From NCBI GenBank assembly GCA_951406725.2, contig OX597815.1, positions 170,996,001 to 171,060,000 on the forward strand: DNA of 64,000 bases. Direction: 5' to 3'. This document shows positions 1-64,000 of the stretch, piece by piece (position 1 is the stretch's first letter; each line of letters starts with the position of its first letter). The translations under genes and the position numbers were made by a program. This stretch comes from Octopus vulgaris. Lineage: Eukaryota. The notes below the pieces were generated by a model. That model did no database searches, had not been told where the DNA came from, and saw only the letters and a program-made list of their open reading frames with translations.

Positions 1-379
1 GCTATAAAGTTTCTGAGAGTAATTTTCTGTTTCAACAGTTATAAATTAAACTATATTTTATGTATCAGATTTACGAAAACTAAAAGTACAAACCTAGAAA
101 TATAGATTTACATACTTCAAATATAGTAAGATAGTATTGCGATGTCTGCTGGGTAATACCATGTATCACGAGTAAGGTGCAATGATGCTGCTATATTCCT
201 GTTTGCGTAAAATAGTCGATACTCGGCCAACTATTTTGACTTGCAATGATATGTATTGATAACATACAAAATGTCTAAATATGTGTATAACAATGTATAT
301 TATACGTATATTCCAATGAGGGTAGGTGGAAGTAACTTCTTCACTCCTTATGCTCAACATCAATTGAAATCATTTTCCA

Positions 380-674
380 AGCCGAACATACACACATACA
401 TAAACACATAAACACATATATACACACATACGTACATACATACATATATATATGCATATATACATACACACATAAACAAATATATACATACATACGTACA
501 TTTACACACACGCATAAATACATACATATATACACTTACATACATAAGACAAAACATAAATCTACACATATACATACATACATACATACATACATACATA
601 CATACATACATACATACATACATACATACATACATACATACATACATACATACATACATACATACATACATACA

Positions 675-707
<33 letters not shown>

Positions 708-720
708 GCATACATACATA
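380..720. repeat. (TACA)n / (CA,TA) microsatellite
   Basis: Near-perfect TACA run at about 572-702 with degenerate flanks; source of the MYVC ORFs. Confidence 0.97.
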
Positions 721-1389
721 ATGCAATAATATACATCCGAAATGGCGATCCGAAGCAAGTAGAAGGGGTAAACCGGTGGAATCCGACTTGCTATTCCTCC
801 ATGGTAAGAATACAAGCCGGTCTGATAGCATCACCAAGAAGGAAAACATATGCAAATGTGTGATGATAATATAGTTAAAGAATAACATTTTGCATCATAA
901 AAGCTGCATTAATTTGGCACGGAATGGTGGAAAGAAAGAAACGTTTGACATTTCGGATTTCGTTATTTTATCGGCTAAAATGACAAGGAAAAACTGAGTA
1001 AGGAAAAAAAGTGACAAACAGATGTCTGATCCATGTGGTTTTATGAGTAGGCTATGTTTTCAGTGAAGAAGAAATAGGAAGCGGAAAAATCATTTTGTAA
1101 CAAGAGAAATTCAATAAAGGGAGATAACATTCACAGTTCGTGTATTTCGTACGTTTAAGTATGTTTGTTTGTAGAAGTGTCAGTTAGTGCGCGTATATTA
1201 TGTGTAAACGTAGACTGGTGTGTATATGTGTGCTATTTGTATACACATATTTACATACACACTCGCTGTCATGAATCAGCTAATACTGTAAGCACTTTCC
1301 GTTGTAAAAAAAACAGCTTTCTTCCCTTACCATCCTCACTCGAACAAAAAAAAAAAAAAGAAATACAAAGGAAGCTTATTCGTGAAGGC

Positions 1390-1530
1390 ACGTGGTTTAC
1401 ACCCTCCCTGTTTTTCTTTTTTTTCCTTCTTTCCATCTGTTGAAGGAATTACAAACCCGAAACGTTAAAATTTTCTTTACTTCGTTCATTCAGCACCAAA
1501 GTAGCTATAAAAATGTTATTCTTTGAGTTG

Positions 1531-1535
<5 letters not shown>
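1390..1535 (+). mobile_element. Penelope-like pseudo-LTR remnant with degenerate hammerhead motif
   Basis: Pyrimidine tract, then CTGTTGA-A-GG...CC-GAAA-CGTT (1437-1466), running into (TA)n at 1536. Stem I is not preserved. Confidence 0.5.
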
Positions 1536-1565
<30 letters not shown>

Positions 1566-1589
1566 CATACATACATATACATATATATA

Positions 1590-1633
<44 letters not shown>

Positions 1634-1683
1634 ATGGAAGAAATGGAGTTGAACGAAGATTGTACAGAATTCCTTTTATTACA

Positions 1684-1763
1684 TTCTACACATGTTTCAA
1701 AGGCCACAAATTTCCAAATTCTGAATAAATAAGGGTCCCATATTGGGGCTTTCTCTTCAGGAA
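1684..1763 (-). ncRNA. Type I hammerhead ribozyme (inverted copy)
   Basis: Minus strand reads UUC-CUGAAGA-GAAAGCCCCAA...UUGUGGCCUUU-GAAA-CAUGU-GUA-GAA; core intact. Confidence 0.75.
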
Positions 1764-2233
1764 GCAAACGCTAGAACTATATATACCCTTAGGATTCTTT
1801 GACGATGTTAAATTTTGACAAGCAGGCCTAGACGAACACACGAACACAAAAAATTTTTTCAGCCGCCTGACAGGTTTTTTCAGCAGTGATCATTATGTAG
1901 CCCACCTCGCCAGCACACGGCCGCGCACACATAGGCCAGTACACACATACATGCTTTTAGGTAGTTTTTTTTGTCTCGCCCCCAAAAATACACCCAGTAT
2001 TCTTAAATTATTCAGAACATTAGTGTTGGTCACACAGAACATCTCCACACCCCTTGCTCTCACCTACTAGATCTGACCGCCGCCTGACCTGTAGATATCT
2101 TCAACGCACCAAACCCCCGATTTCAACGTACATTGATAAACAGTTCAGCCATGGGCTCTTAAGGAGCGTCCTCGTTCGAATTGCGTTGCTGCGCCTCTGT
2201 TTTGTTTTGTTCTGTCAACGGAATTCCTGTTTT

Positions 2234-2313
2234 TTCCTGAAGAGAAAGCCACAATATGGTACCCTTATTTATTCAGAATTGGGAAATTTGTGGCCTTTGA
2301 AACATGTGTAGAA
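2234..2313 (+). ncRNA. Type I hammerhead ribozyme
   Basis: Stem I UUC/GAA; core CUGAAGA (2237-2243); stem II GAAAGCCACAA/UUGUGGCCUUU (10/11 pairs); GAAA (2299-2302); self-complementary stem III ACAUGUGU; GUA cleavage triplet at 2308-2310. Confidence 0.8.
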
Positions 2314-2522
2314 TGTAATAAAAGGAATTCTGTACAATCTTCGTTCAACTCCATTTCTTCCATTCACTAATAATATTAAACTTCAATTATCCGCACCAAC
2401 GCACGGTTGCAACACCAAATGGTCTTATCTCCAACCGTGCTTTTTTCTGCTGTGATTTTTGCTACCCAGGTATCGGTTAAACTTTTGAATAATCTGTAAC
2501 AAGAAAATTCATCTTTCTATTT

Positions 2523-2528
<6 letters not shown>

Positions 2529-2617
<89 letters not shown>

Positions 2618-2745
2618 GATATAGATATATATATACATATATATATGTATGTTTGTATGTATGTATGTATGTGTGTGTGCATGTACATATGTTACTATGT
2701 GTGTGTGTGCTTGTATGTATGTGTGTATGTATGCATGCACACATG
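2529..2745. repeat. (TA)n followed by (TATG/TG)n microsatellite
   Basis: Direct inspection. Confidence 0.95.
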
Positions 2746-3755
2746 TAAGCAATTCTGTTTAATTAGGAGATATCACAGCAAAAACACTTTCGTCTAATTA
2801 AGCGACTGTTTCAGTTATTAGAAATTTTAGTTTACGAGTAAAAAGATCCCCAAACACAAGTAAGACGTTCTATACAAACGAATGACATCAATTTCATTTC
2901 ATGCGCGTGGATATAGTTTGAAAATGAGCTTCATCGACTTTACAGACAACAGACGATGCTTCTTAATGATATACATATTTGTATTTTCTCTTTTACTACC
3001 GTATGATTGTGTTTGCATGAGGTTAGAGCAAAAGATTCTTCAAAATACTAATTAACAAACGACATTTTAAGTGCACTCTTTTCCCAGAGTCAGTTACTAC
3101 ATTTAGCATGGCCATCAATGACGCCCTTTCGTCCTTCTTTTGTTCTGAGTAGCAAAGTATTAAAATTTAATATACGCTGAATGTGAAACCATCGATTCAA
3201 AATTTAATCATTTTGCGAGCAATATATCAAGCCACACCCTACAATTATAAATTCTTAATTTGGTTAATATAAAATAAAATAGAATAAATAGTATAAGCTA
3301 ATTAATATAAGCTAATTATTTGTTTATAATTAAGACAGCAGCATAAACTCAAATTATTGACACATTTTTCTTTCGATAGAAACACGTCAGTAAACTACAC
3401 AAAGGTACTGCGGTTGGCTGATTGTCTAAGTTGTTGGTGGGGCCTGATGAAAAGAAACCTGAGGGTATGAAAGTATGATTATGTAGAAACATGTGTCGTT
3501 AAAGATAACATACGGCAGAACGTCGGAGGTTTCAGTGAAGCTTGTTCATTCAAAGGACTTCCGCATATTTTGATTCGGCAATTTTTAGGCCCAAATAAAG
3601 TGGTTGCCACGAGGCTATGATGAAATAAACTGATTCAAAATGCCATACACTCAGATTCAACTGACAAGTCCATTATAAGTTATGATAGATAATAACTTAT
3701 GAAGCTTTATAACTCTATTTATCTGATACTCCATTGGTGAATAATGTAACTTTAG

Positions 3756-3975
3756 ACGAGCTGGCAGAAACGTTAGTACACCGGGCGATGCTTAGCCTTA
3801 TTTCGTTTGCCGTTACGAAATTCAAATTCCGCCAAGGTCGACTTTGCCTTTCATCCTTTCGGAGTCAACAAATTAAGTACCAGTTACGCACTGGGGTCGA
3901 TGTAATCGACTTAGAACCTTTGTCTCTCCTTGTTTGTCCCCTCTATGTTTAGCCCCTTGTGGGCAATAAAGAAAT
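3756..3975 (+). mobile_element. SINE family B (tRNA-derived head, Nin/Deu-like central block)
   Basis: GAGCTGGCAGAAACGTTAG head and GTCGACTTTGCCTTTCATCCTTTCG core; TSD AATAATGTAACT at 3740 and 3973; more than 10 copies in the window. Confidence 0.9.
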
Positions 3976-4017
3976 AATGTAACTGTATCTGTTCCTAATA
4001 TACAGCGTGATTTAACG

Positions 4018-4200
4018 CGGCGAGGTGGCAGAATCGTTAGCACGCCGGACAAAATGCTTAGTGGCCTTTCATCCGCCTTTACGTTCTGAATTCAATTTCT
4101 GCAGAGTTTAAAATAAATACTCGTCAAGCACCTGGGTCTATGTAATCGACTTAGTCCTCCCCTCTCAATTACTGGCCTTATATCAAAAATTTGAAACCAA
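4018..4200 (+). mobile_element. SINE family B, internally deleted
   Basis: GGCGAGGTGGCAGAATCGTTAGCACGCCGG head and GTAATCGACTT...TTTGAAACC tail. Confidence 0.8.
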
Positions 4201-4603
4201 TATATAACATGATGTCCCGGACATAATTGTATCAAAATTTTTTCCGTTCAAAGACATGTCTCAAATTAATGACTGCCCCATCCCCTAGTAACAGAAATCT
4301 ATTGCAGGCGTATATTGCAGTGTGTACCTACGTAGGAGATGAGCTCATAAGAAATCAATAGGACGACTGGTTATTGATCGCTTTGATTGTCTCTAATGGT
4401 CCACACCGGGTGTACAATTACGTTCTGAAGGTACATTCAGTTAGAGATACGAAATACTGTGAAGAAATATCTAGTCACTAAAACTAAAACTATAAACATT
4501 AAATTTACAAATATCTAATACAAGATATACAAGCTACTGTAACAATTGTTCATAATGCCCCTTTTATCTTGCAGAATAACTTGTCTTTATTCCAAACTAA
4601 AAG

Positions 4604-4652
<49 letters not shown>

Positions 4653-4656
<4 letters not shown>

Positions 4657-4769
4657 CATACAAAATTTAAAGGACTGTATGTAAAAATATTTTAATCTTC
4701 GGATTTCTTTAATATGCTAGGCCACTGGTTTTAATTGATTAATATCAATTTCTACCCTTATTCAATTTT
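4653..4769 (+). mobile_element. Mini inverted-head+tail insertion in (TA)n (PLE-type)
   Basis: TTTACATACA (4653-4662) and TGTATGTAAA (4676-4685) form an inverted pair, followed by a tail of about 84 nt containing TTTAATATGCTAGGCCACTG. Confidence 0.55.
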
Positions 4770-4783
4770 ATATATATATATAT

Positions 4784-4995
4784 AACTTATAAACAAGGGC
4801 AAAAGAAAAACTTATAATGCCAAATATGCCGAAACACGTGGCTCGAAGTAAGCCGACAGAAATTTCTAAAAAAAATTCCGTTATTACCGTATCGGTCCCT
4901 TGTTTATAAGTTGTTTATAAATTTAACCTTTAAAGATATTTTTTAATATGCTGGCCACTGATAAAATTTTTTCCGAAAAATTTTATCCTATATTA

Positions 4996-4999
<4 letters not shown>
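4784..4999 (+). mobile_element. Mini inverted-head+tail insertion in (TA)n (PLE-type)
   Basis: AACTTATAAACAAGGG (4784-4799) pairs with CCCTTGTTTATAAGTT (4897-4912); tail of about 87 nt with TTTAATATGCTGGCCACTGATAA; homologous to 62420-62672. Confidence 0.7.
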
Positions 5000-5041
<42 letters not shown>

Positions 5042-5042
5042 A

Positions 5043-5256
5043 AAGACAAGGTGACATTCAAAGTGCTCATATTATTAATAAAGAAAAAATATATAACTAA
5101 TTGGCAAATATATAACCACTATTTGGTAAAGTCGCTTTCAGTTCCTTATCTATTTCTTTTATTTAACTACTATCATCACTCAAATAAGATTAAATTCCCT
5201 ATATATGTCTTCTTCTTTATTAATACTTATGAGCAGCTCGAAGGTGGTCTTGTCTT
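5043..5256. repeat. Degenerate inverted repeat (about 55-bp arms) next to (TA)n
   Basis: AAGACAAG..TGCTCATA..TATTAATAAAGAA (5043-5096) is mirrored at 5200-5256. Confidence 0.55.
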
Positions 5257-5555
5257 GTTGTTATTGCTGGTAGTGGTATTCTAGTAATATTATTTATATG
5301 TTTATGCTTGCTTCCCCTAGAATCTAATTATTTGATTGGTTGAAAGAAATGTACATCGTATACCGAGAGTAATCCATTCTTGTGTTATATTTATCTTTTA
5401 TTAATTTAATGCAAGGAATTACGCCAGTGTATCCAACCCAGGAACATACCCGACTGTAGGATATCATGTGGTAACTAAATAGGGACATAACAGCACTTAA
5501 ATGCACGTTACGAGGTTTTTATCCGAATTATACAAAATATGTATGTGTTGTGTGC

Positions 5556-5616
<61 letters not shown>

Positions 5617-5943
5617 CGTGCGTGCGTGTGTGTGTTGTATACATAATATGCTTTTCAACGAATAACCTGCAGCAGAAGTATAGAATCAAACCACTGATGA
5701 AACACTTGCTATGATGGCTAAAATAAAATAAAGAAATTTACACGTAAAGTACTGTTCTGTGAATTAACCACCAGGAAAAATCCAAGTGCAAGCTCTTTCT
5801 ACCGTTTTAAAGACTGGCAAAAGTGTACCTTTAAAACAGCTGGAAATGAGTCATGAACCTGGTAAAGTCACTTCCCAAACTATATCTATATATATGGTAC
5901 CACAGCATGGCCGCAATCTAATGACTGGAACAAGTAGAAGAAT

Positions 5944-6003
<60 letters not shown>

Positions 6004-6043
6004 TAAATCTATTTATACATATATATAGGCATATAAATACATA

Positions 6044-6123
<80 letters not shown>

Positions 6124-7911
6124 TATGTATATATAATCTATGTATATATACACACATATATGTATGCATATGTGTGTGTGAGTGTGAGTGTCTGTGTGTG
6201 TGTTTGCATATGTGTATGCGTGCGTGTGCGAATAAATATAAGATGCAGATGATAACCGGCAGAGAAACAGCTTAATAGCATATAGGACAAAACTGTTTTA
6301 GTATATGAAATATATCTCCAAGAAAAAATTGAAAATTCAATTCGTAAATATTTATAATTATTTTAACGATAAAAAATGTAAACATCACATATTCGAGAAT
6401 TACATTATTTCTCTTTATCAATTTGCCAATGCAAAAAAAAACCAAAAAAAATTGTTAGTCAAACTAATCTAAATTCTGAATAAATATAAGAAATACACAT
6501 TCTAAATTCAGATTACAATATCATCAAATCTGTGAAAAATATTCACGATCACAAATTTGTTACGAGTGTGTTTTTAATTTTGATATTTATCTTTCAATAT
6601 TTCGATTTTGACTTGTTTGTGTCAAAAAACAAGTCTTTCTAAATTGGTTCGAAATATTTATATAAAATAAAACATAAAATATACTTTCTGACGTTCAATT
6701 CGAAACTGGCTTAGATATCAGAAGCTCAGTAGAGCTTAACTTCTATTATCTAACGATCTTATACAATAATATTATAGCATTTCGTTCACCTATAGATTCA
6801 TTGTCTTTATTTTCCATTTTCATTCGAGTTGGTATAAAATCATAAAGTGTTAATTGTGTTTGCTTTATTGCATTTCATCCAGCATATGCAGTTGTGTAAG
6901 ATTTATGTGAAGATTTATTATATAGTGGGTGAACAACTCACAGGTAATAGCGCAACGAATTGCTACCATAAATAGTTAAATGTATGCATAAAGTTTTTCA
7001 TATTGTTTATGGTGTAGAATATCTTTAACATATTTGTGTTAAAACTATCGATTAATATGCTTTCAAAATTGTGCAGATGCTTGGGGAAAAGCAAAGATAA
7101 TGCCGATAACAACATTCTGTGCACAACGTATAATTACTCCTCCTAAATCTTTGAAGACAAAGGCAGTTGTTTAGTACCAGGCAATGTATATGTCATACCA
7201 AAGCAAATGACATCTCTGTGCGCCAGAGCCTACGATCTGGAAAATATTTGAATTTACCACACCTAACTATCTAATGCATTCTCTAAGCATTGACACAGTT
7301 GTATTATTTTGTAGCTTTGGTCAATATTTCTGCAGTGATATATAGAATATATAGAGGCGATATTAAAAAGAATTATATAAGAGATGCAGCAAACACGTTC
7401 AAAAGCCGATATTATCGGCGTCTTATATCAATTGGGTCAACACACAAAACCACGCAATCTTCTCTCATGTTCATTTGTTTCTTTTTTAGTTCATTTGTGA
7501 GTTGTTTCTTTGGCAGTGAGCGCGATACCTTTGCTCAAAACAACCCTTATAATTGATTGGATACTAGCCAACAGCAAAATATATGAAACGAATATGCCAA
7601 AGGCCGATACAAAATATTGCAAGTCCCTGATCTCATACTCTCGCAGCTCGATCAATCTGTTGACCTGGACGGATAATTTATTTATCGCCTTTGGATGGAG
7701 GGGAAGCAGATTTGACCCCAGTATTATTTCAACTTAGAGATCAGATTCAGTATAATACTGCAAGGCATTCTATCCACCACCTCAATGACACTATAACTTC
7801 AATGCTATAATATATTTCGAGTGTATATAATTAAAGAATTAACATAATTATCATGCGTAAAAAGTAAAGTGTTATACTATCGAATGAGAGGACTTAGCGC
7901 TGTATGTGCTA

Positions 7912-8250
7912 GAAGGCACATGGCTAAGTGGTTAGAGCGTCGGCCTCACAATCATGAGATAGTGAATTCGATTCATGGACCGGGCTGTGTGTTGCATTCT
8001 TGAGCAAGACACTTTATTTTATGTTGCTGTAATTCACTCAGCTTCAGAGATGAATTCTGACGATACTGGTGTCAATCGCTACCGGTGTTTGCTTTTCCCT
8101 TCGATAACATCGGTGGTGTGGAGACGAGAGGCTGGTATGCATTGGCGACTACTGGTCTTCCATAAACAACTCTATTCGCACTTGTGCCTTAGAGGGCACC
8201 TGTGTTCAATCCCATGGTCATCCATAACAAATAGGGTCTTCACCCTCTAC
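7912..8250 (+). mobile_element. SINE family C (tRNA-derived)
   Basis: A-box TGGCTAAGTGG, B-box-like ATTCGATTC, TTCTTGAGCAAGACACTTTA core; homologous to 60235-60576. Confidence 0.88.
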
Positions 8251-8493
8251 TAGAAATATTAACTGAATATCCTATTTAGTGTTCTTAGGAAAGAAAGACA
8301 TACTAAATATTGTGATTATGCATATACGTAGCCTGGAGCAAAGACGAGATGGTCAAAGGTAAAATACTTTTGATCATAGTTTCCAACTTCAGACTTGTAC
8401 TTAGACTATAGAATTCACTACAAAGAAGTTATCGAGAGATCGACTTAAAAAAAGAAGAGATCGATTAGTTGCGGCTGGAAAGTATTTAATCCT

Positions 8494-8575
8494 AATGATG
8501 TGTAGGGAGACCGTATTTTGTTATGCAACCATAATATTATGATTGCATAACGAAATAGTGTCCCTACACGTCATT
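8494..8575. repeat. Near-perfect 82-bp palindrome
   Basis: AATGATGTGTAGGGA..TATTTTGTTATGCAACCATAAT|ATTATGATTGCATAACGAAATA..TCCCTACACGTCATT. Confidence 0.85.
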
Positions 8576-8971
8576 GATATTTACGTAGCAGCTTCCAGGA
8601 ATGTATTTGATATGTAAATTGGCTATACTTAGGGGCTATTTAAGCAATGAGTTCATGGATGATTAATGGCTTTGATGGGTGCTGATAAAGGAGCAAAGGG
8701 TCGTGATTTATCATGTAGCTCATTACCTATTTTTCATTTTCGATCTCATTGCTGCTTACACCAAGCGACTCGGATACGAAACGTCGTAACAAAATCAGAG
8801 CTGGCTATAATTTCTGTAGAAAACCTGTAGCGATAACATTAACAAGCATTTAATCGTATTTCTGCTCAGTCAGTAATATCCTGGGGCTCAGCAAAAACAT
8901 TAACCTACAAAACAGGCGAGTAGGCTGCAAGTGTGGGAAGAGAGGAACGCTATGTTTCTTTTAAGAAACAT

Positions 8972-9023
8972 ATGATAGACTTGTAATAGATGATAGACTT
9001 GTAATAGATGATAGACTTGTAAT
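8972..9023. repeat. 18-bp tandem repeat, about 3 copies (ATGATAGACTTGTAATAG)
   Basis: Direct inspection. Confidence 0.9.
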
Positions 9024-9318
9024 TCAGTTAACTACCTGAGAGTTAGTTTACAATGTATTCTATGAAGAAAAAAATCAGTTTCCTACGTTTCTTGAATTCT
9101 TAATAGAATGAATTTTTGTGGACATATACTCATGTGACACTTCATGAATATTTCAGCTTGTTTTATAAAGTACGTAGGCGAGGCAAACAAAACAATATTT
9201 TGTTAGGTGGGAACAGAAGACAATATTAAATATCTAACTCGATTAACGTTCATATTGTAGTTTCATTTATATTGTACTCTAATGTATTTATTTATGCTTG
9301 ATCGCGTACACACACGTT

Positions 9319-9359
<41 letters not shown>

Positions 9360-9406
9360 CATGCATATATATTTATATATACGTGTGTATGTGTTGTGAA
9401 TGTAAT

Positions 9407-9438
<32 letters not shown>

Positions 9439-9454
9439 CATACATATGAAATAA

Positions 9455-9536
<82 letters not shown>

Positions 9537-9960
9537 TTTCAAATATTAGTTTCTCAAAAATGAGAAGACACTGCACAAATTATACTGTACAATGTATCAC
9601 TTCACTACAACTTAAAGAACTTGTTAGAAGACAGCAATTACATGAAACTCGAGTCTAGATAAAAAGTTGTTTCCCACCCACATGGTTCATAGATTCAGTC
9701 CCACTGCCTAACACCTTAGACAAAAGTGATTTATAGAACAAGTACGTAATGTTAAAAATAACATGTAAAAAACCCATTTAAGGCGGTGCCCCAGCACCGT
9801 CCAATGAGTGAAACAAGTAAAAGATTAAAGATGTGTGTGTGTGTATGTGCGTGTGTGGGGGGTACGTGTGTGGTGTGTGAATTGAAGCAACAGAAACATC
9901 CCATCCTCTATACATTTCCCTGCGCCCAGTTCTTCTCTGGAATCACTACTGTACTACCTT

Positions 9961-10202
9961 GATAATCATAAATGCGCCCTTTTAAAGCCTAGCCAGGATC
10001 ATGGGCCCGGTTTCCCGGTTTCTATGGCGTATGTATTCCCCAGCTGGACGGGACGCCAGTCCATCACAGCGTTACTCATTTTTGCCTGCTGAGTGGACTG
10101 GAGCAACGTGAAATGAAGTGTTTTGCTCAAGAACGCAACGCGTCGCTCGGTCCAGGAATCGAAACCACAATCATACTCTAACCACTAAGCCACGCGCCTC
10201 CA
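9961..10202 (-). mobile_element. SINE family D (tRNA-derived, GATGGACTGGCGTCCCGTCCAG block)
   Basis: Reverse complement of 59965-60220; 9-bp TSD TACTACCTT at 9952 and 10203. Confidence 0.9.
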
Positions 10203-10259
10203 TACTACCTTACTTAGGGCTCCTTAGATAAATCTTTTTGTTTCACCGCAACTATTGAA

Positions 10260-10568
10260 TTTCATTTACTGCTATTATTACCTACCGTTTCAGCACCGGA
10301 CTACTCTCCACCTGTGTAGCTATTGTTAAACATACTTTTCAACAATTCTTTTTCAAAATCTTTTCTATTTTTCTTTTTTTAATATCCTTTCAAATTTACG
10401 AGTTTTCTTTTTTCACGTTTAACTGCATTTTCTTAGGATATTATACACAAACTCTTGAATCTTATACGTTTTTTCACCCTCTTTACCCACACTTTTCTTC
10501 TAACCTTGTACCGTATACTTTATTATATCATCTTTTTCTCACTATCTACACTCTTTACTCCATGGCTT

Positions 10569-10601
<33 letters not shown>

Positions 10602-11100
10602 TCTCTCTCTCTCTCTCTCTATCTCTTCAAAATTCACTTTCTCATATATCACATTCACACCTTCCTTTCCACCCCACCATCACACTCTTGCACACTTCCA
10701 AACACCCCAAGGAATCACCTGCATTATACACTGCTTGCACCTCTCCACATATCTCTACAAACCGCCTGCACTCCACGCGGCTCACGTTCCCCTATGCCTA
10801 TCTCATTAAACGAATATTCTTCTGCACATGCACACACCAGCCTGCTTCTTTCGTTCTTCCTTACATTCCATAGAATCGCATTTCAACTTAACCTCCCCCA
10901 ATTTTTCTTTCTCCTTAACACTACCTGTCATCTTTCCGTTTCTTTTTTTCCTGATGAAGTATTAGCGTCCGAAATATTAAGCACTAATCTTGCGCCTCTC
11001 GAGTCATTGTAATTTTATCATATCTTTATTCAGTCATATGTATTCACACGCATCGATGAGTCGGTAATGACCAGGCAAACCTAAATGATATATTCTTCTA
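10260..11100 (+). mobile_element. Probable PLE 3' region with decayed hammerhead
   Basis: Strongly C/T-skewed stretch like that after the GIY-YIG ORF; CTGATGA (10951)...CC-GAAA (10971) with broken stems. Confidence 0.4.
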
Positions 11101-13248
11101 TTGTTCGTTAAAAATCTTGTGATTTAATGCGTTTTATTCACTGGATTTGTTTTAAGTAGGGTTAAATGAATATTTACTAAACGTATGTAAAAGTTTTAGC
11201 CAAAATATATATATCACGATAAACACACACACACACACACCTACCCACACCCACACACACACACATGTATTTACATATGTGTGTATATGTATTCCAAATA
11301 TGTGTATGTTTGGAGGTTTATTTACATAGTGCCAGTATGTGTTTTGTTTGTGTGTGTGTGTGTGTGCGTGCATACGTGCGTGTGTGAATGTTTGCGTATT
11401 CTTGTATTAGTGAAAGTATTACGATATTCCAGCTTCATGCGTTTTTATTAATGATTTTTCATATATCTTTCTATATCCGTCATTTATGTTTCTTTTAGAG
11501 CAACAGAACAATAAATATTCTAGACCCATCAACATTTTAAAATTTTGCCTTGATTTATGTACCAGATGAAATTATTTTTGTTACTGTCGTTTTATTGTAG
11601 GTCAGAAATATGGTAACGCTGTTTTGTCTTTTTCTTTTTACATTCGTTATCGCCGGACGTTAATTTTTCCTGAACAATGGCGTTATGTTTCCTTCAATAA
11701 TCAGAATATTTTTGGTGTTTTGCTTTGTATTATTACTGATTTGGAAGATCTCTGTGTGCTGCGTTATGCACTATATTATTAATCTACTTATTTTTATAGG
11801 TATTGGGTGAAATACTCTATATACGTTAACTGTGGTATAAACTATAGATTTTTATATCTAGTTTATTGCTTATCGAGATCGAGGAAACCTATGCCCAAAA
11901 CGTCCACGTCGTAAACATCCCGACATCGTATTATTATTACATTGTTTTGCCGGTGATGGCTTACTACAAACTATGATTTATACGCTTAATTCAAGGCAAC
12001 AGAGAACGGATTGGTGGGGGCTGCTATTCATATTAGGTATAACATTCCCTCATTGGCTACTTTTGATATAATGCGTTCCAGTGACTACTTGTGATTGTTC
12101 AACCTTGTGTAGATCCCGAGTAAAAGAACCAAGGATCAGATCCAATTCCAATCTTCACAATGTTACCTCATCTTTTCCTATATCATATTTCTGTGGAAAA
12201 TCTGGAATTCAAATCTTTAATTCAAAACCCTAACCTTATTACGTATTGTACATACTGATTTTTATTAGGATTTACGTTAAAGCTCCACGTGCCATTGGAA
12301 TACTCAGCCACATCTATTTTAATTTATCAAGTTAACTGAATGCTCATCAATTAATGTAACGGAGAATCCATCCTTTGAGTATCCTGTGTACCCGTTAGAA
12401 TAATGAAATCCACAAATTTTATGTTTACCTCACAAGAAAATAAATTCATTAGTTACCAGAGGCTATTTTGCGGTTTGCAGTCCTCATGTCCAGTAATGAC
12501 AAAGAAATATTTGATTCTAGGTACTACTTTATAATTGGGTTTCTCTGTAAAGACACTTAGACAAGATCTTTCGCTTCATTATACACCAGATAATACATTT
12601 TTCTCATTTGTCTTTCTTTTTGCAAAGGTATGGTCTAATTGTGAGAGATTTGACTACTCTTTTGGGCGTATTCTGGTAGCGACTAAAGGCTCATGATTTG
12701 GTCGTGTGTAGTTTGCTTTTACTTGTAACTGTATCTGTTATATTTACAAGCGAATTTGTAATTATTGTGGATTGCAAGACAACTAAAACGGCAGAATATT
12801 TTAAGTTTCATGTCTAACGTATGTGAAGCTAACATAATAAAACTGCCATTAACATCAAATAAACTCGATTGTTTTTGGAATGGGAAATTTTTCAAACAAT
12901 GACGAATTTTAACAATTTATGATCTCAAAGAACTAATATGGAAATATGGAAAAACATAATAAAAAAACCCAAAGGTGGGTGGATTTCCAGGATCATTAGA
13001 GCGTTGAACAAAATGACTTGCGATGTTCGTTACGGTGTAAAAATTTCAGCTTTTCCCTTTCCTTTGCTCCACCTCGTCACCCACCCCGGATACCTTGAAA
13101 TCATGTTTTGATAACCAGAAGGTAGAATGGAATCGATCCGAAATTATCTCAGGATATAGCTTGAACGAAATTTCGTTTTACCTCCTACGACTTAACATTA
13201 CCTCCTCAAATTATGAAGCTCTCTCATTTTATCCCAGCAGCAGAAACG

Positions 13249-13249
<1 letters not shown>

Positions 13250-13297
<48 letters not shown>

Positions 13298-13316
13298 CAG
13301 CAGCAGTAGTAGCAGC

Positions 13317-13357
<41 letters not shown>

Positions 13358-13590
13358 CAGTAGTAGTTGCAGCAGCAACAGCAGTAGTATACTACTGCTA
13401 CTGCTACTACTAAGAGGTAGTAGTTGTGGTGGTGGTTGTGGTGGTGGTTGTGGTGGTGATTGTAGTGATGGTAGTTGCGGTGGTGGTGATGGCAGCAGTA
13501 GAATTTGTAGCATTAATAGCAGCAGCAGTAACATCATCATCTGTAGCAGCAGTAACATCATCATCTGCAGCAGCAGAAGTATAATAATCA
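13250..13590. repeat. Compound trinucleotide repeat (AGT/AGC/GGT)n
   Basis: Source of the poly-Ser/Val/Leu ORFs. Confidence 0.95.
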
Positions 13591-13805
13591 TTCTTTTCTA
13601 ATTTAGACACAAGGCTCGAAATTTGAGGGAGGTGGGGCAGACTATTAGATCAACCCTAGTACGCAACTGGTACAGAATTTATCGAACCCGAAATGATGAA
13701 AGGTAAAGTCGACCTCGGTGGAATTTGAACTCACAACGTAACGCAGACGAAATACCGCTAAGCATTTCGCCCAGCGTGGTAACGTTTCTGCCAGTTCACC
13801 GCCTT
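13590..13805 (-). mobile_element. SINE family B
   Basis: Reverse complement of the family B consensus; flanks AGTATAATAA and AGTATAATTA resemble a TSD. Confidence 0.88.
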
Positions 13806-13984
13806 AGTATAATTATTAGATGAACTGTAAGCAGCAGATTTTTTTTCCCTCGTTCAAAGGCAAATGTGAGGTGGGGATGCATTAGGAATAGTGCAGGGAT
13901 GACATGAAATGAGATTCACTGTATACCCGTGGGTTAATACGTAATCAATATCATATAGAGATGTAACTTGAAATGGGAGTAGTC

Positions 13985-14795
13985 TTTTACCTTTTTATCT
14001 TTTCAGTCATTAGCCTGCGGCCATGCCAGGGGCCCTGCCTTGATGCATTTTTAACCGAATTGATCGACCACAGGACATATTTTTTGTTAAGCTTGGCGCT
14101 TATTCTCTCTGCCAATTTTTGCCAAGCTAAGTTAAGAGGACGTAAACATATTAACACCAGCTGTCACAGGTGACACACACAGACACACACACACACACAC
14201 ACACACATTTACAGGCGCAAATTTGGCTGTTTGGTAAGAAGCTTGCTTCCCAAACACAAGGTTACGAGCTCAGTTCCACTGCGTGGCACCTTGGGCAAGT
14301 ATCTTCTACTATAGCCTCGGGCCGAGCAAAGTTTTGTGAGTGGATTTTGTAGACGGAAAAACAAGCCCATCGTGTATGTATATGTGTGTGTGTGTGTGTG
14401 CGTGCGCATGTATTTATGAGTTTGTGTCTGTGTGTATCCCCACCATCGTTTGACAACCGATGTTGGTATGTTTACGTCCCAGTAACTTAGCGGTTCGGCA
14501 AAAGCGACGATAGAAAAGCTTACAAAGAATAGGTCCTAGGGTCGATTTCTGCGACTAAAACATTTTAAGGTGGTGCTCCAGCATGGCCTCAGTTCAATGA
14601 CTGAAACATATAAAAGAACAAAGAACATACAAACGACGGGCCTTTTTCAGTTTCCATCCACCAAATCCACTCCTGACAAGTTTTTGGTCGGCCCGAAGTT
14701 GCATTAAAAGATTCTTGCCCAAGGTGCCTTGAGGCGGGACAACCCAGAACCATGTGGTTGGGAAGCAAGCTTCTTACCACGCAGCTACGGCGGGC
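13985..14795 (-). mobile_element. SINE family A split by a nested plus-strand family A copy
   Basis: The 3' half is at 13985-14170 and the 5' half at 14630-14795, both on the minus strand, separated at the central (CA)n. Confidence 0.8.
14212..14620 (+). mobile_element. SINE family A (full length, nested)
   Basis: TGGCTGT..GGTAAG head, CACCTTGGGCAAGT CORE-like block, central (TG)n, GCTCCAGCATGGCC..ATGACTGAAAC tail. Confidence 0.9.
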
Positions 14796-15395
14796 CTATT
14801 TTTCTATTGTTTTTTTTTTTTTCTTTTTTACAGTAGTACTTTACATTTGGAGTTCAATTCCTGCTGAGGTCAACAAGGAGTTTCTTCATGCCAGCTATGA
14901 ATATGATAAGCCAGTACCAATCAAATATTACGGTCGGATGAATTGATTGCTGATCTGTGCCAAAAGCTATAGGCCGGCCAGTATAACAAAAAACAAAGGT
15001 TACCTGTATAGGCAAGGGTTACCGACAGCAGGTGATATAAATCTGTCAGTACATCATTACCTATGTATAACATCCGCTTCTATTACTGCCAAGGAAACTT
15101 GGATACACACCGCTAATACCATGTGCGAACACAAATATATAAATATATATATACATCTTGTCATATACACATTCCCTCTTCTTCAATCACTTTCTCTTTC
15201 TCTCTACCTCTTTATTTCTTTCTTTCTTTCTTTCTCTTTCCCTCCACTCTTTCCGTTAAAATCGGATCTCATTGAAACAGAAAAAGACGGCTAATTATAA
15301 ACAAATTTAATTATTAATTATATATCGCAATTGGTGACCTATAGTGCTATTGGTTACAGGTTTCTGACGCACCAATCCCTGATTTTGCATTTTAG

Positions 15396-15581
15396 ACAAC
15401 AATAATGACAAGGTGTAACTTTAACTCGATGCAGAACGATTGTTGCAATACTTGCGGCTATGAAGTTCATTGTGCAGCCACGTTCGATATCACTGCACGG
15501 CGCATGATCAAGTATCGTATAGCATTGTCTCCAGTTACTCAAAGTCTTCTGGGTGGAATTCAGCAGATGATTACTTCGTAG
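15396..15581 (+). other. Candidate coding exon / small ORF (unassigned)
   Basis: TTTTGCATTTTAG acceptor followed by 61 open codons (TTIMTRCNFNSMQNDCCNTCGYEVHC...QQMITS*) in non-repetitive DNA; no homology recognised. Confidence 0.2.
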
Positions 15582-15610
15582 TCGCTTATAGCACAAGCGA
15601 ATGTGTATGC

Positions 15611-15730
<120 letters not shown>

Positions 15731-16059
15731 GTGTGTGCGCGCGTCCGTGCATATGTGTATGTGTATATCAAGCGCCAATGCATGCCATCGAGAAAAAAAG
15801 CAAAAAGCCATTCCACTTTGAACAATGTCTTGCGGTATTTGTTCTAATGAAAACTGCAGACACTTTCTTGTGATTCCTTTCGTTAGAATTGTGGTAAACC
15901 TGTGATTTGCTTGGTGTTGAAATTTTCAACCAACAACGTTTATTGTTCACAAGTTGGTATATAGATAAATAAATAAATATAAACCTTGTTTTCCTTACCT
16001 AAGACATAGAAAAAGCACGCGCGTGCACACTATCTATATATATATATATATATATGGAG

Positions 16060-16142
<83 letters not shown>

Positions 16143-17554
16143 AAGATAGATAGATATGAGCGAACAAACAAGAGAGGGACATTGAGAAATTGAGAATGTG
16201 AAAGAAAACGAGCGAGAGCAAAGGTAAGAAAGAGCGAGTGAGTTAGCGAGAGAGAGATGGATGAAAATAAGAACGGAAATGTGAGTGTGAGAAAGAGAAA
16301 AGGTTTTACATTCCTTCAGAAACTAGCGCAATTTGTTGGCTAGCCCGGTTGTCATCATATAAATAAATACACAACAAGAACGAAGAATAAAAACAGAAAA
16401 TTTACAGAGCTGTCGCTGACTAAAAATTAGTACTAATCGTTGAAGCTGGACACAATTTAAGAGCTTCGACCTTTCTATATATATAAATGGCTAAGACTAA
16501 TTAAGGTCAGTAATCGAGACAAGTAACAATTACCTAAACATCTGCTGAGCTAAGAGTTTACTTCATGATCTGTAGCTTGCTTGTTTCTTTGTTTTGTTTG
16601 TTTTTACCTTACTTTGTATGTATACAAATGCTAACTTTGCACAGCAACAAAATTAAAGCACGAGACTTAAACCTCTTTTCTAACTTGTTCGATTGCCCCT
16701 CTTCCTTTCTATAGAAATTATCATAATATTAGTCATTCTGTTCAATTCCTTTTTAAATGAACTATACTCCTCTTTTCTTTTTCTTAATCTCTCTCTCTCT
16801 CTATCTTATCCTATATTCTTTCCTCCTTTTGTGTTTTTTTTTATATTTCATTTCGATTCTTATTTGGTTAAGCAAATGAAATAACTAGAAAAAAAAACGC
16901 TAATTTATAAAGTAGGCTATCAATTTATCGTAAGATTATCGCAGGTCATTTCTTATTCTTGTATATTCATTGTAGCAGAACGATTGAGACTAATTGGTAA
17001 TTTGTGTCTTTTTTTTTATTATTAGAAAATGGCATTGAAGAAGTCTAGCCAGTTAATGTTGATATCGTAGTCAAAAGCCTTTTTATTTTATTTTATTCAT
17101 TGTGGAACAATATTGCTAGATGCATTGTGATGAGTTAATGATTGCTGGTATTATTGTGTAGACACTATGACGCACTACTTTTTATAAAGAACTATCGCAA
17201 TTTCTTAGAAAACAGATAGATAAATAGATAAGCAGATTGATAGATATTTCCGAATGAATTGCTATCGGTATTCATGCACTAGCTCCAATGACTATTAGTA
17301 TAACTGATGAAAAAAGTATTTTGAAATATGGATGATGCAATAGATTTTAAGCTGTTATTCATACTGTAGACCGGCAGCGTTCACTAATGTTTATCATTTA
17401 ACATATTAAAACGTTTACCTTACGGGAGTTAGTAAATGAAGCAGATTCATGAATTTCAAAAATGGAGTATTTTTAAAGTTATGTAAGTCTTTATATAAGA
17501 GTTGTATTAATTACCTTTTCCTAAAGGTTTGATCATCTTCTATAATAATCCTTT

Positions 17555-17980
17555 TTTCTATAGGCGCAAGGCCTGAAATTCTTCTTCTATAGGCACAAGG
17601 CCTGGAGTCGATTACACCGACTCCAATGCTCAGCTGATACTTATTTTATCGACGTCGAAATGAAGAAAGTCAAAGTCGACCTCGGTGAAATATGAACACA
17701 GAACGTAAAGGGACAAATGAAGTAGTGCTAAGCTTTTTGTCCGACGTGCTAACGATTCTGCCACCACGCCCCCATAATATGTTATCAAAATAATCCTTTC
17801 TACTATAGACACCAGGCCTGAAATTTGGGGGAAGGGGATAAGTCGATTACAACAACCCCAGTGTTCCACTGGTATTTATTTAATCGACCCCGAAAGGACT
17901 TTGAACTGAGAACGTGAAGATGGACAAGATACCACTATGCATTTCGCCCGGCGTGCTAACGATTCTGCCCGTTCACCTCA
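17555..17980 (-). mobile_element. Two tandem SINE family B copies
   Basis: Copies at 17555-17775 and 17795-17980; TATG(T/C)T(A/G)TCAAAATAAT is duplicated around the second copy. Confidence 0.85.
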
Positions 17981-18228
17981 TTTATGCTGTCAAAATAATA
18001 GAAGAAAGTTTTGAATATGATGATTTTCTGAATGCTGAGATTAAATGGTCGATATCAAAAGCAAGAAGAAGGTTAGTGTGATCCTTTTAGTCGACAGAGA
18101 ATTGCTTGTGTGATTTTCAGGGCTGCCACCCGCCAGATCAAGCTTGAAAAAATCCACACAAAATATAAAAAAGAAAAAAGAACATAAAATAGAATGGATT
18201 TATTTGAATTATTCAGAGTAAAGTTCCA

Positions 18229-18362
18229 TCATTTATTGGTGCTTGTTACTTTATTATTATTGTTTCGTTCAAGCCAATCATTAAATTCAAGGTGTTGCAG
18301 TAATTCTTTCTTGAATAACTGGTCATACAATTTCATTTCGTTATTGAGAGCTTGCACGACGA
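18229..18362 (-). CDS. Candidate terminal coding exon of an unidentified gene
   Basis: Minus-strand acceptor TTTTTTCCAG, then phase-1 (x)VVQALNNEMKLYDQLFKKELLQHLEFNDWLERNNNNKVTSTNK*. Protein-like amphipathic composition in unique sequence; no upstream exon identified. Confidence 0.35.
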
Positions 18363-19229
18363 CTGGAAAAAATGCGATATATACGTTACAATACACGACA
18401 GACACCAACATTGGACAGCAGATTTGTTTGGTACAAAGGCCGAATGTAGTACAACTCTCTCTCTCGCACAAACACGCGCATACATTCACATACACACCCA
18501 GGCACACTCACATTCAAACACGCATACACTCATGATCGATCTATGACGTGAAAAATGATGGCTTAAGGAAATTATGTTTTGTTAAGTACTCTTCATTATT
18601 AGATTATTTTTGCTATGATTGTCATTTAAACATTCACACTTCTAAAGGAGTTCATTGGCTACATGAACTAATTGTCCTTAAAGATACAGACAAATAGACA
18701 TTTTCAACTGAACATACCATTATTTCCTTTGCTAATATGTACTTCAAAAACTTTGCTAGAAAATGAGTGACTAACGGCATATGATATTGATATTTGGCTT
18801 ACGTCCTTGTCGTTGATTGTACGAATAAATTTCCTATTAAACAACTATGTTTGATTGATGAGAGATTTTCAATTGATGATGACATTATTTTGCTTACTAA
18901 TATACACTTAGAAAGATAGAGAATTAGATAATTAAATACATCGATATCAAACATTTTGCTGTGTATTTCTACTCATCTTTTTCTTCTTCTCTGTTTAAAG
19001 CTAGCTTTCATTTTAATTTTTGTAATGCTTCACACACACTCTCACTCTCTCTCTCTCTCTTTCTTTCTCTCTCTCTTTCTCTCCTTCTCTCTCTCTTTCT
19101 CTCTCACTCTCACTCACTCATTCACTTTTCCTCGTTACAATGGACCCCGACCCTTTTAATTTCTCTTCTGGTATTGTTATATTCAAAATATACAAAGCGA
19201 AAATAAATAGTTACACATAGTAAATTACC

Positions 19230-19285
<56 letters not shown>

Positions 19286-19326
19286 TTTGCTTCAGTCATT
19301 TGACACATGCCCAAGTTGGCCATATG

Positions 19327-19363
<37 letters not shown>

Positions 19364-19377
19364 TTGTGTGTGTGTAT

Positions 19378-19570
19378 AGGGAGAGTTTACGAAAAAACAA
19401 AAGACGAAGACAGGTGGTGTACAAAACAAACACAGGTATTAGTATAACGCTCAGGAATAGAAAAAGTCTTTTACGTTTCGAGCCTATGCTCTTCTACAGA
19501 AAGGGACACAGAAAAAACAAATAGAGAAAAAATGTGTGCAGTGGCTAACGATCTATCATGGCGACTGGTA
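19378..19570 (-). mobile_element. PLE pseudo-LTR fragment between microsatellites
   Basis: Contains a minimal hammerhead fold; the minus-strand 3' end TTTTCGTAAACTCTCCC abuts TA/(CA)n, similar to the end of the GIY-YIG element. Confidence 0.65.
19468..19503 (-). ncRNA. Minimal hammerhead-like motif, CUGUAGA core variant
   Basis: CUUU-CUGUAGA-A-GAGC-auag-GCUC-GAAA-CGUA-AAAG; all stems perfect, palindromic ACGU, A6 replaced by U. Confidence 0.7.
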
Positions 19571-19574
19571 TAGT

Positions 19575-19612
<38 letters not shown>

Positions 19613-19949
19613 TATACATAAATACGTGTGCGTGTGGTGCATGCGTACGTTTGTGCGTGTGTGTCTGAGAGAGAGAGAGATAAACAGACAGACAGACAGT
19701 TATATAAGTTATATTCAAGAATTATTTAGTTGAGTACAGTAAAATCAAAATTATGAACTATATTTTTCAGAACATAAATTCAGAAATCCTGATAGTTACA
19801 AAACCAAATTTGATGAAGAATCCACCATTTAGCAGTCCTGAGTTGAAAAGATTTTAAAACACTTAGAAATATTGTCAAAGCATTAAGCAAGAACAGAGAT
19901 TAAAGTAACAGCAAATAACTACAAGGATTTTATTTATCTTGATTTGCCC

Positions 19950-19982
<33 letters not shown>

Positions 19983-20899
19983 TTTTTTATTTAGTTTTAG
20001 TACTTGTTGTTGTTGTTGGCAATGCATAAAACACGTGTAACAATAATACGGAGTAGCGTCCATGATTTTGCTAAAGGCATTTGCATATAAAGCAATAAAT
20101 CAGGAAGGAAATAATACCGCGCGTTCAGATAGCTAAGATCCTGTCTATACTATTACATGTATATATAAAGGCTAGTTTCTCCATTTTACAGAGCTGTATC
20201 CCTTTTATTGTCCAGCCACAAGTCTAGCGTTCTAGCCATTAACCGATAAGAAATCAGGTATAATGCATATATTTCTCAACAGCTGAAAAGATATTTGAAC
20301 TTAGAATAAGCTGTTAAGAATGTAAACTTTTTTCTTGTAGTAACTGAATGTGATAATGATGGATATACAGCTCTCAAACTGAATTCATTTTCTAAAAACT
20401 GAAGATATGAAAAGTATTGAAATTATGAGATTATGTATTTTACTCATCATTTATTTTTTTATTCAATACAAGAGAAGGTTATTCTTGTGACCAAAAAGTT
20501 TATTTTTCTTATAGATAGTTGTAAGGATATTCGAGTCACTACAGGCAGTTTGTTAACATATAGATTAGCGTTAATTGTTAAACTGCCATTCATTATTATA
20601 AAATGATGGAGTTAAATCTGTTTGCATCAGAAATATAAGTTAATATCTTAATACCAACTACTGATGAGTATTGGTATAATATAGGGCGTAATAAACCTGA
20701 AAACCTAAGACAGATTAATGTGATTCTACCAAGTAATATAGTAAAGAGACGACTGAATGCACTTGTAAGATATGATTTCGACATAATATAAATAGCAAGT
20801 TAGTAACGACGTCATTGCGAACTACCTTAGCATGATGAATTTGCAGGGTCACGGTGGACAGAAGACTGAAGTGTTTAAACTAGGAATATGTAGATACCA

Positions 20900-21630
20900 G
20901 AAAGCTTACCGCTCCAAAAAATACCAAGAGTTCAACAGCAATTTACAAGTGTAGTAAATATTACCGAATTGTATATAAAGTGAATAACAAGAAAAACTAC
21001 TGCGCAACACAATATCAATCAGAATCCCAACATAGCCATGTTCAACTGAAACTAATACATAGTATTCACAGTCGTAATGTTATCAAAGGTCACAATAAAA
21101 GATAAATGACAACAACAGATAACAGTTTCTAACCAATGCATAAATATTTCATTGGGGGGAAAAGTGAACCTGTTTTGCATAACTTGAAATCACACAGAAA
21201 AGATTCCATTGTATTTTCGCTCTAAATAAGAGCATATACTATTTACAAACGCCAACACCACATGCTGCGAAGAATTTTCAGTAATAGAAAAGAAAGACAT
21301 TATACGAAATGGGTTAAAGGATGAGAATCATCTAAATATATTCCGGAAGGAAAGAAACATTCAACAGAAATCAACAACAGTGATAAAACTAACAACTTTT
21401 TTGTTTTCTACACAGGGAATCATGAAGTGAATGGAGACTAGATATAATAAATAATCAAAGATGTAATCGTGTAGCGGTAGGAAAATTTGAAGTTCCTTTG
21501 AGACCATATGTGCAGATAGACAGTTGTAAAGGCTATCACCGACTGAAAACAGGGAGCCCAAACATTGCTCATAAATAAAATATATACAGCTGCAGGAGCC
21601 GATGTCTGAAAAGTCGATCTACTCACAATA
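20900..21630 (+). pseudogene. Possible decayed LINE ORF1 (gag-like) relic
   Basis: A-rich strand bias; fragments TVIKLT and EVPLRPYVQ resemble I/Jockey-group ORF1 upstream of the zinc knuckles; heavily disrupted. Confidence 0.2.
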
Positions 21631-21994
21631 TTTATTCAGCTTGTGTGTATGCAAGTATGTCTTGACTCTATCAAATCTGTGAATATATTTGAAGATTTAA
21701 CATACTCCACCGAATTTTGTGAGGTGTCTTTCCTCAACTGATCTTTGTGACTAAATTTCTAGATTAATTGCGCGTTTACTCATTAAACACTATTTTCCAT
21801 TTCTCTGTTTAGTTCAGATCATTTTTCTATTTTATTTATTTGTGTATGTGCATGTGTGTGTATGTGTGTGCGCGCGCATTCATGTGCGTGCGTGTGCGTG
21901 TGTGTGTGGACGGGGGTGCGAGCGAAACCTGTGCAATAAGAGCGTTTCTCTTTGTTTGCACACTCATGTAATTATTAGGTTATTATTCCAAGAT

Positions 21995-22554
21995 GGCTCA
22001 TTGGTTAGAGCATCGAGGTTACGATCGTGGGGTTGTAAGTTCGAATCCTGGACCGGGCTGCGTGTAGTGTTCTTGAGCAACACACTATATTTCACGTTGC
22101 TCCAGTTCACTCAGCTGTAGAAATGAGTTGCGACGTCACAGGTGCCAAGCTGTATCGGCCGTTGTCTAACCCTTGGATAACACTGGTGGCGTGGAGAGGG
22201 GAAGCCGGTATGCGAGCTGGCAGAAGCGTTAGCACACCGGGCGAAATGCTTTGCGGTATTTCGTCTGCCGATACGCTGTGAGTTCAAATTCCGCCGAGGT
22301 CGACTTTGCCTTTCATCCTTTCGGGGTCGATAAATTAAGCACCAGTTACGCACTGGGGTCGATGTAATCGACTTAATACCTATGTCTGTCCTTGTTTGTC
22401 CCCTCTATGTTTAGCCCCTTGTGGGTAATGAAGAAATAGGTATGCATGGGCGACTGCTGGTCTTCCATAAACAACTTTGCCCGGACTTGTGCCTGGGAGA
22501 GTAACTTTCTAGGTGCAATCCCATGGTCAGTCATAACCGAAGAGGGTCTCAGTA
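21995..22554 (+). mobile_element. SINE family C interrupted by family B
   Basis: TSD TATTCCAAGAT at 21984 and 22555; B-box GTTCGAATCC. Confidence 0.9.
22214..22438 (+). mobile_element. SINE family B nested in family C
   Basis: TSD GGTATGC at 22207 and 22439. Confidence 0.92.
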
Positions 22555-22659
22555 TATTCCAAGATTCTTACAGAAAATAGAATAAGACCACTGAATATAT
22601 ACATTGTTTTCACAAACTTTAGCCCTTACTTCTTCGCCCCTTCTACGCCTCGATTGTCC

Positions 22660-23051
22660 TGCTCTGAAGAAAAAGCAGCAGTCAAAGTGTAAGTTTTAAA
22701 AACAGTGCTTCGAAACCACAGCACAACAGCAGGTTTTACAAATCACAGCATCTTCATCATAACATCTTCAAATGACAGATTATCATCTATAGATATACAT
22801 ATACAAATTTGCAAACAAAGAAAAAATGCAATAACAAATCTCTGAACAAGGTATAAACAGTAGCTGCACGACAATGTGAAGTATATTTGCCACTTAAATG
22901 TGGCTAACCACTAAGGGTGGATGCTACTGTAGCTTGATAGCGCACAGAAAGTGTGTCAATAGCCGGCTAGAGAAGATGTTCTGGGGATACGATCTACAGT
23001 AGCATCCATCCTTAATGGTTAGCCACATTTAAGAGCCAAATATACTTCACA
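22660..23051 (+). mobile_element. PLE-type remnant: decayed hammerhead plus 58-bp inverted repeat
   Basis: TGCT-CTGAAGA..AAGCA...TGCTT-C-GAAA-CCAC-AGCA (22660-22723; cleavage triplet lost); inverted repeat 22875-22932 / 22994-23051. Confidence 0.55.
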
Positions 23052-23599
23052 AAGAAAAAAAATGATTTCTTTTAAATTAATAAACAAGGAATGTTCTACG
23101 TGGTCGCTTAACCTGCAAGAAATAGTAACCAAATATCACTCTGATCACATTCTCATGTCACACCGTCTGAAAGAAAGTCATATTATAGTTACGGTAACCC
23201 TGTGTTTGAATAATAAAAGGAATGGTCAAGAATGGAATGTCATTGATTATATGCTCGCTTAGCTAGATCTGGCCTAGAACTAAACAGTAGCTTCTCTATT
23301 AAATGTTAAATTGATTTTCTTAGATTGTCATTGTTACCAATGTAATTTCATCACACACATTCACGTTACAACCATACAAACACACAGTCTAAATGTTAAT
23401 CGTTGTTAATCATTAGGAACCAACCTGTCGCAAATTTCACTGTGCATGTGTTCTTTTGTATTGAAGTCCAACACCTTGATGAACGTAAGAGATCCATTGT
23501 AATTAGAGTTATCAGCGTGTGTACACATCTGAAATTAAAAACAAAATAGAAATAGAAATAGAAATACAATGCCGAGTGTATATTTGCATGTGTGTGTGT

Positions 23600-23601
23600 A
23601 G

Positions 23602-23654
<53 letters not shown>

Positions 23655-23732
23655 GTATGTGTGCGTGTGTTTGTGTATTATATGTGTGTGTATATATATA
23701 TATTTATGTATATATGTATATATATATGTATG

Positions 23733-23787
<55 letters not shown>

Positions 23788-23804
23788 ATATATATATGTA
23801 TATA

Positions 23805-23845
<41 letters not shown>

Positions 23846-23904
23846 AAATATATATATATGTATATATATCTATATATATATATGTATGTATATATATATA
23901 TATA

Positions 23905-23952
<48 letters not shown>

Positions 23953-24030
23953 TAAAACGGTAAGATAACAAAAGAAAACAAAATATATATATATATATAT
24001 ATATACATATATACATATATATGTATGTAT
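23600..24030. repeat. Long (TA/TG)n compound microsatellite
   Basis: Direct inspection; contains a non-repeat island of about 35 nt at 23950-23983. Confidence 0.95.
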
Positions 24031-24944
24031 ACAATTTGTGCAGCCAAAAGCATATAAGACAAAAAAAACAATTTCAACCTATTTTTGATAAGTGAGAAAT
24101 ATATTGTTGCATTTGTGGTGTATTAAACAGGAGGTTTATAATAAGCGAAATGAATAAGAAATTGTAAAGTTTTGGCACCACTGACGTATATGTTGTGTAG
24201 AGCTTCTAATCGAAAATCCTTGAGATTTAGCTTCTAAAATATAACACTTCCCTAATTACGTCAGCAAATTCGTATAAGATATTTGGAACTTCGGTGTGTG
24301 ACCAATCACGTACGAAGTAATATTGACATAGAAATGTTAGAGATTATCTTGAGAAATGCTTCCATTTTCCTATTCGCCATGTATTTCTTGATTACTAATA
24401 GATATCATTCTCATAAAGATAGATTTTACACGCAAGAAATAGATTATCTGCTTCCTTACAATAGAGAAAAAATTTAATTTTGTGTCAGAATAATAGCAAA
24501 TGCGAAATGGCCTGGAGCATGTTGATAATCGTGAAATTCTTATTTGCATTTAATACTTTAGATTAGCAAACACTAACAGAAAATATGCACAAGACCATGA
24601 TTTACAATATGGTAAGAATGCAAACTTTGGGATCTTCGGCAGGACATATATCTCGTTAAGGCCAGGATTCAGCATCAGAAAGGTTTCGCAGGGCGGGAAA
24701 AATTCTATAGAAGAACAGAATTTGCCCACGCGACATCTTTCCACTCTCTACTCTATCGATGTTGTCCGAGGGAAGTGAAAGAGCTGCCAGAAGTATCACA
24801 AGAATGCCGAAGTCAACTTTGAAATACTTTACAGATAGCAGCTTTTGTTGTGGAATCCATCAAATCGATCCCATTGCTTGAATGATACTGTAACTTTCAC
24901 ATGTGAGATTGCAGATGGTGTTTTTTTTGTTTTTTGTTGTTTTT

Positions 24945-25495
24945 TTTTGCCGAGGTTGACTTTGCCTTTCTTCCTTTCGGGGCCAATAAAATAAGTACTA
25001 GCTGAGCACATGGGCCGACGTAATCGACTTAGCCACTCCCTCGAAATTGCAGGCCTTATGCTAAAATTTGAAACCGATATTACAGATGGTATATACTATA
25101 TTCCATTGAATATATTCTTTTCTACTCTAGGCACCAGGCCTGAAATTTTGGGAAAGGGGACTAGTCGATTAGATCGACCCAGTACGCAGCTAGTACGTAA
25201 TTTATCGATCCCGAAAGGATGAAAGGCAAAGTCGACCTCGGCGGAATTTGAACTCAGAACGTAACGACAGACGAAGTGCCTATTTCTTTACTACCCACAA
25301 GGGGCTAAACACAGAGAGGACAAATAAGGACATACAAACGGATTAAGTCGATTATATCGACTCCAGTGCGTAACTGGTACTTATTTAATCGACCAAAGTC
25401 GAGCTCGGCGGAATTTGAACTCAGAACGTAGCGGCAGACGAAATACCGCTAAGTACTTCGCCCGACGTGCTAACGTTTCTGCTAGCTCACCGCCT
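24945..25495. mobile_element. Cluster of three SINE family B copies (+, -, -)
   Basis: 24945-25078 plus; 25115-25280 and 25281-25495 minus. Confidence 0.85.
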
Positions 25496-25675
25496 TATTC
25501 CAATGAATATATTATGATTTTGCGAAAGACAAGTGAAGAATTTTATTCTATTATTGTATGTGTGGGAAAGGTTGACACCTCTGTGTGCACGTATGTGTGT
25601 ATAAGTATAAATGTATGAATGCATGCATGTATATACGTATAACTCATTTCTCTCTCCCACTCTTTCTGTCTGTCT

Positions 25676-25782
<107 letters not shown>

Positions 25783-27329
25783 TTGTGCGAGCCCGCGTAT
25801 ATGTGCATGTACACACAGAAACACACAAACACACACACACCTCTTACGTTACAGTTGCTCTAAAACATCATTACATAGAAAAGGCAGGATTTTTATATTT
25901 ATTTTTAGATCATAATAACAATATATTTAAATACTTCAACGAGAATTTCAGAAGCGCGTTACATTCATGTGTTTATAAGACGCTCTCGCACACATACACA
26001 CACATGTAAACGCATACATGCACATACACACACATGCATATGTACATATACATCGATATGTATATGCATATATACGCATATATATGGAGATATATACGTG
26101 TGTATATATATATATATATATATATGGATATATATATGCACATATACCTGCATATATATTTGCTCATTTATCTATGTTTGTTGTGTGGGTACGCGCTCGT
26201 ATGTGCGATCCACTGAAGAGTGTTAAATAATACCTCAGGCTGAAGTTAGCCAAGGTCAATTCTATGTTTTGATTACGGTAACTATATTATCTCTATCGAA
26301 GCATTCAAGTAAACTTAAGTGAATTGAATATTTTCATACTGTTTCTTATTTTTTCTTATTTAATAAGCCAATTGTAAATGCCGTGCCTTGATTACTGTAA
26401 TCAACTGAAAGCAGTTCCAGCGGGCTTCTTACAGCAGTGAGTAGATTTAAGACACAGAGAGATTTGTTAACAGAATCCAAGAGGAAAACTCAATAGTTAT
26501 ATTATATAAATTGGAATAAAATACAAACAGATAATAAAGCACACGTAATCGGTGCCTTATATGAAAGTTCTGACAGGTTTTATAGTTATTTCGTGATGTA
26601 AACTGTTTATCGAGACAAAATTTCTATTCCGTTGGATCACATTTTTCATATGGGATAAGCGCATTCATTTATATTTTTTGTAGTTTCTAAATCTAACGAC
26701 CCTACAAACATATTTTAAAAATTGCAATTTTCATGACAACCAGTTATTAAAATAATTCCTTTCTTTAAGGTTGCGAAAGCAACGAAAATTTTGGAAAAGA
26801 AAAAATTGTAAATGATAAATGAGTGGAGACTGAACTGATGAATGTGTTAGATATTAAGGCAGTATGACTCTCCCCATACATAAATATTAAGCTTGTGTTT
26901 TCTGCGACATCCAAGCATTGGTGGGATAGAGTTACTAGTTTTCTAAGATTCAGGTTTTAAATAATTTTATTTTAATATCCTGCTGTAACTGATATACGTA
27001 GCTAATTCTGATACTTAATATAGTCTTGATGTAAAGATGTTACTAACCTTCCTCGCATGCAACATATTGGAGTAAATAAATACAATATGGAGCGTAAGAG
27101 TATTGTGATATATTTTGGTAACGGTCGCACGATTTGTGGATTATGTACTTCATTGAGGTCCAATAATTTTGTTTAGGGAAGAGCGCAATTATTACTAATT
27201 TAATATCTGTAGGGGAGGTGTGGGTTTATTGAATTGAGGGAGGTTTTTCTGTGGATAATGCTACCTTGAAATGATTTATATTGTTTTCATTGTTTGCTTT
27301 TTTGCTTTTTGCTTTTTCGTGAACAAGAT

Positions 27330-27740
27330 AGGCACAGGAGTGGCTGTGTGGTAAGTAGCTTGCTTATCAACCACATGGTTCCGAGTTCAGTCCCACTGCG
27401 TGGCATCTTGGGCAAATGTCTTCTACTACAGCCTCGGGCCGACCAAAGCCTTGTGGGTGAATTTGGTAGACTGAAACTGAAAGAAGTCCTTCGTATACAT
27501 GTATATATATATATGTGTGTGTGTGTGTGTATTTGTGTGTCTGTGTTTGTCCCCCTAGCATTGCTTGACAACCGATGCTGGTGTGTTTATGTACCCGTCA
27601 CTCAGCCGTTCGGCAAAACAGGCCGATAGAATAAGTACTAGGCTTACAAAGAATAAGTCCCGGGGTCGATTTGCTCGACTAAAGCCGGTACTCCATCATG
27701 GCCGAAGTCAAATGACTGAAACAAGTAAAAGATAAAAGAT
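27330..27740 (+). mobile_element. SINE family A (full length)
   Basis: GGAGTGGCTGTGTGGTAAG head, central (TA)(TG)n, GTAAAAGA-type tail. Confidence 0.93.
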
Positions 27741-27749
27741 TCAAGATTT

Positions 27750-27995
27750 AAGACATTTTATTTTCCGTTGCTTCAGTTCACTCAGCTGTAGAAATTAGTT
27801 GCGACATCATTGATGCCAAATTGTATCGGCCTTTGCCTTTCCTTTGGACAACATCGATGGCGTAGGGAGGGGAGACTGATATGCATAGGTGATTGCTTGT
27901 CTTCTATAAACAGCTTTGCCCGGACATATGCATTAGAGGAGAACTTCTTGGGTGCACTCCCATGATCATTCATGACCGAGGTGGTTCTTTACCCA
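27750..27995 (+). mobile_element. SINE family C, 5'-truncated
   Basis: CACTCAGCTGTAGAAAT...CATGACCGA match to the family C body. Confidence 0.85.
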
Positions 27996-28604
27996 TTATC
28001 CTGGTTGTTCATAAGGTCTCTGTAAATATTCTTATATCTCTAGCTAAATAAAAATAATCCACCACCATTACCTTTGAGTCAATGCAACACTAAATGAGAG
28101 AGTGGACCATTGTTGCTTTCAGCTTTTTATTTTGTGTACAATTACTATTTATTATAACCCATTATAACCCATTTCTTCAAATTTGTAGCTGTTTAGCTTC
28201 AGGTCAAACATAATTAGACAGACATTTGAACAAAAGTATTCCAACCATCGATACCCCATCTTTTGAGTATTGTGTCGTCTATTTTGTATGACGACAGAGT
28301 GTGATTTAATGGATGTTTGATTACTATATCTCGACGGTTGATTGAATACCTCCGCTACACTCTCTCACGTTCTAAACATCAGAGGCCTTGATATCAATAC
28401 AGTCATCTGGGTTCTTGAATTTCATTTAGAAGATAAGATTAATACAAGGAATTAACGCAAGTAATATGAATAACACAAGGAATTGTTATATAATAATTAA
28501 AGTTTGGTACATTTAGAAAGTTTATGAAGTGTATTTATGTTGTCTAATCAGATATAAACAACTCGATTTACAGGTGGTTAAATTACATTTCAAGACTTGC
28601 ACCC

Positions 28605-28694
28605 GTGGCTCAGTTGGCAACGGACCCTCTTTGTTATAATCTATTACAGATGTAATAGATTATAACAAAGAGGTTCCGTTGCCAAGCGAGCCAC
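28605..28694. repeat. 90-bp palindrome (44-bp arms, 2-nt loop)
   Basis: GTGGCTC..TTGGCAACGGA.CCTCTTTGTTATAATCTATTACA-GA-TGTAATAGATTATAACAAAGAGG.TCCGTTGCCAA..GAGCCAC; 3 mismatches. Confidence 0.92.
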
Positions 28695-28846
28695 AGGATT
28701 TGAATGTGATGTCAGTCTTCCCATTTTAATACACTTAAATCATTACAGAAATGCATAACATGCGTGCATTTCTTTCTCTCTCTCTCTCTCACACACAAAC
28801 AATCTCTCTCTCTCTCACACACACAATCTCTTTCTCACACAAACAA

Positions 28847-28896
<50 letters not shown>

Positions 28897-29152
28897 GCGA
28901 GCGAGCGTGCCATAATCAAGTAAATAAGCAACAAATGAGGAAACAATTTTTTTAATCCTCGAAGAAGATTTAGGGGATGTTTTCTGTTTGGCTGCCACTT
29001 TTCAATTTCTTCAGTTTTTTTCCAATTGACTTCGTATTTGATATAATGACGCAGCTTTGTAATGGTAATTACTGATTTCAAATTCGTTTTCACCATAAAT
29101 CAATAAATAAAGAGTTAATAGATTTTAAAGTTTGCAAATTTTGGTTAATTCT

Positions 29153-29199
29153 AGCCAATCACAAACCACAGACATATAGGTGCCTGTTTCCATAGTAAC
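29153..29199 (+). promoter_or_regulatory. CCAAT box plus RFX X-box-like motif
   Basis: AGCCAATCA (29153-29161) and GTTTCCATAGTAAC (29186-29199) match the NF-Y and X-box consensus; motif match only. Confidence 0.3.
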
Positions 29200-29790
29200 G
29201 AGCCAAGTTGTTACCAAGCTGCTTACACCGCTGTTACTGTCCTGTTCTGTCCATCGTATAGTAATTTTTTGCTTATTAAATGCTTAAAACACATGAGGTA
29301 CGTATGAGGTGGTCGTGAGAGTGCTAAAAAATAACAAGTAAATAGGCCTTAAATCACGCACTATTTTTCTTTTTTGCATAATCGTATGAATTCCCGTGTG
29401 TAGAATACAAATTTATAAAACTTTTCTGAAAATTTAAAAAAATAAATAAGCTATGAGGGATTATATGGCGTGCGTAACACAGAATTCCGCTAATATTTCA
29501 TTTCTTTATAGTTTGATATAAAAAATACGCAACGTTTACAACACGTACAGTCAGGCACAAAATGACAGTTTCCAAATCGTATTTTCAGACTGGGTAAAAA
29601 TTATCGAAATTTAAACCTCTGTAACTTTTTTTTATAATCTGAGATTCAGCATGGAAAATTACCTATTTACTTGTTATTTTTTAGCACTCTCACGACCACC
29701 TCATACGTACCAAAAAATTACTATACGATGGACAGAACAGGACAGTAACAGCGGTGTAAGCAGCTTGGTAACAACTTGGCTCGTTACTAT
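29192..29790. repeat. Inverted duplication (155/129-bp arms, about 315-bp spacer)
   Basis: 29192-29346 and 29662-29790 are identical except for one 26-nt indel. Confidence 0.92.
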
Positions 29791-29828
29791 CATCGATACA
29801 CCAAATTTGGGAATTTTCATTTAATTTT

Positions 29829-30335
29829 AAAAGCAAAAAGCAACAAAAGTCACTGAAAAGAATATTAACCAGCGCTAGACTTTACCCACTAACTACTGAG
29901 CCAAAAGTGACAAAATGTGGACGTTCTAACTGTGGAACATGCCCCCACCTTCTGGAGGGTTCAGAATTCCAATTCAAACAAGGAGAAATATTTAAGATCA
30001 AATCAAATTTCACCTGCGCCTCAGCAAATGTAATCTATGTCATGACACGCATAGGATGTGGTAAACTCTATATTGGACAAACAGGAATTTCACTCCGTCA
30101 AAGAATCACCATTCACAAAGAGCAAATCCATCACCCACAATACAGACAGTTAAAGGTGAGTGAACGCATAGAAAGATGCGCCAGGAATCTTAATCCCAAT
30201 TTTCAAATATTCCCCTTTTACCTATGCTCACAGAACACCACAATGCAACAAAGGCTGAATAAAGAGACATTTTTCATCAACAAATTTCTCCCCCAACTAA
30301 ATATGAACACACAACTCAATACAGAATACCACTAA
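29829..30335 (+). pseudogene. Penelope-like element C-terminus: Cys-rich Zn-finger linker + GIY-YIG endonuclease (Neptune-type), 5'-truncated
   Basis: Open frame KSKKQQKSLKRILTSAR...KCGRSNCGTC...FTCASANVIY..C..YIGQT..LRQR..H...RLNKE..I....PQLN matches the PLE GIY-YIG motifs; no RT upstream. Confidence 0.9.
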
Positions 30336-30754
30336 CTCTTCATTTGAAACCACTAAACACTATACACTACCTACATCACTCACATCTCTAATTCCAGAAC
30401 TACTTACCTCCCTTACAAATAATCTTTTTTCTCAGGAACTATTAGACTTGACACCGTATATTAACCGGTGTTGTTCAAACGATGAATAGCCTTCGCGGCG
30501 TAAACCACTGGTTCGTTTTATTCTCTTACTTTATTATCATCTTATAATCATCTCATAATAATGGCCTTTATGACTCGTATTACTACTCCAGTCAATCTAA
30601 ATGTATATATTTGTCACTACCTGTCATAAACAGCCTTTTTCTATTTGCAATATGCATTTTCGTTGATTTTTTCATATTTTACCCTTGCATTTCCACGTGT
30701 ATTTTATATTTTCTTTTCGTAACATATTTCTACTTTCTTTTCGTAACATATTTC

Positions 30755-30757
<3 letters not shown>
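30336..30757 (+). mobile_element. PLE 3' UTR / pseudo-LTR ending in (TA)n
   Basis: C/A-rich UTR; decayed hammerhead-like CGATGA..GCC-TTCGC-GGC-GTAAAC at about 30480-30505; duplicated terminal TTTCTTTTCGTAACATATTT, then (TA)n. Confidence 0.7.
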
Positions 30758-30789
<32 letters not shown>

Positions 30790-30799
30790 CATAAATATA

Positions 30800-30957
30800 C
30801 GATGGGCTTCTTTCAGTTTCCGTCTACCAAACCCACTCACAAGGCCTTGGTCAACCTGAGGCTATAGTCGAAGACACATGACGAAGGTGTCACGCAGTGG
30901 AACTGAACCTGGAACCATGTGGTTGGTAAGTAAGGTGCTTACCACACAGCCACTCCC
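30800..30957 (-). mobile_element. SINE family A, 5' half
   Basis: Reverse complement of the family A head up to its central microsatellite. Confidence 0.88.
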
Positions 30958-32664
30958 GAACAGACTGTTATTTGTTAAACGTCAGTCCTATTGTCAGTCC
31001 TATTGTCAGTGGAAGTCACCCCATTTTTTATGCCGGACAAGAAAAGCGTTTCTACTTGTCGCTGAAACTGCTACATCTGCCTATTCGTCCTCGAATTACA
31101 CTCCACCATCTCTAGAAAAGAGTGGTGCATTGCATTTTGTAGCCTTCGATATATTATACGCGGAAGCAAAAGATGAAAATGATCTCAGTGATAAGGCTTC
31201 TAACCATAAATTTGCCTTTTCAGTGCTAAATAACAACAGCGATAAATTCACTTGTCTTTTGCTTCTTATTTGAGTCTCCTTTTGTTTACGAAGAAAGTTT
31301 TATGTGTGAAAGATTACATAATGATTTGGAATTCCTTTCATATGATTTTTTTAAATATATCATTTGTGAAGGAAAAGTTTTAAATAAATTCGTACCGATT
31401 TGCTAACACAAATCCGCATGTTACTCAAAGAGGTTTTATCATAGATAGATTCTATATTTCTTGTTCGTAAACAATGTTGAAAGCAGATCAGATTCGGGAG
31501 AAACGATAATAGAAATTTTTAGTTATAATAATGCAAGTGATAATTATAATTATGTAGCTTAAAAGGTTAAATACCTGAAGTCAAACAAATTGACTTTCAG
31601 TTTCGTTATATCGTTTGACGGAGGCCGGAGGTTATGAACCGTGTCGTATCAAATTGTGTTGCTCTGTTTAATGAAACTAATCTTGATTTCGTTTCCTTGT
31701 ATTACCATATTACTTTTCGAGTATAATATTTCATTTCCTTTGTAATAATATAATTTAAAATTGAACGAACGATATTAGCATTAGTATTGTTTTGATGCAT
31801 TCAGATATTGTGGAAGAGGAGATAGATGGCGAGGATGACGATGATGAGATGATGAGGAGAATTGAGGTGGCGGCTGTGGTGGGAATTTGTTTTTGGAACA
31901 TTTCTAAATATTATTTTATATTATTTCATTTTAAGTAACCCCCAGGACATCGCGATTGTTTCCTATTTTCTCTGGCTATTTACAATATTTAGAGTGTAAA
32001 CTGAGACACAACTAAACGCAAGTGCGTATCTAAATGTGTGCGTAGAGACATGTAGCTATGAATACGTTGGTGTGAACATTTGAGTGTACGAGGAAATATT
32101 CTTTCTTTCAACAAACCACTGTAACAGTAAAAAGGAGAAACTTTTCTAGAGATATTTTTAAAGAATTTCAGTAATTTAGAACAGATTACCATTAAGGCAG
32201 TAAAATTGCTTTATATATATTTTCTAAGACGCAATTTATTAAATGCTGTGTATAATATATAAAAGCACATCTTGATTAATGGCTATTATTGAACAATGTC
32301 TCTTTTGTTAGGTGTATTATTGTAGGTACAATGGACACATGATCTACATATAAAACTTTGTTCACACACACGCGCAAGCACTCACCACGTATATATAAAC
32401 GTAAATGAATGAATGAATGTATATGTATGTTTAATGACATGATAAATAGAGAGGTGACGAGATCCGTAACGGACGAATTCAGGACGGCGTGACTGTTATT
32501 CTTCGGAGAGCAGGAGCACGGCAGTCCTTCCCTGGGTCGTCCGAAGAGGTGGTGCAAAAATAACCACTAGGCAATATTCACGTCGATAAAACTACCCCGC
32601 CTCTCTCTCTCCATACACACACACACACACATACACACACACACATACATACATACACACACGC

Positions 32665-32748
<84 letters not shown>

Positions 32749-32749
32749 A

Positions 32750-32974
32750 TTTCTTTACTACCCACAAGGGGCTAAACACAGAGAGGACAAACAAGGACAG
32801 ACAAAGGGATTAAGTCGATTACATCGACCCCAGTGCGTAACTGGAACTTAATTCATCGACTCCGAAAGGATGAAAGGCAAAGTCGACCTCGGCGGAATTT
32901 GAACTCGGAACGACAGACGAAATACGGCTATGCATTTCGCCCGGCGTGCTAACGTTTCTGCCAGCTCGCCGCCT
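32750..32974 (-). mobile_element. SINE family B (near-consensus)
   Basis: Complete head-to-tail match; the tail abuts (TA)n. Confidence 0.93.
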
Positions 32975-33149
32975 TATTACCCAACTGGTGATGTGTTTGT
33001 AAGATGTCAATAGCTAAATATTACTAAGTTTATGTTGAGAGATCTAATTTTAGTTCAACTGGATATATGCACTGGAAAATCTTCAAGCACTAGCAAAATA
33101 ACTATTTCCAATAATCTCGCTGCGAAAGAAAGTATTGGAAAAACATGAA

Positions 33150-33240
33150 ATAACAATCCCTTGGGAAATTGATATAGATATTGATATAGATGAAAAAACA
33201 ACATGGCTGTGAACCGGCCAAACATTGTCATCAAAGGCAA
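33150..33240 (+). pseudogene. R4/Dong-type LINE RLE endonuclease relic
   Basis: TIPWEIDID...NRPNIVIK resembles the ILWD..I.TD....NRPDIV motif. Confidence 0.4.
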
Positions 33241-34089
33241 ACACGTATGTGATGAACTTCAAATCAGTGTTTCTTCAATTGACATATCCTATTCAATAAA
33301 AAGATATCAGGGAAAACTTTTTTTATCCACATCAGTTTTCCGTAAATAAAGTATTAACGAAAAGAGAATAATATTGGTATTCACTTCATTCGTCACCCTC
33401 ACCCACCCACCCCCGTCGCTATGGTATTAATGATATGCGACAAATTTTTTAAAGATGTAAGACTTTACCCGTCTTATATATCACGTGCGACACATAGGAA
33501 ATATTTCCCTGGCGCCTATGCACCGTATATGATACACATTCTTATTGTTTCTTTTTTCAACAATCAGATTAACTCGAGACTTAGAATATAAAAACTCTGA
33601 ACGCATGAAACAAAGGTCAAATAAGAGTCAAATAAGTAAAGGAACCTTTAGGAGAAGCTTATGAAAATGCTTTGGACAGGCAAAGGGTCAAAGCCATCCT
33701 AATTTCATTAAACATGACAATTTGTCCGCCCCCCTTTTCAAATTTCGCATGCTTTCAATCTGCCCGTCCTCTTTTCAAATATTGCAAGCTTTCTCCATAC
33801 GAAACACTGCGTAATTAATATGAGTATTGTTGAGAAAAAAAACAGTGATATTTAGGAGGCTCAGAATCTATGAAAACCATAAATAGGAGGGATATAAATC
33901 GAGAATTGTGTCCATATTAAGTTGGTTAAGGATGCGAAAACATATTTGCCTAAAACAGTATAAGCTTTTCTGGGTAATCTACTATTAATTACTGAAGTCT
34001 TGCTTACTGTGGACTGCACTAATATACTGGTGGATATCTCCGTATGTTGATGGTGTATATATACATATATATGCGTGTGTATATGTTAG

Positions 34090-34306
34090 TGTGTCTGTGT
34101 TCCCCTCCACTCAGCATCGCTTGACAATCGATACTGGTCCGTTTACGTCCCCGTAACTTACCGGTTCGACAAAAGTGACAGATAGCATAAGTACTAGGTT
34201 TACAAAGAATAAGCCCTGGGTTCGATTTGCTCGACTAAAAGGCGGTGCTCCAGCATGGCCGCAGGCAAATGACTTAAACAAGTCAAAGAAAACAAAAATA
34301 AAAGAA
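34090..34306 (+). mobile_element. SINE family A, 3' half
   Basis: CGCTTGACAA...GGCGGTGCTCCAGCATGGCCGCAG match. Confidence 0.88.
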
Positions 34307-34318
34307 TATATATATATA

Positions 34319-34390
34319 GGAAACTCTACTTCGTTGGTATTTGATATCAAAGTATTCTTAGATATCAAATACCAACGAAGTAGAGTTTCC
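34319..34390. repeat. Perfect 30-bp-arm hairpin inside (TA)n
   Basis: GGAAACTCTACTTCGTTGGTATTTGATATC / GATATCAAATACCAACGAAGTAGAGTTTCC; symmetry extends through (TA)n to AATAAAAGAA / TTCTTTTATT. Confidence 0.92.
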
Positions 34391-34519
34391 TATATATATA
34401 TATATATTCTTTTATTCTTGTTTACAAGACATCTTGTTTGGCACCGATTTTGCCACCTATGGCCCTTTATTATATAAATAATGCCGACGACAGCGATCAT
34501 TATCACATCATGATTATGA

Positions 34520-35330
34520 TCATGATCATAAGAAAAATTATTAAATGAGACTGGATACAGAATATAACGCTATAAGATGGCAATAATCCATGTGCTCTAC
34601 GTAGATGACCTAACGTTGTCTGTTGATGTAAACAAACAGAAAACCTGTTGCCTAATAACAGACGGATTCAGTAAAGAGAGTTAAATGCAATTCGATTTAG
34701 AAAAGTTGGCCAATGCAGAATTAATTATACTCTCCAATATATTAGATAATGAAACAGAGAGATAATTAGACCAATCCATCTTTAAAATACATAAAAATTA
34801 ATTAACTAAAACTAGGACAACCCGCACAAATGCAAGAGAATGGTAGGTAGCAATAATTTATATGCATTAATTGAATACTTAAAACATTGCTACATAAAAA
34901 TATGGTTGAACATATGAATATTTCATGTGTTCTAGCAGTATGCTGTTAAAATAGTCTAAGTGAATGAGTAAGACTAAGGATGACAAATAAGAAAAAAATA
35001 ATTGATTTAGAATACAACACGAAGACGAAAAGAAGATTATATTTATTAGGAATATAGAGACGTAGGAATATTCAGTAAGTTGAAAACAAACAGTACCATG
35101 GCGAACACATAAACTGTCATTCTATGGAAATATACAGTAAGGAAGCAAAGAGAACAAATACAAACAGTGACAAAACATGAACAAAACAGAACTGTTTCCC
35201 ATTTTAAGGGAAGTCAAAAATACAAAATTAGGAATCTTGTAACATAAAGCTATGAGAAAGATGGACTAATAACATTAGATATTTTTAAAGTACTGAAAAC
35301 TGAACTGAAAATGTGATTATAAAATGCAAT
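34520..35330 (+). pseudogene. R4/Dong-type LINE reverse transcriptase relic
   Basis: LNETGY, IHVLYVDDLTL (34583-) and GFSKES*MQFDLEKLA correspond to R4-clade SHLLYMDDLKL and FS.DI.M.FGL.KC motifs; stops and frameshifts present. Confidence 0.65.
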
Positions 35331-35419
35331 AATACATTGGTGAGAAAACTTATATTTCGCCCATACTCGACAATACTGATGAAGTAAGGTGCTTTCTTTT
35401 ACATGAACAATTCTAATTT

Positions 35420-35690
35420 TTTAAGTCTGGTACTATTTTTGCCGAATTGCTAAGTTACGGGGTTGTAAACTAGCCTCGGTTGTCAAGTGGCGAAGGAAAA
35501 TAAAGGCACAAATACACACACACGTATACACACACACACGTATGCACACACACGCACATATATGACGAGCTTCCACACCTTTTCCATCTACCAAATTCAA
35601 GAGCTGCAGTAGAAGAAACTTGCAATGGGACTGAACACAAAACTACATGGCTGCAAAGTAAACTTCTTGTCTGCAGAGGCATGCCTAATC
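35420..35690 (-). mobile_element. SINE family A, degenerate
   Basis: GCTAAGTTACGGGG..GGTTGTCAAG and TTTCCATCTACCAAATTC..GGGACTGAAC blocks. Confidence 0.7.
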
Positions 35691-38290
35691 AATGTTGACC
35701 AAATCAGTGGTTCAGTTTAACACTGCGACTTGCTTTAAATGCATTTTGCAAAAATAAATCAGTAGTAATCATTTTAGTTCTGAAGCTAATTTTGTCATTT
35801 CTTTCTACTACTAGTCCTCCGAGACTTTGAAATGAATGATGAATGCTTCCCTTTCTCTTCTAACTACGCCCTTTCACAAAAAAAGGTTGGTGGATCAAGA
35901 AATAAATCAGTAGCAACTGAAAAGTAGAGAACGGGATGCCAAGTCGAATGAGTTTTTCAACATGACACGGCACCAACCCCTTCCCAAAAGGAACTGCCCA
36001 AAACTCACTCAGTTAAATAGATATAAATGCTGAATATGTTGAGGCTGTAAAGAACAGTAAATCACACTGGTTTTCGTTATGAAGTCTTAACAAAAGCAGG
36101 GCATATCTATCTATCTATCTATCTATCTATCCATGTCCAAATATATATATATATATATATATATGCATAACTATGCTGACATGCATGTGTACATACGTTT
36201 GATAAATGTAATTTTCAAACGCTGGACGGTATGCAAACATTATGTAACAACAAGCAAAAAGACATATGATCACGCAACGAAAGATTTCAGAGAATGACAA
36301 ATAGTTTATGCTCTACAACATACTGATTCATTTAGAAATTGTGATTAAAGCATTTCGTTCAGCTGTTATTGTCACTTAGGCTAGTGAAGACAAAAAATGT
36401 CCATTAATTACTTTATTAAATCAGACAGGCCTCAACATATAGTAAAAAGAAATGAAGAAGCAAAAAGACATAGAAATAGATATCCAGAATATGGGATAGC
36501 ACTGAAAACATAAACACACCCCATAATAACAGGTTTATAGGGAATAAGAAACAGTTAAGCAGATAAGTGAATGTGCCTGGTTTTGTGGTTAAGACCGATG
36601 GTTAGATTCCTGGTCTGACCAACACGTTATGTTCTTGAGTAAGGTACTTCATCTCCCGTTACCCCCAGTCTACTCTATTTGAGTAGAGTACCTCTTAGCT
36701 AGCGGTACGGCTCTTTCTTTCCAAGTGTCACTGGGTCAAAGTGAGGGTAATGTGAGATTTCGAGCTCCTGCACGCGATTGTATAGCCATCTAAAGCATTT
36801 AACAAAAACATGGGGCGTGTTACCAAACCATACTTACTTGTCTATGATAGTTGTATTATTTTAAGCAACTAACTATACACTCTGAACTCTAAGAATTAGA
36901 CATAAACAGAACATAAAGCTAACTACACAGCTATATGATTGGTTCGACAATAAAACGAGGCGAAATAAAATTTACTAATAAAAATATTCTAAGTGGACTA
37001 TCGCTACAAGAAATTAATCATATTTCGAATTGTTAACAAAAACTAACGCAACAGCTGAAATGGTCTTAAAAATCGCACATCTGACGATCATAAGGAATAG
37101 CAATAAAGTAGTGTCGTTATACGACAGCTAAATTTGCAAACATATATCAATAAAAACTGACAGCAACACGAATGCGTCAGAAGTCGCAAGGACATTTATC
37201 ATTTAGTTGTAGACTACCAATAACGGGAATATTTAGAGGAATATCTGTAATTTCTAAAATATAGTAAGCAAACGTTTTGAATCAGTGCCCTCGTTTGTCA
37301 GAATATGCAACATTTTCAGCAATAGAATATATTTTGTGGAATAACAACGTAAGTAAACTACTTTTTTTGCGCCTGTTTTTAGAAACCAATCTTTAATACT
37401 AATATAGACCTAAACAATGTAAAATATCTCTGAAACGTTGTTACACTGATTGAATGTCAGCAGGAAAACATTCGACTCCACAACATTACATCATTGTGAA
37501 TCAACATAAGAGAGTGATGTCAGAGTGTAGCGAAGAGAGCGGAGGGTGTTTACATTGAAAACTAAACAGAGATGACTGGAAACATTCCGCGCATCATACG
37601 TATACTCGTATATGCAAGTTATGCACGTAACTTCATTCAAAGGGCATAACTAAAGAGTATGTCGGCCTGTGCACTTCCGTTAGTCGAGTCCTCAACAGAG
37701 GGGTCAACTTGCTCTGATTAAACTTTCCACTCTCACTCCTATCCACCCTCAAAAACTGTTTCTGTTGCTGTATGGTGTTTATTAGCGTTAGGTATCTTTA
37801 TGTTGGCATATATGAAGTGTTTAGTTGCACACTAGACTTTAAATCAGCGGATAGTACATGATAACATAAACATATTTCTCTGTTACTAGAATGACAATAG
37901 TGTACTAACGTATGGCACAGCAACAGCAAATGACAATCAGATTTTGCAAAAGTGGCCGGGAAACCTAAAGAATTAGAGCGAATCAGCAGTTGAACTAAAT
38001 ATATCAAGGTATTTAACGAATGTATTCGTCATTCTGGGAGTAACTGACACAACTGGAATGCTAGACAACCATTTCTATACAGAAATTGACAAGATTGCAA
38101 CATTACCGATCAGAATATACAAAGGCATTTTCCAGAGAATAGCAATGATAGAAGATGTAAATATTAAGGCATCCCCACGCGGCATTTCATAACCTTCAGC
38201 ATTTTACTGGATGTCTAAGAAGCTACACCTATTTTCTTTTTATGTAACAAAGGAAATTCTTCATATATTTCTCAAACAGGGAACAATAAT

Positions 38291-38293
<3 letters not shown>

Positions 38294-38323
<30 letters not shown>

Positions 38324-38563
38324 AAGAAGAAGAAGAAGAAGAAGAAGAAGGAGGAGGAGGAGGAGAAGAAGAAGAAGAAGAAGAAGAAGAAGAAGAAGAA
38401 GAAGAAGAAGAAGAAGAAGAAAGAAGAAGAAGAAGAAGAAGAAGAAGAAGAAGAAGAAGAAGAAAGAAGAAGAAGAAGAAGAAGAAGAAGAAGAAGAAGA
38501 AGAAGAAGAAGAAGAAGAAGAAGAAGAAGAAGAAGAAGAAGAAGAAGAAGAAGAAGAAGAAGA
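38294..38563. repeat. (AAG)n trinucleotide repeat, about 270 bp
   Basis: Pure purine strand; source of the poly-R/K/E ORF. Confidence 0.97.
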
Positions 38564-39337
38564 ATGTGCCTTCTCATGAGGCAACCAAAAACAAAAACAA
38601 TTTGGATTAGAACTCAAACGATAACTATGATAGTAAAAATGATATATTCAAGAAACATTTTCCTCGCAAATCTTTCCTCGTTGAAATATACTGACACGGA
38701 TATTGTTCATGTAATTCCAATGACGGTTATTATGATTTGCAAAGTACTTTCGCGCCATTACTCCTGTACTTTACTTTTCCTTATAGCCACGCGAGGTCAG
38801 AAAATTTTACTGCTAGATATCTCATGAAAGATGCAAGCTTGGCTTTTATCCAATTAGGTAGTTTTCAGATGTGCTAGATAAAAATACTGACTTTGTGTAT
38901 GTCAGTATGTATGTGCGTGGATATGCGTGTATATGTGTTTCGATGTGTACGTATGTATACGTGTTTAGATATATTTACGTGTATTTATTTATATAGGTGT
39001 GGATGGTGTTTTATACGTGGGAAAAGTTGTATGCATTTATATAAATCCATACATGAAGCTTTATATCATATATTCAACGAAAATGGAGATTACAAATTGT
39101 AAAATCACTGCATTCATTCATAGTTTACACATATGTTAATTCCTGTATGTCTGTATGTGTGTGTGTATCGTTTTGAGTGTGTATGTACACTCATATATGC
39201 ATGTATCTTATCATACGTATGCATGCAATAGGCTTCTATCAATGAAATCGAGAGAAACTGCGCGGATGCATATGTGTGCGCGTGCTTGTGTGTGTATGTA
39301 CATACATATTCACACACACACACACACACACACACAC

Positions 39338-39375
<38 letters not shown>

Positions 39376-39567
39376 CATATATATATACACACACACACAT
39401 CCACAGAAAATCTTTATATGCACAGAAACTGCCTGACTCGCACAAAATATCTCTTGGAAATGAATGTATTTTTATGATAGATATAATAATGAAAGTAGCG
39501 GAAATATTTCCTCACAATGATAAGGACCTGTATGTGCGGTTGTACGGTATAAAAGAATGCGCGCATT

Positions 39568-39783
39568 CTTTTATTCTTTTATTTGCTTCAATCGTTTGGC
39601 TGCGGCCATGCTGGAGCACCGCCTTTAATCGAGCAAATCGACCCCAGGACTTATTCTTTGTGAGCCTAGTACTTATTCTATCGGACATTCTTGTCGAACC
39701 GCTAAGTGACGGGAACGGAAACATACCACCACCGGTTGTCAAGTGATGTTAGGGGGGACACAGACACACAAACACACACACAC

Positions 39784-39817
<34 letters not shown>

Positions 39818-39961
39818 CGTGCTTCTTTCAGTTTCACTCTACCAAATCCACTCACAAGGCTTTGGTCGGCCCGAAGCTATAGTAGAAGATACTCGCTCAA
39901 AGTGCCACGCAGTGGGACTGAACCCGGAAACATGTGATTGGTAAGCAAGCTACTTACCACA
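39568..39961 (-). mobile_element. SINE family A (near full length)
   Basis: Reverse complement of 27330-27740. Confidence 0.92.
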
Positions 39962-40149
39962 TAAGATAGATAGCTAGATAAACAGATATACGACTGAATT
40001 TACACGATTACATTAATGAAAGGAAACGCTTACATATATACATTGCATTACTTAAACTATACAATACTTAATATGAATACTTTTATGTGCGTTTAGATAT
40101 TGTTGTGTGCCTTAGTCAGTTGGCTGAGCTTTCAAACCATGGGCAATCT

Positions 40150-41000
40150 CATTTCAATTTAGATTGTATGTTGGAATCTTGAACAATGTAGCACAAATAG
40201 CATCGGTTATTAAGAAGGTTTCATAAAACAAAAAACTCAGGAAACACTTATCAATCTTTTGGGGGGCAAGCGTGGGGAAGGGGGGTCTTTCAGTGATAAA
40301 GGAAGCCTCAGTGATAAATGAATCCTCACCACACACTTGTAAATGAAACGAACTGTAGATTCATTGACATACATATCGCAGCCCGCAGTAGTGAAGCATT
40401 TATCGTCATTTAACCATCTTTGCCTACTAGAAAATACTCTTCCCTGCATTGTTTGTTCGTATCGGGCACCTTTGATTTATTTGTTTTCTGTTCACAGGGT
40501 TCAAGTACGTAAATCTATATAAAAAGTACGCAGTCTCGCAACACATTAATGTAAGCACCAGCGATAATCAATGCATTCTGTGTAGTTGATCATAGTGGGT
40601 GGTCACTGCGGCACATTTTAGCAATAAAAGCAGTGTCTTCGACTGATAGCTGACAAGTTATCACAGATCAATCCATCATAAGCATAACATGGTTCACATT
40701 CGAACGAATTGTTATTTCCGGATCAGTGGTGAATGAACCAGTAATAAAAGAGGCTACATGTACTTGTTTTTAAGAAATAACCTGGATAGCCATTGTTGGA
40801 ATGCTTTTGGTTGTGGTGACGCACCATCAGTGTTTTCCATAGGATGAGCAACCGCAATAACTATATTATTTTTTCGAATATGGTGTAGTGAAAGACCAAA
40901 CCCTAGCCGAGCAGGATTTGATCAACTTCGCATACTCCTGTCTATAAGCCTTTCAACAGCTCTTAATGTTTTAAAGCTGATTTGTCTGCATTACCTTACA
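40150..41000 (-). pseudogene. Possible pogo/Tigger-like DNA transposase relic
   Basis: Minus-strand fragments EYAKLIK, ARLGFGLSLHHIRK..QWLSRLFLK (CENP-B HTH-like) and IKGAR...SSRQRWLN (DDE_1 GW-like region); many disruptions. Confidence 0.35.
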
Positions 41001-42682
41001 AAGGGATTATGACCAATAATCACCACCATTTATGACACAACATTTTTCTTTTTCATGACCACTACTAAAACTATGACCCTATAATGATCAACTTAATACT
41101 ATATTTAAAACCATTATTGGATTATAATCTTTAGCATAAACATTACATTCCTTACGCCTTAAGTAACCTACATAACCACAATATCTAATGCAGTTATTCA
41201 TCACTGCAGCACAAACTATGTCTACCAACTACAAAACTACCATAATCTACAACTAATTCAATCACCATCACAAATATTAATAATGATTTTGTAATTTGCT
41301 TGCACTTTTGACAAAACTATTGTGTTCGATACAAGAGGACAATCATGTGTTTTCTACATTAAACATTACCATTTTAGCTTCTTTTGTAACATTAGCGATA
41401 TTGATCATTTCAGTGATTTTTAGTTAGACTTCGCTAGAACCTTAAGAACACTTATCTGAAGTTATGATTTTCTTTTACCATATGATTATACTTTATATAG
41501 GATTTCATTCGATAAATGGCATTTGGCCAACTTGCCACCTACTTTACATTTATCTACAGTCTTTGTTCTCTTATTGGAATATTTCAGTTCAATGATGTAA
41601 ACCTAGAGTAGCTTAAAGAGAAAGAAAAAAACATTTCTGTTTTTCTTTCTTGGTTTATAATTTCCTTATTCATTTTCAGTGCAGTTCTCCTCCATCTTAG
41701 TCAGAATATGAAAATGAGGAGATAGAACACACATGCACTCCAAAACGAAATCAACCAGCATTTGATTTCTCATGCCAAAAGTCTTAATCCGTTGTAGTAG
41801 AGAACTGATAACTTGTAAACGAGACGATAAATTCAAGCAATGATTTAGATAGGAGGCCAACCTATCATATGTAATATTACTAGAAGATAGCGTTCCTATT
41901 CTCAACTGCTGAGTAGAATCACGCACAGAAAATTAATTATCCCACCGAGAGACAAAATAAAACCACTTCAGCGAAATTTAACTCAAATTTCAATAACTTA
42001 TCTACTTTAGTCATTTCGTCTTCGCTATGCGGGGACAGTTAATTTTCTTCCAGTCAAGAAGTAAATACCAATTTTAGAGTTAATATTTAGACTCTGTGGG
42101 TGTTCAATTTGTAAAACATTTCCTACCGTATTAAATTATACTATATGTAATCCAACTGTTATATATTTAGTCGTTCTAAAATTAAGTTCACCATGCGGTT
42201 TCAGAAGATCGGGTTAAGTATTGAAGTATCAGGTTTTGTTAGTATTTAATAATTCATCAGCATTCATCCACCTCTCCTTCCCAAGCTGTTAACACCGGAA
42301 GGTTACTTATTAAAATGTAAATAATAAAGAATAAGCATTTCAATCTTAAAGTTAAAGGATGTTAGTATTTGAACATATGGATATTGGTAAATATACAAGA
42401 AACATAAATAGGAGAAAATCAGACGGTTTTCGGTCTAATACAACATGCATTTAAGCGTTGTTAACTATGGACTTGCGAGAAATTCTTGTCAAATATAACA
42501 TCACCTGAAGTGTGGTTGGCCAATATACTGTTAAGATAAATATAAAATGGTCCCGATGCGATATTATAATTCCTACTTTCCACCAGAAACTCTTGTAATC
42601 ATATGCAGACACAGTATTGTACATAATCCCATGTACACATATGTATGCGTATATACAGAGATCGAAGAATTGAACTACATGT

Positions 42683-42734
<52 letters not shown>

Positions 42735-42762
42735 TACACACACACTTATATATATATATATA

Positions 42763-42806
<44 letters not shown>

Positions 42807-43084
42807 TATGGATGAATGAATTATCCTTTGCTTGCCGTTAAAATGGAAAATTCAATAAACAGTTACCAGGGTAGCAAAATTCATGCAAGTAACAAGGATG
42901 TAGCGACCTATTCAAAGGTAGAAACTCCGGGTTAATGTTCAACTACATTTATTTACTTATACATACATACATATATATATATTACATACATACACACACG
43001 CATATATACACGCTCGCACAGACAAATGTACAGAAGCATACATACACCTGAATGTATATGTGTTGTATTTGTGTGTCTGTATAA

Positions 43085-43336
43085 TCGGGTTGTGTGTTGT
43101 GCTCTTGAGCAAGACACTTTATTTCATGTTCCATTTCACTCAGTTGTAGAAATGAGATGCGACGTCAATGGTGCCAAGCTTTATCGGCTTTTGCCTTTCC
43201 CATGGATAACATCAGTGGCGAGGAGAAGGGTAGCTGGTATGCATGGGTGACTGCTGGTCTTCTATAAACAACCTTGCCCGGACTTGTGCCTCGGAGGGAA
43301 ACTTTCTAAGTACAATTCCATGGTCATTCATGACCG
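43085..43336 (+). mobile_element. SINE family C, 5'-truncated
   Basis: CTTGAGCAAGACACTTTA...CCATGGTCATTCATGACCG. Confidence 0.88.
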
Positions 43337-44169
43337 TGTGTGTGCGCGTGCGATGGTGTTTATGGGCGCGTACATGTGTGTGAGAGAGGGTTTTTTGTGC
43401 ATCTGTGTGCGTACGTGGTGCGTGTCTATGTGTGGACGTATTTGTGAGAGTGTGAGCAGGTTCGGTAAACCACTCTTACACTCTTAGCAGTGATGTTTAT
43501 AAGTCAGTTTTCAACATTCACAAAATGTTTTGTAAACACATTGTAAAGGAAAACATAAAAATATTACACTGTTTTCCCGAAGTGTATTGTTTGTTGAAGA
43601 CATTTAGTCTCATGAAACTCCACCACGTGTTTAGCTTATCTAAACTATTTTATCGAGGAATCCTCACAGATTATGCTTTGCTAGAGATCAAATCAACGGC
43701 TTGTTCTTTTTCAGTACTTCTCAACACTGACAAAAGTTATATAAACAGGAAGAGCATTATTCAGATCACCTATCATAGCTCGGATATCTATTTTAAAAGG
43801 TTACTTTCATATTTGTTTTTAAAGAAAAGATTCATATAAATATTTTTATCTCTACCTTACTCCCACTTTCTCAACTTTCATACATCGCGGAGAAAAGATA
43901 ACATTTTAAAACCCACTAAGATGATTAAACTTTGTAACTGAGTTCTTTTAAGTATGTGATACAAATTACACCCACCAAGTAAATTTCATCCAATTGATAT
44001 TTCAATAATGCACTCGGATTAACTATTCAGATGTATGTGCGTTGGGCTTTACGTGAGAAATGAAAATTCCCAATTCCAGCAACTAAATATGAACTGTATG
44101 GTTAAATATTAATGCATTTTTTCCCCTGTAACTTTGGCGTGTCCTTCACGGTACCTTTTTACATTACGA

Positions 44170-44353
44170 CGAATGATTAAAAAGCTCGCTTTATAACGAC
44201 GTCGTTTCTGGTGCAGTCCCACTGTGTGGCAGCTTAGGCAAGTGCCTTCTAGTATAACCCCGGACAGACCAGTGCATTGTAAGTGAATTTACTAGACGGA
44301 AACTGAGTGGAAGTCCGCCGTATTTTTATACACACACACACACATACACACTA

Positions 44354-44399
<46 letters not shown>

Positions 44400-44655
44400 A
44401 CAAACACACACACACGCGTATATGTATAATTCTGTGTGTATTTGTGTCTCTGTGTGTGTTGATTTCCCCACGTTTGACAACCGGTATTGGTTTGTTTATA
44501 TCCCTGTAACTGAGCGATTCGGCAGAAGAAACCAAACAGAATAAGTATCAAGTTTTAAAGCAAAAGTTAGTACAGTAGTCGATATATTCGACTAAAGGCC
44601 TTCAAGGCGTTGCTCCAGCATTGCTGGAGTCTAATGACTAAGATAAGTAAAAACT
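44170..44655 (+). mobile_element. SINE family A, diverged
   Basis: CAGTCCCACTG..GGCAAGTG head, central (CA)n, CGACTAAAGG..GCTCCAGCAT tail. Confidence 0.82.
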
Positions 44656-47600
44656 AAACGGTAAATGGTATACCTCATAGCCTTGAGCAGCAGGCAAAAC
44701 CATATTAAATAGATTGTTTACACTAATGGGTTGTTTACATTCAACGTTAAACTGTCAACAAACCCTTCTTGTTTTGTTGATGTCTTTATCATACCTTAGT
44801 TGTTTAATACCAGCGAATACATTTCGTAATCACTTACTTCGTTTTAAACCCCTACTATACGCAGTAGCAAAGTCAGTATACAGCAATACTTATCAGCATC
44901 CTCACCATTACAACAATCTATGTGCCGATCCACAAGCTTAAAACAAGCTGCTGTTATTGTGTCAATATTTCCGCTTGTCGTCATAGAGAATCAGTGAAAA
45001 GTAGGTTGTTGATCTTTTCTCTCTCGATGTTTCTCTATTGCATGAGCGTCAGTACATGAATGAATACCGTTCATTCGGCACTTCTTGGGAGTGTTTAAAA
45101 CATTTGAAATAAACTACAAGCAGCAACAATGTCAACAACCTCAAGGTAACATTTCTCTCCAAAACATGAGTGATCAGAAATAATTATCAGTTTCAATCGA
45201 TTATGTGTTAATCTTCGACATACTCTCACACACACACGCACACAAATGCGTGTACGCGCACCAACGTATAGTATAGATACACCAGACGAAAAATGTTAGC
45301 GGCGTCTGCTTATTGATGTGCATTTACTTTACACATACATCGCTATACACTAGTGGGGCCGGTATAAATTCCACAGTTTATAAAATTGCTTAATTTTATT
45401 CTGATGCATAAATTTACATATTTTCATAACATGATTTCATTAGGTCACATATTTTTTTGCGATAATGAATTAAACCACTGAAGCTGTTAAAAATCTAAAA
45501 TTGAAATGACTTGTAGCGTTAAAAACAATAAAATAAATATTAAGTACTACTCAGCAGACATTTGAAGACTATTGTGTTTAGCACAGGAGCTCGCCATATA
45601 TAATATTTAATTGAAAACTCCACTGTACACAAAGCTTTCATTACAGCCTTTCTTCATTGTTTTCATGAATTATTTGACTGCAAAACTCCAATATCCGAGG
45701 GTTTGGGGACTCGCAAAAAGGGGATATATATTTATGCGGCCTTCACTCCTAGAACACTAAGAAATCTTAACTTCATGAATTTATATTTTAGAACTAAATG
45801 AAGTTAGTACAAAAATATTTTGGATATTTTTCCTGAAATTATCAGCTTCTTCATCATGGACATCAAAGAGAACGAAGTCACAATTTACCGATGAAACCAG
45901 AATTAGAAACCTGTTTCTTAATCTCAAACTTTCACAACATGAACAAAATTTCAACATTTCTCCAACATTAGACACTCTTCTGAGCCCACCAAGTCATCTC
46001 TGATGTGGTCTTCGAACGTTTCTCAAATAGAGCTAGTGTTCTACGTTCGTGTTTATTCGATATAGTTCATGAAGTTCTTTCTGATATTCCGTAAATTTCT
46101 ACCCATACCCTCTTTCTCTCTCTCTCTCTTGAGATACGGTGTCTTATGCGCTTTTAAACTTGGTGGTAACCATATCTATCCAGATCTGACCACAGTCAGT
46201 TTTCTCCAAGAGAGAGAGAAAGATAGATAAAAAGACGAAAGAAAGACTAAGAGAAAAGAATCGATCTCAATACAGGATTAGTGTTGTATTTATCGACCAC
46301 TAATAGGTGACTGGTATATTTGACATCCGAGGGATTAGAATTCAGTGCGAAGAATGCGGGAACGATTATTGCACAAACCAATCTAATCGATTCTATAATG
46401 ATTTTGCCAATTCGCTTCTTAAACGAGTTCGTGCGCGTGCGTATGTATGTATGTGTGTGTGTGTGTGTGTATACGCGCGTGTGTATGTGTGTGTGAACGA
46501 ACATTTTTTTACATGGTTTCTGTCTACAAAGTTTTAAATTGTATTAATTTTTTATTAATCTGAAGCTATAATAAATCGAACTTGAAACTGCGTAGCTATG
46601 AACTAAATTCTTAATCACAGTTGTGCCTGAACTTAGTTGTCTATTAACCTCACTTTCTTTTTTTTTTCTTCTTCTAAATCTGCCATTATCGGTACAGCTT
46701 TTACATTCCTACTACATTCATCAGTAATTTCTCGTGTTTCGATTGTTTTATTTTATTATATTTACTTGACTCATATGTTCCGGTCTGTAGAACATGGCAT
46801 ATCAATAATTGTTATATTATCAATTATCATATCAATAATAATATAACCAACAATTAGCAACAAATCCACAATTAGGTTTTAGCAGTCCACTATGGGTGCA
46901 TTTTTAATTTCAAGCACTTTTCTCAACCGTTCTACGAATATTGATGGACCGGAGATGGTTAAATTTTGTGGCTGCCAAGATGGACTACTGCAATAGAAAT
47001 GGAGTACAAGAGGTTGGAACGTCGGCAGGGGCAATTGATATACTATTAAATTTATAGATATGCGCTAGACTTGTGTGCCTCACTTTTGATAGACGCCTAT
47101 AGCAACAGCTAGTAGACTAGAAACATTCCTAGTTGTCTGAACCGAGAAGAAGTGGTGCTATTAGAAAACATGTAAACAAAACTGGCATCATTATAGTTCC
47201 CGGTTCTTAAATCTACTAAACGCATAGTCTAGGATTTTGACCCAACGTGCTCTTTTTTATCGACCTTAGTGTTATTGGCAGCATGAAAATTTCTGGGTAA
47301 TTGCGGATACGTTTATTTAGATTGTAGAGAGGGTTTGTAACAAACCCGGCTTTCGTGGTCTCTGAGTTACTTGGGTTAATCCAAAGCTTTCTATAGGGTC
47401 GGCTTTTCCTATTGCAGCCGATTTCGTTTCCATTTTCATCAGTGTTGATCATTTTTATAAAGCAGAACCTGCTTGCTGGTCAGAATATGTGGCTACCTAT
47501 CGGAAACATTTTAAGGCAAATTCACGATTCATCAAGGGCGACGTCTTCTGTCACTTCTATTCTGGCTCATGAACACTAGACGTGCTTAGCAGAAGAGCTA

Positions 47601-47734
47601 AGTCAGTATCATGATGATACGGTAGAAATCGATGAATATGGTGTGGTAACGGGAGCATGCGTAATCTGAAAATCGACTGAACTTTTACATTATTTACATT
47701 TGACGGATATTTGTCCTCATCTTGTTTGTTGTTA

Positions 47735-47779
47735 GCACAACGTTTCGGCTGATATACCCTCTAGCTTTCGTTAGGTGTC
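47735..47779 (-). ncRNA. Mutated hammerhead (inverted arm)
   Basis: GACAC-CUAACGA-A-AGCUA...CAGCC-GAAA-CGUU-GUGC; G5 lost and stem II broken. Confidence 0.7.
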
Positions 47780-47837
47780 TTGGGGAAATTTCGAACCTAG
47801 GTTCTCATTCCTAAGGTATTTTTCGATCTTATTATTA

Positions 47838-47885
<48 letters not shown>

Positions 47886-47927
47886 TCAGTGTCTGGAATC
47901 GATTCCAGGCAGTGACTTGAATAATAA

Positions 47928-48003
<76 letters not shown>

Positions 48004-48109
48004 AAGAAGAAGAAGAAGAAAAAATAATAATAATAATAATAATAATAACAACAACAACAACATCGAAAAATACCTTAGGAATGAGAACCCAGGTTCGACA
48101 TTTCCCCAA

Positions 48110-48155
48110 GACACCTGATGAAGGCTGGAATGTATATCAGCCGAAACGTTGTGTT
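48110..48155 (+). ncRNA. Minimal type I hammerhead ribozyme, intact
   Basis: GACAC-CUGAUGA-A-GGCUG-(10 nt)-CAGCC-GAAA-CGUU-GUGUU; palindromic AACGUU; predicted cleavage after 48150. Confidence 0.88.
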
Positions 48156-48964
48156 AACAACAAACAAGATGAGGACAACCGTCAAATGTAAATAATGTGC
48201 ATAATCCCTCATCTCTTAAATATAGAACTGTATGACTGAACTTTTACTGAGTGCAATTGCAAGCAAGTCTCTGCCGGCCAGCGTTATAGGTCACTGTACT
48301 AAGAGTCCTGTAACTTTGCCGGATATCTACAAGAGTAGGAACCGGAACGAGTTGCAAGCCGAGTAAGCAGTCACACTCAGAACTGCGATGAATCTATTCC
48401 CAAAGAATTGTCGAAAGCATGTATGACATCCATTATTTATAACTACCAAATCATCACTTGTGGTCTCAATTTTTATGTGATCATATTGGAGTAACTTTTC
48501 ATTGGTATCTTATGAAAACGGAGCATTCCAACGATTAGACGGTCTTTTGTAACCAACATTCAATGCACAGGGTGATAGTATGCAGTAGTTGATTGATTTT
48601 CGGGTGTGCAACGAACCTGTGACATCTGAAGATAGCCGGATCTAGAGATGTTCCTTTATAATGCCACTATTTTTTCTTAACATATAATTTTTATTCTGCT
48701 GGTCATATTAGCTATCTGGATGTTATGCTTTTATTAATCTTAACTCTGGAACAAAATAGAAGAGACAGATGAAATCTGTAACATAATAAAACTTAATATA
48801 GTTATAATTTCAGGTGTTAGGCTTTAAACAGTAAAAATTAATAAACCAATATTATGAAGACCTATAATTTTATGGATCAAAATAGAAACAAGAACGTTTA
48901 TAAAACACGGAATTTCCACAGTCCTGCTAATTGTTTGATCAGTTTATTATTACACAGAAGTTTA

Positions 48965-49160
48965 AGGCAGTGAGCAAGCCTGGCAAAATCCTTAGCGGCA
49001 TTTCGTCCGTCTCTATGTTCTGAGTTCAAATTCCGCTGAGGTCGACTTTGTTTTCATCGTTTCGGTGTCGATAAAGTAAGTACCAATTAAACACTGGGTA
49101 GGATGTGACTGACTTATCTCACACCCGAACTTGCTGGCCTTGTGCTACAGTTTGAAATCA
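48965..49160 (+). mobile_element. SINE family B
   Basis: GAGTTCAAATTCCGCTGAGGTCGACTTTG core. Confidence 0.82.
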
Positions 49161-51619
49161 TTATTACATAGAGATTACTATCAGCCAGTTAACAAATTCG
49201 CATGCCTTCTCTTGAAGTAATATCAACTCCATCAGCAGTAGTGCTTTGCAAGGAAGGGGACGAGAACTAGTTTGATTAGTAACTGTTCTTTTACCCTTGT
49301 TCATAACATGCATTTGTGGTTGGCAACAATATTTTTGTGAAATACGATAACGAATGTAATCACATGCCTATATATCGATATATCGAATCATTGATATTAT
49401 TTTAATGGTTTGATAGAATATTGATTTTTGACAGAGGCACCAGGCCAAAAGTTTTATGGAAGAATTTAATCGATCAAATCAATGTCCCATAGCTTTTATT
49501 TTTCCAATTCTGAAAGCGTGAACGGTGACATCGACAACGATGAGATCTGAACTCAGAGACGTAATTGAATATCTTAAAACATTTTGTTCTTTTCCAAACT
49601 GATATTGCCAACCCACTACCCCTTATCACTTCTAGTTTTCCTTTCATTGTGTCTATATGTTACTTTATAAGTTCTACGAGAAATCAATGTAAAATGAGTT
49701 TAATATCAGCTATTGTCGGGGAAATTAAATAGTGAATACTAAAATAGGCTTATGATGATAACAGGATATACAAATACGAAGGCCATTCAATTACTGTAAT
49801 ATAAGGAAATATCGTAATTTTTGAACTGGATAAGTAGTTTTGTGTCTTATATAGCGGCCTCTTATAACGTCAAATATTTATACTTATAACCAATACATTA
49901 GATTTCAAGTTACTAAAATGCTGATAAATGGCGTAAAAATCCCAAATTATTTTTATAAGCTGCAGTAGTGTTGTTTTATTTATGAATATTCAGTTATGCC
50001 GTGCTAAAATGAAATTTTCCAACAGACTATAAATTAGGATCCCCAATTTTTAAAGTAAGTTTTACAGTTAATACGGTCCCTTAGTTTTGATTTCGGGCTC
50101 ATGTGATATTTGGTATGCAACATTACATTTTACGCCAAATTTCTTATATGATGCAGTCATTCGCCATTTAGTGGAAATACTATTCGAACGCGAGTGATTT
50201 CGTGATGTTTACAGTAATGAATAGCGTCGAGACAGATGTTACTGCATTACTAACAACGATGCATAAAACACAAGTCTAAAGAAGGTACGGAAAATTAAAA
50301 GTCATAGTATATTCAGAAGGGATAGTGATAGATAGGAATATATGAGAAAGAGTTTACATCAAATATTTAGAAAACTTCTGTTTGAAAAAGAAAAAAATAG
50401 CGTCTACCTAACATTGTGCCATTGATTTGGAAATCTCAATTATATACTTGGCGCCTTTCAAGAAGAGAATAGAAATAGAGAAATATGGCTTCAATGGAAA
50501 AAAAAATCCATACATTAAAAAAAAAATGGAAAGATTATCATTAGATTAACAATCATTCTGCTGTTTTGGAAGTAACTAGCGCACAGCTGTATGATATATG
50601 CATACAATTTATGAGAATCGTCAAAGCAAGAAGATATATACAGCTATACATCTATTCATTTCGTCTCTCTATATATTTTTATTTCTTTTCGAAAATATCG
50701 ATTCATAGTAAGTTTGGGAATATTGATATAAATATTGAAAAATGTTGTAAATACATAAAAGTTAAAACATAAATGGCCCGAACGAAAATTTTAGCGCAGA
50801 TGAAGAGGTATTGAAATGTTGGTTTAGAGGCGTTGTACTGAAAATTCACGTAATATTCTGAAAGAACCGCAATACAAAAGAAACAAACACAATTGAATGG
50901 ATTTAAAATAATAAAAAAAAAAGGAAAATACAACTCAAGGAGATATTGATGATCTGCATCATCACATTAGTAAATTATAACTTTTGCAAGACGTTAACAT
51001 GCTCTATAACAGCCGAAAATATAACGAGCGGGGAAAACATACTATCTACTATCTAGCATGTGATATTGCAGTAAAGCAAGACCAATAGAATTGCAATTTA
51101 ATCAAATCGAACGATTGATTTGTGAAAAAAAAATTAAGTATGGTGTATTTCCCTCATTATTTATGGTGCTAAATTGCTGAACGCTCTAAAAAAAAGTCCA
51201 AACGATGCTATTCTACTATGATGTGTATTCCACATGTCTTTTTTAATACTTTCATATACCAATCAGATAATTATTTAATTTGTAGTATCAGAAATAATTG
51301 TTACCACTATTATAATTATAGCTGCTGCTACTGCTACGACAACAATTAATTACAATGGCAGCTAGCATAGGAACACTACCACAGATTTCGTGCGCGGGTG
51401 CAGCCGTACTTGACAGGTATTTTATTTTAGCGCTGTCAGAGGAATTAAAATGAACTCTGTGAGATTTGAACTCAGAATGACAAAATAAAGAAGACTAAAT
51501 AAATAACGCAAGGCACCCTATCCAGTTCCCTACCGATTCTAGCATTTATCGCCGTTGTCTATGTTATTATTTTCAATTTCAACATCATCATCATTGTTGT
51601 TATTGTTGTTGTTATTATT

Positions 51620-51925
51620 CCTCTTTATCACAGGTTTTGTTGGAGCCCCCGGAGTCTTGCATGCGTAGCGGGATTGCTACCTGCAGCCATGCTATCCGTT
51701 CTTTTCAGCTATCTTAATACTTTCCTGATTATTCTGGCCGTGCCAAGAAGGCAAACCTTTTGTAACTGTTCTACTGGTCACTCTATTCCAATTTCCTTTA
51801 TATTCCCCTTCATGCCTTCTGATACTGTTCCCGAGCACGCAACAATAATTGACATTATCTTCACCGTTATTTTCCATAGCCGGGCTATTTCATACTTAAG
51901 AGGGTTGTATTTATCTATCTTAAAT
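51620..51925 (-). mobile_element. R4/Dong-type LINE 3' end
   Basis: Minus strand KIDKYNPLKYEIARLWKITVKIMSIIVACSGTV...LQKVCLLGTARIIRKVLR*, a typical R4-clade C-terminus; short 3' UTR runs into degenerate (TAA/CAA)n. Confidence 0.85.
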
Positions 51926-52694
51926 ATATTTTTCGTAGTATAAAGTTACCTTTTTCTGTCGACTTTGCCTTCAACCTAACACGATTGATATAATAGGTGC
52001 TAAACATGTTAAGCGTTCTGTCTAATTGACAATATGTCACCCACTAGAATGCTGTCTGAATACCAACATGAAGAATCATTAATTAAAACAATGTGAGGAA
52101 CCTAGATTCATTGTTTTTATTCAAAATATAAAGCCAATAATCTCTAATATGAATTCCTCAGTTCGAAATACAAAAAAAAATAATAATAATAGCAAATGAT
52201 AGTTTGTAACTGCTGAAACAGCTCCCTTATCAGAATCAAATGTGCATTTGATTTATTAGCTGCAGCAGAGGAATCGATCTAGGGTTGTTTTCGTTACACA
52301 CCCGGACAATTTTAAGTTACCACTGAGTTCTAGAACTCTTTTGAAGTACAAATCAATGATCGTCTATAACCATAATGCTTTATATTGCGTCAGACCTTTC
52401 ATAATTCCGTGCCATCAAGACAAAGTCAGAAGAATAGAAATCAACTTCTCTGTGAGCCAACTCAATAAAGCCATATCATTTTTGAAAAAAAAAAAGTTGT
52501 ATTCTAGCTAGATCATTATTTCTATCAGACGTGATGCGCACAATATTTCATTTCCTTTTACAGCATCAAATGCTTCTCTAATATGAATAATTAATAATAT
52601 CATAGAAGATTACAGAAACAATTTTCAGAAATTATTTTCCTTATTTTTCAAGCAAAAATCGATTGAGCACTTCAGTTTGGTTCTTTACAGACAA

Positions 52695-52720
52695 TTATTA
52701 TCGTTATCATTATCATTACA

Positions 52721-52762
<42 letters not shown>

Positions 52763-52837
52763 GTTATTATTATTATCTTTAGTATCATCAACATCATCAT
52801 CATCAGTAGTAGTAGTTGTAGTAGTAGCAGCAGTAGC

Positions 52838-52885
<48 letters not shown>
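52695..52885. repeat. Compound (TTA)(TCA)(GTA)n repeat
   Basis: Direct inspection. Confidence 0.95.
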
Positions 52886-52886
<1 letters not shown>

Positions 52887-53199
52887 TACTGTAGACATGC
52901 GTACAGCATAATGTTTATGACGTTTCAAAGATCTTAAACTTAATACCAATATTAGGCTTGAAGGCAATAACGTGATTATATTGAATGGAAATGCGCTTAT
53001 AATATTTCAGTTGAACTGATTTACCGATAGATAGAAATATATGTGAAATGGGTGCTAAATATATCTTTTCTAAAAGATGTTCAGCTCTGGACAGAAGGAA
53101 ATAATTATTTGTTGTTTAGTTTTAACTTACTTTATAGGATTCCATTTAATTGATATATGTCTATACACACACATGCGCGCGCATGCACACGCATACACA

Positions 53200-54115
<916 letters not shown>

Positions 54116-54177
54116 AAAAAAAAAAAAAAAACACATACATACATACATACATACATACATACATACATGCATACATG

Positions 54178-54995
54178 CAGGAAATACCAACTAATTACCT
54201 GATGCAGAAAAGGGATAAAGATGCAGAAAAAGCCATAAAATGTGACAACTGATGCAGATGTTGTGGAGTTCACACTGAAGATATCACCCACATCATAAGC
54301 AGGTGTCCGAAAATGTCATCACAGTATTATCTACCGATGAGACATGATGTTGTAGCTATGACACTCTATAATGAAATCCGTCGGAAGGATAATCCCGAGG
54401 ACAAAGAAATAAGAACCCACAATATGATAGAAGCCATAGCCACTCATAATAAAAAGGAATACTGGTGGAATGTAGCAGTGAAGACCTCAATAAAATGTAA
54501 GCACAGCAGACCTGATATAATGATTTGGGATAGCCAAGAGAAATCTGCAGTTACTCTATCCAGATTACAAGTTCAGCTATATACCTGTAATTATTGGGGC
54601 CCTGGGATATGTAACACACTGACTAAATACTAATCTTGAGAAATTAAGCTTCTTAAAACCTGAAAGGAGAAAGCTAATTCGAAGACTACAAATCCAATCC
54701 ATCACTGGAACTGTAAAATCTGCAAGACTTTCCAGAAGTTTATCATTTAAATATATATATGAACATGTCTAGATATGCATGAGAATACGTACATAAATCA
54801 TACAAATCTGCACGCACATACATACATACATACATACATACATACATACATACATACATACATACATACATACATACATACAAACAAAAATACCCTGTTG
54901 TTGATGCTGAAATTTCAATGATGGAGCATTGGCTCTAGGTCAGAAACCTGTTCTTTCTCTATTGGCAAGAAATCTTGAATTAAACTGAATAATGA
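54178..54995 (+). mobile_element. 5'-truncated R4/Dong-type RLE LINE (CCHC knuckle + endonuclease + 3' UTR)
   Basis: QEIPTNYL...[18 protein letters not shown]...RHDVVA...YWWN....RPDIMIWD, then a deletion/frameshift, then LYPDYKFSYIPVIIGALG...QSITGTVKICKTFQKFII* (stop at 54748-54750). Confidence 0.9.
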
Positions 54996-55316
54996 AATAG
55001 ATACATGCGTGCGCACCTGTGTGTGTGTGTGTGCATTAATGTATTAATGAATGTGTATATTATGATACAGTGAATTTACAAGCAGGTAAAGTTACAAATA
55101 ATAGCTTGTAAATATTGAGCTGGAAACCCTTTGGATAGAAAAAGTGAAAAGCTGCTCGTGGGACGCAAAACCATATCATCTGTAGACATTACAAGCGTTC
55201 TAAAATTGGACTAAAGGTATCCTTCGAATATCTCTACTTTAGAAACTGAATAATTTTTTACGAGAATTGTATGTTATATATCTATATATAGAGACGTAGG
55301 AGTGGCTGTGTGAATA

Positions 55317-55475
55317 GGCGCAGGAGTGGTTGTTTGGTTAGAGGCTTGCTTCCCAACCACATGGTTCTGGTTTCAGTCCCACTGCGTGGCACCTTGGGCC
55401 TTTTACTACAACCTCGGGCCGAACAAAGCCTTGTGAGTGGATTTGGTAGATGGAAACTGAAAGAAGCCTGTCGTA

Positions 55476-55536
<61 letters not shown>

Positions 55537-55728
55537 GTTTATATATATATTTGTGCGTCTTTGCTTGTCTTCCCACTGTCGTTTGACAACCGATGTTAGT
55601 GTGTTAACGTCCCCGTAACTTATCGCTTCGGCAAAAGAGACCGGTAAGTCCTGGGGTTGTATTGTTCGAATAAAGGCGTTGCTCCAGCACGGCCGCAGTC
55701 AAGTGACTAAAACAAGAGAATAAAAGAA
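55317..55728 (+). mobile_element. SINE family A
   Basis: Full match; preceded by a duplicated head fragment at 55290-55311. Confidence 0.9.
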
Positions 55729-56921
55729 TATATATATGCCACCCCACCCCCCGCCGTTCTCTGCCTTTGGTTGGCAAATTCTCCCCTCCTCCAGGTTTCT
55801 TTCCTTTTTAGTTCCCACAATCCTGTTATTTGCTCTTACTTATTTGTTTCCAAACTTAACTTCAATGCAAAGCACTTCACCTTTCTCTTTGTTTCAGAGT
55901 TACCATGTCAAAACCTAGTCTTTCTCTCTCTTACTCTCTCTCCCCCTCTCTCTCTCTCTCTCTCTCTCTCTAAGCTTTACCTACATCAACTGCTGCACCC
56001 CTGATTACCTGTCATTTTCCTTTTAGTCGAAAATACTACTGTGTAAGGTTATTGTTTATGTTTCGTATTCTGTTTGCCTTGCCCATAACGCTTACAATTT
56101 CCGTCGTTTTTTTTTTCGTCAAATCGACAGAAGACAATATGTGCCATTGCCTTGGCACATGTGTCCTTCTCATTGTGTACTGTCCTATCCTAACAACACA
56201 TTTCATTAATAACTTTTGCTATAAATCTACTGACTCTCTGACCAAGCGATCATGTTAAAAAGCCAAAATCGTCAGGAGCTGCTTAAAGGAAAGTTATCTA
56301 TATCCTTTTCGAGTAGCTTGTTTTATATGCATATTTTCCCTCTAATTGATTGAATGTCCCACTAAACTGTATGTATGTATATTTGTATGTATAGATGGAT
56401 GGAATAGCTCTTGATTTATAAGTATGTCACAAACAGTATTCATAGTTGTTTAATCTATTAAATCCTCTAAAATATTTCATTAAGTATTTTCTAATAGATT
56501 TTCTACTGTTTTCTACGAATTAAGCCGTGTTCTAAATAGGCATCATATGTTTATAACATGCACACACTCGTAGACACACAAACATACACATATGCACACA
56601 CATACATACATTGTTATACTCTAGCACATGTGTGTTCGTATGTGCGTACTTCAAGCACACATACGTGTATCCATACGAATAATTTTACATAAATTATATA
56701 CGTGTATCCATATGTATAAATGTACATTAATTATGGCGCTTCCCATTCTTTCCGTCAGCTGCCTGACTGTCGGATCATTTGAAAAAGCTCATTGAAATTG
56801 TCACATGTGTATAATCCAGGTCAATGTATTGAAATCGATTAAAAAATAACTACGATATGCCCTATGCGGGTTTACTTGACTGAAACAATATTACCTCTTT
56901 AACATACAAACATACACACAA

Positions 56922-56999
<78 letters not shown>

Positions 57000-58955
57000 A
57001 AATATTCATCCTTACTATAAATTATTAACGATATGCAATGAAAGAACATTTAATATTTGCGCAAGTTCAATTAAGTAAGACAGTAATTTCAATGAAAATT
57101 AACACCAAATGTTGGCAGCTATGCTATAATCCATAGAACCGTACGTAATACGTCATCATGCGTGTCACATCTGACACCAGATTAATAACAATTTTCCTAA
57201 ATGAAGGCATGTTTTACCTACCTTAATATATAACATTATACATTAATATATAACTGTGAAAAGCATTTGTCTATTCAGTTGTCAAGGAAATATATACTAT
57301 TTGGTGTGAGCTCATACCTCATATTATTAAAGTGAAAGATAAAAATGTTTTTGCTTTCTTTTTTGTGAATTTCGATTTCCCAGCTCAAAATCTTACAAGA
57401 AAAATTAAGGGTTGATATTCTGAAAAGCCTCCAAGATAAGAAATATTATTTTCCATTAAAATTGTTATTTATACAAATTTGCTGTTATCCACTGAAAGCA
57501 ACTTATATAAATACTTAGTTCTACTGAATATAGATTACTATAAACACCGATATTGCTAAACACCTGTTAACAGATAGATAACTAATTTTAGCTTCTGAGC
57601 GAAAGAAATCTGAATCAACATGATACATAACAAAATACCTACAATGATGTCTTGCCTACGCGCTTTGAAAAGCAACAGTTTTCCAAATTTGTTATCTCGC
57701 AAATAACAATCAATATGACAAATTATTTTGGAGATTGTAAAATGTAACGTTCTAAAGTGTCAGAGAAACAACATGGATTATGTGCCGAGAAAACTTTGAA
57801 GGAAAACGTCTTGCAAAACAAGGAACATGAAAATCAATAAACCTTTATCATCTAATCATATAAATCAAAATGATGAACATGATGAGGGATACACAAAAAA
57901 ATTACAATCTGCTCTACGTTTCTACAGATGATATAAATTTTCCGATTATTTGAAAAAAAAAAATTGTTTTTTTTTCTTCGACAAAGAAAAGAATCTAATC
58001 GTTAAAAATAAATCGATATGGTTTCGATTTTAATTGGATGGAATGTATCGTACTTAAAAAAAGGATAATTCTTCCCGGTATTATTAAACTTAAACCATTT
58101 ACTTGTTCTTTACTAAAGTCGAACAACAGAAATGAAAAAGAAAAATATAAAGACAGAATATCTAGGCAAATAATTACTATGTATGTCATCTCTTTCTCGG
58201 TAATATATCAGTGAATAGACCGATTATTCAACTACGTAGTAGTTGAATAATATTCTTAAAACCGCAATTTACTCACACAGAGCATCTTTCAGAGCTTGTC
58301 GCTAAACCAGTTCTAACCAAATTAAAAATTGTTTTGAAGAGAACTGGTCCTTAGCAACAATTTGGCATAAAGAAATTGAAATTTGATCCAGTAGAAAAAA
58401 GTTTACATCAAAATTTGTAGCAACGTTATAGGAGAGTAAGTAACACAACCTATCAAGTTTAAATCTAAATAACTTTTTATATTTTAAAAGCAAAATATAT
58501 TTATCTTAGCTTCAATGATAGGAGAAATCATGAAGGATTTCATAGTTTTGGTCCCAAGCAACACAAATTTGTATGAAAAACATTGTGAGGTAAAATATCA
58601 CGAAGAAAAGTATAAGTAAGGTAAAAAAAAATTGGATTTAAGTATAATTAACCTTTTTTATTTTAAAAACAAACTAAATTTTAATTAAGCTAAAATGATA
58701 GAGCTTAAGTGGATGAGTTTCATGGTATCAATCTCATGCAATGAAGTTTTAAAAGAAAAAAGTTATGAGCGTTTGTTTCTCAAATTTGCGGGTAATAATA
58801 TAGTACTATACTTATTTATGAATATAGGTTTATATAAAAGAGGACTTTAATATATGTCACAGGCGTCATTGGGGTAACTAAAACATTATCAACGCCACCG
58901 TTAATTAACACATTATTAATTAGAATAATAACATAGCCTGGAAAAAACATGGATT

Positions 58956-59795
58956 GCATGGAAAAATACGAGCAAGAGAAATAATATTCTTAAGATTATA
59001 AATGTTAAAAATTACAGGACAAGTTATTACATCTAGTAAAGTACAGAACAAGAAAGTGTTTACTCAAAATACTGCAGATAAGGATAAAATCTGAATATTA
59101 AAAATTATTTGACTTTAATTTACCAAGTAACATTATAACTAAAAAAGGCTATCATCATTTTGTTAAAATATTGAAACACTACAATACTTTAAAAATGAGA
59201 ATCAGAAGTACCAATATAGCTAAAGTTTTATGCAAAGAAGAATAGCATATATAATAGGCAAATTCATTGTGTAAAAAATAGGCATTGGGTCAAGACTAAA
59301 AATGTGAAGACTTAGCAATAACTTAGGCAATAACTCAAGCAAATTTTACTGTGAATTTGTTATTATATGTAGATTTTACTGTAAGATATATACTATTTTT
59401 TGAATTCTATTTATTATATTAACTAATTATGTACTACTATTATTTTTATAACCTATTTTCAAATTTCTAATTATTAATAATCTAAAAAATGAACTGAATT
59501 TTTTTAAAGAGCAAAAAATATTTTGAGTCATTTGTTTTTAATAACAAGTAATAACAAATGGAATTAATAACTTATAATAAACTTTTTAGTTTTAAAAGCT
59601 AATATTTTCTAAATCTAAATATTTTATTTGAAATTTTATCCTTAGCTGCAATATTTTAAGTAAAAATTTTCTTGTTGTGTACTTTACAAGATGAAATAAC
59701 TTGTCCTGAACTTTTCCAAGTCTGATAATTGTTCAATACATTTCCGGGTTTATATTCTTAAGAAAATTATTTCTCTTGCTCGCATTTTTCTATGC
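58956..59795. mobile_element. Old foldback/MITE-like element with degenerate TIRs of about 200 bp
   Basis: GCATGGAAAAATACGAGCAAGAGAAATAAT..., CAGGACAAGTTATT and GTAAAGTACA are mirrored at 59580-59795. Confidence 0.7.
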
Positions 59796-59964
59796 CTAAA
59801 ACTTACACCAGCGTTCCATATATAGCTGAAAAACATTAAAAGAATATCTTAAAAATGCACTTTAATGCTTCGACTTCAGTTCTCAAACATCTGAGTGGCA
59901 ATGTATACGAAGTGCATATCTCAAGACATATATCTATTTTAGATTACGTATATACTATCCATTG

Positions 59965-60220
59965 TGGAGGCGCGTGGCTTAGTGGTTAGGGTGTCAGCAT
60001 CATGATCGCAAGATTGTGGTTTCGATTCCTGGACCGGGTGACGTGTTGTGTTCTTGTGCAAAACACTTCATTTCACGTTGCTCCAGTCCACTCAGCTAGC
60101 AAAAATGAGTAACGCAACGATGGACTGGCGTCCCGTCCAGCTGTGGAACACGTACGCCATTGAAACCGGGAAACCGGGCCCATGAGCCTGGCTAGGCTTT
60201 AAAAGGGCGCATTTATTTTA
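59965..60220 (+). mobile_element. SINE family D
   Basis: A-box TGGCTTAGTGG, B-box GTTTCGATTCC; flanked by TAT(A/G)CTATCCATTG. Confidence 0.92.
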
Positions 60221-60234
60221 TATGCTATCCATTG

Positions 60235-60576
60235 TGAAGGCGCATGGCTCAGTGGTTAGAGCGTCGAGATTACGATCGTGGGGTTGGTAGTTCGATTTAT
60301 GAACCGGGCTGTGTGTTGTGTTCTTGAGCAAGACACTTTATTTCATGTTGCTGCAGTTTACTCAGCTGTAGAAATGAGTTGCGACATCACTGGTGAGAAG
60401 CTGTATCGGACTTTGCCTTTCCCTTAAAATAACATTGGTGGTGTGGAGAGGCGAGGCTGGTATGCATGGGCTACTGCTGGTCTTCCATAAACAACCTTGC
60501 CCGGACAAGTGCCTCGGAGGGTAATTTTCTAGGTGCAATCCCATGGTCATTTATGACCGAAGGGGGTCTCCTCCTC
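60235..60576 (+). mobile_element. SINE family C (full length)
   Basis: A-box TGGCTCAGTGG; flanked by TATGCTATCCATT. Confidence 0.92.
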
Positions 60577-60773
60577 ATATGCTATCCATTACTCAGTATA
60601 ATGCGCAAGAAAATTTCTGCAAGTGAAACTGAAATATGATTAGAATATCTATTATGTTTTCACATATGTTACATTTATGATCACTATTATTATGTTATAA
60701 GACTGACTACAATTTTCCTATATAGATATACATATGGACATTATATATGCATATATACGTATATGTATATATA

Positions 60774-60809
<36 letters not shown>

Positions 60810-60956
60810 GATATATGTGTGTGTATATATGTATATATATATATATATGTATATATATTTATATATATGAATATATATGTGTGTGTGTTAATATATATAT
60901 ATATTTCAAGAATACACTTGAATAAAAAAATATGTATGTATATATATATATATATA

Positions 60957-60996
<40 letters not shown>

Positions 60997-61713
60997 CATA
61001 CATATACTTATATATACAGCGAGAGATAGATCACAACAAAAGACAAGAAAGGTTTGGCATAGTTTTGTATGAATGCATGTATAGCGTTAGCTAGAGTGGA
61101 TTATCAAACAAATTGATAATCAATCTGAGCGAAGCTTCGAATGCACAGTATCATTTATTGTGTCCTTTTTTCATTTAATATTTCTCAGAGAACACATGGT
61201 GTGTATGTGTGTGTATATGCAGGGAAAAACTTGCCAAATTTAGAACTATTTAACGTATTCAAGGAATGGCAGTAATAATACGCCCAAATTTGTTATTAAA
61301 ACATTTTCGTGTTTTCTTAACTAGAACATTTCCACATTTTCATTAGTTCTTTTCTCCTTTTATATATTTATTTATTATTTATACTTCGATTTCACTCCAA
61401 TCAATAGTGGTATGTGATTTACACTGCCGAAACTCAACCATTCTGCTCTTACCTTCTTAATATCATTATTATTTGTGGAAGATAGTAAGCTGACAGAATA
61501 GCTAGCACGCCGGACAAAATGCCCAGCGTCATGACTCTTGGCTTTACGTGCTGATTTCAAATTCCACATTCAATAACAGATGAATTTCAAAGGAAATTTA
61601 AGCGAAAATACGAAAGAAGAACTTTCAAGTTTAGATTTGGAACTCCAGGCACGATAAAGAAAAAATGGAATTTGGTATATCTTCAAATAAGTATTATAAA
61701 TGTGTGTGTGCGT

Positions 61714-61823
<110 letters not shown>

Positions 61824-62364
61824 GTAGAAATACAGAAATTTCATTGGCCATGAAACCATGTACTACAGAATGAGCGACGAGGTGGTCTTTTCACTTATTT
61901 GAAAAAGCAGAGACAGTTTCCTCTCATCACACTCGAACATCCCAAAAGTGGTTAAAAATAGAAGGACACATTGAAAAAGGTAGCACTGGTTCCTTTACAT
62001 CAAGAAGAGAGTATGTCTTTTAACAGAAATCGGATTGATCAGGGATGAGATAGAACTGAAGAACATCATTTCGATATAGATAGTACAATCTGATCTAATC
62101 TGAGAAAATATTGTTTAAATATAATTTGATCAATTAAACTAAATGGTGAAAACGTGGTGAGAAAGAATGGAGACTCGATATAATTAATTCGTACGAGAAT
62201 ATTTTTCCTTCGATAAGTATTCAATCCAATTTAAAGTTCATAAATGTTATATGAATATACGTAGAGTTATATAATTATATATCATTACTTACATGCACAC
62301 AAACACATATATATATACATATTTATGTATATCGCTCTGTAGATATATATGAATGTGTACTCAC

Positions 62365-62419
<55 letters not shown>

Positions 62420-62420
<1 letters not shown>

Positions 62421-62672
62421 TTGTAACATAGGGTAATCTTTTTTCAAAAACATGTTTTATCAATGGCCAGCATTTGAAAATAACCAATAAAGTGAAAATT
62501 ATAAACAATTATAAATAAGGGCAAAAGAAAGAAATTTTTCTAACCCAATATTCTTCGTTTCATCACGATGTGTATTTATAGTGAAAAATATTATGTGATT
62601 AAACGATCTAAAGTCTATTTTTCAGCATATTGGCATAGAAAATCTTTTTTTACTTTGCCCTTACTTATAATT
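62420..62672 (-). mobile_element. Mini inverted-head+tail insertion in (TA)n, same family as 4784-4999
   Basis: Inverted repeat 62507-62525 / 62654-62672; 87-nt tail 62420-62506; shared ATGCTGGCCA.TGATAA and ATGCCAATATGC blocks. Confidence 0.7.
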
Positions 62673-62711
62673 ATATATATGTGTGTGTGTGTGCGCGCGT
62701 GCGTGCATATA

Positions 62712-62767
<56 letters not shown>

Positions 62768-62978
62768 TATTTGTCTATCAACAAAGAAAGAACCAGCTCT
62801 CATTAAAACCACACGAACTTGTAATCGACCTTAGCAAATCGTTTCGAGACGAATAAGATGGTTAAATGATAATAAATTGACGATGTGTTCGATTGATATG
62901 AAAAATTGATTCATTCATGTCTTTGTGTACCACAATGATCTCCAGTTTTTTAAAAGATAATATTGTTGCACCTTTACA

Positions 62979-63165
62979 AGGCGGTGAGCTAGCAGAAACG
63001 TTAGCACGCAGGGCGAAACGTTTAGCGTTGTTTCGTCTGTCTTAACGTTCTGAGCTCAAAATCCGCCGAGGTCGACTTTGCCTTTCATCTTTTCGGGGTC
63101 GATTAAATTAAGTACCAGTTCTGTACTGACCCAAAATTTCGGGTCTTGTGCCTAGAGTAGTAGAG
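62979..63165 (+). mobile_element. SINE family B
   Basis: 18-bp TSD AATATTGT(T/G)GCACCTTTA at 62959 and 63166. Confidence 0.92.
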
Positions 63166-64000
63166 AATATTGTGGCACCTTTAATCATTGTGGCATCTGC
63201 TTCATAAGTCTATATAATTTGGATTTATATTTCAACGGTCTGTTTTTTTATTATTCTTATTGACCAGCAGATGGTGTCTAAGAAAAACAACTAACGATTC
63301 TCCACAGCATAACATACTTTCATAAAAATTCGGATGTAATATTTACCAATGTTTGACTTTCGTTATTTCTATCAAATTAGTAGCAAGTCAAGAAATGATA
63401 TCTCTAGAATTGAAAATTCCTCTGCATATAATTATGAAAGCTTAATTCCATTAATCTAACCCAAATATCTTTTCTCCTTAAGTCATTACTATATCACTGT
63501 CCCTCGCCTGGTGATGAATACATAAAGAACAAACGAGATATTGACGTTTTCTACACAGCATCACTTTTTATCAAACAAGCTACTGTGTGTGAGAAAAGAA
63601 AAAGAGCACTGCGATATCAAACAATGTTCTTAGTCTTTACTAACGCGGTGGCTGCAGATATAAAATAAAATGTTAAAACATTAAGAAGAGATTCTGAATT
63701 TTATTTTTTCATGAAGAGAACAATCCTGTCTAATGTTCTTTCTAAAATTGTTAGAAAACAGAATTATTAAAAGCTTAAATTGTCAGGTCAAAGTCAGGTC
63801 AAATCAGTAAGTTATTTTCAGAAAGTAAGTTTAATGGTTTTCTCTCGCCTTTCATAATGACTGAGACACTTTATTCGAGTCAAGATTTTAAGCATATTTG
63901 TGTATAATTTTTAACATAAGTGGATGATATATCTGATAATAAGTTCCAACATTAAATAATATGCGGTAACAAAGAAAGGTATCTTTCTCAAATGTGTATT

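What the first reader, a model, noticed from the sequence alone, without database searches (positions are those of the whole stretch)
1628..2528. Two intact back-to-back hammerheads whose inverted repeat stops exactly at the ribozyme 5' edge
Seen: 136-bp inverted arms each contain CUGAAGA / long stem II / GAAA / ACAUGUGU / GUA. Arm similarity ends at stem I (1763 and 2234). Stem III can pair fully only intermolecularly (ACAUGUGU duplex with two G-U pairs). The 470-bp spacer is non-coding and relatively GC-rich. Established: PLE minimal hammerheads can act as dimers. Inference: both strands could yield cleavable RNA, and the breakpoint may record template switching at the ribozyme structure. 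Stem II is unusually long for a minimal motif.
Basis: partly seen in the sequence, partly recalled or inferred. Interest (0 to 1): 0.7.

Follow-up and report, generated by a model that had tools for sequence, protein, structure and literature searches.

The report
Penelope-like insertion with inverted hammerhead arm
This is most likely one truncated copy of a very abundant Penelope-like jumping gene, sitting in a TA microsatellite with a short flipped duplicate of its end, a layout already described in print; the flipped arm starts inside, not at the edge of, the predicted self-cutting RNA motif, which may mark where the copied RNA began.

Summary
The 136-nt inverted arms (133/136 identical) and both hammerhead cores are real. 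The symmetric reading is not. Public contigs show a high-copy family reading on +, with depth halving every 63-116 nt upstream, and 2233/2234 is native sequence. Only 1763/1764 is a breakpoint. The native (right) motif has a predicted extra 11-bp distal helix I (2218-2228/2323-2333); the left arm lacks it and has a helix II mismatch, so it is not intact. Each strand holds one sense core, and a read-through RNA would pair arm to arm (132-133 bp), so the pair cannot dimerise in cis. Opposite-strand hammerhead pairs 100-700 bp apart and inverted pLTRs with a one-sided tail are published Penelope-like features. Both arms cross the cut site, so the template was likely uncleaved. Contig depth steps up near 2232 (best change point in 2 of 4 runs), a weak hint that the RNA begins there; 0 of 2 other listed inversion joints lie there. 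Unchecked scan notes report the same edge pile-up in other genomes. Unusual: a 55-nt helix II insert. No RT or endonuclease gene could be linked. Verdict: new member of a known kind.

The parts
1593..1629 (.). (TA)n microsatellite, left flank of the insertion; 2 nt shared with the arm end
   Evidence: sequence
1628..1763 (-). Inverted, 5'-truncated 136-nt copy of the element's pseudo-LTR
   Evidence: orientation
1684..1763 (-). Left hammerhead motif: core intact, helix I only 3 bp, one helix II pair broken; predicted cut after 1687
1763..1764 (.). The single inversion junction (head to head); no microhomology on the side that can be seen
   Evidence: not among the joints listed
1764..2233 (+). 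Native upstream part of the element (non-coding, 45% GC; likely 3' UTR/pLTR), 5'-truncated at 1764
   Evidence: depth gradient; GC; no Pfam hit
2218..2333 (+). Native type I hammerhead motif: distal helix I 2218-2228/2323-2333 (predicted), proximal helix I 2234-2236/2311-2313, core 2237-2243 and 2299-2301, helix II insert 2244-2298, palindromic helix III 2302-2309, predicted cut after 2310
2234..2369 (+). Right arm: the part of the native pLTR duplicated in the inverted arm; 2369-2376 is a recurrent 3' end followed by (AT)n
   Evidence: loose end behind 2376 in 6 contigs of run X4
2370..2528 (+). One-sided 159-nt extension ('tail'), longer than the 30-40 nt usual in print
   Evidence: sequence; covered at family depth; PMC8557442 passages
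2529..2614 (.). (TA)n microsatellite, right flank

Best explanation
The locus is a 765-nt copy of a high-copy repeat reading on the + strand, with an inverted 136-nt duplicate of its hammerhead-bearing end, between two (TA)n tracts; it is most likely a single 5'-truncated Penelope-like retrotransposition product. Shown: the arms, the orientation, the native right junction, a recurrent 3' end near 2369-2376, and that both arms run through the predicted cut site. [quoted passage not shown] The left hammerhead is a passive by-product. I put about 0.85 on the PLE architecture and about 0.4 on the run-off step.
For: Depth rises with position across 1764-2231 in 4 of 4 runs (Spearman 0.88-0.95; halving every 63-116 nt), as expected of 5' truncation on +. 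Native junction bridged (X8 record 31). The motif and its native flanks fit the published consensus 'U-rich NNN CUGANGAH..GAAAN palindrome NUH NNN AU-rich'. Opposite-strand pairs 100-700 bp apart (PMC4209133), a second motif on the opposite strand at the 5' end of a truncated PLE (its supplement), inverted pLTRs with a tail on one side (PMC3846280; PMC8557442), microsatellite bias. In vitro a Poseidon protein nicks and extends both strands, starts at two internal RNA sites that define the tail, and uses unprocessed RNA (PMC11167929). Both arms share T at 2272, where nearly all laid depth has A, so they come from one template lineage. Depth steps up at the 2232 bin: 1.4-7.2 times the extrapolated gradient, best change point in 2 of 4 runs.
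Against: No RT or GIY-YIG frame is linked to this family, so PLE membership rests on motif and layout. The depth step is only third-best in X2 and X5, adjacent bins vary up to 7-fold, resolution is a 26-nt bin, and subfamilies that diverge upstream would give the same step and gradient. 0 of 2 listed opposite-strand joints (1984/2107, 2149/2300) end at 2229-2236, though this locus's own joint was not listed either. A second inverted hammerhead pair in the window has its inner edge about 52 nt upstream of its core. No TATA, Inr or TCT match lies at the edge in this copy. In D. virilis Penelope the start site is about 120 nt upstream of helix I (46 nt + 75-nt intron; PMC2377424; PMC4209133). The tail is 159 nt, not 30-40.
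Confidence: 0.6

Rival explanations
1. Same PLE insertion, but the arm's start at helix I is chance: short copies dominate the family, so many ends fall near the hammerhead anyway.
For: 0 of 2 other listed inversion joints lie at the edge. The second pair in the window starts about 52 nt upstream.
Against: Depth step at the 2232 bin above the gradient in 4 of 4 runs (1.4-7.2x), best change point in 2 of 4.
Confidence: 0.3
2. Fold-back or template switch: the first cDNA stopped at 1764, re-primed on itself (or on a second RNA) at the U6 tract/TTC by microhomology, copied 2234-2369 and joined the TA tract through the TA-rich patch at 2368-2376. The first reader's version, a switch caused by ribozyme structure, is a sub-case (about 0.07).
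For: Gives the same geometry (inference). Self-priming is proposed for inverted PLE junctions (PMC3846280). Native GGAA/GAA just upstream of 1764 would supply microhomology; that sequence is unknown.
Against: No palindrome at this junction and no microhomology on the visible side. 2369-2376 is a recurrent family end (6 contigs), which fits an RT start site. Structure-induced stops are expected at the 3' foot of helices (inference).
Confidence: 0.2
3. The family is a non-autonomous hammerhead retroelement (retrozyme-like) moved in trans by a PLE, not the end of a coding PLE.
For: 470 non-coding nt upstream; an extended helix I with internal loop as in canonical type I motifs; retrozymes are reported as PLE derivatives (bioRxiv 10.64898/2026.07.22.740005).
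Against: No tandem unit: 765 nt without a direct repeat, whereas non-LTR retrozymes are tandems of about 300 bp (PMC7229834).
Confidence: 0.12
4. A functional bidirectional cassette in which both strands give self-cleaving RNA or the two motifs partner each other.
For: Both cores intact; helix III palindrome; bidirectional pLTR transcription has been proposed (PMC3846280).
Against: One sense core per strand; read-through RNA folds arm to arm; left motif truncated and mutated; the junction is not listed in 4 of 4 runs (an insensitive test); published minimal motifs cleave poorly even as dimers.
Confidence: 0.04
5. A MITE or foldback DNA transposon whose terminal inverted repeats happen to contain a hammerhead.
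For: Non-coding interior between inverted repeats, TA flanks.
Against: The right arm is not terminal (159 nt follow); depth falls several hundred-fold across the interior, unlike a fixed-end element.
Confidence: 0.04

Closest known systems
Insertion units of endonuclease-bearing Penelope-like elements (Penelope/Poseidon, Neptune, Hydra): 5'-truncated copy with an adjacent inverted pLTR and a one-sided tail (PMC8557442, PMC3846280, PMC2377424; passages seen)
   Same: 5' truncation, inverted truncated copy at the 5' end, extension on one side only, microsatellite target
   Different: No coding remnant in the 470 nt retained; tail 159 nt rather than 30-40; no palindrome at the junction
Metazoan PLE hammerheads (min-HHR and palindromic-helix-III variants; Cervera and De la Pena 2014, PMC4209133; parts 1-2 of 4 and supplement parts 1-2 of 3 read)
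   Same: CUGAAGA/GAAA/UH core, 3-bp proximal helix I, U-rich upstream and AU-rich downstream flanks, palindromic helix III, opposite-strand pairs 100-700 bp apart
   Different: 55-nt helix II insert against about 23-24 at most in 56 listed motifs; G rather than H after A9 and no G10.1-C11.1 pair (G-U or A-U, both seen in some listed motifs); a predicted 11-bp distal helix I
Poseidon of Anolis carolinensis, in vitro system (PMC11167929; parts 1-2 of 4 read)
   Same: Two 3' ends downstream of the hammerhead, AT-rich target, copies that cross the cut site
   Different: There the ORF starts in helix II and the two starts are close; the paper parts read do not treat where inverted arms begin
Non-LTR retrozymes (PMC7229834 passages; bioRxiv 10.64898/2026.07.22.740005 part 1 of 5)
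   Same: Non-coding, type I hammerhead, animal repeat
   Different: Not a tandem of about 300-bp units here; has an inverted arm and a truncation gradient

Membership tests
EN+ Penelope-like element | ORF with PLE-type RT and GIY-YIG endonuclease | not testable with these tools
   No such frame in the retained 901 nt; no genome held; contigs laid give no sequence upstream of 1764
EN+ Penelope-like element | Type I hammerhead in the terminal repeat | tested here: met
   consensus
EN+ Penelope-like element | 5'-truncated dispersed copies | tested here: met
   depth gradient in 4 of 4 runs; contig depth is a rough measure and divergence could contribute
EN+ Penelope-like element | Inverted truncated copy at the 5' end | tested here: met
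EN+ Penelope-like element | 30-40-nt one-sided tail | tested here: inconclusive
   A one-sided extension exists but is 159 nt; second end near 2369-2376 recurrent
EN+ Penelope-like element | AT-rich or microsatellite target | tested here: met
   (TA)n on both sides; a target duplication cannot be read in a microsatellite
PLE minimal hammerhead (min-HHR) | Conserved core and 3-5-bp helix I | tested here: met
   none of the 40 variant rows shown (of 122) falls in the core
PLE minimal hammerhead (min-HHR) | Helix II of 4-8 bp with small loop, unpaired H after A9, G10.1-C11.1 | tested here: not met
   55-nt insert with about 10 bp and a bulge or mismatch; G-U or A-U closing pair
PLE minimal hammerhead (min-HHR) | No or palindromic helix III, cleavage as a dimer | tested here: inconclusive
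   Palindrome present, duplex -6.0 kcal/mol; cofolding two copies did not return the dimeric hammerhead fold; cleavage not testable
Non-LTR retrozyme | Head-to-tail tandem units each with a hammerhead | tested here: not met
   No direct repeat in the locus; other loci not testable
MITE / foldback DNA transposon | Terminal inverted repeats with fixed ends | tested here: not met
   Right arm internal; interior depth not flat

The most novel reading that the evidence does not exclude
Penelope-like transcripts of this family start inside helix I, between its distal and proximal parts, so the 5' copy of the ribozyme is born disarmed while only the read-through 3' copy has the full helix I. Inverted arms and short copies are run-off cDNAs from twin priming, and their ends record this start site genome-wide: a DNA fossil of the RNA's 5' end and a built-in switch for where the ribozyme may cut.
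Probability: 0.25. Interest if true: 0.6.

Novelty: new member of a known kind. Interest (0 to 1): 0.27.

Why it matters
As found it is an ordinary PLE-type insertion. Two open questions that PMC8557442 names touch it: how inverted pLTRs form, and what the hammerhead does. If arm starts pile up at proximal helix I, copy ends would map the template's 5' end without RNA data and could tell twin priming from fold-back. A motif with a 55-nt helix II insert and a distal helix I is also a new construct for cleavage assays. One locus cannot carry either claim.

Tried and rejected
Rfam: no hammerhead model matched. No whole genome held. No second copy of the family in the window. Pattern scans: 43 metagenome loci matched a 19-nt pattern, but BLAST of all 43 gave only 19-34-nt matches around the pattern, taken as chance; 0 in viral contigs and 0 in prokaryote genomes. 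So no covariation alignment could be built. My first idea, that the element reads on the minus strand behind the TATATATA at 1776-1783, was rejected by the depth gradient and the bridged right junction. An intron ending at helix I, as in D. virilis: pyrimidine tract present, but the nearest AG lies inside the core (2241, 2243) and no GT..AG joint is listed; not supported. Promoter motifs: none at the edge in this copy; the common A variant at 2229 would fit the recalled Inr pattern YYANWYY, but that pattern occurs 11 times per kb, so it carries no weight. No RNA holder is on record; run X8 is only guessed to be RNA, so nothing is said on expression. Unconstrained folding does not give the hammerhead: the constrained fold is 7.2 (right) and 9.4 (left) kcal/mol above the minimum. 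The distal pair list printed was off by one; one search has the right register, and the energies did not use that list. Variant placement: 7 of 9 shown variants in 2218-2333 are in unpaired positions, 2 in helix II keep wobble pairs, 0 in the core (P 0.047), but 82 of 122 rows were not shown, so this is only a hint. Literature searches returned no paper stating that PLE copy or arm ends cluster at helix I; the library lacks most subscription papers, and supplement file 1 of PMC4209133 could not be searched. PMC6962438 passages gave nothing relevant.

Full report
Observation. The arms are real: 1628-1763 (-) and 2234-2369 (+) match at 133 of 136 positions. Each carries TTC-CTGAAGA, a 55-nt insert, GAAACATGTGTA and GAA, that is a type I hammerhead core with a 3-bp proximal helix I and a palindromic helix III. 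The 470-nt spacer is 44.9% GC against 33.9% for the window and 8 of 8 stop-free frames tested have no Pfam hit. The unit lies between two (TA)n tracts, and 159 nt follow the right arm. Rfam does not recognise the motif. The window is a microsatellite-rich animal sequence; its repeats resemble ones I recall from octopus genomes, which no call tested.

Which side is native. No genome is held, so I laid contigs of four public runs from four studies on 1764-2530. All 30 bins are covered in 4 of 4 runs, with summed depths up to hundreds of thousands: a high-copy family. Depth rises steadily from 1764 to 2231 (Spearman 0.88-0.95, halving every 63-116 nt), which points to 5'-truncated copies reading on +. 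One listed contig (X8 record 31, 2138-2287; 32 pieces shown, 2611 not) bridges 2233/2234 with at least 31 letters on each side, and the common variant at 2229 lies 32 letters from a contig end in 3 of 4 runs. The U-rich flank there matches the published consensus. So 2233/2234 is native and only 1763/1764 is a junction. Six contigs of run X4 go on into (AT)n behind 2376, so the left arm's outer end is a recurrent 3' end of the family. Both arms share T at 2272 where nearly all laid depth has A, so they come from one template lineage.

The ribozyme. In the native copy, 2218-2228 pairs with 2323-2333 (11 bp, one G-U), extending helix I beyond an internal loop. Controls make this suggestive, not certain: 105 of 6302 window 40-mers and 15 of 2000 shuffles pair as well. 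A common variant at 2334 would add a twelfth pair. The inverted arm starts between the distal and proximal parts, so it lacks this helix, and it has a change that breaks a helix II pair (-6.9 vs -13.0 kcal/mol). The left motif is therefore not intact, and the arm ends inside the likely full motif. Each strand has one sense core, and a transcript across the unit is predicted to pair arm to arm over 132-133 bp, so the two motifs cannot form the cis dimer. The 55-nt helix II insert exceeds the longest (about 23-24 nt, my count) among 56 published motifs; that is the one unusual structural trait. None of the 40 variant rows shown (of 122) hits the core.

Is the breakpoint special? Depth steps up at the 2232-2257 bin by 1.4, 7.2, 3.7 and 2.3 times the extrapolated gradient (X2, X4, X5, X8), and this bin is the best change point in 2 of 4 runs and third in the other two. 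Against: bins vary up to 7-fold, contig depth is not copy number, and subfamilies that diverge upstream would give the same step. The 2 listed opposite-strand joints (1984/2107, 2149/2300) do not end at 2229-2236; this locus's own joint is not listed, so the test is weak. A second inverted hammerhead pair in the window (47687-47826/48063-48198) has its inner edge about 52 nt upstream of its core. From the halving distances, a core-containing copy would start within 7 nt of the core 4-7% of the time by chance (my arithmetic). Three unchecked notes of this scan on other genomes describe ends piling up just upstream of the core; they are leads, not support.

Mechanism. Both arms run through the predicted cut site, so their template was uncleaved or re-ligated (inference), in line with the Anolis Poseidon result that unprocessed RNA is the main substrate, that both DNA strands are nicked and extended, and that two internal starts define the tail (PMC11167929, parts 1-2 of 4). 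The simplest account is twin priming: a long cDNA from about 2528 that stopped at 1764, a short one from about 2369 that stopped at about 2234, and head-to-head joining. Why 2234: run-off at the RNA's 5' end (about 0.4), chance (about 0.3), or fold-back at the U tract (about 0.2). A stall caused by ribozyme structure is unlikely, because the 3' strands are already copied when RT reaches the 5' edge. No promoter motif or splice acceptor sits at the edge in this copy, and in D. virilis the start lies about 120 nt upstream of helix I (PMC2377424 passages; PMC4209133), so run-off is not shown.

Comparison with what is known. Cervera and De la Pena report dual motifs 100-700 bp apart on opposite strands, long helix II, palindromic helix III variants and low activity even as dimers (PMC4209133, parts 1-2 of 4), and a truncated PLE with a second motif on the opposite strand at its 5' end (supplement). 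Inverted pLTRs with a one-sided tail and microsatellite bias are standard (PMC8557442 passages and section 15; PMC3846280 passages). The element works like an EN+ PLE insertion; membership lacks the defining ORF, which could not be reached, and a non-autonomous derivative is not excluded (bioRxiv 10.64898/2026.07.22.740005, part 1 of 5; PMC7229834 passages). Eight searches found no paper on ends clustering at helix I, within a library that lacks most subscription papers.

Verdict. Real, mostly ordinary: a new member of a known kind, interest 0.27. What remains is the long helix II, the distal helix I, and a weak hint that the template RNA starts inside helix I (probability 0.25, interest 0.6 if true).

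Noticed in passing
window 47687-47826 (-) and 48063-48198 (+): Second head-to-head inverted pair of another hammerhead-bearing repeat (91% alike) around (ATT)n/(AAT)n tracts; right core intact at 48115, left core mutated; shared inner edge about 52 nt upstream of the core.
   Followed up: partly
window 29772-30335 (+): 5'-truncated PLE endonuclease end with a CxxC motif upstream of GIY-YIG (Pfam PF01541, E 3.4e-05), Neptune-like by recalled layout; a degenerate hammerhead-like motif near 30479-30520 and (TA)n near 30760 follow.
   Followed up: partly
window 29192-29346 and 29662-29790: Inverted pair (83% alike) directly upstream of that endonuclease fragment.
   Followed up: no
window 58956-59106 and 59618-59795: Old inverted pair (74% alike) in an AT-rich stretch, possibly a decayed MITE.
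   Followed up: no
window 2220-2230 and 2324-2333: The two strands of the distal helix each contain the palindrome GAATTC, so they are also a near direct repeat; in cofolding, two RNA copies swap these strands, a possible extra dimer contact.
   Followed up: partly
window 1862-1871 and 2079-2088: A 10-nt word (GCCGCCTGAC) occurs twice in the spacer (seen).
   Followed up: no
window 2250-2281: Contigs show several subfamilies differing in the helix II insert (2250, 2251, 2261, 2262, 2270, 2272, 2281; a different run of letters behind 2269).
   Followed up: partly
window 54253-54633 (+): 126-aa stop-free frame beginning CRCCG..HIISRCP with an RPDI motif, resembling from recall the end of a non-LTR retrotransposon with a restriction-like endonuclease.
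   Followed up: no

Follow-up and report, generated by a model that had tools for sequence, protein, structure and literature searches.

A tRNA-like head in the pseudo-LTR of an octopus Penelope-like element and its possible role in the formation of SINE-like copies

By definition, SINEs are non-autonomous and are partnered with LINEs. Here we describe an abundant Penelope-like element (PLE) of Octopus vulgaris in which a tRNA-derived, promoter-like sequence (the head) was built into the pseudo-LTR of a protein-coding element, and most of the more than 5000 head-bearing arms began there. Judging from sequence features, this PLE probably captured a tRNA-type promoter, and a Pol III start near position -6 of the head would yield the element's own SINE-like RNA (+1 being the first base of the tRNA-like sequence). 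The starting point was a palindromic insert in a 64,000-nucleotide stretch of the octopus genome (the window), which was almost certainly a 5'-truncated, inverted pair of pseudo-LTRs from this PLE. The first-pass annotation had regarded the insert as a separate SINE that used PLE machinery. This part of the proposal had to be abandoned since the short unit, including its head, was the autonomous element's own pseudo-LTR.

The insert occupied positions 47689-48233 (545 bp) and was bracketed by exact 14-bp direct repeats on the plus strand at 47675-47688 and 48234-48247. Only 0.0008 chance copies of such a repeat were expected in the window, in agreement with the perfect target site duplication (TSD) noticed at first. 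The left boundary of the insert was ambiguous by 2 nt because the two innermost nucleotides of the left TSD copy also matched the element end. The insert was indeed a loop-less palindrome with its centre between 47900 and 47901. Its arms measured 212 nt (left) and 333 nt (right) and differed in the length of a microsatellite; apart from this microsatellite, their complementarity was about 90%. The divergence of both arms from the family majority sequence was typical of the family (7 mismatches over 142 nt for the left arm and 5 over 173 positions for the right arm).

The left arm (47689-47900, minus strand) was an inverted, untailed and 5'-truncated pseudo-LTR copy. It contained a hammerhead with a mutated core (G5 to A) that was probably inactive (47733-47778), the (AAT)n microsatellite of the pseudo-LTR (47827-47881) and a remnant of the tRNA-like head starting from the 3' part of the B box (47882-47902). 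The right arm, on the plus strand, consisted of a head remnant corresponding to about +55 to +75 (47899-47919), an (AAT/AAG/AAC)n microsatellite (47920-48060), the unique pseudo-LTR module (48061-48198), which ended at the inner end site common to the untailed arm, and the PLE tail (48199-48233). As previously noted, this 35-nt tail was unpaired, and it was present in the right arm only. Comparison with the family head placed the inversion junction at the self-complementary TCGA found in both arms (47899-47902), where the first-pass annotation had put it, with a microhomology of 4 nt. The insert had also been said to encode no protein. This was true of a whole protein but not of positions 48081-48233 on the plus strand, which corresponded to the first codons of the PLE ORF with its ATG at 48081 and a 4-nt deletion after 48178. 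The window copy had lost the A box and the first bases of the B box and therefore contained no promoter; without box A, it would not be a source of Pol III transcripts. Thus, the window copy itself was an ordinary dead fragment.

The parent element was sought in the whole genome (2.8 Gb, 227 contigs). A search with the 173-nt module returned 2019 candidates, of which 40 were scored and 30 were fetched, and in most of the 30 fetched loci the module was preceded by the tRNA-like head and then (AAT)n. At one of the loci (L005), the head continued into the end of an endonuclease-like ORF. We then used the endonuclease peptide and fetched 20 loci from 150 scored matches, picking mostly those with long open frames. 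In 19 of these 20 endonuclease-selected loci (the exception was L044), the head was located about 50 nt 3' of the endonuclease stop. Namely, longer copies connected the head directly to the PLE ORF, an outcome that the first-pass annotation had named as refuting a separate SINE. The complete unit was approximately 2615 nt long and comprised the head, (AAT)n, the ATG, the hammerhead, the tail, the ORF for reverse transcriptase (RT) and a putative endonuclease, a 3' UTR of about 50 nt and the head again, with the pseudo-LTR module present at both ends of the ORF.

The majority sequence contained a single ORF of about 820 codons that was colinear with full-length homologs at 39-56% identity. Its RT was recognized by Pfam RVT_1 (E 1.8e-8), and the profile matches of the ORF also included telomerase RT. 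The first codons spanned the hammerhead and the tail, and a family copy matched homolog P0003 in this region (48% identity, E 4e-17). The assignment of the C-terminal domain as a GIY-YIG endonuclease was weaker than the RT assignment, being based on a motif pattern with invariant Y, Y, T, E-H, R and E residues, on a match of homolog P0008 to Pfam GIY-YIG below the cut-off (E 0.017) and on a sub-threshold match to T4 endonuclease II (E 0.012). The Pfam search of the family's own pieces yielded no GIY-YIG match, and a single-sequence fold of the endonuclease was uninformative (pLDDT 46). Accordingly, the expectation of an autonomous PLE sharing the 3' end was borne out with respect to an RT-encoding element with the same hammerhead and tail, while GIY-YIG was reached only below the threshold. 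The family had an RT in addition to the pseudo-LTR, hammerhead motif and tail, which had been listed as PLE hallmarks at the outset, and by these features it was a PLE. Its domain order and motifs suggest that it belongs to the Penelope/Poseidon clade. A search for sister families with P0003 gave 59 matches, and all 20 loci fetched from them belonged to the same family.

Several loci had structures of their own. The longest open frame that we saw was a family copy with 569 uninterrupted codons at L161 (G000:C2:165608904-165610592). Locus L159 was a partial tandem where the endonuclease end preceded a pseudo-LTR that continued into the ORF, with deletions. At L143 and L153, the 5' part of the ORF was joined directly to head position +1 to +3, and these joints suggest template switching at the head start.

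By sequence inspection, the right-arm hammerhead motif (48110-48155, minimal type I, predicted cleavage after 48150) was intact, as first described: all the core nucleotides were in place, stem II (6 bp) was preceded by a bulged base, and stem III was replaced by a palindromic ACGU. Its predicted fold had an energy of -12.6 kcal/mol (z -2.3; 4 of 200 shuffles were as good), and the left-arm motif gave no fold signal (z +0.8). A bulged base before stem II, a G-C first pair and a palindromic stem III were reported for minimal PLE hammerheads in the available text of PMC4209133, and the family motif possessed all three. All 11 core bases were kept in 65 of 136 family arms. The Rfam search did not find a hammerhead in the window at E values up to 5, and neither a hammerhead nor a tRNA was found in the window or in 5 family loci; the Rfam miRNA matches were discarded as microsatellite artefacts. 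For comparison, we used a metagenome set of 79 loci of related PLEs, and in 25 of these the sequence extended at least 250 nt beyond the endonuclease. The hammerhead motif was found downstream of the endonuclease in 17 of these 25 loci from other organisms.

The central sequence TCGATTCC of the insert had been interpreted as the 3' part of a B box, and the family copies supported this because they contained a full head with both boxes. As predicted, this tRNA-like head was located upstream in the longer copies. The head was compared with tRNAs taken from 30 genomic loci, an incomplete set in which the best match was tRNA-Arg (50 of 73 positions identical) and other isotypes scored close. The score of tRNA-Arg was 61.5, compared to at most 43.5 for 200 shuffles. 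With respect to the consensus in the available text of PMC7279448, box A was a full match and box B matched at 10 of 11 positions. Box A was kept in 130 of 165 arms, the 10-nt core of box B in 117 and both in 91. Since the copies all trace back to a single majority sequence, this conservation was inseparable from a recent origin. The head cloverleaf was decayed, and ARAGORN identified no tRNA gene in 30 family loci; the output of its relaxed mode was rejected as noise. RNase P-type processing at +1 was unlikely because the head had no acceptor stem.

None of the 25 related PLE loci from other organisms had A and B boxes after the endonuclease, and in the octopus genome itself the boxes were absent from two fragments of a PLE of another type. 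Therefore, the head was particular to this family among those tested. The end of the 3' UTR (-18 to -3 relative to the head) was a degenerate inverted copy of head positions +1 to +17, which is possibly a scar of the capture of the head.

Exact 20-mers were found genome-wide 5148 times in the head and 1080 times just upstream of it, at -36 to -17. Short copies outnumbered long ones by about 5 to 1 or more, and most copies extended from the head to the tail only. Best-hit bias was avoided with a position-ordered sample: from those head matches on contig C1 that were listed first, 60 regions were taken in positional order, and they contained 62 arms. One arm with its junction at the anchor was dropped, L235 was counted at its outer head, and L217 and L237 were moved to the long class owing to deletions at the site; the pairs L202/L203 and L215/L218 looked duplicated and were thus not independent. 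The genome-wide share of the upstream 20-mer (1080/5148, 21%) implied more long copies than this sample (7/61). The majority base was identical in 129 short and 47 long arms at every position of the head and of the hammerhead module, and head divergence was 4.4% for short and 5.2% for long arms. Since the two classes shared one majority sequence and had similar divergence, there was no separate SINE lineage. Sampled copies were single arms or inverted pairs, not head-to-tail tandems. An inverted partner was located upstream of 42 of the 62 arms, and a loop-less palindrome was thus routine for the family.

The 5' ends of the copies were concentrated at the start of the head. In the position-ordered sample, 46 of the 53 arms that reached +9 ended between -7 and +9, compared to 11% expected from the truncation rate at +10 to +29; this window was chosen after seeing the data, which inflates the corresponding P value. 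Similarly, 28 of 30 head-selected (best-hit) copies ended between -15 and +6, and another best-hit set, judged by eye, was in agreement for about 22 of 26 copies. The available text of PMC7279448 places box A at about +12 relative to the start of Pol III transcription. Therefore, the start was predicted at about -4, and the observed edge was at -6/-7. All ten arms scored at -7 were preceded by A, as in a fold-back form, versus T in the long element. The -7 fold-back junction was present in 58 of 100 copies among the matches listed (of 992). The -14 fold-back, which is possible only on templates reaching -14, was present in 2 of 100 among the matches listed (of 220), although it was the more stable form (-5.3 versus -2.6 kcal/mol). 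The rarity of the -14 form despite its greater stability fits cDNA run-off at an RNA end near -6 followed by snap-back.

A different explanation, possible although clearly less probable than a Pol III start, was that the head was a passenger, namely an inserted tRNA-derived sequence in an element transcribed by Pol II. In that case, the hairpin and palindromes at -18 to +17 would stall the RT, and the cDNAs would fold back or anneal. The hairpin at the head start had predicted energies of -6.1 kcal/mol for -14 to +9 and -17.2 kcal/mol for -30 to +30. Furthermore, 11 of 26 deletions in 34 long copies fell between -30 and +20, so that this site, which overlaps the hairpin and palindromes, disturbs reverse transcription on long templates too. 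Many junctions used CATATG or the TGCCC/GGGCA stem, the palindrome used as the junction of the window copy was distant from the start of the head, and the lack of a separate short lineage was also in line with this explanation. On the other hand, many junctions at -4 to +4 joined unrelated sequence without a palindrome, and the more stable -14 fold-back should not have been the rare one. Moreover, 22 of the 62 arms ended at -2 to -7, beyond the point where the RNA hairpin meant to block the enzyme was already unwound, and this modest hairpin would need to stop about 80-87% of passes.

It was improbable, in our estimation, that the accumulation of ends marked a real start made by Pol II from an ordinary internal promoter of the pseudo-LTR, with the tRNA-like boxes being incidental. 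Internal promoters are described for PLE pseudo-LTRs in the available text of PMC2377424 and PMC8557442, including a TATA-less one in the D. virilis Penelope (PMC2377424), and the junctions reveal an RNA end rather than the polymerase responsible for it. However, this end was no more than 2-3 nt away from the start that box A predicts, and both boxes matched the Pol III consensus. Alternatively, a SINE family in its own right could have combined a tRNA head with a 3' end borrowed from the PLE and spread from separate master copies. This would account for the excess of short copies and for the perfect-hairpin form that was absent from the long element (short masters could have produced the -7-stem copies), but this very improbable reading was largely refuted by the same head in the autonomous element at 19 of 20 loci and by the lack of any differing majority base or marked difference in divergence between short and long arms.

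RNA-seq data were also considered. Three raw runs had equal depth on both strands and no pile-up of starts where an RNA start was sought. From the head to the endonuclease, the depth fell only about 1.5-fold in these runs; in one contig set, the type of which was uncertain, the step was about 8-fold. The coverage of the family was best read as host read-through, and joints between arms were visible in the raw reads. The 5' ends of 14 copies selected at the ORF start were uninformative, as only L155 reached the head start.

If a tRNA-type promoter was captured, as we favour, its history would be as follows. A tRNA-derived sequence with a short inverted 5' end was likely inserted into the ancestral pseudo-LTR, leaving what is now a degenerate hairpin from -18 to +17. 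Every intact pseudo-LTR, also that at the 3' end of a long copy, would have a Pol III start near -6, and the RNA would contain the head, microsatellite, hammerhead and tail and extend to the next T-run. The element's own protein would likely retrotranspose this short RNA as a SINE-like copy. For an anole PLE in vitro, the available text of PMC11167929 describes cleavage of both strands and two start sites of reverse transcription. Exactly one tailed arm was found in 29 of 35 scorable inverted pairs in our sample, which matches the two start sites and the two-strand cleavage of that assay. The octopus PLE protein would likewise cut both target strands and initiate reverse transcription at two positions separated by 35 nt, so that one cDNA would have the tail and the other would lack it. 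Whether extended to the 5' end of the RNA or terminated before it, the cDNAs would then, as we infer, join via microhomology. In the window copy, both cDNAs would have ended within the B box and paired through TCGA, producing a loop-less palindrome that was a promoterless dead end.

A bolder reading, which we consider doubtful, is that Pol III transcribes the whole 2.6-kb coding unit from the upstream pseudo-LTR, in addition to the short RNA. The unit would then be an autonomous retrotransposon driven by a captured tRNA promoter, in which a single sequence serves as both LINE-like and SINE-like element. The head was located about 110 nt upstream of the ATG, and the ORF-bearing copy L155 started at +4. 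There were no T4 terminators in the 2615 nt of the majority sense strand, compared to 2.5-3.0 expected (P 0.058 under a dinucleotide null and P 0.024 under a codon null). We rejected this depletion as proof of Pol III transcription because it was non-specific: T4 occurred at 0.70 per kb in natural PLE pieces, and there were 0-1 per ORF in several R4-like ORFs from the same loci.

Canonical endonuclease-bearing PLEs, such as Poseidon of Anolis carolinensis, shared many features with this family as far as the available text of PMC11167929, PMC8557442 and PMC4209133 describes them. Both had a single ORF with RT and a C-terminal endonuclease (a putative one in the octopus family), a minimal pseudo-LTR hammerhead overlapping the ORF start (the anole PLE ORF starts in the hammerhead; PMC11167929), two end sites that defined a tail of 30-40 nt and an inverted, 5'-truncated partner. 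Unlike them, the octopus family had tRNA-derived A and B boxes in the pseudo-LTR at the place where most 5' ends stopped, a feature without counterpart in the 25 related loci. The TRIMp3 elements Cassandra, Helenus and Ajax (PMC10886601, available text) similarly possess a small-RNA-derived Pol III promoter within the terminal repeat, for which a SINE insertion into the repeat was proposed. However, they are non-autonomous LTR elements, the autonomous partners of which were argued to require Pol II, whereas the tRNA-derived sequence here was located in a protein-coding PLE. Instead of LTRs with PBS and PPT, a 4-5-bp TSD and the lack of an ORF, which define TRIMp3, we found a 14-bp TSD, a PLE tail and a coding body.

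The Schistosoma SINE-like repeats SM-alpha and Sj-alpha resembled this family in combining a promoter, which is putative in the octopus, with a hammerhead. In the available text of PMC6765202, they are tandem and non-coding, and an autonomous element with the same promoter does not appear there. In contrast, the octopus copies were dispersed, often formed inverted pairs, were tailed and were identical to the PLE's own pseudo-LTR. Animal non-LTR retrozymes, as presented in the accessible part of bioRxiv 10.64898/2026.07.22.740005, are non-coding, hammerhead-bearing derivatives of PLE pseudo-LTRs like the insert, but they consist of tandem repeats with a ribozyme per unit, while the insert was a head-to-head pair with one ribozyme per strand and a tRNA-like head. 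Thus, the insert did not contain the head-to-tail units, each with a hammerhead, by which retrozymes are recognized.

The tRNA-derived SINEs OK, OR1 and OR2 of octopus were reportedly described by Ohshima and Okada in 1994, and the heads of OR1 and OR2 are said to derive from tRNA-Arg. By description alone, they were similar to this family in having tRNA-derived heads; OR2 is a CORE SINE according to the available text of PMC4758252. A tRNA SINE has a head with boxes A and B, which was true of the family, and only a B-box remnant was kept in the window copy. Such a SINE is also non-autonomous and resembles its partner at the 3' end only, whereas here the whole short unit was contained within the autonomous element. 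Judged by its structure, the short form would work like a tRNA SINE, yet it did not constitute a separate family. Our literature search, which extended to sources other than subscription journals, Repbase, Dfam and SINEBase, found no PLE with a tRNA-derived pseudo-LTR and no PLE-mobilised SINE; prior annotation in those resources is therefore possible. In the available text of the octopus repeat papers PMC13282606 and PMC8967140, Penelope and SINEs are mentioned separately.

As far as the available text of PMC10886601 goes, Pol III promoters in terminal repeats were described only in non-coding elements. If the use of Pol III proposed here is true, it would provide a route for an autonomous element to generate its own SINE and would extend SINE-type mobilisation to PLE enzymes. 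The family could then also serve to test if the ORF of a retrotransposon can be borne by an RNA made by Pol III. In addition, the thousands of natural junctions bear on the unsolved question of how inverted, one-tailed PLE insertions form. Annotation pipelines are likely to split this family into "SINE" and "Penelope" entries.

The family and the insert were accompanied by other repeats. A second retroelement was often located inside the (AAT)n of the pseudo-LTR (L020, L028, L030, L035, L207, L216 and L221), and one 470-nt piece was present at 20 of 240 loci. From its zinc-knuckle motif, we took this element to contain the end of an R4/Dong-like ORF. Another R4/Dong-like ORF fragment was found in the window at 54253-54633 (plus strand), adjoining a long (AT)n tract. 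Another type of PLE, presumably Neptune-like, was represented by endonuclease fragments that had a cysteine-rich linker; they were located in the window at 29772-30335 (plus strand) and at L045 (minus strand). After the L045 piece came CCAAT and TGACGTC motifs in tandem, and there were no A or B boxes. Finally, other high-copy repeats flanked the insert at about 43000-43400, 44100-44700 and 48900-49200 of the window, with up to 118 matches among the fetched loci.
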